From: a virus
Lineage: Duplodnaviria; Heunggongvirae; Uroviricota; Caudoviricetes
Reading direction: 5' to 3' (one strand)
Length of the DNA stretch: 64,000 nt
Virus record (IMG/VR): IMGVR_UViG_3300038443_000660
Location: 2,082 to 66,081 of that record
Made by a program: the position numbers and the translations under genes. Below the pieces are notes generated by a model, which made no database searches, was not told the DNA's origin, and saw only the letters and a list, made by a program, of their open reading frames with translations. Position 1 is the stretch's first letter. Each line of letters opens with the position of its first letter. Positions 1-64,000 of the stretch are shown here, piece by piece.

Positions 1-1641
1 AGAACCTTTATCACCAGATACTGGAAATCCTGTTAATCTGGCATCATTATTTCTAGTAATTTCTGGTTGAAATAGATTGCCATTTAATCCAACTGCATTA
101 TGGTGAGTAGAAGGCTTTCCTGTATATCCACCATATGGTAATGAACCGGAAGCATCAGCGAAGCCCCTGCTAAATCCGGCATTTGATGCTGTTGCATTTC
201 CCGTATAAAATTGCTTTGCGGTTGCTAGACGTTTTGCCGTCTCACCTTGCGAATCATCATATCTTTCATATGCTTTCATAGCTAAGTTTGCTTGTTCAAT
301 GCTTGTGGCATTTCTAAGCATATTATTGGCTCTACTTTCAGTAGTGTTCAATTCATGAAAGAAAAAGTCGATTTGTTTCGATGCTGACCCTTGAGCGCCA
401 TAATTAATCATACTTTGTCGCCTATCATTCCATTGAAAAATACCTTCGGCGGCACTCCCTTTATCATTCGGATTAAACCCACCGGGATCAAAACCAGATT
501 CATGAAAAGCATGGGCTTTAGCGGCGGCTATTGCATAATCATTATATCCACGTTTACGCATTTCTGATTCTAATAAAGCTTCTGTCTCTTTTCTAGTTGT
601 AGGCTCATTTGCTGTAGTAGTCGAATCGACGTTATTGTTAGCTGATGGAGTTGTTTGTGCATTCGAAGTTCGAACATCTTTTAGTCCGGGTTTTCCGGGA
701 TACCATCCAGCTTGCTTGATTGCATTGACAAACCATCCAGCTTTGGCCCCATTCCAAACACGTCCAGAACCGGTATCAATATGAATGAATGAATTATACA
801 ACCCAAATCCGACAAAGCCACATTGAACAGCCGTTTGCGCAAATCTAGCTAGATTAGCTTGTGATGAACCGCCTATAGATGCATAGGATACGTCAAAAGC
901 CCGCCCCTTCATGTGTTGGGAATTTTTTGCACCGCCAACAGAAGCATTATAAGCTGGTGTTCTATAGGCCGAATTGATACCGGGATTCCTACCAAAACGT
1001 CTACCCAATTCTTCCAAGGCCAATGCAGAGGCATAATGGATAAACAATGAATGATTCGAATCCTTACACGCCAAACCATAATCACCAAGCGCTGGTGTTG
1101 GTTTATAAACTTTAAGTGGCCAGTTAGGAATATTTTGCTTAGTCAAATGTGAACCATCGTCGGCAATCACGGAACCACCAGAAGGGTTGGCCATTGCCAT
1201 AGGCGAGAAACCATCGCCATAAGCTGCATTCGTATTTGGACCAACCGCATCACCAGAATAAAGGCTAGACGTTCCACGATATCCAGCACCAGAATTACCG
1301 ATAAATGAAGCTGGATTTGAAACATCATGAATTCGAGGAATCGCACCCAAAATGACAGGGAATTGTGCCGTATCCCCATCAATGAAAATAGCAAATACCC
1401 ATGAGTCTGGCTTTAGATAATTTGGAGAAAATCCAACGCCAGAAGTTGAAGCGGATGATTGCAACACTTGCGACCACGGCAAATCAATAGTTGGTATTTT
1501 TGATTTGTCGGCTGTATGATATCCAAAATATCTGGCTTTTACTCGTCCAAGAGTGAGTGGATCACTCACATCCTCCACGACTCCTATAGCAAAAACTGTA
1601 TTTTTACCAATGAAATCGTTAAGATTATCTAATGTGTTCAA
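1..1641 (-). CDS. gp5: Baseplate hub/tail spike gp5-like protein (runs off left edge): gp5 OB-fold, then M15 Zn-peptidase, then phage tail lysozyme domain
   Basis: Hand translation from TTG at 1641 (TTGA overlap with upstream stop): GVVEDVSDPLTLGRVKARYFGYH...LPWSQV (gp5 N-term); SAYRTPAYNASVGGAKNSQHMKGRAFD...FIHIDTG (peptidase M15); ESGFDP...GIFQW...QIDFFFHEL...YERY (Phage_lysozyme2-like). Absent from the ORF track because truncated. Confidence 0.9.
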   Translation of the reverse strand, partial: MNTLDNLNDFIGKNTVFAIGVVEDVSDPLTLGRVKARYFGYHTADKSKIPTIDLPWSQVLQSSASTSGVGFSPNYLKPDSWVFAIFIDGDTAQFPVILGAIPRIHDVSNPASFIGNSGAGYRGTSSLYSGDAVGPNTNAAYGDGFSPMAMANPSGGSVIADDGSHLTKQNIPNWPLKVYKPTPALGDYGLACKDSNHSLFIHYASALALEELGRRFGRNPGINSAYRTPAYNASVGGAKNSQHMKGRAFDVSYASIGGSSQANLARFAQTAVQCGFVGFGLYNSFIHIDTGSGRVWNGAKAGWFVNAIKQAGWYPGKPGLKDVRTSNAQTTPSANNNVDSTTTANEPTTRKETEALLESEMRKRGYNDYAIAAAKAHAFHESGFDPGGFNPNDKGSAAEGIFQWNDRRQSMINYGAQGSASKQIDFFFHELNTTESRANNMLRNATSIEQANLAMKAYERYDDSQGETAKRLATAKQFYTGNATASNAGFSRGFADASGSLPYGGYTGKPSTHHNAVGLNGNLFQPEITRNNDARLTGFPVSGDKGS

Positions 1642-3032
1642 ACCTTTTCTCCATTAGAGTTAGGCCATACGGCTGAAACTTCTTTCGGTTCATTACCTTC
1701 TGGCAATGATTCGGTGTTCATATTCGTATCCATTTCATTTTCGTAGTTGTTTTTAATACAAGTCATGGAAATATTGTATCCAGAGCCTGTATAAACATGT
1801 CTGACAGACATAACCAAATATTTACCAGAAACAAGTTTATGAACATTTCGAATAATGTCATCAGTTCCACCAAATTCAGGAAATTCCAATTTAATGATAT
1901 CACCGGCTTTCCTATCTGTGTCGCCGGGTATTGAGATATCTACCATAATGTTATCCATTACCCCCATGGAACCACGAAACAGATGATAAAAATCTGGTTT
2001 CTGGTCTTTGTCTACACCAGAACCTGTTATGTTTGTTATTTGTAGTGTTTCTAGTGAACTTTTTTCTGAAATGTAGTTGTTGTTATCAGAAATAAACTTG
2101 CCGTTAGTTCCCAGATGATTAAGCTTATTAAAGTCTGTCAAGTAATCATATTCATATTTATTGAATTCAGAGTAGATTGGGTCGATGAATTGAGCAACAT
2201 TTTCCCAACCACCAAGTACACCAGCCTTGTCGGCAGAAAACAATGATGTGAATTCATATGAATTGATTTTAGATAATTCAAACGGTTTCGCACTTTGTCT
2301 TGACGCTCCACCAGATGGTGTATCGGATGCGCCGTCTCTAGGAGAGTTGTTCGGCTTCCAATTCTTAGGTGCTGAATAATAAGAGTCCAACGCCTTGCCC
2401 ATTATCAATTCGTCAATCGTTTTGAATACAAAGTTTGACGTGTTCTCGTAGTATACGAAGTTTGAAGCAATATACTTGTCGGATTTCGCTTCCTTGCATA
2501 GAAATTCTATAGCTTTCGTTGGCCGCATAGATGGAATAACAATAGTTCTAGCACCTTCTGTAGAGCCTGCATCCAACTCTTTTTGTGATTGAAGTATGGT
2601 TGAATGAATTTCTTTAACCATATCTGTTATCGTCTTAGACCGAAACGATTGTGATATCTTGGTCCTGAAATTAATGAAATATTCCGGCGAGGCTAGATGT
2701 ATAATGTATTGTGCTTCTCTGGCATGTGTAGTGTTACGCATGTTTTCAATAGAAACAACACGCAAATTCAAATCAATTGTTCTAAGAACGGCTGAATGTG
2801 GTGTCTTGAATTTGATATTGACGGTTTCCTGCCCCACAATTGGCAAAACCGACATAAGGGACAGAGTATCCTTAATCGACAATGAAGCGGTAATAAACGG
2901 TTCTACTATCGATTCATAGATAGAAAACTCCTGAACGATAGGGAACAAATTTATGGATTCGTTAGATATTTCAGATTTGAGTAATATTTGCTCTATCTTT
3001 ATAGAGCCTGATGGAAAATCAGTTTCTGCCAT
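1638..3032 (-). CDS. Baseplate hub protein, gp27/late-control-D-like
   Basis: 464 aa between gp53 and gp5; N-term IYESIVEPFITASLSIKD and C-term IPGDTDRKAGDIIKL...SGKYLVMSVRH typical of hub proteins. Confidence 0.65.
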   Translation of the reverse strand: MAETDFPSGSIKIEQILLKSEISNESINLFPIVQEFSIYESIVEPFITASLSIKDTLSLMSVLPIVGQETVNIKFKTPHSAVLRTIDLNLRVVSIENMRNTTHAREAQYIIHLASPEYFINFRTKISQSFRSKTITDMVKEIHSTILQSQKELDAGSTEGARTIVIPSMRPTKAIEFLCKEAKSDKYIASNFVYYENTSNFVFKTIDELIMGKALDSYYSAPKNWKPNNSPRDGASDTPSGGASRQSAKPFELSKINSYEFTSLFSADKAGVLGGWENVAQFIDPIYSEFNKYEYDYLTDFNKLNHLGTNGKFISDNNNYISEKSSLETLQITNITGSGVDKDQKPDFYHLFRGSMGVMDNIMVDISIPGDTDRKAGDIIKLEFPEFGGTDDIIRNVHKLVSGKYLVMSVRHVYTGSGYNISMTCIKNNYENEMDTNMNTESLPEGNEPKEVSAVWPNSNGEKV

Positions 3033-3584
3033 TTATTGTGCGAATATGTTTTTGATTTCAGTTTCTATCTTCGGAATGTACATCTTTTTGATTAGTGAAA
3101 TTCGGCGTCTGTTTTCGTTTCTATCCATTTCATAGTCATATGCATAGACCATTCTTTTTTCTTCTAATGGAAGTTTAAGGAATGCTGTTTTGTCTATTTG
3201 CAATTCCTTGGCAGGAACAATAGAGCCATCCGAAAATACTTCTTTATTCTGGATAATTCTATAATATGCGTATTCAGTCTGCATAGCAGTTTGGGTTGAA
3301 CCATAAGTTTTTACTATATATTCATCAAATTCATTGGTTGACATCGGCCAATCGTAATAAGGGTCAAGCATCATATTTGTGAGTAGAATCAATTCAGACA
3401 ATTCAGGTCTTTTGTAATATTTATCAGCCACCACGAACGGCTTTTCACCATCTGATATGATGTAATCATCAAAGACCTTGGAATAGCGATATATTAATTC
3501 CCTGACTCTGTAGCGAACCATGATATTCGTTGCCATAGAGCCACTATACATTGTTTTTGGAAATGGTGAGAAAAACGTTGCCAT
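3033..3584 (-). CDS. gp53: Baseplate wedge protein gp53
   Basis: FFSPFPK...YIISDGEKP...VADKYY...ILLTN...DPYYDWPM...KTYGS. Confidence 0.88.
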   Translation of the reverse strand: MATFFSPFPKTMYSGSMATNIMVRYRVRELIYRYSKVFDDYIISDGEKPFVVADKYYKRPELSELILLTNMMLDPYYDWPMSTNEFDEYIVKTYGSTQTAMQTEYAYYRIIQNKEVFSDGSIVPAKELQIDKTAFLKLPLEEKRMVYAYDYEMDRNENRRRISLIKKMYIPKIETEIKNIFAQ

Positions 3585-3587
3585 GTC

Positions 3588-4481
3588 TTAGAAACCATCC
3601 TTGACAATATCTTCTCTGGTGAGGATAGCCACTTCTTGGAATGATAAATCTAATTGAGTCGAGAAAGGAATTTCACCAGATGATGAACTAAAGTAAGACT
3701 TGGTTCCTTCACCGTGGTAATCAACGTTCATATTAGTCAATACACATGTGGCAAATTTGAATCGATAGGTGGTATCCGGCAAATCTATGTGCCAAACATC
3801 TGGATATTTGAATAGGTTGTTGTTGAGATTTTCTTCAAAGTTTGGGTGCATTCCAACTTTGAATTCACGAATTATATTTTTAATCGTGTTGGCTTCCTTC
3901 AAGTTTGAAGGAATTAGTTTGTACGAGAAGTTGAATTGTCTGAATTCGGGGGATGAATAAACCATTGCTTGAAATGGGTTAACGGCGACACCTGCCGCTC
4001 TTGACAATGTAGAATAACCGGTAAGTTTTTGACCAAAATCAACTGCGGCGGCTTGAAGAAGATTGGTCACACTATCGCTACCGGGCTTAAATTTTTCGAT
4101 TATAGAACCGACTCGATCCTTAAATCCATCTGTAGATTTAGTTTTTTTCCATTCGTCATATCCTTCCGCTGCCGCATCCATAGCCATGTGACTTATAGCA
4201 CCCATATCTTCGGAATTCCATGTTGCACCATAGGACGTGCCTAACGATACCGGTACAGGCAAAGCAATTTGCGCTCCGGTAGCTTTCTGGGTTGAATCTG
4301 ATTTCAAATCGTTTCTGGAATATTCATATCGCCTGAAATAGATGACGTGTTTCCATTCGGTCGTGAGTGACCCCGGAAACGTGAACGTGTCACCAACTGT
4401 GTCCAATCCATTAACAACATCATCTCTGGTCGTTATCGGAATGGTTATTTTATCAGGAGTTTTTTCGTATGATTCAGCCAT
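3588..4481 (-). CDS. gp48: Baseplate tail-tube cap gp48
   Basis: IALPVP...SYGATW...NPFQAMVYSSPEFRQFNFSYKLIPSN...YPDVW...CVLTNMNVDY; start moved to ATG 4481, downstream of a late promoter. Confidence 0.85.
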   Translation of the reverse strand: MAESYEKTPDKITIPITTRDDVVNGLDTVGDTFTFPGSLTTEWKHVIYFRRYEYSRNDLKSDSTQKATGAQIALPVPVSLGTSYGATWNSEDMGAISHMAMDAAAEGYDEWKKTKSTDGFKDRVGSIIEKFKPGSDSVTNLLQAAAVDFGQKLTGYSTLSRAAGVAVNPFQAMVYSSPEFRQFNFSYKLIPSNLKEANTIKNIIREFKVGMHPNFEENLNNNLFKYPDVWHIDLPDTTYRFKFATCVLTNMNVDYHGEGTKSYFSSSSGEIPFSTQLDLSFQEVAILTREDIVKDGF

Positions 4482-4492
4482 ATTTGATGTTC

Positions 4493-4500
4493 TATAAATA
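4493..4500 (+). promoter_or_regulatory. T4-type late promoter TATAAATA for gp4
   Basis: Exact TATAAATA 30 nt upstream of the gp4 ATG. Confidence 0.8.
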
Positions 4501-4517
4501 GCAATAGTGTACATTAC

Positions 4518-4525
4518 TATTTATG
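4518..4525 (-). promoter_or_regulatory. Late promoter variant CATAAATA for the gp48-gp53-hub-gp5 operon
   Basis: CATAAATA on minus strand 37 nt upstream of the gp48 ATG; overlapping divergent pair with the gp4 promoter. Confidence 0.65.
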
Positions 4526-4530
4526 AATAA

Positions 4531-5016
4531 ATGGCCAAAGAATTTAATCTACCACCAAACAAAAATGGACGATTCAAACAAGGTTATTTCAAACCAACGA
4601 ATCCAAAAAAATATGTCGGGGATATCAACTCGATTGTATATCGGTCCAGATTGGAACTTCGATTCTATAAATTTTTCGATTTGAGTTCGAATGTTCTTTC
4701 TTGGGCTTGTGAAGAATTCAAAGTCGAATATTTCTCACAGCTTGACGGTAAAGTGCATCGATATTTTCCAGATGCAATTATCAAAATCAGAACAAGGGGC
4801 GGTAAGGAAAAGGTTGTTATGATAGAAATCAAGCCCAAAGCACAATGCTTTGAGCCTAAAAAGCCCAAGAATGCTAATTCGAAACGTTACATCAGCGAAG
4901 TCATGACATATCAGAAAAACCAAGACAAATGGCAATCTGCCACAAAATTTTGTAAATCAAAAGGGATGGATTTCATGGTTCTTCATGAGGACTTTTTGAA
5001 GTCTTTTTCTGATTAA
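4531..5016 (+). CDS. gp4: Head completion protein gp4 (TnsA-like nuclease fold)
   Basis: FKQGYFKPTNPKKYVGD...IVYRSRLE...YFSQLDGKVHRYFPD...IEIKPKAQ...NQDKW. Confidence 0.92.
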   Translation: MAKEFNLPPNKNGRFKQGYFKPTNPKKYVGDINSIVYRSRLELRFYKFFDLSSNVLSWACEEFKVEYFSQLDGKVHRYFPDAIIKIRTRGGKEKVVMIEIKPKAQCFEPKKPKNANSKRYISEVMTYQKNQDKWQSATKFCKSKGMDFMVLHEDFLKSFSD

Positions 5017-5330
5017 TTCAACTTCATACCAGAAGATTGTAAAAAATCTGTTAGTTCATTTGAATATAAAAGCCATGGATTCTTTTTCTTTACGAGTGCT
5101 TGAAAGTGGCTATTATAAGTCACTTCATTAAATGAATTCATTAGTCGGCGGCGGGCGTCGTGCGGAACACCTAGCCTGTGAATTTCGTTAATAGCGTTCA
5201 CACGCTGTCTATGCGTTTCAACATTCTTTTTAAGTAAATTTTTAAGTCTTAGTCGGGCAACGAACATAACAACTTGCAATAAGATAAAAAGGACTGCACA
5301 GCTAACAGACACATAAAGTGGTATATTCAT
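5013..5330 (-). CDS. Hypothetical protein with N-terminal TM helix
   Basis: 105 aa, hydrophobic N-term, stacked with neighbours. Confidence 0.55.
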   Translation of the reverse strand: MNIPLYVSVSCAVLFILLQVVMFVARLRLKNLLKKNVETHRQRVNAINEIHRLGVPHDARRRLMNSFNEVTYNSHFQALVKKKNPWLLYSNELTDFLQSSGMKLN

Positions 5331-5524
5331 TGGTGTAGTTCCTTATATACATTAATTGATGCGGCAGTCATTGCTACGGTATACAATCCTACAAATAGAA
5401 TAGGCCATATGAAAAGGTCAAAAATGCCCTTTTCATACATGATGCCTGATAAGACTAGAAAAATGATATTAAAACCAACAGATGTAGCTACTAAAAATAC
5501 CGCTGAAAATTCTTTCGGACTCAT
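5327..5524 (-). CDS. Small two-TM membrane protein
   Basis: 65 aa, two hydrophobic segments, ATGA-type overlaps. Confidence 0.55.
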   Translation of the reverse strand: MSPKEFSAVFLVATSVGFNIIFLVLSGIMYEKGIFDLFIWPILFVGLYTVAMTAASINVYKELHQ

Positions 5525-5907
5525 TTCATTTCAATCCATTCTTCTTCTGTATAATCTGATGTATAATGAACTCCGTTCATCTTAAAATTGTACTTAGGAC
5601 CAGTTGAGATAATCGAGTCCATTTCCTCTTTGTATATGGGTCTGTAAAACCCTAGATCGATAAGGACCGTCCTGACAAATTTCAACTGGTTTTGATAATC
5701 TCTCTTGAACTTTGGTTCTGGATTGTCAGAGATATAATCTTCTAAAACACGCTGATAATCAAATATGGCGTCTAGTTCATCGTAGGGTCTGCCATCCTCA
5801 TGATAGCTATCGTCTTCCCGGTCCAATTCCATGTAGTATGAAATTTCGGAACGAAACGGTTGAGTGTCAACAAGCCTAATGGTGTTAGTTGCTGACTCAC
5901 GATTCAT
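5521..5907 (-). CDS. Hypothetical protein
   Basis: 128 aa acidic ORF in stacked operon. Confidence 0.6.
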   Translation of the reverse strand: MNRESATNTIRLVDTQPFRSEISYYMELDREDDSYHEDGRPYDELDAIFDYQRVLEDYISDNPEPKFKRDYQNQLKFVRTVLIDLGFYRPIYKEEMDSIISTGPKYNFKMNGVHYTSDYTEEEWIEMK

Positions 5908-5910
5908 AGT

Positions 5911-6375
5911 TTATTCCTCTTTCGATTGCCATGCGTCATTCATGATAGTGTAATCGATAACCTTTAGAAGAACCGAGTCGAAATCGTCATCTGGAATTTT
6001 ACTCAATTCCTTGGCAAATTCCTTTTCATTTTCCGAAAACTCGTAACCTGCCGGGAATGAGAAACAACCGCCATTGTCTCCATCACCCCAACCAACTTCA
6101 AAAATACCAGCCCTAAAAATGGTCATCTGGGTATCACTGGTTGGCTGAGTCCAATACAGTCGAAGGAATTTGTTCCTTCCACCATATAAAGTTGCCCGCT
6201 GGTGATAGGCAAGCGGATTTTTCGTATGATGGACGATATTGTATTCTCGACCGTCACACATCATAAACTTTGTAACTTCGTTATTATACTTATCCTTCGT
6301 ATCTCGAATCTTCACCATACACAATGGGATTACACCGATATGACGAGACATAAGTTCAACATAACCAAAAGACAT
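5911..6375 (-). CDS. Hypothetical protein
   Basis: 154 aa, GGAG SD upstream, follows a sigma70 promoter. Confidence 0.65.
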   Translation of the reverse strand: MSFGYVELMSRHIGVIPLCMVKIRDTKDKYNNEVTKFMMCDGREYNIVHHTKNPLAYHQRATLYGGRNKFLRLYWTQPTSDTQMTIFRAGIFEVGWGDGDNGGCFSFPAGYEFSENEKEFAKELSKIPDDDFDSVLLKVIDYTIMNDAWQSKEE

Positions 6376-6409
6376 TCTTTAAAATTCTCCTATCACAATT
6401 CATATTTGT

Positions 6410-6452
6410 ATGGTATCACATCACAGGAAATTGTCAAGTAAAAACCTGTCAA
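6410..6452 (-). promoter_or_regulatory. Sigma70-type early promoter with duplicated -35 (TTTTACTTGACA x2)
   Basis: TTGACA(6437-6432)-N16-TACCAT; second TTGACA 15 nt upstream. Confidence 0.6.
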
Positions 6453-6580
6453 GTAAAATCTTCAAACTAATCAAAATATTTGTTAAGTAATATCAACACT
6501 TTACAAGATACAAGATAGGTGCGACAATCTGTCATATAGCCAAGATATCAATGTTTTGGTATGGTCTTCTTTATGCCGTT

Positions 6581-7070
6581 TTAACAAACGGCCTCACTTC
6601 GTTCAGCAATTTGTTAATATTCCTTCGGAATAGATATCCAATCAATAATAACAAAATATAGAATCAAATAACAAAACCTATTGAATCTAGGTAAACCATG
6701 AATCTAGCAATCAGTTATCAATAACAACAAATATTACATGTTTATTGAATTTCCATTCGCATTCGCTCATTCCAATTCAATAAATCTTCGATTAGTTATA
6801 CTTTATCTTCACTAACGTTCAGATAAAGTCTTTCAGATGTTCAAATTGTATTTTGGTAAAGATTCTGTAGAGAATATTGTGAGATTGTTATTGACAATAT
6901 AAAAATAGTAATCTATAGTGTAAAGGAGTAAATAATTTAAGATTCTTGTAAAGATTTCTTACAATAATTGAAAATTATATAAGTGCGCAAGCACTCTGTT
7001 ATTCTCACGCATAAAATAATATTTTATAGATGGCTTTCACTCACTTCGTTCGTTCAAACCATCTATAAAA
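6581..7070 (-). repeat. Four inverted-repeat hairpins with related tandem-GA cores in a 720-bp ORF-free gap; candidate origin or ssDNA signal
   Basis: Stems 6581-6617, 6741-6784, 6800-6829, 7022-7070; minus-strand cores GA-AC-GAA-GT-GA, GA-GC-GAAT-GC-GA, GA-AC-GTTA-GT-GA, GA-AC-GA-AC-GAA-GT-GA-GT-GA. Confidence 0.75.
6891..6919 (+). promoter_or_regulatory. Near-consensus sigma70 promoter with no convincing downstream gene
   Basis: TTGACA-N17-TATAGT. Confidence 0.55.
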
Positions 7071-7097
7071 CTTTCAGATTACAGTATAAAGACCAGA

Positions 7098-7466
7098 TTA
7101 ATAGTTTACCAGCTTTTTCAAACCATAATCTTCGCTCATATAATCCGGTTGCTCGGATGGCGTCGGAATAACAGGTTCCGGCTTCTTGACGATAGCGAGT
7201 TCGGCTTTCTTTTGCGCCTTGTCAAAAGCCCAAATAGGTTCAGCCTCGTCATCCTCATTAGTATGTTCGGATTGTTCAATTCCAGAAGCAATAATAATGT
7301 CATTAACCTTGACGTTCCAAAATGCAGTTTCGGAGTCGGGAGAATCGACAATCACCGCTTCGATAATATCGCCCGGTATCATCATACCGTTGTGAAATTT
7401 ATCAGGGAACTTATCTCGAAAAATTCCGTGTTCAACTTCGTTGCGTTCGTAAAAGTACCATTTCAT
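7098..7466 (-). CDS. Hypothetical protein
   Basis: 122 aa; TTGACT-N16-CATAAT upstream (7534-7507). Confidence 0.65.
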   Translation of the reverse strand: MKWYFYERNEVEHGIFRDKFPDKFHNGMMIPGDIIEAVIVDSPDSETAFWNVKVNDIIIASGIEQSEHTNEDDEAEPIWAFDKAQKKAELAIVKKPEPVIPTPSEQPDYMSEDYGLKKLVNY

Positions 7467-7555
7467 TTGTATATCACCCTATACCATTACATTTATAATG
7501 CAGCGCATTATGCACAGTTTCTTAATCGAGTCAAGTCCCTGATTCGGGATTTTCG

Positions 7556-7563
7556 CATAAATA
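7556..7563 (+). promoter_or_regulatory. Late promoter variant CATAAATA for gp54-gp26-gp51-gp29
   Basis: 35 nt upstream of the gp54 ATG. Confidence 0.65.
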
Positions 7564-7597
7564 CTAGTGAGTTATCCATCATTAGTAATAATAGAAA

Positions 7598-8134
7598 ATG
7601 CCGTTTGATATTTCCGCTTTCCAGTCACAACTTAATATTTCCGGTGTCGCCAAAACATCAAATTATGAAGTCAGGGTATTTGGACCAGACTCTGATGTCA
7701 GTTCACAGCGTGACCTAACATATCGTTGTGCATCTGTCAATATACCGGGAAGACGTGTATTGACAACGGAAATAACCGATTTCAGTCTACCACGATTTGC
7801 CGGTTATTCTTCTTCTGTCTCTGATGTGAATATGACTATTATTCTATCAGAAGATTTGAGAGAGAAGATTTACTTTGAAAAGTGGTTAGATAAAATCACT
7901 GGAAATTATCGAGTTCAAACATCTGATACTATGTTCGATTTGGCGTTCTACGATGATTATGCCAAAGGTTCGACAATGGAGATATATCAATTCAATGACA
8001 ACGGCGAACAAACAAGAATACATTCGTTGCTGGAATTGTTCCCATACGATATTTCAGACATTACTACGGCATGGGATGATAACTCAATCATGTACTTAGA
8101 CGTTTCATTCAAATACAGGTTTTATAGAAATTAA
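7598..8134 (+). CDS. gp54: Baseplate tail-tube initiator gp54 (gp19-like fold)
   Basis: FDISAFQSQLN.SGVAKTSNYEV...CASVNIPGR...KIYFEKWLD...FPYDISDI...W...LDVSFKYR. Confidence 0.8.
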   Translation: MPFDISAFQSQLNISGVAKTSNYEVRVFGPDSDVSSQRDLTYRCASVNIPGRRVLTTEITDFSLPRFAGYSSSVSDVNMTIILSEDLREKIYFEKWLDKITGNYRVQTSDTMFDLAFYDDYAKGSTMEIYQFNDNGEQTRIHSLLELFPYDISDITTAWDDNSIMYLDVSFKYRFYRN

Positions 8135-8137
8135 TAT

Positions 8138-8839
8138 ATGTTACCAGAATTAGCTTTCCCTACATACACCACCAATCTCATATCAGACAATAAAGAGATT
8201 GAATATCGTCCGTGGCTTGCCAAGGAACAAAAGATATTATTGATGGCCTTGGAATCTCGTGACATGAAAGATGTCACTGATGCGGTCTTAAATATCCTCA
8301 AATCATGTATCTTGACAGACATTGATATCAAGAAATTGCCGTCTTTCGACATTCAACACATTTTCTTATGCTTAAGAAAAGTTTCTGTATCAGAAGTGGT
8401 TGAAGTTAAGTTGAAATGTGATTGCGGTACAGAAGAAAAACCGCATTTTAATGCTCTCAAACTCAATTTGAATAATGTGAGAACGGAAATTCCAGAAGGT
8501 CACACACGAAAGATTAAGCTGAATGATACGATTGGTGTAATCATGAGATATCCGAATGAAGACATGATTGCAGACCTTGAAAAAGAAGATACAGAAGTGG
8601 CTTTCTCTGTTATCGCCAGATGTATCGAGTCCGTGTTTGATGAAGAAACTGTTTATTCCGATTTTACCGAAGCAGAAATGAACAAATGGATTGGTAATCT
8701 CAATTCAGAACAGATGCTAAAAATTGTAGACTTCTTCAAGAATGCACCTAAGCTTGTGATGGATGTCAAGTATAAATGCACAAATTGTCAGAAAGAGAGT
8801 GAATACAGGCTAGAGGGCCTGTCTGATTTTTTTATGTAG
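8138..8839 (+). CDS. gp26: Baseplate hub assembly protein gp26
   Basis: LPELAFPTY...IEYRPWLAKEQKILLMA...FDIQHIFLCLRKVSVSE...CDC...IGVIMRYP...CTNC...LEGLSDFF. Confidence 0.92.
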   Translation: MLPELAFPTYTTNLISDNKEIEYRPWLAKEQKILLMALESRDMKDVTDAVLNILKSCILTDIDIKKLPSFDIQHIFLCLRKVSVSEVVEVKLKCDCGTEEKPHFNALKLNLNNVRTEIPEGHTRKIKLNDTIGVIMRYPNEDMIADLEKEDTEVAFSVIARCIESVFDEETVYSDFTEAEMNKWIGNLNSEQMLKIVDFFKNAPKLVMDVKYKCTNCQKESEYRLEGLSDFFM

Positions 8840-8841
8840 GC

Positions 8842-9018
8842 ATGATTCATGATTCCATGGAAAACTACATGATGCAAAACTTTTACCTGATGATAGATTA
8901 CCATCAGGATATGAATTATTGGGATAACATGCTTCCATTTGAGCGTGAAATATATCTTACCTTGCTAACAAACAAAATAGAAAAAGAAAATGAGCAACGA
9001 AGACAACAACAGCAATAG
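8842..9018 (+). CDS. gp51: Baseplate hub assembly catalyst gp51-like (58 aa, below ORF-track cutoff)
   Basis: Hand translation MIHDSMENYMMQNFYLMIDYHQDMNYWDNMLPFEREIYLTLLTNKIEKENEQRRQQQQ; ENMxPxEREIY motif and position after gp26. Confidence 0.82.
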   Translation: MIHDSMENYMMQNFYLMIDYHQDMNYWDNMLPFEREIYLTLLTNKIEKENEQRRQQQQ

Positions 9019-11002
9019 TAAATCAGAAAAGATTACTTTACCATCTCCACCTTTGACTGTGTGGGGACGGGATAGATTGCTTGACCAGCAAGAGTCTAAT
9101 AATGGCTCTCACACTTCTGATAAAGAAGCTTTGGCAGAAGAATTACGTAAGCAAAACAAAGAAGCTGTTCGTGAAATACTGGACGAGAATAAGGAAATAT
9201 TTTCTGATATTGTAGACCAATTTAAAGTCTATAGGGATTCGATGAAAAAATCCAATGAGAACTTTTTGGTAAAATTTGGCAAGATTATTGTATCCGATAT
9301 GCAAAAAAAGGCCACTGCATCATTGGTGCAAATGGCAGAAAATAATGATGAACAGATTGATGTTGCCGAAGAAACCAATCTGCGACTTAGACATATCAAT
9401 AACACTTTGAATAGACTTATTTCCCAAGTTATGGAATCTAATAAAATCTTGGAAAAGGGTGAAGAACGAGAAGAACAGAACGACAAAGAAGATAAACGGA
9501 AGAAAAAGAATAAAAAGGAAGATGAAACCGAAGAAAAGCGAGTAGGAAAGCTATATAAAATGATTTTCGGTAAAACACCCGCCGAAATCAGAGAAGAAAA
9601 AAATGCAGAATCTAAAGCCAAAGCTGGCCAAAGAGTCGGTGGATTACTTGGTGTTGGTGGTCTTGTTGAATCTGTTTTGGGCAGTCTTATCAAGTATGGT
9701 GCCTTGGCTGGTGTGGCAGGAACTATTCTAGGACAGGAAAATGTCGGTAAGCTGTTGGATAAGTTGTATCCTGTAGTTCTTGAATTGGTTGATAAAGTAT
9801 ATACAAATTTGTTAGAACCTATTCTTGTTCGTATGAAAGATGGATTGCTAAAATTAATGAAGGAAACTACCGACTCTTTAGGTAAATCATTACTTGGAGT
9901 TGATAGTTTATCTGAAAAGGTATCATCGTTTAATGATACACTAACAAGTATGGATACTGATAAGGATGGCCTTTTAGAAGGCGGCGAAATTATGGAATGG
10001 CTTGCAGGACGAGCAAAAAAGGCAGTAGAAGAAAATTTGTACAGAAAGCCTAAGAATAAGAATGATATCATAAATCTTTTTACCAAGACTCGTGAAGAAC
10101 GTTTGAAAGAACTTGAAGAAGAAAAAAACTTTCAAAAATATTTTGGAGACAAAGGCGAAAATGTTCATCAAGGGCCAGCGCTTAGAGGTCCATATAAAGG
10201 TAAAAATCATAGGCTAGAAGAATATAATCTGCAAAAATATTTTGGCACTGATGGAGAAAAGGTAACACAAGGTGGAACATCTAGAGCAAGTCATATAAAA
10301 CATGATTTGACTTCTGAATATACAACATTGCCCGAAAACAGAACTTATGAAGTACAGCCGGTATCGCCTTTCTTTGATGAACGTGTTGCTAAGGCACAAA
10401 TGGAATATGAAATCAGACAAGAATTTTTGAAAAAGCAATTGGCTAATAACGAAAAAAATACTGGAAAACAGATTAGCGCTGATTCATTACCTCCACCACC
10501 ACAGCAAAAAACACCACCAGATGCGACTCCTCAATACTCTCGTACTTGGGGAGATGTTTTCGATTCAATAAAACCAAGTGAAGAAACGATGAAAACTATG
10601 GGTATATTGACAGTAGCTACCCTTGCTTTTGCTGCATTAAAAAATCCTTCATTGGCATCGAAGCTACTAGGTGCTGGTCTTTTGGGGGCCACGATGGGCG
10701 AAGCATCGGCTTCTGAAAAGAGAAATGCCGTAACATCGATGTTTGGCCCAACGGTCCACGTTCAATCACAAGAGGAAGAAATTGGTAGTTATATCGGTGG
10801 GTTAGTCAAACCTCCTATTTCCGATAAAACAATCAAGATGAAAAAATCATCCGACCTTAATACTTCCAAAGGTTCGTCCCCTATTATCATCAACAAAAAT
10901 GATAATTCCAGAACTTCTATTAATTCTGTGAATAGTTCTGGCGGCGGGCGAGGTAATGACCTTCCCAGAACGAGAAATTCTCGACCAGCTTTCGGCAATT
11001 AG
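8990..11002 (+). CDS. Putative gp29-like baseplate hub/tape-measure protein
   Basis: 670 aa, helical and charged with Gly/Leu hydrophobic stretches, directly after gp26-gp51; assigned by synteny and composition. Confidence 0.55.
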   Translation: MSNEDNNSNSKSEKITLPSPPLTVWGRDRLLDQQESNNGSHTSDKEALAEELRKQNKEAVREILDENKEIFSDIVDQFKVYRDSMKKSNENFLVKFGKIIVSDMQKKATASLVQMAENNDEQIDVAEETNLRLRHINNTLNRLISQVMESNKILEKGEEREEQNDKEDKRKKKNKKEDETEEKRVGKLYKMIFGKTPAEIREEKNAESKAKAGQRVGGLLGVGGLVESVLGSLIKYGALAGVAGTILGQENVGKLLDKLYPVVLELVDKVYTNLLEPILVRMKDGLLKLMKETTDSLGKSLLGVDSLSEKVSSFNDTLTSMDTDKDGLLEGGEIMEWLAGRAKKAVEENLYRKPKNKNDIINLFTKTREERLKELEEEKNFQKYFGDKGENVHQGPALRGPYKGKNHRLEEYNLQKYFGTDGEKVTQGGTSRASHIKHDLTSEYTTLPENRTYEVQPVSPFFDERVAKAQMEYEIRQEFLKKQLANNEKNTGKQISADSLPPPPQQKTPPDATPQYSRTWGDVFDSIKPSEETMKTMGILTVATLAFAALKNPSLASKLLGAGLLGATMGEASASEKRNAVTSMFGPTVHVQSQEEEIGSYIGGLVKPPISDKTIKMKKSSDLNTSKGSSPIIINKNDNSRTSINSVNSSGGGRGNDLPRTRNSRPAFGN

Positions 11003-11008
11003 TATTAG

Positions 11009-11015
11009 CTAAATA
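11009..11015 (+). promoter_or_regulatory. Late promoter variant CTAAATA for gp2-terL
   Basis: Immediately upstream of the gp2 ATG. Confidence 0.45.
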
Positions 11016-11020
11016 CTTGT

Positions 11021-11641
11021 ATGAGTTCAAAAACTATACAACGAATTATGGAAGATGCGATTCGAAAGAATCAACTTTTCACAAGAAATGAAGAATCTAG
11101 GCGCTGGTTTTACGAGCGTACTAGGCGTACCAACATTAATTCTGCCCAATTTATTCGTGAATATGACCAATCTGATATGAGAACTACTTCTCAAATACAA
11201 ATTGGCTGTATGTATTGTTTTTTGTATGACCCTAAATGGAAAGATGAACTTCCGTATTACGATAGATTTCCATTGATTTTTATTACTGATACATGGGTTG
11301 ATAAAAGTGGAAAAGCACATTTCGCAGGCATCAATATGCATTACCTCCCTTATAAGCAACGTGCCGCTTTGATGGATGCTTTACTTGATTTGCAAAATAA
11401 TACGACAATACTTTCAAATAAGAAACTGTTGATTTCATATGGTATTATGAAAAAGGCAGCAACATCAAAATGGTTTGCTCCTACATATAAACGATATTTG
11501 AAAAACCATGTTAGATCGAGATTAGTCAAGATTCCATATGAAGAATGGATAATTGCTTCACTCATGCCCGTAGCAGAATTTTCTAAAGCTTCTCAAAAAG
11601 ATGTGTGGAAGGATTCGTTAAAGAAGACTAAAGGTAGATAG
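11021..11641 (+). CDS. gp2: DNA end-protector protein gp2
   Basis: IGCMYCFLYDPKWKDELPYYDRFPLIF...GINMHYLP...KRYLKNHVRS...W..A..MP. Confidence 0.92.
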   Translation: MSSKTIQRIMEDAIRKNQLFTRNEESRRWFYERTRRTNINSAQFIREYDQSDMRTTSQIQIGCMYCFLYDPKWKDELPYYDRFPLIFITDTWVDKSGKAHFAGINMHYLPYKQRAALMDALLDLQNNTTILSNKKLLISYGIMKKAATSKWFAPTYKRYLKNHVRSRLVKIPYEEWIIASLMPVAEFSKASQKDVWKDSLKKTKGR

Positions 11642-11646
11642 TATAA

Positions 11647-12036
11647 ATGGCATATAATGGTATTCCTTATCTTAGAGGACCGAATGAAGCGATAGATTAT
11701 GACTTAACCATGCGTGAAGAACTTCGTAAATGTGCGAAGTCATACAAATACTTTGTTGAAAATTACATTAAAATTGACGACAATTCTGGTTCTCTTAAGG
11801 TAATTCAGCTTTACGATTATCAAAAAAATCTTCTAAACATCGTCCATAACAATAAAATGACCGTCTGTAAGTTCCCTCGGCAATGCGGTAAGTGCTTGAA
11901 ATATAACACTAATTTGGAATTAAAAAATACCGGGGAAATTCATAAATTAGATGAATCGCTAAATAGAAATGAAACAATAACCATTTCTATTGGAGATTTA
12001 TTTGAACAAGCAAAGGCTGCATATAAGAAAGTGTAA
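11647..12036 (+). CDS. gp17: Terminase large subunit, N-extein (82 aa) fused to split-intein N-fragment
   Basis: ELRKCAKSYKYFVENY...LYDYQK...KFPRQCGK followed by intein block A CLKYNT, then TAA. Confidence 0.92.
   Translation: MAYNGIPYLRGPNEAIDYDLTMREELRKCAKSYKYFVENYIKIDDNSGSLKVIQLYDYQKNLLNIVHNNKMTVCKFPRQCGKCLKYNTNLELKNTGEIHKLDESLNRNETITISIGDLFEQAKAAYKKV
11893..12033 (+). mobile_element. Split intein N-fragment (47 aa)
   Basis: Begins at Cys right after Walker A GK; ends ITISIGDLFEQ, resembling atypical TerL IntN fragments. Confidence 0.88.
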
Positions 12037-12805
12037 GATATGTGACGTAGTGTTTGATGCACATCGAAAATTACAAATTATTTGTACGAATCCAGAATGT
12101 CGTCGTCAATTTAATTTGAATAACATTGCAGACAAAGTGAAACAAAAAAATAACAAGAAATTTGAAAATTCTATAAAGGATGAAGATTATGTTGAATGTT
12201 TATATTGTGGATTAAAGGCGAGAGATTTAACGAAACATATTTTTAATATACATAAAATTCCTGTTTGTGAATATACGGGAAAAACAAGGTGTGACAATTA
12301 TTTAAATAAACAGTCAGAAAGAATAAGGGGAAATAAAAATCCTGCTTACAATCATGGGGGAAAACTTTCACCGTTTTCGAAAAAGTTCATATACGCTGAC
12401 ACGGTAGATTTATCTTCGATTTATAATGTGGGGTCTATTAGTTCTAAAATTGAGCGACAATTTTCAAGAAGATTAAGCAGTGTCCTTCCCAATATACAGA
12501 AACAGTTCTTTTTAAAGATAGATACTGGATTTTTTATATATGACATTAAGTATTGTAATAAAATCATCGAGTTCAATGGTGATTATTGGCATATGAATCC
12601 AAATAAATATCCGGCGAAAACTATTTTTAGACATATTTCTAAAAGTGACGAAGTTATATTGGCAGAAGATGTGTGGAAAAAGGATAAAGTTAAAATACAA
12701 GTTGCGAAAACTAATGGGTATGAAGTTATGATTGTGTGGGAACACGATTATCGTAAAAATAAAGAAGAAACTATAAAGAAATGCTTAAACTTTCTGACAG
12801 CATAG
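12002..12805 (+). mobile_element. Free-standing Vsr-like (PD-(D/E)xK) homing endonuclease with N-terminal Zn-finger motifs
   Basis: CKIC..CTNPEC, CLYC...H...H; C-term YDIKY..KIIEFNGDYWH...D..K...A...GYEV..VWEHD; GGAG-6nt-TTG at 12002; lies in the +1 frame relative to both terL halves. Confidence 0.85.
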
Positions 12806-13149
12806 AACGAAAATTTGTCGAATCTTATCCTTGTGAAGTAGATGTTAAAACTGACACAGGATGGGAAAAATCAGTAATGATTCATAAAACCATACCTTAT
12901 GAAGTGTGGGAACTTCATTTAGAAGATGGAAAAATGTTGGAATGTGCAGATGACCATATCGTTTTTACTGAAAATTTAGAAGAAGTTTTTGTCAAAAATC
13001 TTCATGAAACTGCTTACGTAATGACAGAAGATGGTCCCAAAATGGTAACTTCTGTTAAGAATACAGGCAAATATGAAAATATGTACGATTTAGAATTAAA
13101 TGATGGTTCGTTTCATAGATATTATACAAACGGTATTCTTTCCCATAAT
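12781..13149 (+). mobile_element. Split intein C-fragment (123 aa)
   Basis: Block B CADDHIV, block F MYDLEL, block G YYTNGILSHN followed by Thr+1. Confidence 0.92.
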
Positions 13150-14496
13150 ACAACCTCTATGGCCTGTTATATTGTGTGGTGTATTATTTTTCGTAAAAGA
13201 TACAAGGTTGGTGTTGCTGCCGATAAGGACGAGACGGCGCTGGAAATTATCGACCGTATCAAGACTGCATATGAAGGGCTTCCATACTGGATGCAGCAAG
13301 GCGTCAAAAAATGGGACGCTCACAAGGTTCTGTTGGAAAATGGTTCTAAGGTGGATGCTTCTGCTACTACCAAGAAAACGTTCCGTGGTAAAACATACAA
13401 TTTAGTTCTTCTAGACGAATTTGCGTTCGTGGACCAGAACATCGCTGACCCTTTTTTTACTTCAATTTACCCTACGGTTTCCAAGTCTGACCCAACCATT
13501 CCGATTCCATTACAGACAAAGATGGTTATCATCTCTACTCCTAATGGATTGAACCACTTTCATAAATTATATGATGATGCTGATAAAGGAAAATCTGATT
13601 TCAAGGCTGTTGAAATTAGATGGAATGATGTTCCCGGTCGTGACGATAAATTTAAAGAAGCTACGTTAAGAAATATTGGCGAAGATCGGTGGGAACAAGA
13701 ATACAACGGCAGCTTTCTTGGTTCGTCCACTTCTCTTGTCCCTGCATCTAAACTGAAAACGTTGGTATTTTCAGAACCAAGGGAATCATTACAAGATATC
13801 TCTATCTGGAAACCACCAGTACAAGGACATACTTATTTTATTTCCTGTGACGTATGCCAAGGTAAGGGATTGGACTATCACGCCGCTTCTGTTATTGACA
13901 TTACCGCTGTCCCATATGAAGTGGTAGCCAATTTTCATAACAATACGTTGGATACGATGATGTATCCATCTGTAATATTTGAGTTGGCTAAGAAATATAA
14001 TGAGGCTTTTGTGCTAATCGAGTTGAATAACAATGGTAAGCAAGTTTCGGATATTCTATACTATGAATTAGAATATGAAAATGTTCTATCAACCATGACT
14101 AGAGGTAGAGCCGGTCAAGTTTTGACGGTTGAATCATCGACCGCTAAAGGCGTTACTATGACCAAACCGGTCAAATCGACCGGTTGTTCCAATTTGAAAT
14201 CGTTGATTATGTCTGACCAACTTATCTTGAATGATCACAAATATTTGAAAGAATTGTCAACATTCTCCATTCAAGGTGGACAATACAAGGCCGAAAACGG
14301 TTCTCATGACGATATGGTTATGAGTCTAGTCACATTTTCATGGGCGACTACAGAAACATATTTTGCTGACCTTCTGGATGTCAATATTCGTCAAGAATTG
14401 TTCGAACAAAGAATCAAGCAACTTGAGGAAGATTTGATTCCTTTTGGTGTTCTTGGCAACATGGCGGCGGAAGACGAAGACGAATTGATGTTCTAA
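12781..14496 (+). CDS. gp17: Split-intein C-fragment (123 aa) fused to terminase large subunit C-extein
   Basis: ...ILSHN/TTSMACY...RGKTYNLVLLDEFAF...IISTPNGLNHF...WEQEYNGSF...DVCQGKGLDY...HDDMVMSL. Confidence 0.95.
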   Translation: MLKLSDSIERKFVESYPCEVDVKTDTGWEKSVMIHKTIPYEVWELHLEDGKMLECADDHIVFTENLEEVFVKNLHETAYVMTEDGPKMVTSVKNTGKYENMYDLELNDGSFHRYYTNGILSHNTTSMACYIVWCIIFRKRYKVGVAADKDETALEIIDRIKTAYEGLPYWMQQGVKKWDAHKVLLENGSKVDASATTKKTFRGKTYNLVLLDEFAFVDQNIADPFFTSIYPTVSKSDPTIPIPLQTKMVIISTPNGLNHFHKLYDDADKGKSDFKAVEIRWNDVPGRDDKFKEATLRNIGEDRWEQEYNGSFLGSSTSLVPASKLKTLVFSEPRESLQDISIWKPPVQGHTYFISCDVCQGKGLDYHAASVIDITAVPYEVVANFHNNTLDTMMYPSVIFELAKKYNEAFVLIELNNNGKQVSDILYYELEYENVLSTMTRGRAGQVLTVESSTAKGVTMTKPVKSTGCSNLKSLIMSDQLILNDHKYLKELSTFSIQGGQYKAENGSHDDMVMSLVTFSWATTETYFADLLDVNIRQELFEQRIKQLEEDLIPFGVLGNMAAEDEDELMF

Positions 14497-14675
14497 TTGA
14501 ACCAAGTCACTCTTGCCATCAACACGGATTTATCCGTATCTTTCATGGCTTCCGCTTTCTTTTCCGTAGGACCATGCCAGTGGAACGTGTATTCCATTTT
14601 GTTCTTGTTTAGATAGTAGATAAGATTATCAAGCTTTTCAATATTCTTATTGGTGAAGGTTCGAATCTGGTGCAT
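14493..14675 (-). CDS. Hypothetical protein
   Basis: 60 aa, convergent with terL. Confidence 0.5.
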   Translation of the reverse strand: MHQIRTFTNKNIEKLDNLIYYLNKNKMEYTFHWHGPTEKKAEAMKDTDKSVLMARVTWFN

Positions 14676-15069
14676 TTTGACCTGTATTGATTATAGCTAC
14701 GGTTTTAGTGCCTGCATTATTGTAGGCAGCAAATTTTTCAAAGAATAGTCCCGAAAATGTAGCCATTTGGGCTACAAAGAATGATTTTATCGTTATATCT
14801 TCAAAGGGACAATCATCGTCAACCATTATTCCTATAGCAGTATTATCTTCATCTTGCAATGAAAAAAATGTAAAATCAATGTCTTTTTGAATAGAATTAC
14901 AGTTCTTTATAGTTCCGAGAATACCTTTTTCGATTATAGGAACTACACGGTCATCTTTGCCAGAATATTCGGCAATGATAATTACTCGCTTGTTATTGTA
15001 CTGTTGTAGAGTTTTCATGTATTTGGTATTGCTTTTATTTGTTTTCTTAGGCATATACTTGCACTCCAA
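14647..15069 (-). CDS. Hypothetical protein
   Basis: 140 aa; start uncertain. Confidence 0.55.
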   Translation of the reverse strand: MECKYMPKKTNKSNTKYMKTLQQYNNKRVIIIAEYSGKDDRVVPIIEKGILGTIKNCNSIQKDIDFTFFSLQDEDNTAIGIMVDDDCPFEDITIKSFFVAQMATFSGLFFEKFAAYNNAGTKTVAIINTGQNAPDSNLHQ

Positions 15070-15091
15070 TGCGAGTTGTACTAATTACTAT

Positions 15092-15763
15092 TTATTGGTT
15101 ATATAATTCCTGATATTTGACTCGTAACTTAGCAAAATCTAAGAGTTTATCTTTAGTTGAACCACGAAAAACTTGAAGTTCACCAAATTCGTCCACGATT
15201 AAAATACGATATTTTCTAATGGGTATACCGGTTCGTTCGAACCACATTCGGGCGTATACACATGCCTGCATTCTGTAATTTTCGATATATTTTTCTTTCT
15301 TGGGCTTAGTTGTACCCTTGTAGTCCACAATTTCTAGTTCATCAAAATAACCAATCAAATCCGTTCGTCCAGCAACTTTAAGGGTTGATGACCACAATGG
15401 TGTTTCAATGCAAACCGCATTTTTCATATTTTGTGACAGATGCGCTTTAAGAGGATTGAATAACGACCGGTAGAAGTGAGATGGTGGAATGACTTCCTTA
15501 CCAGCAACGTGGTCCTCCATCATTTGATGGATGATATTACCCCTATCGGCAGCACGTTTCTTGATAAATTCTGCCCTTTCTTCTCCCTCACGCTTTTTCC
15601 ATTTTTCAATAGCTTCCTTGGAATTCAAGGATAATACTGTTGTAACTGATGGAAACTTACCATCGGGAGAAAGATAAAATCGTTGACCATTCTCATGCAC
15701 AGTCTCAATATCAGGTAGAGACTGTGCAGCTTCCAATACATGTTGGAAATCTATAGTAGACAT
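15092..15763 (-). CDS. PD-(D/E)xK exonuclease (Cas4/lambda-exonuclease-like)
   Basis: FPSVTTVL...W...RGNIIH...AGRTDLIG...IVDYKGT...Y..QACVYA. Confidence 0.85.
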   Translation of the reverse strand: MSTIDFQHVLEAAQSLPDIETVHENGQRFYLSPDGKFPSVTTVLSLNSKEAIEKWKKREGEERAEFIKKRAADRGNIIHQMMEDHVAGKEVIPPSHFYRSLFNPLKAHLSQNMKNAVCIETPLWSSTLKVAGRTDLIGYFDELEIVDYKGTTKPKKEKYIENYRMQACVYARMWFERTGIPIRKYRILIVDEFGELQVFRGSTKDKLLDFAKLRVKYQELYNQ

Positions 15764-15780
15764 ATTATACTTTCGTGTAT

Positions 15781-16569
15781 TTAGTTAGTGCCTATTTCAG
15801 ATTCAGCGATAATGTACTCACGAACAAATCCGCTTCTTACAATATCATCAATCGTAAATTTTACTCTATACACAGATTCCATTTTTTGCAAGATTTGTTT
15901 TAATCTAGAAAACCCGGATTGTTCTTTGTATCGTTCCGAAGTCAAGTCATCCTGAAAAGAGTCACCACAAATAATGACTTTGCAATTTTCACCAACTCTG
16001 GTCAAAACAGTATTAATTTCGGACATTGCCAAATTTTGCGCTTCATCCAAGATAATGATACAATCCCGAAATGTAGTTCCTCTAAGGAATGACGTTGGCT
16101 GAAACTCGATAACTTTTTGCTTGGTCAAAACTTCGTAAGCATCCGCCCGTCCAAATAATTCAGAACAAATCGAGATGTAGGGTGCTTCGAATACTTTTGT
16201 TTTTTCCTTTGCAGACCCCGGCATAAAGCCGATATCTCGTGAACTAACAGCGGACCTTACGATAATTAATTGTTTATATTCAGTTTTTTTGGATAAAATG
16301 GTTTTGAGTGACAGATATAATGCTAGAAATGATTTGCCGGTTCCGGGAGAACCTTCCAAGAAAAGATTGTAATCTTTCTTGTATGCATCAAATACTTTGC
16401 GCTGATTATCTGTCTTTGGTGTTACTTCATTTGGTAGGGAAAACTGTATAAATTGCGGTGTTTCTTCTCTCTTTTTTGATTTAGAACCATTCGGTCCTCG
16501 TTTGACTGTCTTTTTATATTTTTTCGTTTCTAGACTTGCTTCGTCAAAGAAATCTTGGATGCTCTGCAA
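15781..16569 (-). CDS. phoH: PhoH family ATPase
   Basis: PKTDNQ...GSPGTGKSFLA...RSAV...GFMPG...LRGTTF...ILDEAQN...TRVGENCKVIICGD..Q.D. Confidence 0.95.
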   Translation of the reverse strand: MQSIQDFFDEASLETKKYKKTVKRGPNGSKSKKREETPQFIQFSLPNEVTPKTDNQRKVFDAYKKDYNLFLEGSPGTGKSFLALYLSLKTILSKKTEYKQLIIVRSAVSSRDIGFMPGSAKEKTKVFEAPYISICSELFGRADAYEVLTKQKVIEFQPTSFLRGTTFRDCIIILDEAQNLAMSEINTVLTRVGENCKVIICGDSFQDDLTSERYKEQSGFSRLKQILQKMESVYRVKFTIDDIVRSGFVREYIIAESEIGTN

Positions 16570-16638
16570 TTTATAAATGTTCCCCTATTGTTTTTATTGT
16601 TGGTTGTGCTTTTGGGATAGATTAGATGGTTCTATGTA

Positions 16639-16884
16639 CTAAATTTCACCAAGGTTGTTCGACTTCGGAATAGTAGAACCGTAGTTGTTCTCTCTGATGC
16701 GGTTCAGCATGTTCTTGAAGCCGTTATCGACCTTAATTCCACCAATCCCGGAAATCATGGTCATGTTTGTTAAAACTTGTCTTAACTCTTTATGTTGTTC
16801 AACATATTCTTGGTGTTCAGAGAGGGATAATTCAATAGTATGTTCTTCGCCAGTTTCGATATTTTCAAATGTGTAGAACGGCAT
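16639..16884 (-). CDS. FmdB-like small protein commonly upstream of phoH in T4-like phages
   Basis: MPFYTFENIETGEE...GFKNMLNRI. Confidence 0.6.
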   Translation of the reverse strand: MPFYTFENIETGEEHTIELSLSEHQEYVEQHKELRQVLTNMTMISGIGGIKVDNGFKNMLNRIRENNYGSTIPKSNNLGEI

Positions 16885-16927
16885 TAATTTTCCTAATTTG
16901 TTGTATTCTCTTACTATTATTTATGTT

Positions 16928-17533
16928 TTATGACCAGTCAACCCAAGATGGAATTCTATTAGGTGAGAACATTCTATCAGAAGAATTGTAGATAAAGTTT
17001 CCAGCTTTTATGTTCATACCATCCAATACCACTTCGAAAACAAAACATCTGTTTACTTTATCGGCAAAAACGGCATCACTTTCGAGTGAATACACGTTGG
17101 CGTTGTCTTTATCTGAACACAAAATTTTATTAGTTCCGGTTGTACTATTCCCCATAGCGCCAACAATTTTAAAATGACAAAGGAAATGAAACACGTAATT
17201 TGATATATCAATCAAACTTTTATCGTCTTGTTTATTATTTCTGGCAAACTTTATCAAATCACAATAACCAAATAAATTCGTGATTTTGACAATCGGCAAT
17301 AATGCAGCAGATTTCGAAAGAACAAAATGTTTCTTTCCATCATAATCAGCATCAAGTTCATTATCAAATGATAGAAAAAAAGCGCCTTCTGTATCTTCGG
17401 TGCCAGCCAAGGTTTTTTTGGAAGCATTCATCAATTCCAATGTAGGAAATTGACCATCGAATGACAGAACAGTAAATGTTTTATCATCCGGGATGTCCCA
17501 TTGGTTAAGTCTTTTGATTACGGATTTACTCAT
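16928..17533 (-). CDS. Hypothetical protein
   Basis: 201 aa, ends RIPSWVDWS. Confidence 0.6.
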   Translation of the reverse strand: MSKSVIKRLNQWDIPDDKTFTVLSFDGQFPTLELMNASKKTLAGTEDTEGAFFLSFDNELDADYDGKKHFVLSKSAALLPIVKITNLFGYCDLIKFARNNKQDDKSLIDISNYVFHFLCHFKIVGAMGNSTTGTNKILCSDKDNANVYSLESDAVFADKVNRCFVFEVVLDGMNIKAGNFIYNSSDRMFSPNRIPSWVDWS

Positions 17534-18069
17534 TATTCACACCATGAGGGGATTTTATATATTGTGTTGGTGGTTGTGTTGGCAATTATACGAACCAGAT
17601 TCGTTTGGTTTTTATCAAAATCAAAAGACCATTCCATGACTATACAGTCACCATCTTGAAACGGTAGGTTTATTTGTTCATGATTGTTTTCAACTCTTAT
17701 TTTAATCGCTCTGTTATTTACATCTTTAAAGTAATAATTCAAAGAAGATGACCCAGAAATTAAAACACGTCTATGTGATTTCAAATGTACCAACATATGA
17801 ATTGGTCTATCTAACTCTAAATTACATACATTGTTTATTATTTCTTTCTTAGATAATACTTGAAGCAATAATGATTCTTTTAAAATAAAATGATTCCAAG
17901 TGTTATGTGTTCTTACAGCATACGTATCTTTCAATTCCTTAGCATGGATAAAATCCTTAACCATTGGTTTGGAAGGATATTTGGGCAAGAACGCTGTATC
18001 TAAATAAAACGATATTTTCTTGTTGAGCGGTATCATAGTAATCGGTGGACGCATATTATAAATACTCAT
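17533..18069 (-). CDS. Hypothetical protein
   Basis: 178 aa, ends KIPSWCE. Confidence 0.6.
   Translation of the reverse strand: MSIYNMRPPITMIPLNKKISFYLDTAFLPKYPSKPMVKDFIHAKELKDTYAVRTHNTWNHFILKESLLLQVLSKKEIINNVCNLELDRPIHMLVHLKSHRRVLISGSSSLNYYFKDVNNRAIKIRVENNHEQINLPFQDGDCIVMEWSFDFDKNQTNLVRIIANTTTNTIYKIPSWCE
18057..18064 (+). promoter_or_regulatory. Late promoter TATAAATA for the SleB-like hydrolase
   Basis: Exact motif 44 nt upstream of ATG. Confidence 0.7.
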
Positions 18070-18107
18070 AGAAATGTTTTATATAATCATAAAGGGAAAT
18101 ATTAAAA

Positions 18108-18566
18108 ATGTCAACCCCAATATCAGCCGCTGATTTAGATGCGGTGGTCAGAACTATTTACGGTGAAGCTAGAGGCGAATCTGAAAAAGGAATGATCGCT
18201 GTAGCATATGTAATCAAGAATCGTACAGAAGACAAGCGTTGGCCTTCATCACCAGAAAAAGTTGTCAAACAAAAATATCAATTTTCATCATGGAATGCAA
18301 ATGATGCTAATCTGAAAGTGATTACGTCTCTGTCTCCAAATTCGGCTTTCTATAAGAACATTGCCAATATCGTCAAATCGGTATGGGCCGGTTCGGTAAC
18401 AGACCCCACAAATGGTTCGGTATATTATTTTGCCCCTGCTGGAATGCCCGGACGCAAGGCCCCAAAGTGGTGGCCAGACGCTGTAGCGGAATCCAAGGGA
18501 CAAATTCAAATCGGCAATCATTTCTTTGCTGGTAAGGTAAATACCGCAACTACATCAAAGAAATAA
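18108..18566 (+). CDS. SleB/Hydrolase_2 cell-wall hydrolase, possible endolysin
   Basis: RTIYGEARGES.KGMIAVAYVIKNR...YQFSSW...DPTNGSVYY...IGNHFF. Confidence 0.92.
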   Translation: MSTPISAADLDAVVRTIYGEARGESEKGMIAVAYVIKNRTEDKRWPSSPEKVVKQKYQFSSWNANDANLKVITSLSPNSAFYKNIANIVKSVWAGSVTDPTNGSVYYFAPAGMPGRKAPKWWPDAVAESKGQIQIGNHFFAGKVNTATTSKK

Positions 18567-18567
18567 G

Positions 18568-18596
18568 TTGATTTTCTTTTTGTTTTCATATACAAT
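18568..18596 (+). promoter_or_regulatory. Sigma70-type promoter
   Basis: TTGATT-N17-TACAAT upstream of DUF550. Confidence 0.5.
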
Positions 18597-18627
18597 TACC
18601 TATTCAACGTAACACTGGAATAGAAAT

Positions 18628-18993
18628 ATGAATGAAACGGAAAAGCTTATAAATTATATTGATGAACAATACGATATAGTGATTACTGGTGAATTTATAG
18701 ATTTGGTTAAGAATTGGTCTATCAAAACATTTGGTCCCGGCCAACGGACACAAGGTATTCTAGATCATATCAAGAAAGAAGTTAAAGAAGTAGAGCAAAA
18801 TCCATTGGACCTTGAAGAATGGATTGATATCATGCTCTTGGCCATGAATGGAGCGCAGCGGCTAGGTTACACTGGAAATGATATAATCGACTGTCTACAA
18901 CGAAAGGTGTTGGAGAATTGTCAAAGGTCATGGCCAGATTGGAAGACAGCCAACACAGGCGAGGCAATCACTCACATTAAGACAGATGAATAG
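18628..18993 (+). CDS. DUF550 family all-alpha dNTP pyrophosphohydrolase
   Basis: WS..TFGPGQRT.GILDHIKKEVKEV...P.DLEEWID...LA..GA.R.G...K...N..R.WPDW. Confidence 0.85.
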   Translation: MNETEKLINYIDEQYDIVITGEFIDLVKNWSIKTFGPGQRTQGILDHIKKEVKEVEQNPLDLEEWIDIMLLAMNGAQRLGYTGNDIIDCLQRKVLENCQRSWPDWKTANTGEAITHIKTDE

Positions 18994-19741
18994 TTTTAAA
19001 AATTTTTTAACAGAATCGCAATCATCAGATGAAGCACACAGATTAGGTCTTTTTTACTTTGGTTTTGGTAAATACGGCAAGGATGGCCGTGTAACTCATT
19101 ATGTGAAGAATAATCAATTAGTTCCATTCAATCCAAAGAACAAAAATTCAATGGGTGATTCGGAAGTAACTGACAAGTCGCTTAAGAAGCTTCATACAGA
19201 TGAATCAAAGCGGGTGTTCCGGGGCGAACCTATTTTGATTCAATCTGACATATCAAAACAAACCACTGGCGCTATCGGGGAACATGTCGTGGTTGCCTAC
19301 CTGAAAATGATAGGCAACGCCGATGCTGCCCCTATGAATTCAAGGCAGGCCAATTTTCCTGTCGATTTGATATGTGACCACATTTTGGTTGAATGTAAAT
19401 CAGGCTTGGTTTCTAATTCCAAGAAAGCACAACACTGGCGGGCCACAATTGGTCAACCCGGTAAGAAAGAAACCGAATGGCTTAAGACCGCATCCAAGGA
19501 AGAAAAAGCCGCATGGAACGCCAGAAAAAATGAAGAAATCATGGAACGCAAATATGGTGTTCTGAAAGAAATGACCCAAAAATATGGTGTTCCAATCAAG
19601 GCCAAGACGATAACGACCATCATCAACCCGGATACTCATACTGTTGACATATTCGTGTTTGATGATTTCCATCAAACGATTAAATGGAATTCGCAAATGG
19701 CTAAGGACGCTTACGTAGGGACATTCTCGTATGAAACTTGA
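18986..19741 (+). CDS. Putative PD-(D/E)xK nuclease with N-terminal capsid-targeting-like sequence
   Basis: MNSFKNFLTE start; GAIGE...NFPVDL...LVECKSG. Confidence 0.6.
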   Translation: MNSFKNFLTESQSSDEAHRLGLFYFGFGKYGKDGRVTHYVKNNQLVPFNPKNKNSMGDSEVTDKSLKKLHTDESKRVFRGEPILIQSDISKQTTGAIGEHVVVAYLKMIGNADAAPMNSRQANFPVDLICDHILVECKSGLVSNSKKAQHWRATIGQPGKKETEWLKTASKEEKAAWNARKNEEIMERKYGVLKEMTQKYGVPIKAKTITTIINPDTHTVDIFVFDDFHQTIKWNSQMAKDAYVGTFSYET

Positions 19742-19931
19742 TATACCAATTCCAGTTCAGAAAGAATTCCAGAAAAATTTGGACAACCATATCAAGGGTT
19801 TGCGAAAAGATATGATTGCCCATTTGAATGAAATCGAGAAAGACAGACTTCATATTGATTCGAAGTCTGTCCATCATATTGATGCTTCTGGCGATTCGGA
19901 AACTAAACCCGATTTCGATGATAGCATCTAG
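19731..19931 (+). CDS. Hypothetical protein
   Basis: 66 aa, overlaps upstream stop. Confidence 0.5.
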   Translation: MKLDIPIPVQKEFQKNLDNHIKGLRKDMIAHLNEIEKDRLHIDSKSVHHIDASGDSETKPDFDDSI

Positions 19932-20128
19932 TTTTGTTCTGGTGGAAAATACTCAAAGGAGTCAATTGTACTTCCTTGGACCCATCGTTCTACCCCATCT
20001 TCACGCTGAACAAGGTAATCCATTTTGGGCTGAAAATGTGAGAGACAATTATCATGTCGTCTCTCACCAATAATTTTATACGTATGTGTAGCGTCCTTGA
20101 TTGTTCCATCGATTTCATAAAATTTCAT
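19928..20128 (-). CDS. Hypothetical protein
   Basis: 66 aa, stacked operon. Confidence 0.55.
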   Translation of the reverse strand: MKFYEIDGTIKDATHTYKIIGERRHDNCLSHFQPKMDYLVQREDGVERWVQGSTIDSFEYFPPEQN

Positions 20129-20727
20129 GGCAAATCTTTCGTATTATATGGGATAATCACGTCATCCATGGCAACGGTCATTTCTTTACCATCAACCATA
20201 ATACCAATTTTTTGCCAATCGTCAATGTCATGGTGAATCATATATTTTTTGACAACATCTACTAACCGGCCATTAAAGATAACCTGTGAATTGACAACTT
20301 GTCCTGAATATACGACATGAATGCCGTTTTCTTTCAAACCCGGAACCATGGAGATATCATCATCCAATCCGATTTGTGAAATTGATACGGTATCAATTTC
20401 AGCATCGATGTGTTTCATCACAAGATTACGAACTTCGTTAATTGGAACAATCCAAAAATATTTCGTGTTGTTTTTTCTGGCCGACTGATAGGTAATGGCA
20501 AGTGGCTGGTCTTTAAAGAACACAGCTTCATAGCCAACCCATGTATCGGTACAAAGCCATTGGGCGATAGGACAGATATAGAACCCCTTTTCCACCAAAC
20601 TACCAGAATTAATCCAATAGAATGATTCCAGATTCAATTCGATGAAAAATGATTCCGGGAGAAGTTCATATTTAAGGTCATCTGTAGTAGGTTTTTTAAG
20701 CTGTTCAAGTAGTTCACGGATTTTCAT
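20125..20727 (-). CDS. Hypothetical phage protein
   Basis: 200 aa, WLCTDTWVG motif. Confidence 0.65.
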   Translation of the reverse strand: MKIRELLEQLKKPTTDDLKYELLPESFFIELNLESFYWINSGSLVEKGFYICPIAQWLCTDTWVGYEAVFFKDQPLAITYQSARKNNTKYFWIVPINEVRNLVMKHIDAEIDTVSISQIGLDDDISMVPGLKENGIHVVYSGQVVNSQVIFNGRLVDVVKKYMIHHDIDDWQKIGIMVDGKEMTVAMDDVIIPYNTKDLP

Positions 20728-20731
20728 AATT

Positions 20732-21223
20732 TTAGCCTTTCAATGCTTCAAAGAAATTTTCAACCTTGGCATCAGCCATCTTGGCCCATTTCTGGTCATT
20801 CAAAGATGGATTTTCGGTCTTGACTGTTTCGTATGCATCGTTCCAGTTGAATGCATACTGATAATGCACAAGCTTCTTTACCCAATCAACAAAGAACGTG
20901 GAAAACAACTCGTACTTTCGAGCATGTTCCATGTTTTCTTTGTAACCCGGCATGTTATTGCCAAGCCACTCAAAAGTCAAAACCTTGCCGTCTGGATTGA
21001 CCAAATCCCATTCCTGATTTGTCACATTCCATACCGGCTTGTACCAAGGAAATTTCTTGGTTTCATGTCGCTTGTCATGAGAATGAGAAAACAAATCATC
21101 CTCGTCAAAGCGAAACTTCTTTCGATCAAAGAGTGTATCCTTCGCCATATTTTTCTTCCAATTCAGATACCCTATTTTCCAATTCTGTGATTCGCCTATG
21201 TGCATGTTCACATACAACATCAA
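20732..21223 (-). CDS. Hypothetical protein
   Basis: 163 aa, stacked operon. Confidence 0.6.
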   Translation of the reverse strand: MMLYVNMHIGESQNWKIGYLNWKKNMAKDTLFDRKKFRFDEDDLFSHSHDKRHETKKFPWYKPVWNVTNQEWDLVNPDGKVLTFEWLGNNMPGYKENMEHARKYELFSTFFVDWVKKLVHYQYAFNWNDAYETVKTENPSLNDQKWAKMADAKVENFFEALKG

Positions 21224-21696
21224 ACATGAGCATATCCCTTCTGCCGCTCTGCAACCATGGCATGATAAATGGCGGCGTCATCGACAGACATTTCAGCCTG
21301 CCCGTTATTACCAACGTGCTTGTACCACTTGCCATCGTAACCACGGAAGATGGAAGTCCGCTCCATCGTCTCACAATCGATTCGAGTGTCGAAGTGGAAC
21401 GTATCACCATCGCTGGAATACTCAACGTACATGAGTTCGTCGGGCGACATGTAATCATCGCTCTCGACCGACCAATCAAGCACGTACTCACGATAGTAAT
21501 TGTCGTTGCACTCGATACCGGCAGCAGCGATAAGGCCGCTTACCTGCTTATCGAGATTGTCGCAGTCGGGAATAAAGTTGAAGAAGTGGTAATATTCGCC
21601 ATTCTTACCCTTCCAACGCTGCGGGCACTCACCCTTACCATCCCAATCATGGGCACCGTAGTTCTCGTAAATCTGGGTCGAAACAACAAGCTTCAT
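21220..21696 (-). CDS. Hypothetical early protein
   Basis: 158 aa, TQIYENYGAHDWDGKGECPQRWK; first gene after an early promoter; GC-richer than flanks. Confidence 0.7.
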   Translation of the reverse strand: MKLVVSTQIYENYGAHDWDGKGECPQRWKGKNGEYYHFFNFIPDCDNLDKQVSGLIAAAGIECNDNYYREYVLDWSVESDDYMSPDELMYVEYSSDGDTFHFDTRIDCETMERTSIFRGYDGKWYKHVGNNGQAEMSVDDAAIYHAMVAERQKGYAHV

Positions 21697-21731
21697 TTGT
21701 ATAAAACCTTCTAGAACGAACCTTCATTTAC

Positions 21732-21759
21732 ATAATACAAAAATGTAGAAGAATGTCAA
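21732..21759 (-). promoter_or_regulatory. Early promoter with TCTACA spacer motif
   Basis: TTGACA-ttcttctacatttttg-TATTAT. Confidence 0.7.
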
Positions 21760-21762
21760 CAC

Positions 21763-22320
21763 CTATTTTCGCTTTCCATGAACATAGGCTTTATGTCCCT
21801 GTAACGAATACAAAATCTTATAATTGTTAACTTCTCTGTCTTTCAGAATTTTAGGAGTGACAGAATCCATGATGTATTTCTTGATTTTAAGGACGGCATG
21901 GAATTCGTTGTTTTCGTTCTTGACGACAAGCATTTGCATATCATCGATATCAACACCAATCTGATAAAGCATTGCCATTTTCAAGAAAACAAAATCCTCA
22001 CAATCTCCATATTTCAACATTGCGGTTTCATACGGAGTCGCCCAATAATCTTTGGCATCGGTTCGATACTCAATGTGCGAGTTGACAAAGGCATTGACGA
22101 AACCGATTTTGGAAACAACCGTTCTGTTCGACAGGCTCTTGATGGTGTCGCAATCGAAGAACTTGGAACAATCAAAGTTAGGAAAGGTTTTGAGAATTTC
22201 TTCCCATCGGTCAATAGTCGGAACATCGATAGGAATAGGGACTGTGTTATAAGTAATTGCAGCGTTGGCTTGGAATGTGAACGCTGCAATCATGATTGTG
22301 GTAAGCAATCTCTTTCTCAT
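21763..22320 (-). CDS. Transglutaminase-like cysteine peptidase (BTLCP/LapG family) with signal peptide
   Basis: VNAFVN..I.Y.TD..DYWATPYE...GDCEDF...K...HAVL...MD; hydrophobic N-term ending ANA. Confidence 0.88.
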   Translation of the reverse strand: MRKRLLTTIMIAAFTFQANAAITYNTVPIPIDVPTIDRWEEILKTFPNFDCSKFFDCDTIKSLSNRTVVSKIGFVNAFVNSHIEYRTDAKDYWATPYETAMLKYGDCEDFVFLKMAMLYQIGVDIDDMQMLVVKNENNEFHAVLKIKKYIMDSVTPKILKDREVNNYKILYSLQGHKAYVHGKRK

Positions 22321-22364
22321 ACTGCCTATATAGTACAGTATTATAGAATAGTCAATCTTTAAGT

Positions 22365-22934
22365 TTAAACAAAAGAAATTTTGACATTATCAGCATCAAC
22401 GTACCGAAACGTGTTTTCTTCATATTGTTTAGGATATACGAAAATGAACGATACATGTTTATGCTTTTTGGCAAACCAGCTTAAGTACTTAATTCTATTG
22501 ACACAATCATTTACCGTCGCTCTGGTTTCTGGACCGTAACCATGTGTTCCATCAAACACATTACCCATATTCATGATAGAATCATCAAATAAGAAGTCAA
22601 ACCCCAAACAAAATAGTTGGCTATATCCATGGTCGATGGCAAGTTCCATTGCCACCATGCCAGCGTTTTGACATCTGCGAACGGGAGAATATTCGGCAGG
22701 CTCAAAACGCTTGTGAAGTGGCGGTACAAAGAAATTATATTGTGGTAATCTATCCGACAAAATTTCTTTAATCATCTTGTCGTCAATAGCTACAAGCCAG
22801 TTTATTTTCTCTGAACGATATATGCCGTTACAACCGTAAAGCGGGCCTTGTTTCCTGAAATAATCTAAATCGAAATGTGTTCTGGAATTTCCATTACCTA
22901 AAATCGTTGCGCTATTCGTCGGAATCGGTGTCAT
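22365..22934 (-). CDS. Conserved Rossmann-like protein (MptE/DUF115/sialyltransferase-like fold)
   Basis: ILGNGNSR...YGCN.IYR...LVAID...AG..A..LA...G...LFCLGFD. Confidence 0.5.
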   Translation of the reverse strand: MTPIPTNSATILGNGNSRTHFDLDYFRKQGPLYGCNGIYRSEKINWLVAIDDKMIKEILSDRLPQYNFFVPPLHKRFEPAEYSPVRRCQNAGMVAMELAIDHGYSQLFCLGFDFLFDDSIMNMGNVFDGTHGYGPETRATVNDCVNRIKYLSWFAKKHKHVSFIFVYPKQYEENTFRYVDADNVKISFV

Positions 22935-23076
22935 GATAATTGTCGTCGCCTAGATGATTGATTTGCTCTTGTTTTTGTTTACGTTTCTCACGGATATCAT
23001 TCTTCTTTTTTATATGCAAATCGATGTAATCATCATCTTCGTAATCATCTCTTGAACGCTTAAATGACTTTCCCAT
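22912..23076 (-). CDS. Small charged protein (54 aa, not in ORF track)
   Basis: Hand translation MGKSFKRSRDDYEDDDYIDLHIKKKNDIREKRKQKQEQINHLGDDNYHDTDSDE fills the gap between neighbours. Confidence 0.55.
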   Translation of the reverse strand: MGKSFKRSRDDYEDDDYIDLHIKKKNDIREKRKQKQEQINHLGDDNYHDTDSDE

Positions 23077-23082
23077 TGTAGT

Positions 23083-23733
23083 TTACTTTGTCTTAGGCTT
23101 TCTAGTTTTTTTGGTTTTAACTGGCTTTGATTCATTGATATCGCCAACCGGAGTGACAGGCTTGTTTGTGATATCATCAAGCACTGGTGATTCTTCGCCA
23201 TAATTTCCGAATGTTTCCAATGACAGTTCGAATGTTGTTCCGGTTGGCGCTGATGCGTTTTTTGATTTAGCTACCTCTACCTTTTCAGGAATAGGCTCTC
23301 CCCAATTTGCAACCAAAGCTGGAAATGCTTCTGCAATCAAACTTCTGGTTATAGATTTGAATGGCAGCTTTCTATTATCCTTGATAAAGACAATAAGCTT
23401 AGCATCGTCTTGGTCGATTGTTTCCATGAAGGAAACAAACATTGATTCTCGTTTATTCGCAGGAAGGTTTGAATATGGTCCGGTTGAATTAAAATGTTGA
23501 AACAGGCGGAAATCTTGCCAAACTCTATTTCTGACCAACCGAACATCATCCGTTACAGGCTTGTACGGAGGACAGCCTTCCGGCAATAACCATTTGACAT
23601 TGGAATCAAAGACATATGTCAAAAACAACTGTAGATGTGGACTGTTGTTTTTATGCAGGACTGCAATTTTGTCTGCTTTAGTTTTGGCTGATTCTACTTC
23701 CGTAAATAATTCTGTTAGTGTGGGTAGCGCCAT
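23083..23733 (-). CDS. Conserved T4-like phage protein (DUF6433-like)
   Basis: TKADKIAVL...FDSNVKWLLPEG.PPYKP...KRESMFVSFMETID..DAKL. Confidence 0.7.
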   Translation of the reverse strand: MALPTLTELFTEVESAKTKADKIAVLHKNNSPHLQLFLTYVFDSNVKWLLPEGCPPYKPVTDDVRLVRNRVWQDFRLFQHFNSTGPYSNLPANKRESMFVSFMETIDQDDAKLIVFIKDNRKLPFKSITRSLIAEAFPALVANWGEPIPEKVEVAKSKNASAPTGTTFELSLETFGNYGEESPVLDDITNKPVTPVGDINESKPVKTKKTRKPKTK

Positions 23734-23942
23734 TATGCCAATCTTTCGACTCTAGTTGAACCAAAAACCATATCCATGGTTGGGATGTATATAACTAAAC
23801 CGACCTTCGATAAATCTCTAGTCTTTTCCTTGATTTTATTTGCATATTCTTCACTTTGAACAATACTAGCGTTGGATATTCCAATATAAACTATGTATAG
23901 CTGTATACCGGAGTTAGAGTTGCATGAGCAATTAGTGTTCAT
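23733..23942 (-). CDS. 69-aa portal-clip-like mini-protein, paralog 2
   Basis: Start moved to ATG 23942; YIVYIGISN...FGSTRVER; paralogous to 24372-24581. Confidence 0.65.
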   Translation of the reverse strand: MNTNCSCNSNSGIQLYIVYIGISNASIVQSEEYANKIKEKTRDLSKVGLVIYIPTMDMVFGSTRVERLA

Positions 23943-23958
23943 TTTTAGGTTTCTCTTT

Positions 23959-24375
23959 TTATACTGTGTCGATACAAAGAACATTAATGTTTTTTGCTTG
24001 TGTTTTTTTCTTTAACATATCGAGGGTCACATTCGAATACATGATATTATCACAAATAATCCATTCTACATTTACACCATCGTATTTTCTATTCATGTAA
24101 CTTTGAACAGAAGATGTAAGAATATTTGGTGTAACTAATTTTTCTTTAATGAATTCACTCTGGATTCTTTTTGCGGTGTCTGTGTTATATGTCAGGAACA
24201 ACACAGTACCATTTCTTGCTTTTTCGGTAGCAAAAGATTTCAGAAATGTAGTTACTCCAATTTGTCTAGGTAATTTATATGACCAAAAGGTTTGACCATA
24301 ATTTTCTTTTTCCCAAATAATCTTGTTTTGGATAGCAGAAAAAATATCTACTACTCTATCTTTTACAACTATCAT
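23959..24375 (-). CDS. Stand-alone terminase-ATPase-like domain with degenerate Walker A and B
   Basis: KLPRQIGVTT vs this phage's TerL KFPRQCGKTT; YDGVNVEWIICDN vs FRGKTYNLVLLDE; VLCIDT vs MVIIST. Confidence 0.72.
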   Translation of the reverse strand: MIVVKDRVVDIFSAIQNKIIWEKENYGQTFWSYKLPRQIGVTTFLKSFATEKARNGTVLFLTYNTDTAKRIQSEFIKEKLVTPNILTSSVQSYMNRKYDGVNVEWIICDNIMYSNVTLDMLKKKTQAKNINVLCIDTV

Positions 24376-24581
24376 ATTCTTTCAATCCTTACCGCACCGA
24401 AATCTAATCCGGCAGTTGAAACAAAAGTCACATTGTTATCTTTGGTGAAATCTGTTAATTCAGTTTTTACTTCATTTTTTAGTGCTTCTCTAGCATCCCT
24501 ACCATGTGTATTACCAACACCTATATACACAATATATTTTGGTATTTCATAAGTGGCAGTGCAATTACAATCAGAATTCAT
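24372..24581 (-). CDS. 69-aa portal-clip-like mini-protein, paralog 1
   Basis: KYIVYIGVGN...A.E.L...FGAVRIERI; resembles the gp20 clip segment (YIDVGN-type motif plus helix). Confidence 0.65.
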   Translation of the reverse strand: MNSDCNCTATYEIPKYIVYIGVGNTHGRDAREALKNEVKTELTDFTKDNNVTFVSTAGLDFGAVRIERI

Positions 24582-25419
24582 TTATATCTTCCATTAGGTT
24601 TCTAAGGCTGTTGTCCATGAAATATTTCATTAATTTCATGCCACGTTTGCCGGTTACTTGTTTGTTTTTGAATGCATTATGAATGTTTTCAGCAATATCA
24701 TCAGGAATTTTGAATAGAGAAATCAAACGTTCATTTCTGTAATAATTCTCTAGGATTTCGTCCTGAAACACATGTTCAGGAACGGAAATAGACCATTCTC
24801 TGACTTTAGCTTCTGTCAATCTTTTTTGTCTCTTGCCGGATACAACAAAAGTATCATCGTCCGATAAGACGTTAGGAATACCATCCGACTGATCGCCACG
24901 TAAAATATGTTCAATCAAGAATGTATCTGGATTATCGCACTTGACTATTGACGACATGTTGGGTGAGTACATCGCAACACCGGGAATTTTTTGGAGTTGC
25001 TTGAAATCCTTGTCGTTCGACACAATCATGTGTGGTCCCGGTTCACGAATAGCGATAACGCCAATGATATCATCAGCTTCTACATTATCGACTTTTATAA
25101 CCTTATATGGAAAGTTAAGTTCAATCTCTACTTGAATGGTATCGATAATTTCAAAGAGACTGGACCAATCAAGCGTTGATTCCTTCCTCGCCGCCTTGCG
25201 AGACGCCTTGTAATAAGGAAAAATGTCTTTGCGCCAATATTTCTTGGAATCGACACACAGAATAATTTCGCCGTATTCAGAATAGAATTTCTTGCGGACT
25301 GAACGGATGATATTCAGTATTAAATGGCGGGCGTAATTTTTATCAATGGACACATTCTTGGTTGAAGCCAGCACACACGATGCCACGGCAACAGCCGAAT
25401 AATCTACTAGGATAGCCAT
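24571..25419 (-). CDS. rnh: T4-type RNase H / 5'-3' exonuclease
   Basis: ILVDYS...WRKDIFPYYKA.RK...EADDIIG...IVSNDKDFKQLQ...ILRGD.SDGIPN. Confidence 0.95.
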   Translation of the reverse strand: MAILVDYSAVAVASCVLASTKNVSIDKNYARHLILNIIRSVRKKFYSEYGEIILCVDSKKYWRKDIFPYYKASRKAARKESTLDWSSLFEIIDTIQVEIELNFPYKVIKVDNVEADDIIGVIAIREPGPHMIVSNDKDFKQLQKIPGVAMYSPNMSSIVKCDNPDTFLIEHILRGDQSDGIPNVLSDDDTFVVSGKRQKRLTEAKVREWSISVPEHVFQDEILENYYRNERLISLFKIPDDIAENIHNAFKNKQVTGKRGMKLMKYFMDNSLRNLMEDINEF

Positions 25420-25422
25420 ATG

Positions 25423-25743
25423 CTAACTTTCTGTTTCTTTATTTTCCTCGTTATCACGCTGACTAATAAAATCAGAAACATCGTCAATGTAGTCTTGGCA
25501 ATAATGATATTCGTCAATGTTACGAAGTAATGCAGATGTAAAAAACTGTTCAACATAGGAAAAATCTGTAATAAAATCATCATTAGGAACAAAGCCGTGA
25601 CTAACGAGATTACGGATTAATTGAGTCATGTAATGAGTAGTAATCAGTTCTACATCATCACTTGTGATTTCAGTTTTATCTTTGACATCCAAAGACATGG
25701 TTTTGAGTAGAGGAAATACCTTAATATTCTTTTTGTCGCTCAT
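25423..25743 (-). CDS. Conserved hypothetical protein
   Basis: 106 aa between the 370-aa gene and rnh. Confidence 0.65.
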   Translation of the reverse strand: MSDKKNIKVFPLLKTMSLDVKDKTEITSDDVELITTHYMTQLIRNLVSHGFVPNDDFITDFSYVEQFFTSALLRNIDEYHYCQDYIDDVSDFISQRDNEENKETES

Positions 25744-25751
25744 ATCTATAT

Positions 25752-26864
25752 TTAGCCAAATGTTAGTAGAAGGATTTGATTTTTGTTGATTCTACCAGAG
25801 TCAATTTTTCCTTCTACTGTAGACAATCTTGATATGATTTTGGGAATCTCTCGCCTAGTGCCCTTCAATATTAACGGTAACACTTCATGCGGTTTCCTTA
25901 ATGTTTTTTCGACTGATTTTGATAAGTCAACATTCAACAGCGTCGAGCCTTTGATTGAAAACTTCTTTCCATCCTCGGCAAAGTAATGACTGATTTTTCT
26001 CGTTTTGGTATTAAAAGTAAGCAACTGTGAAGCATCCAGAATCTTGGCTGGTGCAAGGCTGGTAATCGACAATGAATTATCGACCGCCTGATATTTCAAC
26101 CCTTTGATGATATTCTCGATTTTTGGTTGACGCTTCTTTCTTGGTGCCTTTGCTCTTTTTCGGTTATTAACGATGGAATCAGCACCGGAAATAAATGTAG
26201 ATACAAAATCAAGCACTTTTTTAATTTGCGGCTTGGTGTAGCACGAGTAAGCTTCCTTGATTTGGGCATCCTTGTTCTTGGTTGTAGATGCAATTTCCAA
26301 TTCTTCCTTAATTGGAGTGTAGTAGGCACTGATAATGTTCAGAGATTGCATCGACAGGCTATTGGTCTTAGCCCATGTGTCGAACTTGAATTCGGATGAA
26401 AAAGTTGCGTAGAAATTATCTAGTTGTTCGTCCAATTCCGATATAAACCACAGATTGCGATAACTGTTGGTTTTTTCCTTTACGGATTCGGCGGCTTCTG
26501 TCTGTTCAACAAAATCAACTATTTTTTGTAGATTTGTTTCGAAATATTGAACGACATGTTCAGGGAGTGAACATTTACGTTGCAACAATCTGGCAATCCA
26601 GCCAATGGTAGTAGGCACCTTATGTGATGGAGCCTTTTTGAATGACTTTAATCGAGGGTCGTTAACCGATTTAAGGTAGGATTCAACAAAGGTAATCGCT
26701 GTTTTTAAATCATTGAAATAATTGTAGTAATTGAATACTTTAATAACTTCCATTTCGGTCCTGAATGTTGATTCAGGAACCGGTTCTTTGCCCATGTATT
26801 TTTCGTATACGGCTTTAGGTGTTTTTGGCTTTACAACTTTAACTTTAGTCTTTACTGATAGCAT
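25752..26864 (-). CDS. Conserved T4-like phage protein of unknown function
   Basis: 370 aa; FNYYNYF...KILDA.QL.TFNTKTRK...KGSTL...S..KTLRKP...GRIN...ILL. Confidence 0.75.
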   Translation of the reverse strand: MLSVKTKVKVVKPKTPKAVYEKYMGKEPVPESTFRTEMEVIKVFNYYNYFNDLKTAITFVESYLKSVNDPRLKSFKKAPSHKVPTTIGWIARLLQRKCSLPEHVVQYFETNLQKIVDFVEQTEAAESVKEKTNSYRNLWFISELDEQLDNFYATFSSEFKFDTWAKTNSLSMQSLNIISAYYTPIKEELEIASTTKNKDAQIKEAYSCYTKPQIKKVLDFVSTFISGADSIVNNRKRAKAPRKKRQPKIENIIKGLKYQAVDNSLSITSLAPAKILDASQLLTFNTKTRKISHYFAEDGKKFSIKGSTLLNVDLSKSVEKTLRKPHEVLPLILKGTRREIPKIISRLSTVEGKIDSGRINKNQILLLTFG

Positions 26865-27063
26865 TAATTTGTAACGATTCTACTTGCTAAATATACCTTA
26901 AGAAGAAGTATTAATTGTTTTTAAGTGTTCTCTAATTATTTTGTTTATATACCATTCTTGTTCGACATACCAATATCCATTTCCTGAACATCTTGTTCGA
27001 AAATGCATGATTATATCATTTGTGATTTTTTCAGAAATATTATCTATATTCATTTTTGGTCCT

Positions 27064-27663
27064 ATGAAATATTGTACTTATTTGACTATTTATAGTGGAA
27101 ACAAGCTTCCACCCTTTTATATCGGTTCTACTGTAACCAGTAACGTAATCAATAAAAATTACCATGGTTCTGTAACTTCTAAAAAATATTCCGTTATATG
27201 GAAATCTGAATTAAAGAATAACCCATTAGCATTCAAAACTAAAATAATTGCTTATCATGAATCATTAGATAAGGCAAGAGAAAATGAATCAAAATTACAA
27301 AGAGCATTCAATGTAATACAAAATCCGATGTATATCAATTTGAATATTAGTGGTATTAAATTTCCAAAAAATCTTTGTGGTATAAACAATCATTTTTACG
27401 GAAAGCATCATTCAGATGAAACAAAACGCATATTGTCTATATCATCTAGAAATAGATTATTACGATCTAATCCGATGAATAATCCAGAATATAGAAAACG
27501 AGTCTCACAAGCTAAATCGTTGAATTGGATAGTTACATTTCCTGACGGAAGTAGTTCTATAGTAAATAATTTATATTCGTTTTGTAAATCTCACAATATA
27601 AATATGAGTAATTTAACTATACATGGAAAATCTAAGGGATTTTCTGTCACGAGAGTATTATAA
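27064..27663 (+). mobile_element. GIY-YIG (Seg-like) homing endonuclease with NUMOD3-like motif
   Basis: YCTYLTIY...FYIGS...YHGS...E..LQ; NHFYGKHHSDETKR; likely start ATG 27064; CTAAATA at 26887-26893. Confidence 0.82.
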
Positions 27664-27733
27664 ATGATAATTACGTTCGTTTACGAAGTGTTGGATAACT
27701 TTATCGGTTAGAATATCAGATTCACGGTTAATG

Positions 27734-28258
27734 TCAATTGTTATTGTAGTCGTATTCATGTATGAAAACCTTTCCAGAATATTTATCGATGTTTTTAACG
27801 AAAATTGCGAGAACGTCATCTTTATCTAGATTGCCATTACCACAACCCGGCCATGGAAACGACACTGATGTTATATTTCTTTTGTTCAGTTGTTCAAAAG
27901 CAATCGGCAGATTTCTTTCTATATATTCCAACTTCGAATTGTTCCTCCAATGAATTTTTGTTGGGAAAAACATTATATATTTTGGGTTAAACAATGCCGA
28001 TATATGAATAAATTTTGGTTTTAGGAGCGTTGGTGAGCCTCTAGCCAATATTCTCTTTGAATACAAATTGAACAGTTCGCATTCTTTTGGGTATTTATTG
28101 GCAAATTTGAGTGCGACTCCTTTTCCCATCACGCCAACTGAATTTGTGGTGTTTACAATGCATTGGGTATTGGACTTAAACAAATCCTTTTTAACTATCT
28201 TTAGGTTGTTATACATAATCGAACCATCATTTTCTTCCGCTTTTTCGTTCATAATCAT
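27734..28258 (-). CDS. DarG-like macrodomain ADP-ribosyl hydrolase
   Basis: IVNTTNSVGVMGKGVAL...FPTKIHWR..S.LEYIE..L...SVSFPWPGCGNGNL. Confidence 0.88.
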   Translation of the reverse strand: MIMNEKAEENDGSIMYNNLKIVKKDLFKSNTQCIVNTTNSVGVMGKGVALKFANKYPKECELFNLYSKRILARGSPTLLKPKFIHISALFNPKYIMFFPTKIHWRNNSKLEYIERNLPIAFEQLNKRNITSVSFPWPGCGNGNLDKDDVLAIFVKNIDKYSGKVFIHEYDYNNN

Positions 28259-28445
28259 GTACTGTCGAAAATGCCCAAACTAAAGCCGCTGTAAACAATA
28301 TTACACCAATAAAAGGTAACAATGCATTACCGATATACAAAATGTATCCTACAATCAAAAACCCTGTAATAAGGACAGATGACAGAAAAACCACAGCAGT
28401 GTAATATTTTATCGTATCAATCATGTGTTTTCGGCTTCCTGTCAA
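28227..28445 (-). CDS. Small two-TM membrane protein
   Basis: 72 aa, two hydrophobic helices. Confidence 0.55.
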   Translation of the reverse strand: MTGSRKHMIDTIKYYTAVVFLSSVLITGFLIVGYILYIGNALLPFIGVILFTAALVWAFSTVHDYERKSGRK

Positions 28446-28860
28446 ATCGTTTTTCTCTGGTGGACATTATTTCTTTAGCTTCCTGATGGATTTGTTTAGT
28501 TCGCATTTCCATGAACCAGTTTTCGACAAATCCCGGTATGTCATAATCAGAATTTCCGACAAATGTTTCTCTATACAAATGCTCCATTTGCTTGTGAGAA
28601 ACGACTTTACCACCGATTACATTAGCAGAAGACCCCGGTTCCGAGTTTGGTTCATACCAGCCGGTTTTCTTTTCGATTTCAGTTAATTCTTTTGATTCGT
28701 CATATGGACCTATTTCGGATGCAAAACAGTTCTCACAATGATATGGCCCGCATTGCGTGTAACCAACACCGATATCAACAAAATCGGCCCGACAAGGGAA
28801 GCTGCAATAAGGACAGTTCTCTATTGGTTCTTGTTCGCCGTAACAGTAACCACCGGACAT
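28417..28860 (-). CDS. Cys-rich hypothetical protein
   Basis: CPYC...C.ADFVDIGVG..QCGPYHC.NC. Confidence 0.65.
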   Translation of the reverse strand: MSGGYCYGEQEPIENCPYCSFPCRADFVDIGVGYTQCGPYHCENCFASEIGPYDESKELTEIEKKTGWYEPNSEPGSSANVIGGKVVSHKQMEHLYRETFVGNSDYDIPGFVENWFMEMRTKQIHQEAKEIMSTREKRFDRKPKTHD

Positions 28861-28877
28861 GATAGACTTTCTATGAT

Positions 28878-28953
28878 TGGAGTTCCGTCCCGGATTCGAA
28901 CCGGGTTAAACTGGTTTTGCAGACCAGTACATAAACCATCCTGTCCACGGAAC
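28878..28953 (-). tRNA. trnC: tRNA-Cys(GCA)
   Basis: GTTCCGT/ACGGAAC acceptor, U73, encoded CCA, CTGGT-CTGCAAA-ACCAG, T-loop TTCGAAT; G at position 8. Confidence 0.92.
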
Positions 28954-28962
28954 ATATTCTAT

Positions 28963-29934
28963 TTATAGCGTGTCAAGCAATTTCTTCCACTGGTCAACAC
29001 GAGAATCCATATTATAGTGAGCGTTAGCAAATTTTTGCTGATAAATCAAGTTTTCTTTAACTCTATCCGCATGTATATTGTCGATAACGCCCATGAGAAC
29101 AGTCGCAAATCGGTTTGCGTGTTCGTTAATATCTTCTGTCCATCGATACATGTAGCCATATGTGAACAAAGTCTCTGGCAACGCACCATAATCGGGGGCG
29201 ACAATAGCCAATCCTGCCGACATAGCTTCTATAGCCGCAATACAACTTGTTTCTTCATGGATGCAAGGATATGCAAATATATCGGCACTCCTAAGCGCCT
29301 GTCTCACTCTATCGTTGGAAACGTCGCCGTGATAATTAATATTCGGATGATTCCTACAAGTTTCAAACAAGTGTTCGTATGGTCTATCTCGTTCTTTCCA
29401 GCCGTAAATATTGAACGATGAATATACGTCCAACGTTACGTTGGGTCGTATTTTAGAAATTTCTAAAAATACAGGAATGAGAATTTCCAAGCCACGATGC
29501 GGTGTTGTATGATAAATTAATCTAACATTATCTGAAACTGAACGTTCACCTTCGATAGGATATATCGCATTTTTCATGACGGAAGAATTCTTATATGGTA
29601 CACCAAGTCCTTTATTGTATGTATTAAATTGATAATTGGACACAAAGGCTAAATGTGCGAATTTATCTCTAGATTCTGGATTTGCCAGATGCGCTGATTC
29701 TGGGTCATCCCAAGTATCATTCAAGATTAGAATATGTTTCTTTTCTGGAATGAGTTTTCGGACTCTGGACGAAATGAATTGAAATCTGTCGGAATACTCC
29801 GCCCCTAATCTGGTCATTAAACGGTTATACATGAGTTCAGAACCGCCCCATGCATTTTTGCCCAATCCAGTATATTCATCGAACGGGTCAAGACTAGAAG
29901 CAGTTTTGGCATTATCTATGATGTTATATTCCAT
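28963..29934 (-). CDS. GT-B (family 1/4) glycosyltransferase
   Basis: WGGSE...YHTTPHRGLEIL...ADIFAYPC...ETSCIAAIEAMSAG...GALPET. Confidence 0.9.
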   Translation of the reverse strand: MEYNIIDNAKTASSLDPFDEYTGLGKNAWGGSELMYNRLMTRLGAEYSDRFQFISSRVRKLIPEKKHILILNDTWDDPESAHLANPESRDKFAHLAFVSNYQFNTYNKGLGVPYKNSSVMKNAIYPIEGERSVSDNVRLIYHTTPHRGLEILIPVFLEISKIRPNVTLDVYSSFNIYGWKERDRPYEHLFETCRNHPNINYHGDVSNDRVRQALRSADIFAYPCIHEETSCIAAIEAMSAGLAIVAPDYGALPETLFTYGYMYRWTEDINEHANRFATVLMGVIDNIHADRVKENLIYQQKFANAHYNMDSRVDQWKKLLDTL

Positions 29935-29980
29935 GTTTTCTTTTTCTTATGAGTTGAACTAATAACTATATATCAATAAT

Positions 29981-30010
29981 AGAGAAAAGGCGAGATTTTT
30001 CTCGCCTTTC
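29981..30010 (-). terminator. Rho-independent terminator after Nampt
   Basis: 10-bp stem AAAGGCGAGA/TCTCGCCTTT, 4-nt loop, T-rich tail on minus strand. Confidence 0.75.
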
Positions 30011-30021
30011 AATGTTTTGCT

Positions 30022-31410
30022 TTAGATTTTGGTATTTTGCCGAACTTCGTCTAAAGTCCATGTTTTAAGAATATCGCCATTCTTAAAAACAGTCACGAGT
30101 TTGTTTTCATCATAGCCTAATGTATCTTCTGGGATTGATTTGTATCCGTCTTCATAAATGACGGCAATTCTACCAGCCTTAGACGCTTTTGATGGATCGG
30201 TTTTTGGGTTTTTGTTGATTGGTTCCCAACCATTACCAAAATCAATGGCGTTTGCCTTTTGTGCATACTTTAGTGAATCACGATTAAGCTGCTGTAACAA
30301 AGCCCCGCCCATTCCAAAGACGATATTTGAGGCAGACCAGCCATTGTTTTCATAGTTGTCTAGAATTGCATTGATTGATTCTAAACCAACACCATCACCT
30401 TGAATAATTCCAACATGAGGGTCAAGAACTTTGAAACCCTTGGAATTTTCGGTAAATCCAAATTTTTCACCAAGAATTTCAATAACTTGTAAAGTAACTT
30501 TTACCGGATCGCCGGAATCAGGACGAACCACTAGCTTTTTATTGAGACGATTTAACCTGTCGATGACTAGTTTAGACCCAAAGATGTTTCGAACAGCGTT
30601 TTCCATATCGTATGAATCGCATACGATAGAAAACATTGCACCAGACATACGAGTCATGTTGTGGTATGCTTCTGCTTCACCATTATTCTCGTGGCCCCAA
30701 GCGGTCACGGTAGAATGTTCCATAGCAGGAATAGAAAATCCTGCCATATCAGAATGGTAATATTCTCGGCCAGCGATCAATGCGGGAACGGTATCTGTGC
30801 CCATGAAGTTCGCCAAATGCGCCATGCCACCAATCTTGGCGGATTCATAAGATGATGCACCACGACAACCAAAATCGTGAAGCTTGAAACTGATTTCTGC
30901 ATCAGGATCATCAGCCGTTTTTTCCAGAAAAGTGTAAATATTTCTCTTGATTTCTCTGGAAAGAGTGGCGACGGTTGACGGATACCATACACTTCGAAGT
31001 AGCGCCGTTTCGACATATGAAGTCAACCAATGAAAACCGGGAATAGTATTCTTGATTTGAACCTGTGGAGTTCTGATAGGAATCACTGTTCCTTCTGGTA
31101 GAGCCTGAATTTCAAGAGGAAGATATCCAAGTTTTGCGACCGCTTTCCAGCCATTAACATTGAACGGCAAACCGTGTTGTTTAGCTAGTTCGAATGTATA
31201 ATCAATTTTTTCTTCTGTAATTTCTTCTTGCAACTTATGCAAGAACATTTGCAGTCCAAAATGAACTACTTCTGGTTCATATTTGAAAGGATGGGCGAAG
31301 CCTCGGCTTTCGATATATGACGAAATAAATTTCGTTTCTGGTGGATACTGTAAATAGTGTCCTAATTTATAGCTGTCACCGAACAAAATTGATTCTGAAA
31401 AATTTTGCAT
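30022..31410 (-). CDS. nadV: Nicotinamide phosphoribosyltransferase (Nampt)
   Basis: DSYKLGHYLQYP...LHDFGCRG...NFMGTDT...SIPAMEHS...VVRPDSGDP...IIQGDG...FGMGGALLQ.LNRD...KTDPSKASK.GR. Confidence 0.96.
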   Translation of the reverse strand: MQNFSESILFGDSYKLGHYLQYPPETKFISSYIESRGFAHPFKYEPEVVHFGLQMFLHKLQEEITEEKIDYTFELAKQHGLPFNVNGWKAVAKLGYLPLEIQALPEGTVIPIRTPQVQIKNTIPGFHWLTSYVETALLRSVWYPSTVATLSREIKRNIYTFLEKTADDPDAEISFKLHDFGCRGASSYESAKIGGMAHLANFMGTDTVPALIAGREYYHSDMAGFSIPAMEHSTVTAWGHENNGEAEAYHNMTRMSGAMFSIVCDSYDMENAVRNIFGSKLVIDRLNRLNKKLVVRPDSGDPVKVTLQVIEILGEKFGFTENSKGFKVLDPHVGIIQGDGVGLESINAILDNYENNGWSASNIVFGMGGALLQQLNRDSLKYAQKANAIDFGNGWEPINKNPKTDPSKASKAGRIAVIYEDGYKSIPEDTLGYDENKLVTVFKNGDILKTWTLDEVRQNTKI

Positions 31411-31448
31411 GTTTGTTTACTCCTATTTGGGATTAATATTGGTCTATC

Positions 31449-31706
31449 CTAGATTTCACGCATCTTTACAGTGATAACTTCTACTTCATTAAAACTTGAT
31501 TTATCGTGAAGAATATCATCTGTTTCGTATCTAATGTTCACCGATGTAACATTAAAGTGTTGAATTTTATTGGTGTCATGGTTCATTAAAGAAACTTCTG
31601 CACCAATACAAGGAACTACTGGTAATGAATATTGGTGTTCCATCAATATTTCTTTACAGATGTCACGTCCATTATAAAATCTGATAACTTTCCTGCCGTA
31701 TTTCAT
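31449..31706 (-). CDS. Hypothetical protein inside the NAD salvage locus
   Basis: 85 aa. Confidence 0.55.
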   Translation of the reverse strand: MKYGRKVIRFYNGRDICKEILMEHQYSLPVVPCIGAEVSLMNHDTNKIQHFNVTSVNIRYETDDILHDKSSFNEVEVITVKMREI

Positions 31707-31716
31707 GTGAAAATCC

Positions 31717-32742
31717 TTACATTAACCCAAATTGGTCTAGTAAGTCCCAATGATCTTCAAACATTTCCGAACACATGGTCTTTACTTTGGACAATTCAAC
31801 CCATTCTGCATGTTTTGCATCATCTGAACCTTTAACGGATGGTAACGGACCATCTGGAAATTTAATCAATGCAACGTGAGATATGGTTCGCCCTCGTTGG
31901 CTTCTATCTGGTCTATCGGCAACAAACCATTTTTCGATGGAGCCTTTAAGCTTTGGATAGCGAACACCAATTTTGGTTTCTTCTATCAATTCTCTAAGAA
32001 CGCCTTCCTCAACATATTCATGATTGTTCAAGAAACCACCGGGAAGCGCCCACAACCCTTCACCGGGCATTCCACCACGCTTTACCAGTAACACATGCCC
32101 AGATTGAACAACTACGGCATCGGTAGTCACAAAAATTGGAGGGTACGGCAAAGATTCAAATTGTTTCTTATACTTAATAATATGAAAGTGTTCCTTTTTG
32201 GGCACGTCAACGTTTTTAGAATTTAAGGCTTGTTCAACTTCATGTTTATGCGATGAAGAAACAAACCATTCATTCATAATCGGTTTATTTTCATAGACAG
32301 CCGTGCGAATATCAGTAGCATTAATGTTGTATTGGCACGGAACCTCAAGCAAATCCCATTGTGGAAATTTTTTAAGATAGTATGAAGAATGGTCCTTTGA
32401 ATGGCCGATGATACCAATCTTTGTTGGTCCAGCCCGCCACGTTGAATGAACAACAGTATTGACAATAGATTGGATTTGAGTTTCCCACCGAATGTCAGAA
32501 TACGCATAATCATTGCATGGCATGATTACGATTCGTGCCAAATCTGTTTCTGGGAATGCGGAAGCAATGATTTGCCTTCGTTCTTCGAAAGATAATGGGT
32601 TTTTTGCGGTTCTAGGGCGATTGGCAGAACCTACGATGATAATCACCTTTTCGGATTTGTCCAATGCTTTCTTGACTACATCGTAGTGACCAGCATGAAA
32701 AGGGGAAAATCTGCCAATAAAGGTAAGGAAGTTGTATTCCAT
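31717..32742 (-). CDS. natV: Bifunctional NMN adenylyltransferase / Nudix ADP-ribose pyrophosphatase (NadM-Nudix, NatV-like)
   Basis: FIGRFSPFHAGH...GSAN..RTAKNP...GHSKD.SSYYL..FPQW...INATDIR; Nudix WALPGGF...E...RELIEET; start ATG 32742 with GGAG SD. Confidence 0.95.
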   Translation of the reverse strand: MEYNFLTFIGRFSPFHAGHYDVVKKALDKSEKVIIIVGSANRPRTAKNPLSFEERRQIIASAFPETDLARIVIMPCNDYAYSDIRWETQIQSIVNTVVHSTWRAGPTKIGIIGHSKDHSSYYLKKFPQWDLLEVPCQYNINATDIRTAVYENKPIMNEWFVSSSHKHEVEQALNSKNVDVPKKEHFHIIKYKKQFESLPYPPIFVTTDAVVVQSGHVLLVKRGGMPGEGLWALPGGFLNNHEYVEEGVLRELIEETKIGVRYPKLKGSIEKWFVADRPDRSQRGRTISHVALIKFPDGPLPSVKGSDDAKHAEWVELSKVKTMCSEMFEDHWDLLDQFGLM

Positions 32743-32807
32743 GTTTTGTAATCTCCTATTTGGGAGTTGAATGAGTGGTCTATCCACTCACTATTATTTA
32801 GCTAAAA

Positions 32808-33143
32808 TCATTCACCATAAAAATATTTCTTGACTTCTCTAAACAAATTTTCTGATTCCCATTTTCCCATGTTAGGAGAGCCAACTTCAATAAACCATGC
32901 TTGTAGAGCATCATGTAAGCTTCTGGGAATGACATTGACGGCATTAGTCGTTTTCTGTTTAGCAACCCGATCCAAAACTTGTTCTACAGTAATAGAACCA
33001 TATATGAAATCTATCAAGAAATCTTCATGTTCTTTTCCGACGATGGAAACAGATTTCAACAATAATTCTTCCATAATGGTATCTGTTGTTTCGGCAAGTT
33101 TCTTGATTGAGTGTAATTCTTCAATATTTTCTGGTGTAAGCAT
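32808..33143 (-). CDS. Hypothetical protein
   Basis: 111 aa. Confidence 0.6.
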   Translation of the reverse strand: MLTPENIEELHSIKKLAETTDTIMEELLLKSVSIVGKEHEDFLIDFIYGSITVEQVLDRVAKQKTTNAVNVIPRSLHDALQAWFIEVGSPNMGKWESENLFREVKKYFYGE

Positions 33144-33181
33144 TTCTGTATCCTAATTCTTCCAATTCAATGACTTGATTT

Positions 33182-33502
33182 TCATGGGGCTATACCTGCA
33201 TCATATTCATATTCATCTTGTTCCATCACCGCTACCCAATCCAGATACTCTTGTGAAGGTTCTCCGGTAGAAACTCTATATTCTTGATAACCATTATCCC
33301 ATATAGCCAATTTTATTTCAACTGGTGTATCCATTAAAATTCTAGCTACTTGATCAAGCACCCACGCTTTATGGTGTTCACCATGAATTTGGCCGTAATG
33401 TTCAATAAAATACATCACCCATTGCCGTTTGTCAAATTCCTTGAACATTCCATCATTGTTATCTATTGGAAATTCTCCAATATAACCTTTCATCCAATAC
33501 AA
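33182..33502 (-). CDS. Hypothetical phage protein
   Basis: YGQIHGEHHKAWVLDQVARIL. Confidence 0.65.
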   Translation of the reverse strand: MYWMKGYIGEFPIDNNDGMFKEFDKRQWVMYFIEHYGQIHGEHHKAWVLDQVARILMDTPVEIKLAIWDNGYQEYRVSTGEPSQEYLDWVAVMEQDEYEYDAGIAP

Positions 33503-34110
33503 CCTTTAATGTCTTGCCAACTTAATACGTTAAATGTAAATGACAAAATATCATCATCACCCATATTATATGGTTGCGGTATCAAATAACAATTTTCAGG
33601 TTTAAACCCAACTTCGATTGCATCTTTAATATTTTTTACAGAATCCTCTATGAAAATAGAATTTTTATTCTGTTTTGATAACCATTCTTTCTTTGATGAA
33701 TGTAAAGGCAATGATACAATTTCCTGAAAAACAGGACCAAAGACATTCATCAAGTTTTCTTCTCTGGATTTCATAGCTTCGAAATCAGTAGTATACGAAG
33801 ATACAATCGTTATCTTATAACCAGCCTTATGTAGTTCCTTGATAGAATCGACTGCACCCGGAATAGGTGGAAGTTTTTTAAGCATGTATGATTGATTGAA
33901 CAATTCAGAAAGTCTAAGAGAAAATTGTTCTGTATAATACGGCGTGGCAGGAACATAGCCCGGAATTTTAATCAATTTACTCATATCATATTCGGTAGGA
34001 TCATCAGATTTCAAAAATCCAAAATTATCAATCCAATCGATGAATGTTGATCGCCAATTCAATAAACAGCCATCAACATCGCAAATGATTCTTTGTTCTT
34101 GACTGTTCAT
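33490..34110 (-). CDS. HAD-superfamily 5'(3')-nucleotidase-like phosphatase
   Basis: ICDVDGCLLNW...LPPIPGA...IVSS...FIEDSVKN. Confidence 0.8.
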   Translation of the reverse strand: MNSQEQRIICDVDGCLLNWRSTFIDWIDNFGFLKSDDPTEYDMSKLIKIPGYVPATPYYTEQFSLRLSELFNQSYMLKKLPPIPGAVDSIKELHKAGYKITIVSSYTTDFEAMKSREENLMNVFGPVFQEIVSLPLHSSKKEWLSKQNKNSIFIEDSVKNIKDAIEVGFKPENCYLIPQPYNMGDDDILSFTFNVLSWQDIKGCIG

Positions 34111-34880
34111 TTATTATTATCTTTTTCTATGCCCAATTTCCAAGGATGTTTTGTGACATTTTCATATTTTTCTTCATCAGAATAAATATTTTTCGGATCA
34201 CCAGATGGCCCGATTCGCATATCCATATCTTCAATTAAAACTTTTACAGAATGATAAACGTGATCTTCATCCCGTCTGATTTCAAATTCTTCGTCTGTTT
34301 CGTCCTTGTTACGGATAGCCCGCCAGTTTTCCGTTTCAACTTTAATCATATCTCTGACATGATTCATGTCTCTGGACAGAATATAGGATTTCTTGATTGT
34401 CGAAACGATACCTTCATCAATGCGGCGAAGGTCCAGAACGTCACAATAAAATTCATAATCACACCCCCATATGGTCGATGCATTGAAGGCAAACGGAACA
34501 AAATGAAGATCGTCTAAGCTGATATCATAGGACTCGTCAATGTCATAATCCGAGACAGTGAACCTATGTTCTTTTCCATTAAGTTCAAAACTGTCGAAAA
34601 TGTAGCATGGAACATATGTCGAAACATTGGTGTGTTCTGCATAATATTTTGGTTCCAAATTTGAATAGTAATTTGTGAACACAATTTCATGCTTTTCAAC
34701 GTCCCAAATCTTGATATCGGAATATCTATCATTCCAGAAAGCATACCACTTTCCAGAAGCAGATTTGAACGGATAAAAATTGTTATATCGAGGTTGACCG
34801 AACTTTTCCTTGATTGGTTGAAAAAGTTCGTCAATCTTCTTAAAAGAATATCCCCAAGACGGGGATTCATAATCAGACAT
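34107..34880 (-). CDS. Hypothetical protein (257 aa)
   Basis: Start moved to ATG 34880; the upstream in-frame extension is tRNA sequence. Confidence 0.65.
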   Translation of the reverse strand: MSDYESPSWGYSFKKIDELFQPIKEKFGQPRYNNFYPFKSASGKWYAFWNDRYSDIKIWDVEKHEIVFTNYYSNLEPKYYAEHTNVSTYVPCYIFDSFELNGKEHRFTVSDYDIDESYDISLDDLHFVPFAFNASTIWGCDYEFYCDVLDLRRIDEGIVSTIKKSYILSRDMNHVRDMIKVETENWRAIRNKDETDEEFEIRRDEDHVYHSVKVLIEDMDMRIGPSGDPKNIYSDEEKYENVTKHPWKLGIEKDNNK

Positions 34881-34902
34881 GAGAGATTTTCTTTCTAAAA
34901 TT

Positions 34903-34978
34903 TGGTGGAGAATACCGGACTCAAACCGGTCAGGCCAAGACTTTGCAAAAGTCTTCCGGGTAACTCTGCCCATTCCCC
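34903..34978 (-). tRNA. trnA: tRNA-Ala(UGC)
   Basis: GGGGAAT/ATTCTCC with G3:U70 identity pair, A73, CCA; AGACT-TTTGCAA-AGTCT. Confidence 0.92.
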
Positions 34979-34984
34979 ATTTAG

Positions 34985-35060
34985 TGGTCCGTAGTGAAGG
35001 TTCCGCCCCTTCATTTCTGACGCCACAAGCCAGCGTGTTAACTGTTATCACTAACTACGG
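34985..35060 (-). tRNA. trnH: tRNA-His(GUG), alphaproteobacterial type (no G-1, A73), atypical T-loop
   Basis: CCGTAGT/ACTACGG, A73, CCA; CTGGC-TTGTGGC-GTCAG; T-arm GAAGG-GGCGGAA-CCTTC. Confidence 0.82.
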
Positions 35061-35112
35061 ATGATGGTGTCCTTTGTCCTCGGACGCAGAAAACATAATA
35101 AAATCAAATAGT

Positions 35113-35201
35113 TGGATCGAGAGGCAGGAATCGAACCTGCGCCGAGTTAACGGATACTGGTGCCAAAGGCCAGCGGCTCTACCATCGTCGCCTACTCTCG
35201 A
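35113..35201 (-). tRNA. 89-nt tRNA with long variable arm and apparent UUG (Gln) anticodon
   Basis: TCGAGAG/CTCTCGA, U73, CCA; D-arm GGC-GACGATGGTAGA-GCC; CTGGC-CTTTGGC-ACCAG; 16-nt V region with CCG/CGG stem; GCAGG-TTCGATT-CCTGC. Confidence 0.8.
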
Positions 35202-35210
35202 ATACAATAT

Positions 35211-35241
35211 TATTTATACAAAACTTCAAATAGGTTGTCAA
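35211..35241 (-). promoter_or_regulatory. Overlapping sigma70 and late promoter for the tRNA cluster
   Basis: TTGACA-N17-TATAAA whose -10 is part of TATAAATA (35218-35211), 10 nt from the first tRNA. Confidence 0.7.
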
Positions 35242-35244
35242 CTA

Positions 35245-35484
35245 TTATTTCTTACACACAACTTCTGAATTTAATGTCACTGAATAGCTTTCAGCATCAT
35301 TCAACACCGTTCCAACAGCCGTACAAATATCATTAATCCCTGTGTTTGGAAACTGATTTACGCTGGTGTCATGTTCGATTTCTTTCGGCGGGTTAACCTC
35401 GTCCATCCCATGCATGACAGCTTGAACCATGCCGAACACAAATAATGTAAATAGAACAATGATAGTAGCCCGTCGATTACTCAT
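35245..35484 (-). CDS. Small protein with N-terminal TM/signal segment
   Basis: 79 aa. Confidence 0.55.
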   Translation of the reverse strand: MSNRRATIIVLFTLFVFGMVQAVMHGMDEVNPPKEIEHDTSVNQFPNTGINDICTAVGTVLNDAESYSVTLNSEVVCKK

Positions 35485-35690
35485 GATATAATCACCGAAT
35501 TTCCCTTGTGACCCAATGTGGCTTCCTTCTGTAATTTCACAGAAGACACGCTAGATGTAGAATCTTTGTATTCACCATCAGCATAATGAACAGTGGCCGT
35601 CATTGGCATTTTCTTGAGCCATATGATTAGTTCATAAACAGTCATTCGTTTACTTTCTGTGTCCAGTTTTAAATGCTCTCTTGGTAGCAT
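35481..35690 (-). CDS. Hypothetical protein
   Basis: 69 aa, MTVYELIIWLKKMP. Confidence 0.55.
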   Translation of the reverse strand: MLPREHLKLDTESKRMTVYELIIWLKKMPMTATVHYADGEYKDSTSSVSSVKLQKEATLGHKGNSVIIS

Positions 35691-36120
35691 CTTTCATGTT
35701 GATAAGATGTTCCAATGTGATGTTGTTTTTCTCTGCATATGCTTCGATAGCACCAATCAAATCGGATAATTCTATCAAGGCCATAACAGGGTTGTTTTGT
35801 TCAACAGAATCCATGAATTCTTCGAATTCTTCTTGAATCTTTGACGGTTCACCAAGAATACCCTTTTGGATGATTTTCTTGTGATAGCCTTGTGACTGAT
35901 TTTCCATAGCATCGTCAATCATAGAACCAAGTTGTTTCAAATCTTCTGTGTAATTTGTTGTACCAGAACTACCCGGTTCATGTGCGCCGCAGCATTCACA
36001 AATTCCTTTAATATAGCGACCTTTACGACAGAGATAACAGAGTGTCGAGTCACATGTCGTAAAAAAAGTTGCCGGATATTCGAAGCCGGGACCACCAATT
36101 TTGTTGTTATATTTTGTCAT
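35650..36120 (-). CDS. Zn-ribbon plus MazG-like all-alpha NTP pyrophosphatase
   Basis: CYLC...CECC; KIQEEFEEF.D...Q.N.VMALIELSDLIGAIEAY. Confidence 0.7.
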   Translation of the reverse strand: MTKYNNKIGGPGFEYPATFFTTCDSTLCYLCRKGRYIKGICECCGAHEPGSSGTTNYTEDLKQLGSMIDDAMENQSQGYHKKIIQKGILGEPSKIQEEFEEFMDSVEQNNPVMALIELSDLIGAIEAYAEKNNITLEHLINMKDATKRAFKTGHRK

Positions 36121-36686
36121 AGAATTGCTCTTGAAAATCTTGGTTCCGCCAATCCAGTCCCATTAATCCATGTTACAAGCTTATTTGATCGAATTCCATA
36201 GGAACCTAATTCAATTCCATTATATTCGATGTCATATCCAATATCGGTCTGAACTTTTTTCAAAAGTTCTGTCTTTGGAACATAACGGTCAAAAAACGAC
36301 ATCGCTGTATTGATAATCTGGTGTAAATTATCCTTCACATATGCGGAATTTTTATTCCAGTTAGAAGTAAAATCAAAGAAAATCAACTCGTTTTTGAGAA
36401 AATATTTTGTATGGTACATATCAAAATCATCATTACGCATACAAGGCGTAATTGTCTGATATTTACCAGATGGAAGGAATCCTTTGTTGATTAGATAAAG
36501 AAATGACTGTTCACCAGAGCCGACAAAAACTTTCTCTTTTCCATTCTTGATTACATGATGCATATGAACTTCTGGTGGAGTGGTGATATATGCAATATCT
36601 TTTGTAACCAGCCATGGTGCTTCAATAGGAGCAAACCATTCTGAATAATAATCGACGGAATCCTGTAAGAGTTTATAGTTTATCAT
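36117..36686 (-). CDS. Stand-alone class II aminoacyl-tRNA synthetase (SerRS-like) catalytic core
   Basis: Motif1 F.PIEAPW; VGSGEQ; motif2 TPCMRND...YFLKNELI; motif3 WINGTGLAEPR; no tRNA-binding arm (189 aa). Confidence 0.75.
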   Translation of the reverse strand: MINYKLLQDSVDYYSEWFAPIEAPWLVTKDIAYITTPPEVHMHHVIKNGKEKVFVGSGEQSFLYLINKGFLPSGKYQTITPCMRNDDFDMYHTKYFLKNELIFFDFTSNWNKNSAYVKDNLHQIINTAMSFFDRYVPKTELLKKVQTDIGYDIEYNGIELGSYGIRSNKLVTWINGTGLAEPRFSRAIL

Positions 36687-36896
36687 TTACCATTTCTTTC
36701 CTCGATATTCAATATTCGAACATCGGTGTTGTTCAATATCATGAGAGATTTCACCAGATGCTAACCACTCTAAGGTGAAAATATTTTCACCTTCGTCATT
36801 GAGTCTAATACCTATAATTTTTCCTCGACGATTATTGGCCCCAAAAATTTTATCATTTTCTTGAATTAATTTTGGATGCACGTCACTCAATTTCAT
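36687..36896 (-). CDS. Hypothetical protein
   Basis: 69 aa. Confidence 0.5.
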   Translation of the reverse strand: MKLSDVHPKLIQENDKIFGANNRRGKIIGIRLNDEGENIFTLEWLASGEISHDIEQHRCSNIEYRGKKW

Positions 36897-37072
36897 TTGG
36901 TTTCATCCAAAACTTGTTGGCCATATGCAGTTAACACATGACCTTGTAAAAGTCCACGTTTATTCAAGCTAACAACAACTTTTCTGGTCGCACCATTGTT
37001 ACCAGTGCCAACAATGATGTGTCCATTTTTAGCTTGTTCAAGAATTCTCTTTTCGGCTTTGGTCAACTTCAT
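36893..37072 (-). CDS. Small wHTH-like protein (59 aa, not in ORF track)
   Basis: MKLTKAEKRILEQ...SLNKRGLL...LTAYG; ATGA overlap with next gene. Confidence 0.5.
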   Translation of the reverse strand: MKLTKAEKRILEQAKNGHIIVGTGNNGATRKVVVSLNKRGLLQGHVLTAYGQQVLDETK

Positions 37073-37316
37073 TTGCTAATTTTCTGCCTTTATCAGTGAG
37101 AGCAAAGGACGGCATTCCATCACAGGATGGCCAATATGAGCCTGTTTTCCTACTCACGATTAAACCATCTTTTTCCATAAGACGGAGTCGAAATCGAAAG
37201 AACCAAAAATCATGGTCAATTACATTTGGTTCACAACGAAGACCATCGATACGTTGCATATACCCTTCTGGTACATTTGCCAAGGCCGCAAGAATGATAT
37301 TTCGAAACTTTGACAT
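37038..37316 (-). CDS. Small wHTH-like protein
   Basis: LMEKDGLI...FALTDKGRK. Confidence 0.55.
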   Translation of the reverse strand: MSKFRNIILAALANVPEGYMQRIDGLRCEPNVIDHDFWFFRFRLRLMEKDGLIVSRKTGSYWPSCDGMPSFALTDKGRKLANEVDQSRKENS

Positions 37317-37348
37317 ATTTAAGTCCTACGTTTTCTAGATATAGGAAC

Positions 37349-37366
37349 GGCGGGAATTACCCCGCC
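37349..37366 (-). terminator. GC-rich hairpin, possible terminator
   Basis: GGCGGG/CCCGCC stem, 6-nt loop, weak U-tract. Confidence 0.35.
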
Positions 37367-37381
37367 ATCGCCATAATGTTT

Positions 37382-37975
37382 TTATGCGTAACTGGTTTCC
37401 TGTAGAATCTTGTGCATCTGGGTATCAACACACCAATGCATGTTCCAACCCGCCTCGCCGGTCACGTCCTTATCACCAAGAGGACGTTCGATGTAACCAA
37501 GGCGACCAATCGATTCCTTGACCTTCTCGGCTTCGAAATTGTCGCCAAACTTCTCGACCAGCTTGTCAATAGCTTCGATCATGTGTTCCTTGGAAACTTC
37601 CCGATGAGTGAACACATAATCCACAGAAAAGTGAACCATCTTGGCACCTTCCGGCAGTTCAACCGTGGAAGAAGGAACTACACCCATGGAACCTTCCGTG
37701 CCGGAAGTCGAACCATGAACCACCGTACCATCGGCCAGCATGACTGACGACTTGGAATACTTCATGTCAATCATACCATCAAAACCGGAACCTTCGAACG
37801 GCTTGACAACACGATCAACCTCGTTGGCGGTAGGACCATTCTCCCATCGAACATCAATCGAGGAACCACCAGAATAAATCGAGGAACGAACATAAAACTT
37901 GGTTCCGGGAAACTTGGCCTTGAGAGCCTTACGGATCATCTTGGCAGTCTCAACAGTTCCGACATATTCAGTCAT
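37382..37975 (-). CDS. LPD29 (large polyvalent protein-associated domain 29) protein
   Basis: TAKMIRKALKAKFPGTKF.VRS..YSGGSSIDVRW..GPT...V...F.G..FDGMID.KY. Confidence 0.8.
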   Translation of the reverse strand: MTEYVGTVETAKMIRKALKAKFPGTKFYVRSSIYSGGSSIDVRWENGPTANEVDRVVKPFEGSGFDGMIDMKYSKSSVMLADGTVVHGSTSGTEGSMGVVPSSTVELPEGAKMVHFSVDYVFTHREVSKEHMIEAIDKLVEKFGDNFEAEKVKESIGRLGYIERPLGDKDVTGEAGWNMHWCVDTQMHKILQETSYA

Positions 37976-38004
37976 TTATGTTTCCTTTCACAATCTATAA
38001 TTTC

Positions 38005-38032
38005 ATAATATAGAAAATTTCGAAAATGTCAA
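38005..38032 (-). promoter_or_regulatory. Early promoter
   Basis: TTGACA-N16-TATTAT. Confidence 0.7.
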
Positions 38033-38063
38033 GCATTAATTTTATTCACTAATTCCCTAATCA

Positions 38064-38071
38064 TATAAATA
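38064..38071 (+). promoter_or_regulatory. Late promoter TATAAATA for head-spike cassette 1
   Basis: Exact motif, then GGAG SD and ATG 38094. Confidence 0.8.
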
Positions 38072-38093
38072 AGGACGATAAGGAGACAAATAT

Positions 38094-38372
38094 ATGACCG
38101 ATAGATTTCAGCACCAGAAAAGTCAACTGGAATCCGCAGCGCAAGATGGTTTCGTAGTTGTTCCAAATGATACAACTGTTTTTGACCAACCAACTCGTGC
38201 AATTTACGTTGGGCAGGCTGGTGATTTAACTGTCAAAATGCTTGGTTATGATGGTGTAACTCACAACACTTTGACGTTCACCGCAGTATCAGCCGGAACG
38301 GTTATTCCGATTCGTGTTATCGCTGTAACAGCAACCGGCACTACAGCGGATTTAATTCTGGGATTATTTTAA
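38094..38372 (+). CDS. Head-spike base protein, RcGTA Rcc01079/GhsA family
   Basis: DGFVVVPND.T.F.QPTRAIYVG.AGDL.V...VSAGTVIPIRV..V.ATGTTA..I.GL. Confidence 0.82.
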   Translation: MTDRFQHQKSQLESAAQDGFVVVPNDTTVFDQPTRAIYVGQAGDLTVKMLGYDGVTHNTLTFTAVSAGTVIPIRVIAVTATGTTADLILGLF

Positions 38373-38376
38373 CAAT

Positions 38377-39990
38377 ATGCAACTTGGTTTTGGATTAGGT
38401 GTCACACAATCGAAGATAGGTCCGCACGGTCCATTCGTCCCGCCTATCCCGAAAACGGTCACTCGTAATGCTGTTCGCATACTCACACCGGGCAATGGAC
38501 TTGGGACCAGCAGAGTGGCAGGAACGGGCGCTCTTTATACCTATTCCGGTACTTACGTCAATGAATCCGGCAAAGTTATGGATGTGGGAAGTTTAGTTTT
38601 CGCTGGCTGGTATCTTAGTTCATCAGGCACATCGGCAACACTAAATGATGTATCGGTTACAGCGAATATTGAATATCCGGTTGGTGGAACCACTACTGAT
38701 ATGAAAATTTCTGATAACACTACAATTGTTATTCCCAATGACGGATTGATTAAAACTGACAATATTACATTAGCCACACCAATACCGGCAGGTGCAACGT
38801 TTAAAGTAAACGTATCATCTACTGTGCCAAGCGGTCAAAATAGATTAGCAAACAATGGTCTTGCTGGTGTCCTCACAACTACCACGACAGAAGGTTTGAA
38901 ACGAGAAATGTTGTTTGCCATTGGCGACAGCATTATGTCACAAGACCAACGCTATACGGTTTATTTGTCGGCTACCGGGAAATGTCCAGCGGCGCAATGT
39001 TCAATTGGCGGCACCATGGCGCAAACCTATGCTCCAAATTTCGCTGGTAAACAACTGCAATTGATGAAAATGCTCGGCACAACTCGAATTGTTTGCAATT
39101 TTGCAACTAATGATTTTGGTGCAGGTCGTTCATTGGCTGACATAAAAGCCGATCTAGCGACCATGCGTGATGCGGCCAGAGCGGAAGGAATCAAATTTAC
39201 TCAATGTACCAATACACCGCAATCAAGCCGTATTGGCATTCCCGCATCTTCTCTTACGTCATCAGGAAATATAGCTACAGCAATTGTTCCTGATTCGTCA
39301 AGTTTCACTGTAGGAGAAGCAATTTCTATCGGCGGTGCTTCCCCGGCTGAATATGCTACTCACCTTGTCGTGAGTGAGATTCCGGATTCGACTACTGTCA
39401 AATTTTTGTTCAACGGTTCTGCAACCCCGACAGCTACTGGAACTATTCTACTTTATATGAGAAATTATGGTAGTAGAAAACACCAGACAGAAAAAAGCGG
39501 TGCGTATATTCGTGGTTCGTCATCATCTCGTGCGCAATTGAATGCTTGGATACGTTCTGGTGAATTTGATGGTTATCTAGAATGGGCGGATGAATTAGAA
39601 ATAACTCGTGACGATGGCCTTTGGGCTGTTGGTGGTGAAAAACCAAAGCTTTTGGCAGCACAAGAAATTGTGGTCCAATCTGGCTTTACAAATTCGACAA
39701 GATTTCAATCAAATTATTCTCGTGGTTCAAATACTATTTCAGGCGGTATGATAATCTGGACATCAGGCTTGAATATTGGCCTGTCACGAGTCGGCAATGG
39801 TAACACAGGTGGAGACATAACCGTCACCGGGTCATTACCAAATCTTCCGCAAGTTGGCGATACAGCAATTGCTTATCCGGGAGCCATGACAGCCACCACG
39901 GACGGTATTCACCCGTCACTTGCCGTTGGCGGTGGTGGTCAAGTTATCTTGGTTGACGCTACTAAAGCTTGGATTGACTCGCTGCTTTAA
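38377..39990 (+). CDS. Head-spike fibre (GhsB-like LGFGLG N-terminus) carrying an SGNH/GDSL esterase
   Basis: MQLGFGLG; AIGDSI (block I), GGT (II), FATND (III), DGIHP (V). Confidence 0.75.
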   Translation: MQLGFGLGVTQSKIGPHGPFVPPIPKTVTRNAVRILTPGNGLGTSRVAGTGALYTYSGTYVNESGKVMDVGSLVFAGWYLSSSGTSATLNDVSVTANIEYPVGGTTTDMKISDNTTIVIPNDGLIKTDNITLATPIPAGATFKVNVSSTVPSGQNRLANNGLAGVLTTTTTEGLKREMLFAIGDSIMSQDQRYTVYLSATGKCPAAQCSIGGTMAQTYAPNFAGKQLQLMKMLGTTRIVCNFATNDFGAGRSLADIKADLATMRDAARAEGIKFTQCTNTPQSSRIGIPASSLTSSGNIATAIVPDSSSFTVGEAISIGGASPAEYATHLVVSEIPDSTTVKFLFNGSATPTATGTILLYMRNYGSRKHQTEKSGAYIRGSSSSRAQLNAWIRSGEFDGYLEWADELEITRDDGLWAVGGEKPKLLAAQEIVVQSGFTNSTRFQSNYSRGSNTISGGMIIWTSGLNIGLSRVGNGNTGGDITVTGSLPNLPQVGDTAIAYPGAMTATTDGIHPSLAVGGGGQVILVDATKAWIDSLL

Positions 39991-40211
39991 TCCTTCGGAA
40001 AAACATCAACGATAAATTGACCAGCCGTACCGGGTTTGCCGTTACATTCTGTTCGATATCCCAAGTCGTTAAGAACCAAGGCTAACTGTTCAGTTCGGTC
40101 CCTTCGACCAAGAGTCGGAATAACCCACACAGAACCATCTCGCCAGCGCCTAACAGAGTATTCGAAACCGATATCACCAATTTCTTTCCGAAGTTTTCGT
40201 GCGTCTATCAT
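39987..40211 (-). CDS. Hypothetical protein
   Basis: 74 aa. Confidence 0.55.
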   Translation of the reverse strand: MIDARKLRKEIGDIGFEYSVRRWRDGSVWVIPTLGRRDRTEQLALVLNDLGYRTECNGKPGTAGQFIVDVFPKD

Positions 40212-40263
40212 TTTTATCCATCCTTGTATTCAACTATCAGGATCGTCACCGTCCACATAAAAT

Positions 40264-40803
40264 TTAGTCACCATTTTCACCCTTCTTAAACACGGCAACG
40301 AAGGCATTTGCCATGCCAGAGAAACCGGTATCCTTGCGACCACCAGTCGTAATCTTTGCACAAGCGGGAAACCACCGGCTTTCCTCATGGAGTCCAAGCT
40401 TCTTCTGAATCCGGCTCTTGCCGATGTAACAGGTAGGCACCCACTTGCGACCACGCTTTTCAGCCTCGTCATCGGGAAGCCGCCACATTTCCTTTTGCGG
40501 ATTGTTCCACTGGTCAGGGCGATACTTGTCAGCGAAGCTGTAAACCTTAGTGGCTAGAACATTCCCATTCTCGTCACAAAGGACGGGAAACTGTGCATAA
40601 CCACCATTTTTCAGGAGTGCAATTTCCTTTCGGTCCTTATCAGCCCCAATCTGGCTTGCCCACTGCGATACAAAACCATCGGTGTCACACCGTTCAAACG
40701 AATCAGCGGCAGACTGGCGCTTACGGGCAGCTTCCTTTTCCAGATATGCAATCTGTTCAAGCTGTTCAGCAGTCGGGGCGGGGGCTTCATTCAAGTAAGT
40801 CAT
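40264..40803 (-). CDS. Hypothetical early protein
   Basis: Start ATG 40803; RQSAADSFERCDTDGFVSQWA; GC-richer. Confidence 0.7.
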   Translation of the reverse strand: MTYLNEAPAPTAEQLEQIAYLEKEAARKRQSAADSFERCDTDGFVSQWASQIGADKDRKEIALLKNGGYAQFPVLCDENGNVLATKVYSFADKYRPDQWNNPQKEMWRLPDDEAEKRGRKWVPTCYIGKSRIQKKLGLHEESRWFPACAKITTGGRKDTGFSGMANAFVAVFKKGENGD

Positions 40804-40826
40804 AACAAATTCTCCGTTCGATTTAT

Positions 40827-40854
40827 ATAATATCGAATTGTAGAAGAATGTCAA
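40827..40854 (-). promoter_or_regulatory. Early promoter with TCTACA spacer motif
   Basis: TTGACA-ttcttctacaattcga-TATTAT. Confidence 0.7.
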
Positions 40855-40863
40855 TCCTTATTT

Positions 40864-41250
40864 TCAAAAATTACCATAACCATCGATATGTTTATATCGA
40901 TCACCAGAAAATCCAATATCAAAATAGAACTTATCGACAATGGTCACACCGTCAGCACGGTTCGATGGTTCATCGTCATAAGTGCCGACATATTCACCGG
41001 TAAGACGACTAAAGCGAAACCCTGCATGTTTACCAAGAGTTTTGACGACAAAATCTTCCGCAAAATAATCCTTGGATGCCTGATCCTTCAAATATACCAC
41101 CAATTCTCCCATGTAAGAAGACCCAACAGAACCGATACCAATGATTCGGTTATCCTTGAGAAAATACACGTCATCCATGCGGTTATCGGGAATAGCCGGA
41201 TGCTTGATATAATCAGAATCGATTTCAATATCAAGAACGAGCATACGCAT
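40864..41250 (-). CDS. Hypothetical protein
   Basis: 128 aa. Confidence 0.6.
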   Translation of the reverse strand: MRMLVLDIEIDSDYIKHPAIPDNRMDDVYFLKDNRIIGIGSVGSSYMGELVVYLKDQASKDYFAEDFVVKTLGKHAGFRFSRLTGEYVGTYDDEPSNRADGVTIVDKFYFDIGFSGDRYKHIDGYGNF

Positions 41251-41501
41251 ATTTAATTTCCTTTCACCATTTCATCAAAATCAATCATTTCCTGCAAAGC
41301 AATTTCAGTAGATACAGGTTCCAGACCCCATGCATCGGATTGATCACCAAATGCTGAACACGAATATCCACCCCGATATAGTAATCAGAGAAGATCATCA
41401 TTCCTTCCGCTTCCAAACATAATGAACCGTTCCAAATACAATTACAAATACGAGAATTTGGTAGAGCGGCATAAGAATGTGTACCATATTGCTATGTTCC
41501 T

Positions 41502-41822
41502 TTACTCTACCCGATCATGGATTGGAACAGCACCATAAAACGGATGACCACACATTTCCTCTACCGTCTTTGCAAAGCGACTATCAGAAGAATAGAGGAA
41601 GTTTCCGCCCATCATGAACCATGACTTTTTAACACCATCGGGAACGACCGGATGGACCACGACATTTCCCACATGAACGTCGAGGCGAACAGCAGGACAA
41701 CGGTCAGTCGGTTCAAAAGGGCCGGGAACATTTATCACGACAACGTTATCATACTTGCTCGACACACCACCGTTAGTGCAGTCGGAACCGGGACGACGAA
41801 GAACAGAAGCGAACATTCCCAT
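41502..41822 (-). CDS. Hypothetical protein, paralog of 43019-43345
   Basis: MGMFASVLR...DCTNGGVSSKY...WFMMGGNFLYSSDSRF...GAVPIHDRVE. Confidence 0.75.
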   Translation of the reverse strand: MGMFASVLRRPGSDCTNGGVSSKYDNVVVINVPGPFEPTDRCPAVRLDVHVGNVVVHPVVPDGVKKSWFMMGGNFLYSSDSRFAKTVEEMCGHPFYGAVPIHDRVE

Positions 41823-41853
41823 ATTTGTAATCCCTTCTCTCAATCTCGGTTTT

Positions 41854-41882
41854 AATATAATCGAAAAATGTAAAGGCGTCAA
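41854..41882 (-). promoter_or_regulatory. Early promoter
   Basis: TTGACG-N17-TATATT. Confidence 0.55.
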
Positions 41883-41894
41883 GTCCAAAATTCA

Positions 41895-41902
41895 TATAAA
41901 TA
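41895..41902 (+). promoter_or_regulatory. Late promoter TATAAATA for head-spike cassette 2
   Basis: Exact motif in the same tcaTATAAATAa context as 38064. Confidence 0.8.
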
Positions 41903-41944
41903 AAATGCAGAAATATTAACATTTACTAATGGAATTTTTAAAAT

Positions 41945-42208
41945 ATGACAGATAAGTTTCACAAGCAAGTCAATACGTTAGATTCTATTTTGACCGATGG
42001 ATTTGTGATAACGCCGTCTGACACAACAGAATTTTCGCAACCTACCAGAGTTCTTTATATCGGCAACACCGGAAACATTACGGTTGTAATGATTTCAGGG
42101 ACTAGTTTAACTTTTACTAATGTTGCATCTGGTCAAATTTTACCTTTTCGTGTTTCCAAGGTAATGGCTACTGGCACAACAGCATCCAATATCATTGGCA
42201 TGTTTTAA
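41945..42208 (+). CDS. Head-spike base protein, Rcc01079/GhsA family (second copy)
   Basis: DGFVITPSDT..F.QPTRVLYIG.TGNI.V...VASGQILPFRV.KV.ATGTTA.NI.GM. Confidence 0.82.
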   Translation: MTDKFHKQVNTLDSILTDGFVITPSDTTEFSQPTRVLYIGNTGNITVVMISGTSLTFTNVASGQILPFRVSKVMATGTTASNIIGMF

Positions 42209-42220
42209 TGTTTTATAAAC

Positions 42221-43012
42221 ATGTTCAGGTCGTTATTATTTAAGACTACTTTTTTATATCCAAGTGTCAATAATTCTTTGTTTTCTGGTGGTGAACAAGG
42301 GACGTGGTTAGACCCATCTGATTTATTATCGATGTTTGAAGATGCAGCCGGAACTATACCAGTTACAACAGATGGGCAGCCGGTAGGATTGATTAAAGAT
42401 AAATCTGGTAGAAACAACCATGCTTCACAAAGTGTTGAGGCGTCTAGACCAATCTATAGAACAAATGGTTCGCTTCGTTGGCTATCTTGTAACGGAATTA
42501 ATCAATATCTGGTTATTCAGAATATGGATTTGACCAGTACCGATAAGGTAACTGCCATTGTGGGGGCCTATAAAGCAAATGATGAAACTTCCATTGTCTA
42601 TGAATTTTCACCAAATTGGAATTTTAACGCTGGCAGTTTTGCACAAACCAATGCCGCCGATCCACAATTTTGGACAGCTTCCGCACGAGGGACCACATTC
42701 AGTTCGTTAGCGCAAGTAGCGTACACAACCCAAACCGCACCGGATACGGCTGTAATCACCGCCATGCATGACATTGCCGGGAGCCGATCAAGAGTGCGTC
42801 GGAACGGAGTGTTTGGTGTTGACGGCTCTGGTGATAAGGGAACGGGAAATTTTGGCAATTACCCGTTGCACATAGGTATTCGAGCGGACAATTCTCTGCC
42901 GTTTAACGGAAATTTGTATGGTTTAATTATTCGAGGCGCATCGACGGATGAAGCACAATTGGCATCCGTCGAAACATGGATGGCCGAAAAGACAGGCGTA
43001 GCGATTACGTAA
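42221..43012 (+). CDS. Putative head-spike fibre, lectin/LamG-like beta-sandwich
   Basis: LFSGGEQGTWLDPSDL..MF.D.AGT.PVT.DGQPVG.I.DKSG..NHA.Q...RP; ends F.G..YG.IIRG...E.W. Confidence 0.65.
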   Translation: MFRSLLFKTTFLYPSVNNSLFSGGEQGTWLDPSDLLSMFEDAAGTIPVTTDGQPVGLIKDKSGRNNHASQSVEASRPIYRTNGSLRWLSCNGINQYLVIQNMDLTSTDKVTAIVGAYKANDETSIVYEFSPNWNFNAGSFAQTNAADPQFWTASARGTTFSSLAQVAYTTQTAPDTAVITAMHDIAGSRSRVRRNGVFGVDGSGDKGTGNFGNYPLHIGIRADNSLPFNGNLYGLIIRGASTDEAQLASVETWMAEKTGVAIT

Positions 43013-43018
43013 AGCGTT

Positions 43019-43345
43019 TTATTCTACCCTGTCATGGATTGGAATAGCACCGTAAAACTTGTGGCCTAGCATTTCTTCAAGCGTTTCTCTGAAACGGCTA
43101 TCAGAAGTATACAGGAAATTTCCGCCAAACATGAACCACGGCTTATATTCGCTGTCATTTACCACCGGCTTTGCGATAACATTACCATAGCACAGTTCAA
43201 GCTGAACCGCAGGATATTTGTCATCTGGTTTGAAGGGGCCGGGAACATTGACAATGACAACCGTGCTGTACTTCGAAGAAAGACCGTCATTGGTGCAATC
43301 ACCAAGAGGGTTACGAAAAACAGAAGCAAGCATTCCCATTATCAA
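43019..43345 (-). CDS. Hypothetical protein, paralog of 41502-41822
   Basis: MGMLASVFR...DCTNDGLSSKY...WFMFGGNFLYTSDSRF...GAIPIHDRVE. Confidence 0.75.
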   Translation of the reverse strand: MIMGMLASVFRNPLGDCTNDGLSSKYSTVVIVNVPGPFKPDDKYPAVQLELCYGNVIAKPVVNDSEYKPWFMFGGNFLYTSDSRFRETLEEMLGHKFYGAIPIHDRVE

Positions 43346-43542
43346 TACTCCATATATCCAGCAGCGTTTGCCATGACCTCATAATGAGTCGGAGCCATCG
43401 GATCAACTACTTCGTCGGGATGCGAATTGTAGTAATCGTATTCGTTATACTCAAGAAGACCATAGTCATAACCAGAATCGTCGTAAAAATCATAGTAATC
43501 GTAATCATAGTCATCCTCGGCGTAGTACCACATGGTGGACAT
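43342..43542 (-). CDS. Tyr/Asp-rich acidic 66-aa early protein
   Basis: 16 Tyr, 17 Asp+Glu, no Lys or Arg; GAGG SD; first gene after a promoter. Confidence 0.7.
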   Translation of the reverse strand: MSTMWYYAEDDYDYDYYDFYDDSGYDYGLLEYNEYDYYNSHPDEVVDPMAPTHYEVMANAAGYMEY

Positions 43543-43570
43543 GATTCAATTCCTCTCAATCACAATTATG

Positions 43571-43598
43571 AATATAATCAGATTTTGTAGAATGTCAA
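43571..43598 (-). promoter_or_regulatory. Early promoter with TCTACA spacer motif
   Basis: TTGACA-ttctacaaaatctgat-TATATT. Confidence 0.6.
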
Positions 43599-43607
43599 GC
43601 ACCAATT

Positions 43608-44483
43608 TTAATAATCAAAAAAACAACCACAACTCGCTTTCACATCAAACCCGATACGGCCAATGATTTGAACACGACCGTTCATAGCTTCTGATAATGC
43701 TTGATAAATTTCGCTTTTCCTGTCGGTTTCTTCACCATATCTAGAATCATATGGATTGTATGCGATAATATTGAAATTCAAATCATCCAAACCATGATAT
43801 TTTATGAAACCAATCAGTTCCTTGATATCATCTTCGGAATCGTTTTGTCCTTTGATGAAAGCTGAATGAAGAACTACTTGACCGCCATATTCTCGATAAT
43901 TGTTAATTATCTGTGCAGCGGAATCTACAGCCATGGCCTTGGGTAGCCATTTCTTTCTAAATTTAGTGGATGGTGAATATAATGACCAATATAACTTCGT
44001 GTTATCATCAATCAAAGAATACAAATTTTGTACATTAATATCATTAGGAATAATAGATGAAATATTAAAATTGATATCAGTAAATCCATACGTTTGACAG
44101 ATATCTACTAATGCTTTGTTAAGTTCATAATAATCATACTTGAATTCTGGATTATTCAGTGGTTCACCACGAGCCATGAAATTCAAATTTATGGTTTCTT
44201 CATCACCTGTTCGGTCATTATTCCACCAATAGTCCAACACTTTGTATAACTGAAATTCATATAAATCTCGGCTAACCGGAATATTGCCAGTTTGACCAGT
44301 TGCGGTCAAATGACAAAATCTGCATGAAAGATTACAACCATTGAAGGAAGACAGATAAACAATGACTTGCTTATCCGTCCGTCGAACATAACGACATTCT
44401 ATGAATGAATTGTCTAAATTAATTATGAAATTAACTGAACGGTCAATCTCTGACTTCTGTATCAATACTTTTGGTTCTATCAT
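43608..44483 (-). CDS. RlmN/Cfr-like radical SAM methyltransferase (divergent)
   Basis: IECRY...YLSSFNGCNLSCRFC...NFMARGEPL...WSLYS...FNII.YNP...ASCGCF. Confidence 0.8.
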   Translation of the reverse strand: MIEPKVLIQKSEIDRSVNFIINLDNSFIECRYVRRTDKQVIVYLSSFNGCNLSCRFCHLTATGQTGNIPVSRDLYEFQLYKVLDYWWNNDRTGDEETINLNFMARGEPLNNPEFKYDYYELNKALVDICQTYGFTDINFNISSIIPNDINVQNLYSLIDDNTKLYWSLYSPSTKFRKKWLPKAMAVDSAAQIINNYREYGGQVVLHSAFIKGQNDSEDDIKELIGFIKYHGLDDLNFNIIAYNPYDSRYGEETDRKSEIYQALSEAMNGRVQIIGRIGFDVKASCGCFFDY

Positions 44484-44976
44484 CGATTATTAAAACTCTC
44501 TTAATCCCAAACCTTCCATTCTTAAATTTCATTTCACCGGGTTTGATAGGGTTGTTGTGGCCAGCCTTGCGGGCTTCCGTGACCGAACGAAATAGGCCAA
44601 TATCCACGGCGATATGAGCCGTTGTCGCTTTTGGGTCCAAGGTAGACATATGTATTGTGATCGGAAACGGTATAGGAACACCGTTTCGAACGGTTTCCCA
44701 AAACTTTCCAGAAAACCTTTCAAGATTCGAATTATTTTTTCGTTTCAGATTTTCGAACCATTCGATTTCTTCTGGCGTCTTTTCTGCGATGGTTCGGTCA
44801 GCAAAGGCTTCACGCATCTGTGCCGCCTTTTGCTTTCCGATTACATCACCATGTATCTTGATGAATTCGTCAAGTTCACGCCTTTTTGATTTACGAACCT
44901 CTATTGCTCTGTCAGCCAACTTGGTAGCATCATCGAGCAATGACACAAGTTTTTGGTGTTCTTCAAGCAAATTCAT
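44443..44976 (-). CDS. Hypothetical protein, C-terminus faintly S4-like
   Basis: IGLFRSVTEARK. Confidence 0.55.
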   Translation of the reverse strand: MNLLEEHQKLVSLLDDATKLADRAIEVRKSKRRELDEFIKIHGDVIGKQKAAQMREAFADRTIAEKTPEEIEWFENLKRKNNSNLERFSGKFWETVRNGVPIPFPITIHMSTLDPKATTAHIAVDIGLFRSVTEARKAGHNNPIKPGEMKFKNGRFGIKRVLIIDDRTKSIDTEVRD

Positions 44977-44994
44977 TTTTATGTTCCGATAATC

Positions 44995-45186
44995 TTAATT
45001 GAGTACCCTTCCGTATACAGGGAACGCCTTAAGATCATCGTAATATTCATTAATCATCTGATTAAACTTTGACGCCAAAATTGCATGATGCTGTGATAGA
45101 TTCAAGTCACCATCATTATGTGCGATGTTGCTCATCGTCGTGTGTTCATTTACCTTGCGTTCAAGTCTAATAATCATAGTTTCCAT
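44995..45186 (-). CDS. Hypothetical protein
   Basis: 63 aa. Confidence 0.5.
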   Translation of the reverse strand: METMIIRLERKVNEHTTMSNIAHNDGDLNLSQHHAILASKFNQMINEYYDDLKAFPVYGRVLN

Positions 45187-45269
45187 AATATAAAATCCTC
45201 TATCACTTCGGCAGAACTATCGCATAAATTATCCAAGTAAACATGCAAAAGAAGTAACTTGTCATGTTT

Positions 45270-45677
45270 TTATTTTTTGACTGATAGAATATCCTTTACC
45301 AATTCAGGATTTTCCTCTATCATTTTCAACAGCTTCTTCTGTTCTCGTGTTTGCTTTTGTGCAGCCCTTTTAGCAGCAGCTTCTTCTCGCCGCTTTCGGT
45401 CTTCGGCCTTACGCTGTTCCACCGCCTTAGCCGTGTCGGTTATCATTTTCTTGATACCTTCGATTCGAATCGAAGGTTTAACATCATCCTTGGATACAAG
45501 AACTAGTGTATCATTAGGATACCTTTCTCGATTCAGCATATAGAGATTAGATTTGATGAATTTAAATTCATCATCAGTGACAGTTTCCCAATCTGATACA
45601 CCTTCACCAAGACGAATTTCATAATCGTCATAAGTATTCAAACGGGTACTATGAATGACAAAGATTTTTATTTGCAT
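45270..45677 (-). CDS. Hypothetical protein with C-terminal coiled coil
   Basis: 135 aa. Confidence 0.6.
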   Translation of the reverse strand: MQIKIFVIHSTRLNTYDDYEIRLGEGVSDWETVTDDEFKFIKSNLYMLNRERYPNDTLVLVSKDDVKPSIRIEGIKKMITDTAKAVEQRKAEDRKRREEAAAKRAAQKQTREQKKLLKMIEENPELVKDILSVKK

Positions 45678-45678
45678 T

Positions 45679-45930
45679 TTATTCCGCTATTGCTAGTTCA
45701 ACAACTTCAAGATGCCCATAATAACCATCGTTTTCCGGCAGAGCGGGGCTAATAGATGAAATGATTAAATTATTGACAACAGATTCAACATCTTCTCTAC
45801 GCATCATTACCCAAACAGCAGATATGGTTTTGTTCAGATAATAACGGATACCGTAATCAGTATCTTCGTAACTATCACAACCAAGCAATCTACCTGAACG
45901 AGTGTCACGAATCGCATACAGGCTCACCAC
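45679..45930 (-). CDS. Hypothetical protein, paralog of next ORF
   Basis: LYAIRDTRSGRLLG...LEVVEL. Confidence 0.6.
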   Translation of the reverse strand: MVSLYAIRDTRSGRLLGCDSYEDTDYGIRYYLNKTISAVWVMMRREDVESVVNNLIISSISPALPENDGYYGHLEVVELAIAE

Positions 45931-46178
45931 GGCAATACTCCAATTTCTACAACTTCAAGTTCACCAACGAACCGATTCAACGGACTAGTGAACCATGCAT
46001 TGTACCATTCACCGGGGTCATTAGCTACCTTTTCGGCAATCTCTTTCTTCTGAACTACCCACACGTTGTCGATAGATTCCGTTAACGAAAATTCTACATC
46101 AGCACATTCACCACCGTATAGTGGTGCTGAATAGAAACCCATCAAATTTCCGGTTTTCTTGTGACGGAGAGCGTACAT
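45924..46178 (-). CDS. Hypothetical protein
   Basis: Start ATG 46178; MYALRHKKTGNLMG...LEVVEI. Confidence 0.6.
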   Translation of the reverse strand: MYALRHKKTGNLMGFYSAPLYGGECADVEFSLTESIDNVWVVQKKEIAEKVANDPGEWYNAWFTSPLNRFVGELEVVEIGVLPW

Positions 46179-46179
46179 A

Positions 46180-46380
46180 TCAGATATCCTGACCAGCATA
46201 GACCCAATTGGTGAAATCACGATAGACGATATTGCAGTCACCGAAACCACCATTCACGAAATCGGAAGCAACACAAGCGGTAACGGTCGGATTAACCAGA
46301 ACATCAGCCTTGGGTGCATCGTTATGGGCAGCGACAACAGCGAGGGCGGCAACAGCGGCAACAACCAGAAGCTTCTTCAT
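46180..46380 (-). CDS. Small secreted protein
   Basis: MKKLLVVAAVAALAVVAAH signal peptide; first gene after an early promoter at 46413-46441. Confidence 0.6.
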   Translation of the reverse strand: MKKLLVVAAVAALAVVAAHNDAPKADVLVNPTVTACVASDFVNGGFGDCNIVYRDFTNWVYAGQDI

Positions 46381-46456
46381 CGAATTACCCTTCCTTCTCA
46401 ATTCCTACAATCTTTATATAATAGAAAAATGTAGAAGTCAATGGGCAAACCAAATT

Positions 46457-47005
46457 TTAATGGTGAGAAACTTCAATAGGAATCTTGTCCGCTTTAGCCT
46501 TCAAATCCGTGTACGAGATTGGCACCGGACCAATCGAATCCACACCAACATCAAATGCTCTAGCGTTCAATCCCTTGTATTGCGGCTTACCATGAACATG
46601 ACCGAACGCCAGAATCGAACCGTGGTGAGCGGAATCCCATTGTCCAGCAATGATTGGATAATGACAAAGAACGACTTTCTGTGAACCAAACTTTTGGAGT
46701 TTGTATCCAGAAACCGAAGTCCATGGTAGACTCATGGTGGCCGTGTGATCATGATTACCAAGAATCAGGTGCTTTTCCTTACCATTGAATGCATGGAAAA
46801 TTTCCCGCATCTGTCTATCATTCAAGGAAAATGCAAAATCTCCCAAGAAATACCAGATATCATCCTTGGTCACGACAGAGTTATGAGCCTTAATCAAGGA
46901 TTCTGTCATTTCATCCAGTGATGCATATGGACGAGTAGCGGGACAGAACTTAATGATATTTTTGTGACCGTGGTGATGGTCAGACGAATAAAATGTTTCA
47001 GTCAT
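46457..47005 (-). CDS. Calcineurin-like metallophosphoesterase
   Basis: SDHHHGH...LGDFAF...LGNHD...CHYP...GHVH...FDVGVD. Confidence 0.9.
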   Translation of the reverse strand: MTETFYSSDHHHGHKNIIKFCPATRPYASLDEMTESLIKAHNSVVTKDDIWYFLGDFAFSLNDRQMREIFHAFNGKEKHLILGNHDHTATMSLPWTSVSGYKLQKFGSQKVVLCHYPIIAGQWDSAHHGSILAFGHVHGKPQYKGLNARAFDVGVDSIGPVPISYTDLKAKADKIPIEVSHH

Positions 47006-47522
47006 TTTCAAACTCAAATAATTTCTTCATAGAAGTGTAATCAACAATCAAATCGAAGTTTTCATCATAGGTTGGAACTCTAAATTGGTCAAGCATATTT
47101 TTCAGGATATGTTCCGGGATCGTCTTGCCGGGACGACTCTTCAATCTTCGTTCCCATTCTTCCTTATCTGGTGTTTTGAGAACAAATGCTATCTTCGCAT
47201 AGTCATTCGGGAACCGACGAAGCTTTTTGTCACGAATCTTTGCAGTCAAATTCGTTTGGTCCCAAATCACAGGAAGATTATTTTTGATAGCGTGATTAAT
47301 CACTCCGTCCATATAGACGTGAGCATCATCAACGACATTTGGAACGAGAAACGCTTCATTATAGGTGATATTGTGTTTTTCTGCATATGCTTCGATATAA
47401 TCGTCAGAAGATACGACAATGATATTCGGAATCTTTTCCTTGATAGCATTGATAATAGTCGTTTTTCCCGAAGCTGGAAGCCCAACCATCATCAATACAT
47501 ATTTTTTTGAATCTAAAAACAT
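46998..47522 (-). CDS. P-loop polynucleotide kinase-like protein (AAA_33)
   Basis: MVGLPASGKTT...SSDD...WDQTNL...R...R.GK.IP. Confidence 0.82.
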   Translation of the reverse strand: MFLDSKKYVLMMVGLPASGKTTIINAIKEKIPNIIVVSSDDYIEAYAEKHNITYNEAFLVPNVVDDAHVYMDGVINHAIKNNLPVIWDQTNLTAKIRDKKLRRFPNDYAKIAFVLKTPDKEEWERRLKSRPGKTIPEHILKNMLDQFRVPTYDENFDLIVDYTSMKKLFEFEND

Positions 47523-47566
47523 GATTTTTATCTACTCTCAATTTATATCGTTGTCAATACTGTTTA

Positions 47567-47878
47567 TTAATCATTATTTCCAACTAATTTCCATTCTTGC
47601 TCAATCCAAGCGATTCCTCTATTTGCTGTTCCAACCAGTTTGTCAGTTTTAGCAGACCTTAATATTTCGACAGCTTTTCCGAACATGACATGATAATTTT
47701 CATCAGCCGCAGCGATCAATTCTATTTGAACTTGTCTAGGTGTTTTGGACCAATAAGTAAGTTTGGAGTTTGGTCGGGAAAAATATTCGTCAATGACTGC
47801 AATCAACAGAAATACAGATTTAGGCTGTTGATATTGTTTGCTTTTTGGGTCCATTTTATATGTTTCGCTTTCCCTCAA
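47567..47878 (-). CDS. Hypothetical protein
   Basis: 103 aa. Confidence 0.5.
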   Translation of the reverse strand: MRESETYKMDPKSKQYQQPKSVFLLIAVIDEYFSRPNSKLTYWSKTPRQVQIELIAAADENYHVMFGKAVEILRSAKTDKLVGTANRGIAWIEQEWKLVGNND

Positions 47879-48956
47879 AAAATTCGATAGCTACACCGAA
47901 ACGAGGAATGCCATCAGGTGTTTTCTGGAAATATCGAATGGTTACATCAGAATGATTGCCGATATATTTTTTCTTTTCTTGCAATAATTTTCTGGTGAAT
48001 TCTTGTGTTCCTCGAATACCAGCCGATGCTATTCGGTCATCCGGCATTCTATAATTGACAGATTTTGCATATCCCGCCCAATTTCCTTCACCTTCAATAA
48101 TATCATCGATTTCGAATTCTTCGGTAATGAATTCTTTTCGCTTAATCAAAAACTTAGAACGTTTCTTGATTTCATAGACGCCATTATATCTAATGATTTG
48201 ACCTTCATAACCGTTTTCAAGCAACCAATTATACTCTCTATCCAATTCGATTTGATTTTGTACCATGACTGTTCTGACTAGTTTTAAAACATCCGAAGGG
48301 TAAATGTTATTCACCAACCAAATGTTTCTTTGGTCAAATTCAAGCTTAGTATCCACTATGTCATAGATATGATATTGAATTTTCAAAGATTGTTCGATAT
48401 CTTGTTGAGTAGGCTTGGTTTTGCGAACACAAGACGAAATTTCGTTGAAATTATCTCTATAATCGTGGTTGTACAACTCGCCGTCCAGAATTAAATCTGG
48501 ATACAACTGAAATAACGGTAACAAAGCAACTTCGACATGTGGAACAGAAACATATTGCTGACCTTTGCGAGTGAATAATCCATCTTTGGTTGCGATACAA
48601 CGATGCCCGTCTAGCTTAGGTTGTGAATATGCCGGAAACTTGATAGGTAAAACGTCTTCATACGTTTTCGCCAGCATTGGTTCAATATATTTCTTGGTTT
48701 GAATGTCATCTATACTCGTATGATATCCACCCCGATTCAGCTTCTTTTCATACAGAGCATTTGCTTCGGCAATCGCTTGCTGTTCAGGTGTCGTCTCATT
48801 GACTTTGCCAACATTTTTGGCTTTCATCAATTTCCAACCGGATTCAACCTTCTCGCCATCAAGTAGGCCGGAAACGTTTCTGATTTTATTGCCGTCAACT
48901 TCAACCCACCAGACACGAACACCACCGTTTGTGTCCAGTTTGTATAATTCATGCAT
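47856..48956 (-). CDS. lig: ATP-dependent DNA ligase (compact type)
   Basis: PMLAK...QPKLDGHRC...LDGELY...YDIV...EGQIIR...KRSKFLIK.K. Confidence 0.93.
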   Translation of the reverse strand: MHELYKLDTNGGVRVWWVEVDGNKIRNVSGLLDGEKVESGWKLMKAKNVGKVNETTPEQQAIAEANALYEKKLNRGGYHTSIDDIQTKKYIEPMLAKTYEDVLPIKFPAYSQPKLDGHRCIATKDGLFTRKGQQYVSVPHVEVALLPLFQLYPDLILDGELYNHDYRDNFNEISSCVRKTKPTQQDIEQSLKIQYHIYDIVDTKLEFDQRNIWLVNNIYPSDVLKLVRTVMVQNQIELDREYNWLLENGYEGQIIRYNGVYEIKKRSKFLIKRKEFITEEFEIDDIIEGEGNWAGYAKSVNYRMPDDRIASAGIRGTQEFTRKLLQEKKKYIGNHSDVTIRYFQKTPDGIPRFGVAIEFFEGKRNI

Positions 48957-48977
48957 TTTTAGAATGGTAATAGTCCT

Positions 48978-49325
48978 TTATATAATCAAGAATTGAGGAT
49001 AAAGCAATAGGATAATCAAGAAAATCTTGGTTCCAACATGCATTGCTTGGTCTATGTTATATGAAATTTTACCTTCACATTTGGAAACATCGATCAAAAA
49101 GTGAAAGACAAACTCGATTCCAGTGCATAAAAAGCTGCCGGTAATCAGGAATACAAATCCAGCATGAATACCGCAGTGAGCCGCCATTGCTTGATACCAA
49201 GGAACACCAGCAATCGGATTTGCTAGATTTTTGGCTCTAGCTAGAAAATCGCCTTGAAGTGGATAATCAGCAAGAAAATGGCCAAATGTTAGTAATATGA
49301 AAAGTGTCAAGTAGTATGTGATCAT
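48978..49325 (-). CDS. DUF3307 family membrane protein
   Basis: GHFLADYPLQ..F.A..K...H...HFLID..K...DQAMH. Confidence 0.78.
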   Translation of the reverse strand: MITYYLTLFILLTFGHFLADYPLQGDFLARAKNLANPIAGVPWYQAMAAHCGIHAGFVFLITGSFLCTGIEFVFHFLIDVSKCEGKISYNIDQAMHVGTKIFLIILLLYPQFLII

Positions 49326-49344
49326 TTTTTAATTTCCGTGATGT

Positions 49345-49662
49345 TCATTCGTCACAAGTGTGGTTTTGATAATATTCTGGTAGCCACCAACCAACAAAAC
49401 CACCATAGGTAATAAAACCGTATTTCTGATTTGTGTCATCGCTTTTACTGATACAATATCCCGACACTTTCCAGCCATCTTTGAGAAGCATCTGTAACTT
49501 CTTTTGACCAATGTCATAAATTACATTACATGCCTCACGTTCAATAAAAAGCGATTCACATAGTTCTTTCAACGCAACATCTTGGGCATCGATTTTCTTT
49601 TGCATAAGTTCGATTTTGACCGTCAACATGTCAATGATATTGGTTTCGATATTTTCACTCAT
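49345..49662 (-). CDS. Hypothetical protein
   Basis: 105 aa. Confidence 0.55.
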   Translation of the reverse strand: MSENIETNIIDMLTVKIELMQKKIDAQDVALKELCESLFIEREACNVIYDIGQKKLQMLLKDGWKVSGYCISKSDDTNQKYGFITYGGFVGWWLPEYYQNHTCDE

Positions 49663-49739
49663 AGAATTTCCTATTCACTAGTATCTTCACATTCTGTAGA
49701 CCAGAAAATGTTTCCGTCTTTGTTTCGCAGTTCCATATT

Positions 49740-50033
49740 CTATCCTTTATTTTTTAGCAGTTGTAACACCTTCTGATCCGGGTCCAATTCCAGTTCATAA
49801 GTATACGAATACTCAATCTTATCTGAATGATCATTGACGTGAGAATGTTTTGTGATTGTTATTCTCACTAATTTGTTATGAAATTTCTTTTGGAACTTGT
49901 CTGTCCCAATATAGAATAAATTCTTTTCTAGGCTATCAAATGGTATCAAACGCCAGTAAAATGTAATATCCGTAAGAACTTCTTGGATTTCAGCAGCAAA
50001 ATCTGCCGAAACCCATACATATACATTAGTCAA
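49740..50033 (-). CDS. Hypothetical protein
   Basis: 97 aa. Confidence 0.55.
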   Translation of the reverse strand: MTNVYVWVSADFAAEIQEVLTDITFYWRLIPFDSLEKNLFYIGTDKFQKKFHNKLVRITITKHSHVNDHSDKIEYSYTYELELDPDQKVLQLLKNKG

Positions 50034-50034
50034 A

Positions 50035-50928
50035 TTACTTTATTCCTCTATATTTAATCAACAGTTTTTCTAAATCATCCAGAACCATTTCGGTTGAAGC
50101 TTCCATCTTGATAGCATCTTGCAATGTGCCATAGTGGTGCTCTAGGCAGTTGAGTAACAACGCCTTGATTTTAGCTTCATCTGGTTTAAGTTGTAATGCA
50201 GATGACACATATAATTCTTCCAATGTCTTTTCTTTTTCAACAAAGAAATTTTCAACTTGTTCTAATGTCCACTCACCACGACGGATAGATTTCAACTGTT
50301 CACGATTCTTTTCCAAATCTAAATCATGTTCAACTAAAATTTGAATACATTCTGATATTAAACGAACTAAATGCATGGCGTATTTAGTCGAATATCCAAA
50401 TTCTTCAATATCTTTTGCTCTTTTTTCGTTAGCGTAATTTACTTTATTTCGAATTTTTGAATTTTGCATGTATGCATATCCCTTTAGGGTATGATACAAT
50501 TTTTTTGACAAAAATATCTTACGGTTTTCTCGAATCATTTCACCAATTTCAGTGGAATGAAGAATGCATCGTCTCGGAACAAACATGGAGTCGATAATGT
50601 TTGGAGAAGCATTCATCGCTAAATGAAAATATTTGATTATAGAATATACTGAAAAATCATATTCTTTACTGGAATCTGGATCGATACAATGATGTTCCTG
50701 CCAAACGCCGAAACGTTGTTTCTGATTCCCAAAGTCAGGTATTTCCCCCGCAAGATGCGGAAATGCTTCCATTTTGCGGGGGATGCAAACACCATACACA
50801 TCAATATCAGATTGGTTAGAAGCGCATCCATATGCTTCTGAACCCATCATACAAAGAAGTACGGTATTATTTATGAGCCATGTCGGTGGTGTAATAATAT
50901 TCTTTTTATGTAATTTTTCGAGTATCAA
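50035..50928 (-). CDS. Pol-beta superfamily nucleotidyltransferase (RlaP/YcgL-like)
   Basis: GSEAYG...SDIDVYGV...NASPNII...FLSK...KGYA...KYAMHLVRL...L.SIRRGE. Confidence 0.85.
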   Translation of the reverse strand: MILEKLHKKNIITPPTWLINNTVLLCMMGSEAYGCASNQSDIDVYGVCIPRKMEAFPHLAGEIPDFGNQKQRFGVWQEHHCIDPDSSKEYDFSVYSIIKYFHLAMNASPNIIDSMFVPRRCILHSTEIGEMIRENRKIFLSKKLYHTLKGYAYMQNSKIRNKVNYANEKRAKDIEEFGYSTKYAMHLVRLISECIQILVEHDLDLEKNREQLKSIRRGEWTLEQVENFFVEKEKTLEELYVSSALQLKPDEAKIKALLLNCLEHHYGTLQDAIKMEASTEMVLDDLEKLLIKYRGIK

Positions 50929-50985
50929 TTATTTTTCTCGCTAAATATATTGGTATGCAAAATTCAATTCAAGGTACAACGAATA

Positions 50986-51630
50986 ATGGCTATTATATAT
51001 AAGGCAAAAAATAAAGTCAACCAAAAAGTGTATATTGGATTTACAAAAAAATCATTAGCCCGAAGAATATGGGAACACAACAATGACGCCCTTCGAACTG
51101 ATAGAAATAACAATACAAAATTTTACAATGCTATAAGAAAATATGGTATTGATGCATTTAATTTTGAAATTTTACTTGAAAGTAATGATGCAAATTTTCT
51201 GTTAAACCATGAAGAAAATAGACTTATTAAGGAATATGATTCTATAAAACAAGGATACAATACGTGCTCTGGTGGTCAGGGAAAAATTGGGTGTATCCCA
51301 TGGAACAAAAATGGGCACCATTCAATAGAAACGAGAGAAAAAATTCGACTGAAAGCAATAGGAAGAAAACAAACGAAAGAGACTATAAGAAAGAGAGTAG
51401 AAAAAACTACAGGAATGAAACGCTCAAATGACACAAAAATCAAAATGGCGGGGTTGTGGGGTGTTCAGTTTCCAAATGGAGACAAAAAAGAAATCATTAA
51501 TTTATCTGATTTTTGTAAATGTAATGAATTGACATTAAGTTGTATGATTAATGTTGCCAATGGCAAAAGAAAACATCACAAAAATTTTGTTTGCTGGCGA
51601 ATAAAATTATCCGTTCAATCAAGATTGTAA
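50986..51630 (+). mobile_element. GIY-YIG homing endonuclease
   Basis: IIYKAKNKVNQKVYIGFT...R...H...NAIRKYG...F.F...E...I..YDS...GYN; CTAAATA at 50941-50947. Confidence 0.88.
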
Positions 51631-51635
51631 ATTAT

Positions 51636-51941
51636 TCAGTGGGCTTCAATCCAAGCGACCTTCTTTCCGTTCCAATTATCATCAAGCTTCCTATCCGCCC
51701 AATCGTATAGAGCATTCATGATGTAATTGAAATCGTCAAGTTCAGCATCTTCATCTGCCGCTAGACTTTCGAATTCTTCGATGATGTCTAGCTTTTCGTT
51801 ATCAATGTCCTCGATGTTGAATTCCCGAATAACCTTAAGCTTCTCGGCAACAGCCTTTGCGACTTCCGCCACACTCTTGGTTCCTTCATCATATCCGGCG
51901 AATTCTTGAACCAGATTAATCGTTCTCTGCCAATTTGCCAT
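51636..51941 (-). CDS. Hypothetical acidic protein
   Basis: 101 aa. Confidence 0.65.
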   Translation of the reverse strand: MANWQRTINLVQEFAGYDEGTKSVAEVAKAVAEKLKVIREFNIEDIDNEKLDIIEEFESLAADEDAELDDFNYIMNALYDWADRKLDDNWNGKKVAWIEAH

Positions 51942-51955
51942 TTTATTTTACTCCA

Positions 51956-52219
51956 TTATCCTGCTAACATTTCCATAGCTGTTTCCATCGAAAGCTGGTG
52001 CTCGTCATAGGTCACTCGTTCACCATCATACGGATGTTCAAACGAAATTGTATATCCATTTTTGCGCTGAAACCAGAGTGCGGCATATGCATCGGCAGCG
52101 ACTTGAAGCGCATTCTTTAACATCGGCTTCATATTGCCATATGCATATTCAGCATCGATATATAGCGTCTCTGCTACATTATCGGGAGACACGGCCAGAA
52201 CTGAAATTTTCTTATCCAC
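51956..52219 (-). CDS. Hypothetical protein
   Basis: 87 aa. Confidence 0.55.
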   Translation of the reverse strand: MDKKISVLAVSPDNVAETLYIDAEYAYGNMKPMLKNALQVAADAYAALWFQRKNGYTISFEHPYDGERVTYDEHQLSMETAMEMLAG

Positions 52220-52377
52220 GATTCGCTCCTATTGACCGGGAACCTGCCCAGAATTCATGAAATGCAGAAACACAATGACACAAAGACCGATGACAATAAA
52301 TCGGAATGTGGGTGACATGGACATGGCAATGACGAACAGCATCAACATGATACCGAACAGAAATAGTGCAGAAAACA

Positions 52378-52566
52378 TCAATGCACCCTTCCATGATAAT
52401 ACTCGAATTCGTCGGCCCCCCGCTCCAATGCCTCCATATTGGTCCAGTAGGCATCTTCTTCATCGGTCACGACCGGCGCTGTATCGAAAGCCAGAAGGTA
52501 ATCCTTCGCAAACGCAAGATATTCGTGATAATCAACCACTGCTGCATCGTGCGGGAAATGTGTCAT
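52378..52566 (-). CDS. Small acidic early protein
   Basis: Start ATG 52566, downstream of TTGACA at 52624-52619. Confidence 0.55.
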   Translation of the reverse strand: MTHFPHDAAVVDYHEYLAFAKDYLLAFDTAPVVTDEEDAYWTNMEALERGADEFEYYHGRVH

Positions 52567-52629
52567 AACCAAACCCCTTTCTTCTCTACATATACACATT
52601 ATAGAGAAGAAAGGAATTTGTCAATACTT

Positions 52630-53037
52630 TTATTTTGGACAAACCGTATAATCAAACATGTCCACTTCTGTTGGTGTGAAATTTGGATACTTTATCATTG
52701 CATATGAAATGACAGAATCCATTATCATTTCAATACCAACAACCATATGGTCGGATTCATCGAAATGCCCCTGATATCCTTGTTGCCCGGTCATGTATGG
52801 TTTGAATTTTTCTTTAATCAGGTCGAACATGGGAATATCCAATGTTTCCAGATATCGAAATGGGCCTGACCAATTATTGCCAAAACCATTGTTATGGAAA
52901 TCATGATAGATGCGTGAAATCGCCCGAATGGCTTCTAATTCCACATAACCGGTTTTGCCGTAGCGTGGAATCATGTCGAACAATTTATTGTACTGTTCTT
53001 GATAAATTCCATTATGGTTCCAGTAGCTAAGTTCCAT
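52630..53037 (-). CDS. Hypothetical phage protein
   Basis: SYWNHNG.YQ...IP..G...E.IRA...IYHDFHNNG.GNN. Confidence 0.65.
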   Translation of the reverse strand: MELSYWNHNGIYQEQYNKLFDMIPRYGKTGYVELEAIRAISRIYHDFHNNGFGNNWSGPFRYLETLDIPMFDLIKEKFKPYMTGQQGYQGHFDESDHMVVGIEMIMDSVISYAMIKYPNFTPTEVDMFDYTVCPK

Positions 53038-53198
53038 GATTTCGTCCTCTCACCAGCCGAATGAATATTGTTCAGTTTATCTCAATATCCGTGGCTGCAA
53101 AGCTTGGTCATCAGGTTATGGTGTTTTCCTTCGATTGAGTGCCAGAATCGGAACGAATGGAGGAAGTGACATACCAATAATAGCGAATATGTACGTCA

Positions 53199-53513
53199 TT
53201 ATTTTTCGGTCATAATCCTTTGGTAACGTTGGGTTTGCCTGTCATAACTCTTTTTGAGTTCTTCATAGTTGAACTTATATCTTTTCAACTCTCGTTCTAA
53301 ATCATTTATACGAGAAACCAAAACTTCGTTATCATCTTTTTCGGCGTTAGATGATACTCTGTATTCAGTTGCCAATTCCAAAAGATTTTTATTCTTGCGT
53401 GATAGTTCAGTCAAAATTTCGGCAAGGCGAAGCCACCATGAATATTCACCATCCTGTGATAACTCACGGCATTTATCGATATATCGTTGAATTTCAGTCA
53501 AATTTAAATTCAA
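53199..53513 (-). CDS. Coiled-coil hypothetical protein
   Basis: 104 aa. Confidence 0.55.
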   Translation of the reverse strand: MNLNLTEIQRYIDKCRELSQDGEYSWWLRLAEILTELSRKNKNLLELATEYRVSSNAEKDDNEVLVSRINDLERELKRYKFNYEELKKSYDRQTQRYQRIMTEK

Positions 53514-53844
53514 GAGATTTTCTTTCTTCTGCTGTCATCAATCTTACATCGATGATACGACATTTTAAAGTAGTTCCAAAATCTTTTTCAATTGTCATAC
53601 TGTCCATGTCACCAATGTAAAACTCACCAGCGTATTTAAATTCAAGAAAATCTTCCGGCCAGTTTACTCCATCTTTATCATCAAAATAAACCGTTTCATC
53701 AACTCTACGAGCGATTACGGCATATTCCGTTTTTGTCCACACCAATGGAGTTACGATGTAAAGGTCTAGACCATCATCATCGATATACAAATCGGCTAAT
53801 GGACCATCATACCAATAAAGGTTTTTGATATAGCGAAGTTTCAT
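53494..53844 (-). CDS. Hypothetical protein
   Basis: LYWYDGPL. Confidence 0.6.
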   Translation of the reverse strand: MKLRYIKNLYWYDGPLADLYIDDDGLDLYIVTPLVWTKTEYAVIARRVDETVYFDDKDGVNWPEDFLEFKYAGEFYIGDMDSMTIEKDFGTTLKCRIIDVRLMTAEERKSLEFKFD

Positions 53845-54272
53845 TATAGATATTCCAATTGTCTAATCAACCGGTCAATTTCACGATTATCTGTTGACGA
53901 ATTGATACGTTCAACCAAAACCTTGTTACCCGCAAGCGCTTTATCTTCTGTAAAATTCCAGATATAAACAGGATTCCAGTGAAGTAGGATATCAACATGC
54001 GGATCGAAATTTTTATTGAAGCATTCGATACCAGCGTTGATAACATCTTCTCGTTCGAAAAATCGAATTGTATTCTCACCAATAGGCCAATCAAATTTAT
54101 CCCAATCACGAGGATCAAGAAGTTTATTCATCATGTCATGATGCTTTTTCTCGATTTTATATGTCAGTTCGTATTTTTTGGAATAATCCGCAGAACGAAC
54201 AGAACCATAAAAATGTATGGCACCTATTGAGATACCACAATATGAAGTGATTTTAAGAATGGCATATGTCAT
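53844..54272 (-). CDS. Hypothetical protein
   Basis: 142 aa. Confidence 0.6.
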   Translation of the reverse strand: MTYAILKITSYCGISIGAIHFYGSVRSADYSKKYELTYKIEKKHHDMMNKLLDPRDWDKFDWPIGENTIRFFEREDVINAGIECFNKNFDPHVDILLHWNPVYIWNFTEDKALAGNKVLVERINSSTDNREIDRLIRQLEYL

Positions 54273-54526
54273 GTTAAATGTCCGACATAGGATACACGAT
54301 ATTCATCAAAATCTTCGATTGTTGCCAAGCGAACATCATCGATACCATAGCTGAAATACACGATACCATTTTTCGGATCGTGACCACCTTTCAGAACAGA
54401 GCCAGCCAAAACGTCGAGAACATTGGGCTGTTCTTTGTGGATAACACCCAATGTATTTTCATTCAGGACAACATAGGTTCTGTCAAGAGAATAATTATCA
54501 TACTGTGCCATTTTATCCGTTCCCAC
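54269..54526 (-). CDS. Hypothetical protein
   Basis: VLNENTLG...LAGSVLKGG. Confidence 0.6.
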   Translation of the reverse strand: MGTDKMAQYDNYSLDRTYVVLNENTLGVIHKEQPNVLDVLAGSVLKGGHDPKNGIVYFSYGIDDVRLATIEDFDEYRVSYVGHLT

Positions 54527-54546
54527 TCATGAAATGTAGAAGAATG

Positions 54547-54840
54547 TCAGCCCTTGTGTAAGACCTTCTTATATTCATAAGCATGATTTTCACGATGCCA
54601 TGCTAGAACCGCTTCAAATTCCTTGACAGTTTCGGTAAGACCTTCTGCCGTAAATTCATCGATAAGAACCTGACAGGTGTCTCCCCAATGCTTAAGCCAA
54701 GCCAGCCATTCTGGAACATCGACTAGGTTCTTAAGAACCGTCTTATCCCGGTCACGAATAGCCGTATTCATACCTTCAACGTCAAACGTCTTTTCAGCAC
54801 GTTCCGTCACCATCGTAATGTAACTAATTCGAGCGCTCAT
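54547..54840 (-). CDS. Hypothetical protein
   Basis: 97 aa. Confidence 0.6.
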   Translation of the reverse strand: MSARISYITMVTERAEKTFDVEGMNTAIRDRDKTVLKNLVDVPEWLAWLKHWGDTCQVLIDEFTAEGLTETVKEFEAVLAWHRENHAYEYKKVLHKG

Positions 54841-55046
54841 TAATATTCATCCTCGTCAATAGCCTCGTCGGCTTCGTAGTTGGGATTCGTCAAAACATCG
54901 TAACGATATTTCTTCATCTTTTCAGAATGACAAGAGGAACATGTCCGACAAAGCGGAATATTCCTCGCATCATATTGCCAATGAGAACCTTTTCCAGAAC
55001 CACAAGGACAAGGTGTAACACGAAAAGACATATCGTTTTCCTTCAT
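54840..55046 (-). CDS. Small Zn-binding protein
   Basis: CPCGSG...LC..C..C. Confidence 0.6.
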   Translation of the reverse strand: MKENDMSFRVTPCPCGSGKGSHWQYDARNIPLCRTCSSCHSEKMKKYRYDVLTNPNYEADEAIDEDEY

Positions 55047-55056
55047 TTCTATGCAT

Positions 55057-55084
55057 ATAATACAGAAATGTAGAAAAGAGTCAA
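55057..55084 (-). promoter_or_regulatory. Early promoter with TCTACA spacer motif
   Basis: TTGACT-cttttctacatttctg-TATTAT. Confidence 0.65.
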
Positions 55085-55443
55085 GTTTTAATTTCGGTCA
55101 TGCTGGCGGCGATTGCTGCCCGCATTTTCTTTCTTGCACTATCAAGTTCAGCAATAGTGTATGTCTTATCTGGTCCATAAAATGCATCAAGTGCTGCATC
55201 AACGTTAAGTTCGGTGATGAAAGCATTTGGTAAGCCATGCAACATATGTTCAACCATAGCCTTTGCTTCGGTATAATCAAACAGATTAGTTCCTACAGGC
55301 TTATAAACATGTTCATAAGGCGTAGCTTTATTGGAATATTGCTGAAAACTAATGCCGCCATCTGGACTAAACGTATTAGGGATTTTCCATTGCAAAAATC
55401 GTTGAACCATATATTCGATTTGTTCGTTAGTTGCGCCGTTCAT
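55081..55443 (-). CDS. Hypothetical protein
   Basis: MVQRFLQW.IP..FSPDGGISF...P.GTNLF...A.AMV.HM. Confidence 0.65.
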   Translation of the reverse strand: MNGATNEQIEYMVQRFLQWKIPNTFSPDGGISFQQYSNKATPYEHVYKPVGTNLFDYTEAKAMVEHMLHGLPNAFITELNVDAALDAFYGPDKTYTIAELDSARKKMRAAIAASMTEIKT

Positions 55444-55453
55444 GTGAATTTCC

Positions 55454-55732
55454 TTATGGATTAAATGTGATTTCGCCAGTTACGGTATCCCGTCGCCTGC
55501 CGCTCGCAGGATGACGATGCCAATTAACCGGATCGCCGTTTCCGTCCCATGCCTCCATCGCTTCGATAGCCATGGCTTCGGTCGCAAAGCAATATCGATC
55601 TTCATAACCCCATTCGCTGATATCGATATGCATGGTCCAATGATACAAAAGGCGATGAACACCACAGATGCGACCATCGGACAATGTTCGCATCGCAGTG
55701 TAATATTTTGTGATTTCGGGTGACAATTCCAT
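55454..55732 (-). CDS. Hypothetical protein
   Basis: GYEDRYCF...W.G.GDP..WHRHP.SGRRR. Confidence 0.65.
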   Translation of the reverse strand: MELSPEITKYYTAMRTLSDGRICGVHRLLYHWTMHIDISEWGYEDRYCFATEAMAIEAMEAWDGNGDPVNWHRHPASGRRRDTVTGEITFNP

Positions 55733-55863
55733 CTGTTTACTATTTATCCATATATAGGGAAATTACAGCTTTACCAGCATCAGAGATTTCCATTGGCTTC
55801 ATTGATGGTGGTCCGGGGCGAATCGATATTTGTTTATCAATGCTTTAAGTTCAGGTGACACCA

Positions 55864-56052
55864 TTAAATTCCTTCACCACATTCATTAGTTGGCATCCGC
55901 ATCCTTACGAGATATTCGAGGCACCATTCAGGTGTTTTTTCGTTTGTAAATACACCAGAAGGGCCGAATGAAAGCATAAGCGGCTCTTTCCCCATTGATT
56001 CACGAATCAGTTCAGACAATTCTTTTTCGGAAATGTGAATTTTCTTTTTCAT
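55864..56052 (-). CDS. Hypothetical protein
   Basis: Likely start ATG 56052. Confidence 0.45.
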   Translation of the reverse strand: MKKKIHISEKELSELIRESMGKEPLMLSFGPSGVFTNEKTPEWCLEYLVRMRMPTNECGEGI

Positions 56053-56269
56053 ATGTAATTTTCCCATGATGAATTTGAGCGCCATATTTCGCACTAGACA
56101 AAGCCAAATATAAACCATCAAAAGGATTGGATGAACCAAATGTTGTTAGTTTATACGGCTGCACTGTTCCAACGTGACGAGTTATCATATATTCAATATC
56201 TGGTGACAGAGACGCTTTATAACGGTCCCCGTCCTTTACCCATTCTAGTCGCTTGGTGAGTTTATTCAT
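56012..56269 (-). CDS. Hypothetical protein
   Basis: 85 aa. Confidence 0.5.
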   Translation of the reverse strand: MNKLTKRLEWVKDGDRYKASLSPDIEYMITRHVGTVQPYKLTTFGSSNPFDGLYLALSSAKYGAQIHHGKITYEKENSHFRKRIV

Positions 56270-56271
56270 CG

Positions 56272-56628
56272 CTACTCCACTTCATCAAAGCCGAAAGTGG
56301 CAACTCGATAAACCTTGCCGTTGATTTCGAAATCATCACCAATCATGGACGAGCGATGGCCCCAAACCTTACCGGTTCCATCGACAAAGCGAGGTTCGAC
56401 AACCTCGACATTCGGGTTATAATCAGGATTGTCAACCATCATGCTCGGATTGAAATTGAAATAATCCGACATGGTTTCTCCACCGGACCACGAACCATCG
56501 ATATTCTGCGTCCAACGATAAGCATATTCAAGTGCTGCTTCTGGCGAAAGGTCATCCTTGACGTTCACAGTCGCAACGTGGCAACGGACCTTCTCATTCC
56601 AGTTAGGATAATAAACCTTGACCTTCAT
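56272..56628 (-). CDS. Hypothetical protein (RSxMxGD motif)
   Basis: LEYAYRWTQNIDGSWS...RSSMIGD...F. Confidence 0.65.
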   Translation of the reverse strand: MKVKVYYPNWNEKVRCHVATVNVKDDLSPEAALEYAYRWTQNIDGSWSGGETMSDYFNFNPSMMVDNPDYNPNVEVVEPRFVDGTGKVWGHRSSMIGDDFEINGKVYRVATFGFDEVE

Positions 56629-56629
56629 T

Positions 56630-56866
56630 TTAGCACCCTCTCATAAACGAATACGGTTCAATTCCAAATAGTTTCTCAACTCGTGCCATCTGTTCAGACA
56701 TAACGGCCCGATACTGTTCCTTGACAGGTTCCGGCCAATCTTCATCGGCAAGCCGCTGAAATGCAAGGCCCATTGCAGAAACAAGTTCCTCTTGGCAATA
56801 TTCCTTGATTTCGGTCTTACTCACATATTTCTGGCGCATTTCCCGTCTCCGGTCTTCCATCATCAT
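56630..56866 (-). CDS. Hypothetical early protein
   Basis: 78 aa after TTGACA at 56904-56899. Confidence 0.6.
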   Translation of the reverse strand: MMMEDRRREMRQKYVSKTEIKEYCQEELVSAMGLAFQRLADEDWPEPVKEQYRAVMSEQMARVEKLFGIEPYSFMRGC

Positions 56867-56900
56867 TCATATATATTTCTATAATATAGAAACGAAAATG

Positions 56901-57098
56901 TCAAGAAATTTTTTTCAATGGTTTAACAATCTTACGGGCTTTTACAGAAAGATTTCTGGATGCTTTGTACACTGTGTTTTTTTCGAAGAAAAATTCACCG
57001 ATTTCTGGTTGTCTGAAATCTACAACTTCGAATGTCCATCTTCCCGGCAGAAAGGGAAACCATACGGCCTTTTCTTTTTCCATTACTCTACCACGCAT
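56901..57098 (-). CDS. Hypothetical protein
   Basis: 65 aa. Confidence 0.45.
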   Translation of the reverse strand: MRGRVMEKEKAVWFPFLPGRWTFEVVDFRQPEIGEFFFEKNTVYKASRNLSVKARKIVKPLKKIS

Positions 57099-57523
57099 TC
57101 AACATCGTCAAAAGCGCACCAGCACCAGTAACCGCCAGCACCAGCCCAATGAATATGACCAGCACGAATCTTTACCGGCGAATGAGACAGGTCAACGTAT
57201 CCATTATCAACGTTATGAACAGTGACGGTCTGCCGACGAGTCGAAACTCGTTCCTTATGGCCGGGGCGATAGCTGTAAACCGTGGCACCCTTGCGAACCA
57301 CAACCTTCTGGCCTCGCTTGATTTCCAAGGAATGGAACATGCCGATATTGGCCAGTTCGGAAATTCCATGGTCCATCATATATTCAGCACAGGCATAAGC
57401 CTCGTGATATTCCCTGTAAAAAGAGATTTTACGACGCCCATCGGAAGTTTCGTCGCCATGAAATTCTCGATACTGCTTTTCAGCGGCTTCACCAATCTCA
57501 ATCAGACGAGCAACAGTGAACAT
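57083..57523 (-). CDS. Hypothetical early protein
   Basis: 146 aa after TTGACA at 57580-57575; GC-richer. Confidence 0.65.
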   Translation of the reverse strand: MFTVARLIEIGEAAEKQYREFHGDETSDGRRKISFYREYHEAYACAEYMMDHGISELANIGMFHSLEIKRGQKVVVRKGATVYSYRPGHKERVSTRRQTVTVHNVDNGYVDLSHSPVKIRAGHIHWAGAGGYWCWCAFDDVECVVE

Positions 57524-57576
57524 TTCTAATTCCTCTTTCTTCCTACATTTTTAAATTATAGAAATTTGAAAGAATG

Positions 57577-58335
57577 TCAAGTGGCAATCGAAGAAAAAAG
57601 TTCTGCAACATGATTAGCATTGTCTAAGGAATAGGGAGAACGAATATCAGCCGTCAATCGGCCAACAACGATAAGTCCAACACCAGCAACTTTTTCATTG
57701 ATCGATTTGACCAATGAAGACCCAGAACGTTTTAATCTGACTTCAACATTGATTTCGCCCTTGAATTCTGGTATGGGTAAGTTCAACGGATTTTTACCAA
57801 GATAAAACAAACCTTTACCTTCAATTTGCATATAATAACAACCGGAACATTTTGAATTGTAGTGGTTGACGATAAGCTGTTCGGTAAATGGAATTTTTTT
57901 CGCTATTGGAATGAGTAAGCCATTTTTCTTGGCTTCGACCCACGACTGTTTTGTTACCCGAAATGGGATTTCGGTAATTTCTTTTTGAAATGAATGAGAG
58001 TTTCGTAAAAATTCCAGAAGATCGCCAATGAAATTTTTAATGGGTAACAAAGCATTTTCTGTTACCATATCAACGAATGATTTGTCTAAGTGAGATTTTG
58101 CAGGATAAAAGGTTCCCATCTTTTCATCATACTTGAATGATGTTTCTCCAAATTGGGAACCTTTCCCTTTGACTTCGATATTTGTCTGTCCGAAATTTGT
58201 ATTCAATTTTAAGTCAACTTCATGAGAATTAAAATTTCCCAATCCGTCATCTTTTTCTAAAAGATTTGGTAAAACTGAATTTATTGTCGTTTTCACAAAA
58301 TTTTCATAAAGTATTCCGTTATTTGTAATTTCCAT
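57577..58335 (-). CDS. Putative PD-(D/E)xK restriction-like endonuclease
   Basis: G..YE..V...VDL...NIEVK. Confidence 0.55.
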   Translation of the reverse strand: MEITNNGILYENFVKTTINSVLPNLLEKDDGLGNFNSHEVDLKLNTNFGQTNIEVKGKGSQFGETSFKYDEKMGTFYPAKSHLDKSFVDMVTENALLPIKNFIGDLLEFLRNSHSFQKEITEIPFRVTKQSWVEAKKNGLLIPIAKKIPFTEQLIVNHYNSKCSGCYYMQIEGKGLFYLGKNPLNLPIPEFKGEINVEVRLKRSGSSLVKSINEKVAGVGLIVVGRLTADIRSPYSLDNANHVAELFSSIAT

Positions 58336-58360
58336 GTGACTCCTTCAAAGAGGGAGTCAC
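58336..58360 (-). promoter_or_regulatory. Hairpin sequestering the Shine-Dalgarno of the putative nuclease
   Basis: GTGACTCC-CTCTTTGAA-GGAGTCAC directly followed by ATG. Confidence 0.7.
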
Positions 58361-58384
58361 CCATTTTTTACATTAGTTCGTTCA

Positions 58385-59551
58385 TTAGTTCATATGAAGT
58401 TTTTTGAATTCTTCATATTGCTTGTTCTGAAAGGTGTGTTTTCGTACCCTTCTAAGCAATGTTTCTCTTAAATCATTCCCTGCAAAAAGAGAGAAAATGA
58501 TTGGTACATCAGTATTTGTAAATTTTTGCGAAATCTCTGTGGCGAACTTTTTCTTATCACCAGAAGATAGTTTGTAAGCGGTATCGAATAATTCTCTGTA
58601 TTTGTATTCCTGATTCTGGATTGTTTCCCAGAACCATTTTTCAACTTCGTTAACTTTTTCCAAATCTTCCTTGAATAACAATCCCTTCAAGTCATCAATC
58701 TTTTCATCAATGATGGCTTGAATTATGTTTCGTTCGGACTCAGCATTCTCTTTCGAGCGATGAAATAGACAATATTCCTCGGATTTGATTTTGACCATAT
58801 GACCGGAATCAAAACGAACGACATATCCTTCAATGCTAAGTTCTTTCCGAACAGATTCAATAAAACGGGTGAAACCCTCTTTTTCAATTAAATTTCTGTT
58901 AAATGATTTTACAACTGGTATATTAAATCTGTTTCCAATTTCTTGGAAATCGAGATATTCACCAGTTAAATTACACCTTACAGCAGTAAGTAATAATGTG
59001 TCAACAGAATAATCTAATACTATTCTGTTTTTATTAGAACACCATTCGAAAATTGGAGTATATCCATTATCATAGCAGAAGAATGACAGTTTGTTATACT
59101 GTTCATTGGCGTCAGCAAAGTTATGTGCATTGATTGCAACATCGGTGATGCCCATTTTTGTCCCATAGAACAATTCGTCGCCCAATATGACAGGGCGAAC
59201 CATGGAACCATCTTCCTTAGCCAAAATCTGGTAAGGTTGCGAAAAATCTAAACTATATGCTTGTGTTTCTTCTTTTTCATTGACATTGAAGAATTTATGA
59301 AAGCTTCTGGACATGATGTCACCTTTAGGGGTGAACATCAGTCCTCGGCACTCACGTCTTAATGCTCGATACAATGATTCTTGTTCCAAAATGCCCGGTT
59401 CATTGGGATTTTCGAATGTATCTGGTTTAGAAACCACGTATTGAATGACGATGTAATCTTTTTTATCTGCTACAATGAATTCTTCTTTATCTTTGATAGC
59501 AGGAAGAACATCATCAATAGATTTGATGATGGGAAACTTATAAAAATTCAT
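58385..59551 (-). CDS. rnlA: RNA ligase 1 (T4 Rnl1/RnlA family)
   Basis: RECRGL...SRSFHKFFNVNE...KEDGSMV...IFEW...NRIVLDY...LTAVR...EGYVV...VKIKSEEY. Confidence 0.92.
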   Translation of the reverse strand: MNFYKFPIIKSIDDVLPAIKDKEEFIVADKKDYIVIQYVVSKPDTFENPNEPGILEQESLYRALRRECRGLMFTPKGDIMSRSFHKFFNVNEKEETQAYSLDFSQPYQILAKEDGSMVRPVILGDELFYGTKMGITDVAINAHNFADANEQYNKLSFFCYDNGYTPIFEWCSNKNRIVLDYSVDTLLLTAVRCNLTGEYLDFQEIGNRFNIPVVKSFNRNLIEKEGFTRFIESVRKELSIEGYVVRFDSGHMVKIKSEEYCLFHRSKENAESERNIIQAIIDEKIDDLKGLLFKEDLEKVNEVEKWFWETIQNQEYKYRELFDTAYKLSSGDKKKFATEISQKFTNTDVPIIFSLFAGNDLRETLLRRVRKHTFQNKQYEEFKKLHMN

Positions 59552-59853
59552 TAATTGTATTCGACTAGAGAACCAGTTTCTGCAATGATAATAAGACGCA
59601 TCAAGTCAAGGAATGTTGGAGCGTACAGAGAATTGGTTCTATCGTCATCGGATGGTTCTTTAAGATTCAGCGCCCAATGCATAGACCAAAGTTCGTTTGT
59701 ATCAATCGCTTCTCTGTACTTTTCTTCTGATTCCCATTCCTTATCGTTGTAAATGAAATCTGTCTCAAACATTTCTTTGACAGAATAATTATTGGCTTTA
59801 TGCCAATTGTGCATAATGGATAGATCGGTATGATTAGGTAAAATTACTGACAA
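59551..59853 (-). CDS. Hypothetical protein
   Basis: 100 aa. Confidence 0.6.
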   Translation of the reverse strand: MSVILPNHTDLSIMHNWHKANNYSVKEMFETDFIYNDKEWESEEKYREAIDTNELWSMHWALNLKEPSDDDRTNSLYAPTFLDLMRLIIIAETGSLVEYN

Positions 59854-59932
59854 TCTTTGATTTCCTATAAGTGTAAATAAGTATCATACACCTATATATC
59901 AAAGATTGTCAAGTTTTTTAGTTATAGTTCTA

Positions 59933-60343
59933 TCAACTTTCCATTAATGCAGCATTTTTATAGAAATAGAATTCTGCATTATTAACATAATGGAATACGT
60001 TAGAAAAATTCTGTGCATCCACATTATTTACATAATCAGCATTTGGCTGCATTGCGGATTGAGGAACATTTTTCTTCAACCATTCCGTGATTACGTCATA
60101 ATCGACGGCAACGGACGTAGGATACCAGAACAAAATCTTATGCCCTTTGATTATTGCGGTCATGAGAGAAATATAAATGGGTTTATCGCCAATCTCCCCC
60201 ACATGACGGATATAACCAGAACGTGTTTCAATCCATTCATATTTTTCATGATAATCACGCCAGAGACAATTCTGTTCAAAAGTATTCGCCTCTACCGTTC
60301 CGATAATTCCATCCAGATATTCCTTGATATGTGCATCAGTCAT
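59933..60343 (-). CDS. Hypothetical protein
   Basis: Start ATG 60343; VEANTFEQ..LW. Confidence 0.65.
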   Translation of the reverse strand: MTDAHIKEYLDGIIGTVEANTFEQNCLWRDYHEKYEWIETRSGYIRHVGEIGDKPIYISLMTAIIKGHKILFWYPTSVAVDYDVITEWLKKNVPQSAMQPNADYVNNVDAQNFSNVFHYVNNAEFYFYKNAALMES

Positions 60344-60686
60344 TCTTATGTCCTCCCTTTGCGAGAGCGGCCAGTGTGCAGCGCATCTCGGCACAGTCGT
60401 CAAACATACCTGCATTCACCGCATCTGGTGGGAGATTGGTGTTTTCCTTAACGATTTTCCGTGCCGCCTCTACCGTCCGCTCTGGGGCGGTGACGGGACG
60501 ACCCTGCACCACGCTTTCACGAACGTGAAGGCGGATATACTCTTGATACTTCGCAATGATTTTACGGGCGAGGTCTGGCGTAAAGTCATTGTCGTCATCT
60601 GGCAAATCGGGTAGCCCAAACATAGCAAAATCCTTTTTAATCAGCAACTTGCAGCACTCATAGTACATCCACCTTTTTATATTCAT
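60336..60686 (-). CDS. Hypothetical protein
   Basis: 116 aa. Confidence 0.5.
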   Translation of the reverse strand: MNIKRWMYYECCKLLIKKDFAMFGLPDLPDDDNDFTPDLARKIIAKYQEYIRLHVRESVVQGRPVTAPERTVEAARKIVKENTNLPPDAVNAGMFDDCAEMRCTLAALAKGGHKND

Positions 60687-61077
60687 ACGAACCGTTTTTC
60701 ATGTCACGCCAGAAACCGATACAGCCCTGTACAACATGACCGAATGCTTCCTTATCGAGAATATCATAATCAAGTTGAGTGAAAAACTCTTTATTCAATT
60801 CATCGTATTTATTTGTCAGATTTTCATAGATGAAGTTTTGGTCATTTCGAAAATCTTTGTCAATTTTTACCATACGGTCATGAAATCCAAGTTCCTTATA
60901 CTTCTTTTTAATCCAAGTATGAAGTTTGGAATCCTTTGCTTGTTCATTGCAAAGTTCGATGATTCGTTTTGCACGTTCTTCATCATCAGAATTAACTACA
61001 CAAATGATAGACGTGTAACCGTGATCATCATAATCACCGTCATCTTCAAAATAAACCACAAACATATCATTCTCCAT
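60658..61077 (-). CDS. Hypothetical protein
   Basis: 139 aa. Confidence 0.6.
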   Translation of the reverse strand: MENDMFVVYFEDDGDYDDHGYTSIICVVNSDDEERAKRIIELCNEQAKDSKLHTWIKKKYKELGFHDRMVKIDKDFRNDQNFIYENLTNKYDELNKEFFTQLDYDILDKEAFGHVVQGCIGFWRDMKNGSYEYKKVDVL

Positions 61078-61315
61078 CAGGAACTAGATTATCATTTTCA
61101 TCATAATGATAAGAATTATCAAAAACGAAATGGTCGCACGAGGATGTGTATATAACGTAGGAATATCCAGATACATATTCCATAGCATCATTCCAATCCT
61201 TTACTGGATTTCCAGTATCGAATTTGACGACTTCATTGTCACAAGAAATCGTAACGGCTCGATAGGAGTTATCGACTCCTTCATCATAATCAATAGAAAC
61301 AAATCGAAGCTTCAT
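61067..61315 (-). CDS. Hypothetical protein
   Basis: 82 aa. Confidence 0.55.
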   Translation of the reverse strand: MKLRFVSIDYDEGVDNSYRAVTISCDNEVVKFDTGNPVKDWNDAMEYVSGYSYVIYTSSCDHFVFDNSYHYDENDNLVPDGE

Positions 61316-61566
61316 TTCATTTCTTTCTTGAGTTCATCAAAAACCGATTGAAATTTTCTTCCCGTCTTAATGGCACAATGCTCTTTTATCTTTTCGGACA
61401 ATTCCAAAGCATGTTCAATTTCAAGTTCGATTTCTTGCCATTGATGATTACCAAGATATATTGCGATAGTTATGCGTTCACCACCGCAATCAAGATAATT
61501 ATACCGATGCACATTGATTTGTGTCGGTTCACCGTGCCTGTCGGTCGAATAAACAGCATGAGACAT
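61312..61566 (-). CDS. Hypothetical protein
   Basis: 84 aa. Confidence 0.55.
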   Translation of the reverse strand: MSHAVYSTDRHGEPTQINVHRYNYLDCGGERITIAIYLGNHQWQEIELEIEHALELSEKIKEHCAIKTGRKFQSVFDELKKEMK

Positions 61567-61719
61567 TTACTTGTCTTTCTCGTTCTCGGCATCGTCCTTC
61601 TCAAAAGGACCGTCCAGATACCGGAAATCGGTAACGTCATCATCATTGATGGTTCGCTGATCACGGATTAGCTGCTTGAGAATCTTATCTCGCTTCTTTT
61701 TAGCCTCTTTCCGAGTCAT
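61567..61719 (-). CDS. Small charged early protein (50 aa, not in ORF track)
   Basis: GGAG SD; MTRKEAKKKRDKILKQLIRDQRTINDDDVTDFRYLDGPFEKDDAENEKDK; TTGACA at 61786-61781. Confidence 0.55.
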   Translation of the reverse strand: MTRKEAKKKRDKILKQLIRDQRTINDDDVTDFRYLDGPFEKDDAENEKDK

Positions 61720-61792
61720 TTCTCCAAACTCCAAACACGCACTTCATTCGCAAATTCTATATATAACAAAAATATAGACATGTCAAGAGCAT

Positions 61793-63046
61793 TTACATAT
61801 TTGCAGTTTGTTGTCTTGGTGAATATGGAATTGTAACAAACTCGTCCGTTGGGAACATCTTCTTAAGATTTTTGATTTTTTCATCTGCCTCTTGTGGAGT
61901 GAAACCGATTCTTTTACCAGCAGTTTTAAATGCAAAACCAATCTTTCCGCCATGTCGTCTATGAATAGTAACCAAGCCTGAATCTTTCTTTCCAGTCTCT
62001 GGTTTGCCCGGTCGCTTATGACCAAATGACTGATTACCAGATTTATTCATGCTGGAATTACCCATGGACCGATTTCTATCAACAAATTGTCCATTACGGT
62101 CGTTTTGACCATTATTATCCATATCGTTATCGATAGGTTGTTGTGTCGGAACACCAGCTTTCATTAGGCCATCCTTGGCCCCGTCGATATAATGTTGACC
62201 AGCTTCCATTTGCTTGTGAAGTTCTGAATCTTTAGGGATATTGTCCTTAATCCAAGAAAAAAGCTTACCACGAATATCCTTAGCCTTGGCAATCGGTCGT
62301 CCCTGTCTTTTGACAGTCATGTATGTGAAACCAGCAATGTTGAAATCAGCTTTTTTACCGTCTTTTAGCTTTTTTGTGTGTTTTTCAGCGACATTCGGTG
62401 ATTCGGAATATCTAATGGTTTGATTGTGATTATTCAGAACCACATTAATGTCACCATCAACACCATCGGGAACGTTTCCATTTAGAATGGAATGCATGGT
62501 TTCAGCCGCCCCTTCATGGGTTTTCAAAAGAATGTCACTTGGTACAACTCTTTTTCTGTCTTGGTTTGCTTTCACGGCTAAATGATAATCGGTCAAAATC
62601 CATGTGATATGAATATTTTCTTTTTTGTATCCGGCAGCTAATAGCGCAGGCATGACTTCTTCAATGTCTCCCGTATCCTTTAAGGTTACGTCAAACATGA
62701 TGTTTGGAAGCCTGTCTTTTGCATGATTGTTCAAAAGCAAATCTAGCGTCTTGTCTTTAATTTTGAATTTTTTAACAAATTCATGCAACTTAAACACGTC
62801 ATCTGGATTTTTTAAATTCAGATTGCGAATTTCTGGATATTTGTTTTTGAGGGTTGATAATTTCTGGAAACTCAATTTCCATTCGTCAACGTCACGAATC
62901 TTGAATTTGTGAGAATCCATGAAATTTTCTCTAGCATAGCCTTTCCCGGATGCGGCCCCACCAGCTAGAAAAATAACAGTCCCATATCGTGCATCATTAG
63001 AATATAATATCTGTTTCTCGGTCAAATACTGTTTAAAGTTTTTCAT
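61793..63046 (-). CDS. P-loop kinase-like protein with N-terminal capsid-targeting-like sequence
   Basis: MKNFKQYLTE; FLAGGAASGKG...DVDE...FDVT...ANQDRKRVVP; GATAAATA at 63082-63075. Confidence 0.65.
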   Translation of the reverse strand: MKNFKQYLTEKQILYSNDARYGTVIFLAGGAASGKGYARENFMDSHKFKIRDVDEWKLSFQKLSTLKNKYPEIRNLNLKNPDDVFKLHEFVKKFKIKDKTLDLLLNNHAKDRLPNIMFDVTLKDTGDIEEVMPALLAAGYKKENIHITWILTDYHLAVKANQDRKRVVPSDILLKTHEGAAETMHSILNGNVPDGVDGDINVVLNNHNQTIRYSESPNVAEKHTKKLKDGKKADFNIAGFTYMTVKRQGRPIAKAKDIRGKLFSWIKDNIPKDSELHKQMEAGQHYIDGAKDGLMKAGVPTQQPIDNDMDNNGQNDRNGQFVDRNRSMGNSSMNKSGNQSFGHKRPGKPETGKKDSGLVTIHRRHGGKIGFAFKTAGKRIGFTPQEADEKIKNLKKMFPTDEFVTIPYSPRQQTANM

Positions 63047-63118
63047 TTGTAGTCCGTGTTTCTCTATATAGTTCTATTTATCCTTTTTATGGTTTGTTTT
63101 CTCTTTCTTCGAAAACAG

Positions 63119-63152
63119 AAAAGGCTCTATCGATGTTTTGGTAGAGCCTTTT
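63119..63152 (-). terminator. Intrinsic terminator, possibly bidirectional
   Basis: AAAAGGCTCTA/TAGAGCCTTTT 11-bp stem, 12-nt loop. Confidence 0.65.
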
Positions 63153-63161
63153 AAAATATAT

Positions 63162-63512
63162 TTACATTTTCTGTAGACAAACTTTATCAGAACCTGATTT
63201 CTTGATTCCGATGTGAATTGCAGCTTGTTCAGATAGGTCGATTATTCTGTTTCCATAGAATGGACCACGGTCATTGATTGTTACCGTAACAGATTTTCCA
63301 TTCCGTTGATTTGTGACCTTTACTCTGGAACCGAATTTAAATCTTCGGTGTGCCGCCGTGAGTTTGTTTTTGTTGAATCTGGCACCAGATGCTGTTCGTT
63401 TTCCATGAAATTTAGAACCATACCAAGAGGCATGACCACAGTGTTTAGTTGCGGCCATAGAGGATTGTACTGGCAACATTGCTATTGCCAGCGCTAATGC
63501 TATTCTTTTCAT
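63162..63512 (-). CDS. rlpA: RlpA-like (DPBB) lytic transglycosylase with signal peptide
   Basis: GHASWYG.KFHGKRTASG..F....LTAAHR...FGS.V.VTN..NGKSV.V.INDRGPF...RIIDLS. Confidence 0.92.
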   Translation of the reverse strand: MKRIALALAIAMLPVQSSMAATKHCGHASWYGSKFHGKRTASGARFNKNKLTAAHRRFKFGSRVKVTNQRNGKSVTVTINDRGPFYGNRIIDLSEQAAIHIGIKKSGSDKVCLQKM

Positions 63513-63518
63513 TAATCA

Positions 63519-64000
63519 TTACACTACAAGTTTGGTTGAAATAAAACCATCATCTTTGACAACAGTCTGTATGAATTCCGGCTTAACCGAAGTGTTGCTT
63601 GTATCATACTTGACCGCAGTAAGACAACCACCAAAGACACATGCGGTGTCAATATTAATAGTATTTTTTGTGATTCCGATATTCTTTGATGGAGTATGAC
63701 CATGCGTCACATGATAACCATATGCGTAATCACCATCATATCCATTCATCTTTCTTTCCCACATTAAAGAAAATGGATTTGCATCCTCTACCTTGAGATA
63801 GGGAAAAATTCCAGCATGAACAAACAGATAGTGGTCGTACTGATAGAAGTACCTCAAAGAATTATAGAAACGAACATGCTCTTTTGGTAAAACGAAATCA
63901 TCGATATATGGTTCAAAACCGTATGATTCAACGGTTTGTACTCCACCATTATACAACCAATTGGTCTTATCATTCAGAAGCATATCTTCATGATTACCCA
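63519..64000 (-). CDS. Ser/Thr protein phosphatase (PPP metallophosphoesterase), starts beyond right edge
   Basis: GNHEDM at window edge; FVHAGI; HGHTP; INIDTACVFGG.LTA. Confidence 0.88.
   Translation of the reverse strand, partial: GNHEDMLLNDKTNWLYNGGVQTVESYGFEPYIDDFVLPKEHVRFYNSLRYFYQYDHYLFVHAGIFPYLKVEDANPFSLMWERKMNGYDGDYAYGYHVTHGHTPSKNIGITKNTINIDTACVFGGCLTAVKYDTSNTSVKPEFIQTVVKDDGFISTKLVV

What the first reader, a model, noticed from the sequence alone, without database searches (positions are those of the whole stretch)
35113..35201. Class II-type (long variable arm) tRNA carrying a Gln anticodon
Seen: an 89-nt cloverleaf with a Leu/Ser-style D-arm and a 16-nt variable region, but anticodon loop CT-TTG-GC, U1:A72, U73 and a C31-A39 mismatch. 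Known: in bacteria long V-arms are confined to Leu, Ser, Tyr and Sec tRNAs, and LeuRS and SerRS largely ignore the anticodon; U1:A72 is the GatCAB determinant of tRNA-Gln. Inference: either a Gln tRNA reshaped to evade anticodon nucleases, a missense tRNA inserting Leu or Ser at CAA/CAG, a relaxed-loop frameshifting tRNA, or the substrate of the SerRS-like core 1 kb away.
Basis: partly seen in the sequence, partly recalled or inferred. Interest (0 to 1): 0.76.

Follow-up and report, generated by a model that had tools for sequence, protein, structure and literature searches.

The report
Phage glutamine tRNA with extra arm
A large soil phage carries a real, conserved glutamine tRNA with the extra hairpin arm normally reserved for leucine, serine and tyrosine tRNAs; dozens of unrelated phages carry the same design, which I found in no paper.

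Summary
ARAGORN and Rfam call an 89-nt tRNA at 35113-35201 (-). It has anticodon UUG, U1:A72, U73, an encoded CCA, a C31/A39 mismatch and a 16-nt variable region with a 3-bp hairpin.

It is neither an error nor a decayed Leu/Ser gene. A related phage (L021) holds an ortholog at the same place, 83% identical. The anticodon, extra arm and T arm are unchanged, and three stem pairs changed on both sides. Other relatives hold either an ordinary 74-nt tRNA-Gln(UUG) or a different long-armed one in this slot.

A pattern scan of IMG/VR gave 50 loci (36 distinct sequences) with long-armed tRNA(UUG). All have U1:A72, and most have G73, G2:C71, G10 and A37, the glutamine identity set. A control scan requiring a base other than A at 72 found two.

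The Leu mark (A73) and the Ser marks (G73, C72, G2:C71, C11:G24) are absent. CAA/CAG codons align with Gln in homologs.

Best reading: a working tRNA-Gln for CAA, the phage's preferred Gln codon. The purpose of the arm is unknown. Missense, frameshift and "substrate of the neighbouring synthetase-like gene" readings are disfavoured.

This scan has noted the same kind of tRNA on other DNA. I found no published description.

The parts
35113..35201 (-). 89-nt tRNA with anticodon UUG (Gln), a class II-like variable arm, U1:A72, U73 and an encoded CCA
   Evidence: ARAGORN; Rfam RF00005 at 40.6 bits; ortholog in L021 5720-5808 at 83% identity with compensatory changes; family covariation
35164..35166 (-). 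Anticodon UUG, inside the loop C-U-UUG-G-C (G37, C38)
   Evidence: ARAGORN places the anticodon at tRNA positions 36-38. UUG is unchanged in the ortholog L021 and in the syntenic tRNAs of L010, L015, L017, L018 and L022
35141..35156 (-). 16-nt variable region: three unpaired bases, a CCG/CGG stem with the loop UUAACU, then one unpaired base
   Evidence: ARAGORN structure and the minimum-free-energy fold. Stem and loop are identical in L021. A low-depth soil contig shows two small changes placed in the arm's loop
35213..35241 (-). Promoter-like TTGACA, 17-nt spacer, TATAAA, ending 11 nt before the tRNA 5' end
   Evidence: Read directly from the sequence. The consensus scanner does not list it because its rule needs T at the last -10 position, so this is a sequence reading and not a tool call
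34985..35060 (-). tRNA-His(GUG), the next gene in the same cluster
   Evidence: ARAGORN and Rfam at 40.5 bits. The order UUG tRNA then His recurs in L010, L017, L018 and L021
34903..34978 (-). tRNA-Ala(UGC) with G3:U70, the last gene of the cluster
   Evidence: ARAGORN
34850..34866 (-). Terminator-like hairpin followed by a T-rich tail, downstream of the three tRNAs
   Evidence: Consensus scan; a pattern match only

Best explanation
This is a working elongator tRNA-Gln(UUG) of a 242-kb T4-like soil phage, built on a class II-like body.

Shown: it is a conserved tRNA gene under purifying selection. Its anticodon and its U1:A72 pair are fixed. It belongs to a large, mostly phage-borne set of tRNA-Gln genes with a hairpin in the variable region.

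Inferred: it is transcribed with tRNA-His and tRNA-Ala from its own promoter-like site and trimmed to an 89-nt RNA that already ends in CCA. The host charges it as glutamine through the anticodon U34-U35-G36 and U1:A72. That would be done either by GlnRS or, if the host is an alphaproteobacterium without GlnRS, by non-discriminating GluRS followed by GatCAB. It then reads CAA, and CAG by wobble. CAA is the Gln codon this phage prefers two to one.

The extra arm is an add-on, gained either by insertion into a tRNA-Gln or by remoulding of a tRNA-Leu; which route this lineage took is open. I do not think the arm changes which amino acid is carried. Its most likely use is to make the phage's tRNA-Gln look different from the host's to some host factor, such as a tRNA-cutting defence nuclease. 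That is a guess with perhaps 30% odds. A tolerated neutral insertion is the alternative.
For: 1. It is a real tRNA.

2. An ortholog lies in L021, a relative whose neighbouring protein is only 49% identical. The two tRNAs are 83% identical with 15 differences. Pairs 4:69, 5:68 and 28:42 changed on both sides, while UUG, the extra arm, the T arm, U73 and CCA are unchanged.

3. In the four-member family (window, L021, and two tRNAs in L161), 10 of 21 pairs show double changes, and U1:A72 is invariant.

4. The slot after the synthetase-like and MazG-like genes always holds a UUG tRNA with U1:A72. It is long in the window, L021, L010/L011 and L015, and an ordinary 74 nt in L017, L018 and L022.

5. 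The IMG/VR scan gave 50 loci and 36 distinct long tRNA(UUG). All 36 have U1:A72; 26 have G2:C71, 33 have G10, 23 have G73 and 31 have A37. These are the bacterial Gln identity elements listed in PMC9976931. The control scan with 72 not A found only 2.

6. Seven long-armed tRNA-Pro(UGG) keep Pro's C1:G72 and A73. Extra-arm tRNAs therefore keep the acceptor marks that match their own anticodon.

7. The L146-type tRNA differs from the tRNA-Leu(UAG) of Erwinia phage Hena1 at 1:72, 73, 35 and 37, the positions that exchange Leu marks for Gln marks, besides ordinary divergence elsewhere.

8. The window tRNA's nearest neighbours among 1193 phage tRNAs are mostly long tRNA-Gln genes.

9. CAA occurs 1204 times and CAG 593 times in the phage's ORFs. 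Both codons align mostly with Q in homologs, and neither L nor S is among the top six residues.

10. The phage encodes no GluRS, GlnRS or GatB, so charging must be done by the host.
Against: - No RNA or charging data exist. The only sequencing runs that hold this DNA are soil and rhizosphere DNA runs.
- The window copy departs from the E. coli-type GlnRS set at four places: U73, C2:G71, G37 and C38.
- Its anticodon stem has only four pairs.
- The phage also has a class I tRNA-Gln(UUG) elsewhere in its genome (c[122980,123053]), so this copy is not strictly needed. That second copy has acceptor mismatches and no encoded CCA.
- The host, and therefore its Gln charging route, is not known.
- Nothing here tests what the arm is for.
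Confidence: 0.7

Rival explanations
1. It is a missense tRNA. The extra arm makes SerRS, LeuRS or TyrRS charge it, so that Ser, Leu or Tyr is inserted at CAA/CAG at a low level, as nematode nev-tRNAs do with Leu.
For: It has a class II-like architecture with a D loop ending GGUAGA, as in tRNA-Leu. LeuRS and SerRS do not read the anticodon (PMC3333845; PMC7609411). One family of long tRNA(UUG) descends from tRNA-Leu(UAG). A low level of misincorporation would not show in the codon-column test.
Against: - A73 is the conserved Leu determinant and is kept in all 115 nev-tRNAs. It is U here, and G, A or U in the wider set.
- The Ser marks G73, C72, G2:C71 and C11:G24 are all absent, and the arm has only 3 bp.
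- For Tyr, A73 and G34 are absent.
- U1:A72 is kept in 36 of 36 distinct sequences plus the four in this clade. A Leu or Ser tRNA has no need for it.
- CAA/CAG columns align with Q, not with L or S.
Confidence: 0.1
2. It has no decoding role. It is a tRNA-like decoy or sponge that soaks up a host tRNA-directed nuclease, sensor or modification enzyme, or has some other regulatory use, and is charged poorly or not at all.
For: - It is redundant with a class I tRNA-Gln(UUG) in the same genome, and canonical/long pairs occur side by side in L161.
- The phage carries an Rnl1-type RNA ligase. By analogy with T4 Rnl1 (my knowledge, not tested here), this hints that tRNA breakage matters to this phage.
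- Phage tRNAs are known to counter tRNA-cutting defences (PMC10264068, PMC11555353 and PMC13096335).
Against: All the features needed for charging and decoding are conserved: the paired acceptor stem, U1:A72, the encoded CCA, U33, the UUG anticodon and the T loop UUCGAUU. A pure decoy would not need an invariant 1:72 pair or isotype-matched identity marks across 36 sequences.
Confidence: 0.1
3. It is the dedicated substrate of the 189-aa synthetase-like protein encoded 0.9 kb upstream (36117-36686, minus strand), which loads it with a non-standard residue.
For: The two genes are close in the window and in L021, L010 and L015. The protein is a class II synthetase core: it matches phrog_4806, its profile hits SerRS cores weakly in the PDB at E = 1.8e-4, and some homologs carry precomputed PF00152 hits.
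Against: - The same gene sits beside ordinary 74-nt tRNA-Gln genes in L017, L018 and L022.
- Only 24 of the 90 loci that hold it have any tRNA within the flanks fetched.
- No homolog lies within the 50 long tRNA-Gln loci.
- Two complete phage genomes with a long tRNA-Gln, G004 and G005, lack it altogether.
- The protein has no tRNA-binding arm.
Confidence: 0.04
4. It is a decayed copy, an assembly error, or a frameshift-prone tRNA with a relaxed 9-nt anticodon loop.
For: The C31/A39 mismatch leaves four anticodon-stem pairs. The fold energy of the single sequence is unremarkable.
Against: - The identical sequence is present in contigs from several soil and rhizosphere runs.
- The ortholog pairs 31:39 as C:G and has a plain 7-nt loop.
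- Compensatory changes and the conserved anticodon show selection.
- Anticodon stems with one mismatch are common among the UUG tRNAs of this clade.
Confidence: 0.03

Closest known systems
Canonical bacterial and phage tRNA-Gln(UUG), class I, 74-77 nt
   Same: Both have anticodon UUG with U33, U1:A72, G3:C70, G10, a 7/5 acceptor/T arrangement and a standard T loop. The window tRNA occupies the same genomic slot as ordinary tRNA-Gln(UUG) genes in related phages. The L172-type long form aligns end to end with annotated tRNA-Gln genes of Klebsiella and Aeromonas phages, apart from a 14-nt gap at the variable region.
   Different: The variable region is 16 nt with a hairpin, instead of 4-5 nt. The discriminator is U73 instead of G73. 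Pair 2:71 is C:G. Position 37 is G, although the ortholog has A37. Position 38 is C. The D arm has three pairs plus G13/A22 and a long loop.
Bacterial class II tRNAs (Leu, Ser, Tyr, Sec)
   Same: Both have a long variable region that forms a hairpin, and the D loop ends GGUAGA as in tRNA-Leu. One sister family, the L146 type, is a tRNA-Leu(UAG) body.
   Different: The anticodon belongs to a class I isotype. A73 (Leu, Tyr) is absent, as are G73, C72, G2:C71 and C11:G24 (Ser). The arm is short at 3 bp. The 8/5 acceptor/T arrangement of tRNA-Sec is not present.
Nematode nev-tRNAs (class II tRNAs with Gly or Ile anticodons that are charged with Leu; PMC3333845)
   Same: Both are class II-like tRNAs whose anticodon is neither Leu, Ser nor Tyr. 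Both are conserved within a lineage, and both are possibly derived from tRNA-Leu.
   Different: All 115 nev-tRNAs keep the Leu determinant A73, and they are leucylated. The phage tRNA has lost A73 and carries the Gln mark U1:A72, which points to cognate charging.
allo-tRNAs with 8/4 or 9/3 acceptor/T arrangements (Mukai et al., PMC5389517)
   Same: They are non-canonical tRNAs with long variable arms and varied anticodons, some of them in alphaproteobacterial phage tRNA clusters next to a tRNA-His that lacks G-1.
   Different: The window tRNA has the normal 7/5 arrangement, and nothing points to SerRS recognition.
Phage tRNAs that escape tRNA-targeting defences (T5 and T4-like phages; PMC10264068, PMC11555353, PMC13096335)
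   Same: Both are phage-encoded copies of host-type tRNAs that differ in structure from the host version. A defence nuclease that cuts in the variable loop is known (Septu on tRNA-Tyr).
   Different: The changes described in those papers are anticodon-loop substitutions or overexpression, not an added arm. No nuclease specific for tRNA-Gln is known to me, and no escape was tested here.

Membership tests
tRNA (Rfam RF00005) | Cloverleaf that scores above the family's gathering score | tested here: met
   40.6 bits against a cut-off of 29. ARAGORN gives a full cloverleaf.
Bacterial tRNA-Gln (GlnRS identity set, PMC9976931) | Anticodon U34, U35, G36 | tested here: met
   UUG at 35164-35166 (-), conserved in the ortholog and in syntenic relatives.
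Bacterial tRNA-Gln (GlnRS identity set, PMC9976931) | U1:A72, G3:C70 and G10 | tested here: met
   All three are present. U1:A72 is invariant in the four-member family and in 36 of 36 long UUG tRNAs.
Bacterial tRNA-Gln (GlnRS identity set, PMC9976931) | G73, G2:C71, A37 and U38 | tested here: not met
   The window copy has U73, C2:G71, G37 and C38. The ortholog has A37. Most other long UUG tRNAs have G73, G2:C71 and A37.
Substrate of the indirect route (non-discriminating GluRS plus GatCAB) | U1:A72, which the amidotransferase and GluRS2 rely on (PMC9976931) | tested here: met
   U1:A72 is present and invariant.
Substrate of the indirect route (non-discriminating GluRS plus GatCAB) | The host uses this route (it lacks GlnRS) | not testable with these tools
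   The host is unknown. Hints of an alphaproteobacterial host come from a tRNA-His without G-1 and from the nearest named phage relatives. The phage itself has no GluRS, GlnRS or GatB.
tRNA-Leu | Discriminator A73 (conserved in all domains of life) | tested here: not met
   U73 in the window and in L021.
tRNA-Leu | Large variable region and a Leu-type D loop (A20a) | tested here: inconclusive
   A 16-nt variable region and a D loop ending GGUAGA are present. However, AAUGGUAG-type D loops occur in many isotypes of these phages.
tRNA-Ser | G73, C72, G2:C71, C11:G24 and a long variable arm | tested here: not met
   The window copy has U73, A72, C2:G71 and G11:C24, and an arm of only 3 bp.
Bacterial tRNA-Tyr | A73, G34 and U35 | tested here: not met
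   The window copy has U73 and U34; only U35 fits.
allo-tRNA / tRNA-Sec-like | Acceptor/T arrangement of 8/4, 9/3 or 8/5 | tested here: not met
   The acceptor stem has 7 bp and the T stem 5 bp. U8 cannot extend the acceptor stem.
Phage 'extra-arm' class I tRNAs (unpublished kind seen by this scan) | A class I anticodon with matching acceptor marks plus a hairpin in the variable region, conserved in phages | tested here: met
   Shown. Earlier scan notes describe the same kind on other DNA.

The most novel reading that the evidence does not exclude
The extra arm is a selected counter-defence or specificity device. Grafting a class II-style hairpin onto tRNA-Gln (and onto Lys, Pro, Cys, Glu and others) would give phages a private pool of correctly charged tRNAs. 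A host tRNA-directed nuclease, toxin or modification enzyme would no longer recognise them, or a phage factor would recognise them selectively. The canonical/long pairs seen in several phages would then be insurance against such attacks.
Probability: 0.3. Interest if true: 0.85.

Novelty: new variant of a known kind. Interest (0 to 1): 0.62.

Why it matters
Textbooks and reviews state that long variable arms in bacteria belong only to Leu, Ser, Tyr and Sec tRNAs, and that the arm is itself an identity mark for SerRS and LeuRS. Here a tRNA-Gln carries such an arm while keeping glutamine's own identity marks, and dozens of unrelated phages do the same.

If these tRNAs are charged correctly, three things follow:
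- The class I/class II split is more plastic than taught.
- GlnRS or GluRS/GatCAB, EF-Tu and the ribosome tolerate the arm.
- Phages have a reason to build structurally distinct copies of ordinary tRNAs.

This gives a concrete and cheap experimental handle on what the arm does. It also bears on annotation, because tRNA finders label these genes by anticodon without comment. And it bears on tRNA engineering, as a natural example of a hairpin-tagged class I tRNA.

Tried and rejected
- **BLAST searches of the phage collection.** Megablast and blastn of the tRNA and its surroundings found no homolog. The one partial hit, H78, is not a tRNA.
- **First IMG/VR pattern.** It was built on the anticodon stem and found nothing, because that stem is the most variable part.
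- **Close-relative search with the single synthetase-like protein.** It found nothing in IMG/VR. An alignment-based search did work.
- **The single metagenome-collection scan.** Its pattern was too loose, and all 21 hits are GC-rich coding DNA. No further orthologs came from it.
- **Relative G002 (153 kb).** It has only five tRNAs, none of them long. The ortholog lies on another contig from the same sample (L021).
- **Sequencing runs.** No RNA holder is listed. All holders are soil or rhizosphere DNA runs, so expression could not be examined. Laying contigs showed one low-depth variant, with a base change and a 1-nt insertion that I place in the arm's loop, which is too weak to use. Run X8 laid nothing.
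- **glnS control search.** It did not tell me which control genomes have GlnRS, so the host route stays open.
- **'Decoy anticodon' idea.** Earlier scan notes proposed that the extra arm copies a Gln anticodon loop. This does not apply here. The arm's loop is UUAACU, and in the wider set 14 loops are GNRA and one is UUCG.
- **Class I synthetase idea.** I considered that only substrates of class I synthetases gain arms. I dropped it because long Pro, Lys, Gly and Thr tRNAs occur too.
- **Not run.** tRNAscan-SE isotype models were not available, and no structure or complex prediction was attempted.

Full report
**The observation.** The window is bases 2082-66081 of a 242,456-bp IMG/VR phage record with direct terminal repeats and 38% G+C. 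At 35113-35201 on the minus strand ARAGORN calls an 89-nt tRNA-Gln(ttg). Rfam's tRNA model scores it at 40.6 bits against a cut-off of 29.
- U1:A72, U73 and an encoded CCA;
- a D arm with three pairs plus G13/A22 and a loop ending GGUAGA;
- an anticodon stem of four pairs with a C31/A39 mismatch;
- the loop C-U-UUG-G-C;
- a 16-nt variable region with a CCG/CGG stem and a 6-nt loop.

The minimum-free-energy fold reproduces the four-armed shape plus the extra hairpin. Its energy is not unusual for the composition (z = -0.73), so the argument must rest on comparison with other sequences.

**Setting.** The tRNA is the first of three (Gln-like, His, Ala). They follow a TTGACA-17-TATAAA promoter-like site at 35241-35213 and precede a terminator-like hairpin. 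Upstream lie a MazG-like gene and a 189-aa class II synthetase-like gene (phrog_4806). The synthetase-like gene has more than a thousand homologs in large phages, and its profile hits SerRS cores only weakly (E = 1.8e-4). Downstream lie a HAD-family hydrolase gene, then the NMN adenylyltransferase-Nudix and nicotinamide phosphoribosyltransferase genes.

The large terminase is T4-like. Its nearest named relative is an Ochrobactrum phage at 49% identity. All runs that hold the DNA are soil or rhizosphere metagenomes.

The genome has 24 ARAGORN tRNAs. They include normal Leu and Ser class II tRNAs, and a class I tRNA-Gln(UUG) with acceptor mismatches and no encoded CCA. Other tRNAs have oddly long variable regions: Lys UUU at 87 nt, Thr UGU at 83 nt and Ile UAU at 92 nt.

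**Relatives.** BLAST with the tRNA found nothing. I therefore followed the neighbouring synthetase-like protein into the large protein collection, fetched the contigs that encode its closest homologs, and searched IMG/VR with an alignment of them. ARAGORN on these loci gave the key result.

The slot downstream of the synthetase-like and MazG-like genes always holds a tRNA with anticodon UUG and U1:A72. It is usually followed by tRNA-His and tRNA-Gln(CUG).
- In L017, L018 and L022 it is an ordinary 74-nt tRNA-Gln.
- In L010/L011 it is 86 nt, with a 3-bp arm capped by GCAA.
- In L015 it is 90 nt, with a 5-bp arm.
- In L021 it is an 89-nt ortholog of the window tRNA.

The window and L021 copies are 83% identical, although the neighbouring protein is only 49% identical. 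Of their 15 differences, three pairs (4:69, 5:68 and 28:42) changed on both sides and still pair. The anticodon, the arm's stem and loop, the T arm, U73 and CCA are all unchanged. L021 pairs 31:39 and has a plain 7-nt loop, CUUUGAA.

Adding two further family members from L161, a long UUG and a long CUG tRNA with the same D arm, gives 10 of 21 pairs with double changes. In that set 91.7% of cells are paired against 37-54% in the slid controls, and U1:A72 is invariant.

They do not.

**How widespread it is.** Of 116 new loci, 50 hold an 84-91-nt tRNA with anticodon UUG, giving 36 distinct sequences. Among the 36:
- all begin with U opposite the required A72;
- 26 have G2:C71, 19 have G3:C70, 33 have G10 and 31 have A37;
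- the discriminator is G in 23, A in 9 and U in 4;
- the variable regions are 13-20 nt, mostly 3-5-bp hairpins, with 14 GNRA loops and one UUCG loop.

These acceptor and anticodon-loop features are the bacterial glutamine identity set tabulated in PMC9976931.

A control scan that required any base but A at 72 found only two long UUG tRNAs in 120 loci. It did find seven long-armed tRNA-Pro(UGG), each with Pro's own C1:G72 and A73. Extra-arm tRNAs therefore keep the acceptor marks of the amino acid that their anticodon specifies.

The same A72 pattern on one genome per prokaryote species gave a single long tRNA-Gln in 120 rows. In the flanks of the viral hits, other class I isotypes are only rarely long.

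**Origins.** At least two routes exist. The L172 type aligns over its whole length with annotated class I tRNA-Gln genes of Klebsiella and Aeromonas phages, apart from a 14-nt gap at the variable region, so it is an insertion. The L146 type aligns without a length difference to annotated tRNA-Leu genes. Against the tRNA-Leu(UAG) of Erwinia phage Hena1, its identity positions read G1:C72 to U1:A72, A73 to G73, A35 to U and G37 to A. Leu marks have been exchanged for Gln marks on a Leu body, alongside ordinary divergence elsewhere.

The window tRNA has a Leu-like D loop and G37, so it may have come by the second route. Even so, its nearest neighbours by overall identity are mostly long tRNA-Gln genes, not Leu or Ser. 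I leave its origin open.

**What it does.** The phage prefers CAA (1204 codons) over CAG (593) and has no tRNA(CUG). CAA and CAG codons in 54 phage ORFs align chiefly with Gln in homologs (35-39%), followed by Lys and Glu. Leu and Ser are not among the top six residues. There is therefore no codon reassignment.

The phage encodes no GluRS, GlnRS or GatB, so host enzymes must charge the tRNA. The anticodon and U1:A72 fit GlnRS in part, but U73, C2:G71, G37 and C38 do not. They fit the indirect route well, because GluRS2 and the amidotransferase rely on U1:A72 (PMC9976931).

The free variation of N73 among the Gln tRNAs of this clade also suggests, by my inference, a host enzyme that does not read the discriminator. 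An alphaproteobacterial host is hinted at by the neighbouring tRNA-His, which lacks G-1 and has A73. PMC5389517 ties that trait to a group of alphaproteobacteria and their phages. The host is not established.

**Rivals.**
- *Leu, Ser or Tyr charging* is unlikely. A73 is absent, as are G73, C72, G2:C71 and C11:G24, and the arm has only three pairs. In contrast, nematode nev-tRNAs, which are leucylated, keep A73 in all 115 genes.
- *The frameshift idea* depended on an unpaired 31:39, and the ortholog pairs it.
- *The link to the synthetase-like gene* is local synteny only. The gene also sits beside ordinary tRNA-Gln genes, is absent near the 50 other long tRNA-Gln genes, and is missing from two complete phages that have one.
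- *A decoy role* cannot be excluded, but it would not explain why every feature needed for charging and decoding is conserved.

**What the arm is for.** This is not shown. Phage tRNAs are known to counter tRNA-cutting defences (PMC10264068, PMC11555353), and one defence system cuts in the variable loop of tRNA-Tyr (PMC13096335). This phage carries an Rnl1-type RNA ligase, and several phages keep a canonical and a long copy side by side. These points make a counter-defence role plausible. I put it at about 30%. A tolerated insertion is the alternative.

**Novelty.** Reviews of tRNA identity and of non-canonical tRNAs restrict long arms in bacteria to Leu, Ser, Tyr and Sec, and do not mention phage exceptions. 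My literature searches found no description. Earlier notes of this same scan report extra-arm class I tRNAs on other phage DNA, and they too found no paper. I treated those notes as leads and re-derived the pattern independently here.

My verdict is that this is a real, selected tRNA-Gln with a class II-style arm. It is a new variant of a known kind, interesting to tRNA and phage-defence specialists, with charging and the arm's purpose still to be tested.

Noticed in passing
window 34985-35060 (-): The tRNA-His(GUG) has no encoded G-1 (U precedes C1), has A73, has the T loop GGCGGAA instead of UUCGAAU, and has no GG in its D loop. Relatives also have A73 or U73 tRNA-His genes.
   Followed up: partly
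window 36117-36686 (-) and 35650-36120 (-): A 189-aa class II synthetase core without a tRNA-binding arm (phrog_4806; weak SerRS-core and PF00152 similarity) lies next to a MazG-like gene. It has more than 1000 homologs at E <= 1e-10 in large phages, and its function is unknown.
   Followed up: partly
genome G000:C1 c[119648,119734], c[82864,82946] and c[125529,125620] (outside the window): The same phage has a tRNA-Lys(UUU) of 87 nt with a variable-arm hairpin and U73, a tRNA-Thr(UGU) of 83 nt with a 12-nt variable loop, and a 92-nt tRNA with anticodon UAU, a 5-bp variable arm and a 6-bp anticodon stem. Similar 92-95-nt UAU tRNAs recur in L019, L172, L292 and L339.
   Followed up: partly
genome G000:C1 c[122980,123053] (outside the window): A second, class I tRNA-Gln(UUG) scores well with Rfam (54.8 bits) but has two acceptor-stem mismatches and no encoded CCA, unlike nearly all other tRNAs of this phage.
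   Followed up: no
L237, L238, L257, L269, L288, L289, L323 (IMG/VR loci): Seven tRNA-Pro(UGG) genes of 85-90 nt have long variable regions, several of them hairpins, and keep C1:G72 and A73.
   Followed up: partly
L146 4199-4283, and the same sequence family in L154, L162, L186, L194, L198, L200 and L208: An 85-nt tRNA(UUG) shares its body with the tRNA-Leu(UAG) of Erwinia phage Hena1. Its identity positions (1:72, 73, 35, 37) have switched to the Gln marks. This looks like alloacceptor remoulding from Leu to Gln in phages.
   Followed up: yes
L161 347-1011 (IMGVR_UViG_3300042433_000146): Canonical 74-nt and long-armed 88-90-nt copies of both tRNA-Gln isoacceptors (UUG and CUG) sit side by side in one cluster. 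ARAGORN mislabels the long UUG copy as Phe(gaa).
   Followed up: partly
L010, L017, L018, L021, L022 and the window tRNA: The UUG isoacceptors of this phage clade nearly all have one mismatch in the anticodon stem (at 27:43, 30:40 or 31:39), while the neighbouring CUG isoacceptors have five clean pairs. A 2026 paper links four-pair anticodon stems to relaxed decoding (PMC13092985).
   Followed up: no
window 58385-59551 (-): An Rnl1-type RNA ligase gene (phrog_562, the T4 RnlA family). By analogy with T4 Rnl1 (my knowledge), this suggests the phage may repair cut tRNAs.
   Followed up: no
L010 18939-19022; L060 707-791; L066 7854-7941 and 8407-8492; L068 400-484: Extra-arm versions of Cys(GCA), Gly(UCC), Val(UAC) and Glu(UUC) tRNAs occur in other large phages. 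Several are capped by UUCG, GAAA or GCAA tetraloops.
   Followed up: partly

Follow-up and report, generated by a model that had tools for sequence, protein, structure and literature searches.

What could the bare catalytic core of a class II aminoacyl-tRNA synthetase do in a virus that encodes it together with a nucleotide pyrophosphatase? The question is raised by a soil phage with a complete 242,456-bp genome bounded by terminal repeats, to which the DNA stretch of 64,000 nucleotides analyzed here (the window) belongs. The core and pyrophosphatase genes of this 242-kb phage, together with the surrounding features, are located in the window as follows:

36117-36686, minus strand: class II aminoacyl-tRNA-synthetase-like catalytic core, SerRS-like (P0001; ORF, 189 aa)
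35650-36120, minus strand: HisE/MazG-type pyrophosphatase partner gene (P0121; ORF, 156 aa)
36117-36120, minus strand: ATGA stop/start overlap of the core and partner genes (sequence)
35986-36051, minus strand: zinc ribbon CxxC-x9-CxxC, residues ~24-45 of the partner (sequence and alignment)
35653-35895, minus strand: conserved pyrophosphatase core, residues 76-156 of the partner (alignment of viral loci)
35113-35201, minus strand: tRNA-Gln(UUG), long-arm (ARAGORN)
34985-35060, minus strand: tRNA-His(GUG) (ARAGORN)
34903-34978, minus strand: tRNA-Ala(UGC) (ARAGORN)
33490-34110, minus strand: HAD phosphatase ORF (Pfam HAD_2, 5e-7)

Both ORFs lie where an earlier note on this DNA, made from the sequence alone, had placed them, and their ATGA overlap, visible in the sequence, is compatible with their being translationally coupled. 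As the TAA codon of the upstream ORF abuts the ATG of the core gene, core and partner lie in a tight minus-strand operon. The three tRNAs and the HAD phosphatase that the same note had listed downstream are recovered by ARAGORN and Pfam; the tRNA trio is located 449 nt downstream of the partner gene, on the same strand. The window also encodes RlaP-type and Rnl1-type RNA repair proteins. A megablast search with 2.5 kb around the locus gave no match among GenBank phages, and PADLOC gave no meaningful match.

Synthetase-like core and its relatives

The motifs claimed for the 189-aa protein (TPCMR, FLKNEL, and NGTGLAEPR) are all found in its translation. Only 13 residues precede motif 1, which begins at about residue 14 and is centered around E22/P24; it is followed by an SGEQ segment (residues 57-60), motif 2 (TPCMR, residues 80-84, and FLKNEL, residues 96-101), an ELGS segment (residues 159-162), and motif 3 (NGTGLAEPR, residues 175-183). 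P24, R84, F96, E100, and R183 represent class II motifs 1-3, the arginines of motifs 2 and 3 among them. Over its full length the core matches phrog_4806 ('histidyl tRNA synthetase', E 6e-47), and its homologs form 1052 clusters of about 177-211 aa; those from unrelated phages share 27-57% identity with it. Alignment of 52 members reveals 28 invariant positions, among them the motif 1 proline and the SGEQ, PCxR, FxKxE, ExGS, and TGxAxPR segments. In an independent set of 98 unique cores from viral and MAG loci, E159, S162, and T177 are kept in every sequence, E100 and R183 in 97 each, R84 in 96, and F96 in 96-98. E59, E100, and T177 presumably correspond to the residues that hold serine in the T. 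thermophilus SerRS structures, while the E/S pair is taken here to represent the Mg-binding residues of SerRS.

The predicted structure of the core (AF2 model, pLDDT 94.1, pTM 0.89) displays an antiparallel-sheet class II fold with motifs 1-3, as in SerRS. In Foldseek searches with this model, the catalytic domains of SerRS and PylRS lead (E ~1e-9). An exhaustive structural comparison (VIA) ranks human mitochondrial SerRS highest (PDB ID: 7u2a, Z 19.5, rmsd 2.5 over 181 residues; further reference structures are PDB IDs: 6blj and 1ser), followed by six more SerRS structures (Z 16.9-17.6). Also matched are HisZ and a HisRS-like subunit (Z 16.5-17.4), PylRS (Z 16.6), the Bll0957 ligase (Z 15.5), AsnA (Z 13.6-13.7), and GenX (Z 13.4). 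In a motif-level alignment the core carries counterparts of the SerRS-specific active-site segments (TxE, TPCFRxE, E(I/L)SS, and NGSGLAxxR): the E. coli SerS stretches PTAE, TPCFRSE, FDKVE, EISS, and NGSGLAVGR correspond to ASGE, TPCMRND, FLKNE, ELGS, and NGTGLAEPR in the core, with the same spacing of four residues between the glycine and arginine of motif 3. Profile search, Foldseek, VIA, and motif alignment thus agree with the earlier note in placing this class II core nearest to SerRS, devoid of the coiled-coil arm. Taken together, the PHROG matches, the 1052 clusters, the model confidence (pLDDT 94), and SerRS as top structure confirm that the observation at this locus is real and far beyond chance.

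Assignment to a subclass is less straightforward. A profile search of PDB sequences with the core family places SerRS first (E 0.0015). Single-sequence Pfam matches of the 52 members, all below gathering thresholds, are divided between tRNA-synt_2 (33/52), tRNA-synt_2d (15/52), and tRNA-synt_2b (4/52), so that a SerRS-type assignment based on these sequences is not secure. The core misses the curated SerRS thresholds (TIGR00414; Pfam tRNA-synt_2b), and TIGR00414 serS is absent among its family-model matches.

Several differences from SerRS concern tRNA binding and size. The core comprises 189 residues, compared to ~230 aligned SerRS-core residues and 430 in the whole SerRS. Relative to E. coli SerRS, its motif 2 loop lacks 7 residues, and the stretch from E(I/L)xS to motif 3 is reduced. 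The N-terminal coiled-coil arm of SerRS recognizes tRNA-Ser via the long variable arm of the latter (PMC7916415); no such long helical hairpin is present in the 189-aa sequence or its model, nor does the protein contain an anticodon domain. Unlike SerRS, the core obligately comes with a pyrophosphatase, encoded as a neighboring gene or as part of a fusion. These observations bear on the simplest explanation, i.e., a genuine, if small, seryl-tRNA synthetase by which the phage substitutes or supplements the host enzyme, the MazG-like gene being an unrelated neighbor. It would agree with the conserved SerRS-like motifs and with the GenBank and PHROG labels (seryl- or histidyl-tRNA synthetase for the core, MazG-like for the partner); still, we regard it as highly improbable, given the missing arm, serS scores that do not exceed 17.6 bits (the TIGR00414 score of a natural core-pyrophosphatase fusion, P0163) against a cut-off of 301.65, and a pairing and fusion record that rules out an unrelated-neighbor status of the pyrophosphatase.

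Class II cores without a tRNA-binding arm are also known among paralogs of synthetases, namely the amino acid:[carrier protein] ligases of the Bll0957 type (PDB ID: 3mey), EpmA/GenX, AsnA, and HisZ, which transfer the activated amino acid to acceptors other than tRNA or act as regulators. These proteins are larger (~275-330 aa, versus 189 aa in the phage core), derive from lineages that differ from that of the core (methanogen-type SerRS, LysRS, AspRS, and HisRS), and work with partners (carrier protein, EF-P, ammonia, and HisG) of which none recurs near the core. A role as amino acid:[carrier protein] ligase is not supported: there is no recurrent third neighbor in 80 loci, and no PP-binding carrier protein was matched in the complete 242-kb phage genome. 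The features of HisZ, the regulatory subunit of ATP-PRT that works with a short HisG encoded in the same genome, are not matched either, as HisG was not found in the complete phage genome by a search whose control matched 14/14 reference genomes.

Pyrophosphatase partner and conservation of the pair

The partner consists of a low-confidence N-terminus, a zinc ribbon (CxxC-x9-CxxC, residues 29-45), a linker helix, and an all-alpha NTP pyrophosphatase domain of the HisE/MazG type. Its EExxE...ExxD motif (residues 97-120), located on adjacent helices, is the metal-binding motif of all-alpha NTP pyrophosphohydrolases, and in 94 unique domains E97, E98, and E101 are kept in 92, and E117 and D120 in all 94. 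Residues 76-156, the portion found together with the core in every phage examined, match phrog_6408 (E 9e-30), and Pfam PRA-PH (HisE) is passed marginally (22.0 bits, cut-off 21.3), while TIGR03188 scores 19.5 bits (E 8.5e-4), under its cut-off of 42.7. The AF2 model is helical over residues 57-151, with pLDDT ~63-81 in the zinc ribbon. Foldseek retrieved nothing with this model at E 0.001 or better, although HisE and MazG head its weaker matches; in VIA, HisE and MazG come out on top for the partner domain, with Z of only 5.5-6.4, which is within helical noise. Judged by Pfam PRA-PH, TIGR03188, and the leading structural matches, HisE is the closest family. The former description of the protein as a MazG-like pyrophosphatase with a Zn ribbon is supported, the ribbon being located N-terminally of the all-alpha domain.

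With HisE and short MazG proteins (PDB IDs: 1yvw, 1vmg, and 3cra) the partner shares a helical domain of ~80 residues and the EExxE...ExxD motif. Unlike them, it has its own signature (GYH, SKIxEExxE, ELSDLxGA, and TKRAF..R), in which the GYH triad, EExxE, ExxD, and TKRAF..R are nearly invariant, and always occurs together with a synthetase-like core; unlike HisE, it has no histidine-pathway context. The zinc ribbon lies outside the conserved module, and the alignment identifies it as a lineage-specific addition: its occurrence is restricted to the nearest relatives and phAPEC8-type phages (where the tblastn match spans partner residues 26-155), whereas the pyrophosphatases of other lineages carry no extension or different N-terminal ones.

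Conservation of the pairing with MazG, a test that had been set beforehand, is amply borne out. In all 80 IMG/VR loci surveyed, the core and the pyrophosphatase domain are encoded on the same strand; the core comes first, as here, in 50 loci and second in the other 30. The genes lie within 800 bp of each other in 78/80 loci, with many overlaps of 1-4 nt and two in-frame fusions. Searches of GenBank phage records with tblastn found the core in 276 and its partner domain in 268; broken down by phage name and host, the two sets are of almost the same size (Escherichia 112/112, Acinetobacter 61/59, and Caulobacter 13/13 for core/pyrophosphatase). Adjacent pairs occur in five annotated phages of unrelated groups, i.e., Justusliebigvirus PD06, Acinetobacter fHyAci03, Caulobacter CcrSC, Citromicrobium RXM, and Vibrio 2.275.O; the PD06/phi92-type genes occupy positions 26403-27223 of NC_052653.1. 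When all ORFs of six unrelated complete phages (this phage and five unrelated complete genomes) were compared by BLASTP, the core and its partner were the only proteins of this phage with matches in all five others.

Fusions are repeatedly observed. In P0163, residues 55-250 correspond to the core and residues 257-341 to the pyrophosphatase. A search of 1.84 billion representatives with this protein yielded 1847 matching proteins, of which ~58 (50% identity level, 253-303 aa) are fusions aligned over their entire length. A search for longer core homologs took in only proteins of at least 332 aa and hence under-reported the fusions, which the search of representatives mends. A 374-aa Marchewka ORF, considered as another pyrophosphatase fusion, was dismissed on the basis of BLASTP. 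Prediction of a complex between the core and the pyrophosphatase domain scored 0.00, a value that weighs neither way on binding.

The family is almost entirely viral. About 270 sequenced phages carry the module, including phages of E. coli, Acinetobacter, Caulobacter, Vibrio, and Microcystis. One genome from each of 185,579 prokaryotic species yielded 26 core loci, all of them in MAGs; 13 of the 26 are in-frame fusions and most contain the pair or a fusion. Many of the contigs may really be phage DNA. Three bacterial MAG loci in a cellular-looking context (Verrucomicrobiia, Pirellulaceae, and Bdellovibrionota) have no detectable pyrophosphatase within 6 kb of the core, which indicates that the core can exist alone. 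In two of these three, the lone core directly follows a sulfotransferase gene.

Since the adjacency survives at least one reversal of gene order and fusion has occurred repeatedly, the core and the pyrophosphatase are likely to act as one unit. Comparative genomics thereby shows the pair to be a single putative two-part enzyme specific to viruses, with its parts adjacent in either order or fused, and both parts keep their predicted catalytic residues nearly invariant. We estimate a probability of roughly 85% that the pair is an obligate, catalytically active two-part enzyme other than a normal SerRS.

Gene neighborhoods and tRNAs

No third gene accompanies the pair consistently: no family exceeds 13/80 loci, and two larger neighbor clusters in the survey are antisense shadows of the pair itself. 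The HAD phosphatase, which had been proposed as a linked gene, is not a recurrent neighbor in these 80 loci. Nucleotide-metabolism genes are frequent near the pair, e.g., Nampt (10 loci), NADAR (9), NadM-Nudix (7), and thymidylate synthase (7), and, in isolates, ribonucleotide reductase, ThyX, and dNMP kinase.

tRNA genes are located within 6 kb of the module in 25/80 loci, all but one on the same strand, and several modules are embedded in tRNA arrays. Among the complete genomes, a tRNA lies within 6 kb in 4/6, compared to 1.1 expected from random placement; the only tRNA of RXM (Trp) abuts the module. This enrichment is suggestive of a functional link, with counts that are not phylogenetically controlled, as many of the 80 loci are related. 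tRNA arrays are in any case situated in accessory-gene regions.

The tRNA neighborhood favors a tRNA-directed enzyme, in which the core would work at the CCA terminus of tRNAs from the host or the phage. In the forward direction, it would serylate acceptor ends without the usual recognition by the arm; in the backward direction, it would be an AMP- and PPi-dependent deacylase, with AMP and PPi supplied from ATP by the pyrophosphatase. Such an activity could, for instance, clear mis-serylated tRNAs or counter tRNA-targeting host defenses. A rarer variant would be a backward seryl-tRNA deacylase linked to the extra-arm tRNAs often present beside the module. The SerRS-derived character of the core agrees with this explanation, in that its conserved residues presumably are those that contact seryl-adenylate in SerRS. 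Further support might come from the zinc ribbon added in some lineages, from the two RNA repair genes in the window, and from PD06, where a YqeY-type gene directly follows the pair; the YqeY domain binds tRNA. The latter association is limited to 1/6 complete genomes: in three others the YqeY-type gene is 35-70 kb away from the pair, and in two no BLASTP match to YqeY was found. The absence of a tRNA-binding arm and an anticodon domain, the shortened motif 2 loop, and the accessory location of tRNA arrays with its uncontrolled enrichment also speak against a tRNA substrate, and we know of no role described for an NTP pyrophosphatase in tRNA charging. On balance, a tRNA-directed function is judged only slightly less likely than the scheme proposed below.

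A more specific proposal, charging of atypical tRNAs, had been put forward in the earlier note and does not hold as a general role, as fHyAci03 and RXM carry the pair and lack any atypical tRNA. For the same reason, a module generally serving long-arm tRNAs other than tRNA-Ser, an idea prompted by the adjacent tRNA-Gln, was rejected: tRNA-Ser is the single long one among the six tRNAs of fHyAci03.

Proposed function

The features described above can be accommodated, tentatively, in a scheme in which a near-minimal class II synthetase (~180 residues) and its dedicated pyrophosphatase would make an aminoacylated nucleotide by a HisG/HisE-like logic; it is the explanation we favor, but we consider it possible rather than probable. 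The core would bind ATP together with a small amino acid, probably serine, to form an aminoacyl-adenylate. The aminoacyl group might then be handed to a small nucleotide-type acceptor occupying the site of the terminal adenosine of tRNA. An acceptor of this kind is suggested by the absence of a tRNA-binding arm, the short motif 2 loop, and the lack of a carrier protein in the phage. The partner would cleave the alpha-beta bond of this acceptor, as a nucleoside triphosphate, to yield NMP and PPi, either after the modification (as HisE acts after HisG) or before it, thereby supplying the monophosphate (as MazZ does for PurZ). The outcome would be a nucleotide that carries an aminoacyl group. Solved members of both enzyme families are dimers, which makes an (alpha-beta)2 assembly of the pair plausible by analogy.

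Working analogies for such coupling are MazZ-PurZ in phages with a Z genome and HisG-HisE in histidine synthesis. Each combines an all-alpha pyrophosphatase with an ATP-dependent enzyme that modifies a nucleotide, in one of them with an amino acid. The resemblance is one of analogy and not homology; the folds of PurZ and HisG are unrelated to that of the phage core. Several points weigh against the aminoacyl-nucleotide scheme. We know of no natural class II paralog that attaches an amino acid to a free nucleotide, nor of any aminoacyl-nucleotide metabolite described from phage-infected cells. The enrichment of tRNA genes near the module favors a tRNA substrate instead, and the lone cores of three MAG loci, the weak structural matches of the partner (Z 6.4 or lower), and the insecure subclass likewise count against the scheme.

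Two other explanations assign the pyrophosphatase a different role. The core might make Ap4A or Ap4N, with the pyrophosphatase trimming or destroying the product, so that the phage would control a stress signal or RNA cap. This chemistry needs no domain beyond the core, and SerRS is reported to produce Ap4A from seryl-adenylate (title of a paper cited in PMC8821087). Making and breaking one compound in a fused polypeptide would nevertheless amount to a futile ATP-to-AMP cycle, on which the earlier suggestion of a dinucleotide signal made and destroyed by the pair founders, and the gene neighborhoods hold no pointer to it. The Ap4A hydrolases known to us are Nudix or ApaH enzymes, not all-alpha pyrophosphatases, and a dinucleoside polyphosphate enzyme is accordingly judged unlikely.

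Alternatively, the core might regulate its partner in the manner of HisZ, sensing an amino acid, ATP, or uncharged tRNA and switching a house-cleaning or alarmone-degrading pyrophosphatase. The close structural match of HisZ to the core and the HisE-like nature of the partner are in line with this explanation, as is the ability of MazG enzymes to hydrolyze aberrant NTPs and, in vitro, (p)ppGpp. The near invariance of the motif 2 and motif 3 arginines and of the E/S pair in the 98 sequences, however, favors catalysis over sensing, and the phage genome lacks HisG; regulation of the HisZ type thus seems improbable as well.

No paper on the core-pyrophosphatase pair was found in the literature searched, and we know of no other class II paralog with such a partner. 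The module stands out for its conservation in large phages that are not related to one another, with more than 1000 protein clusters, and the database label of tRNA synthetase cannot hold for the core in its ordinary sense. We know of no smaller natural core of the class II synthetase type than this one, which retains all catalytic motifs in ~180 residues, and its size bears on ideas about minimal ancestral synthetases. As several of the carriers are easily grown E. coli phages, the question of its function is directly testable. That the core is obligately linked to a nucleotide pyrophosphatase, by adjacency or fusion, suggests chemistry without a description so far in this enzyme superfamily, and the aminoacylated nucleotide, if true, would represent a kind of phage metabolite or signal of which we know no earlier example.

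Long tRNAs in the vicinity of the module

Among the 25 viral module loci that carry tRNA genes, 11 encode tRNAs of at least 84 nt with anticodons other than those of Leu, Ser, or Tyr (ARAGORN predictions, made for module-bearing loci only). These comprise Cys(GCA) at 86-88 nt, Val(UAC) at 86 nt, Gly(UCC) at 85 nt, Glu(UUC) at 84-85 nt, Pro(UGG) at 85 nt, Gln(UUG) at 89 nt, and Ile(UAU) at 93 nt. Positions of such tRNAs in the extracted loci include the following.

L077: 8329-8414
L079: 11230
L086: 12381
L090: 12381
L111: 9854 and 10407
L105: 1207 and 2707
L112: 2400
L116: 207
L066: 9894

In the inspected Cys, Val, Gly, and Ile tRNA genes, ARAGORN draws a base-paired extra arm, the loop of which contains GAU in Ile(UAU); the arm looks weaker in the Glu and Pro tRNAs. 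The complete genome of the source phage, in which long tRNAs are located both inside and outside the window, encodes further ones: Lys(UUU) of 87 nt, Ile(UAU) of 92 nt, and Ile(GAU) of 86 nt.

Accompanying genes in module-bearing phages

Several other module-bearing phages share with the source phage four genes located within the window.

15781-16569 (-), PhoH
47856-48956 (-), ATP-dependent DNA ligase
50035-50928 (-), RlaP-type RNA-repair nucleotidyltransferase, 51% identical to its counterpart in Caulobacter phage CcrSC
58385-59551 (-), T4 Rnl1-type RNA ligase

In phage PD06, the core-pyrophosphatase pair is directly followed by a YqeY-type protein of 144 aa (L001: 3589-4023), annotated as 'tRNA amidotransferase'. 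Homologs are found far from the module in CcrSC, Vibrio phage 2.275.O, and the source phage, in which the gene lies outside the window (108073-108492 of the complete genome).

A minority of the 80 viral loci carry recurrent NAD-related genes no more than 6 kb from the module: Nampt in 10, NADAR in nine, and NadM-Nudix in seven. The recurrence of such neighbors may reflect common descent of the loci rather than function. Examples include the following.

Window 30022-31410, Nampt gene, about 4.2 kb from the module
L070: 11438-12601, NAD-related gene
L068: 8807-9853, NAD-related gene
L140: 3415-3846, NAD-related gene

Stand-alone cores and records of possibly mistaken origin

Two metagenome-assembled genomes (MAGs) of the PVC group, from Verrucomicrobiia and Pirellulaceae, each carry a gene for a 181-aa protein homologous to the mini core, with no pyrophosphatase gene within 6 kb; in both, a sulfotransferase gene is located directly upstream on the same strand.

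L150: 2609-4198, sulfotransferase and stand-alone core
L151: 1686-3428, sulfotransferase and stand-alone core

A third stand-alone core, from Bdellovibrionota (L166), has an Lrp/MarR-type regulator gene on one side and a cytochrome c peroxidase gene on the other.

Three GenBank records of 146-151 kb named 'Campylobacter phage' (MG065656.1, MG065650.1, and MG065639.1) yield match statistics for the pair almost identical to those of E. coli phages with genomes of roughly 146-150 kb, and their host label may be wrong. All matches in prokaryotic genomes (L146-L171) come from MAG contigs, labeled as CPR bacteria, DPANN archaea, and similar groups, and half of these loci encode the fused core-pyrophosphatase form. 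Some of the module-bearing contigs, such as the 'Saccharibacteria' contig DJJI01000001.1 of 736,419 bp (the source of L168), may originate from mis-binned huge phages.
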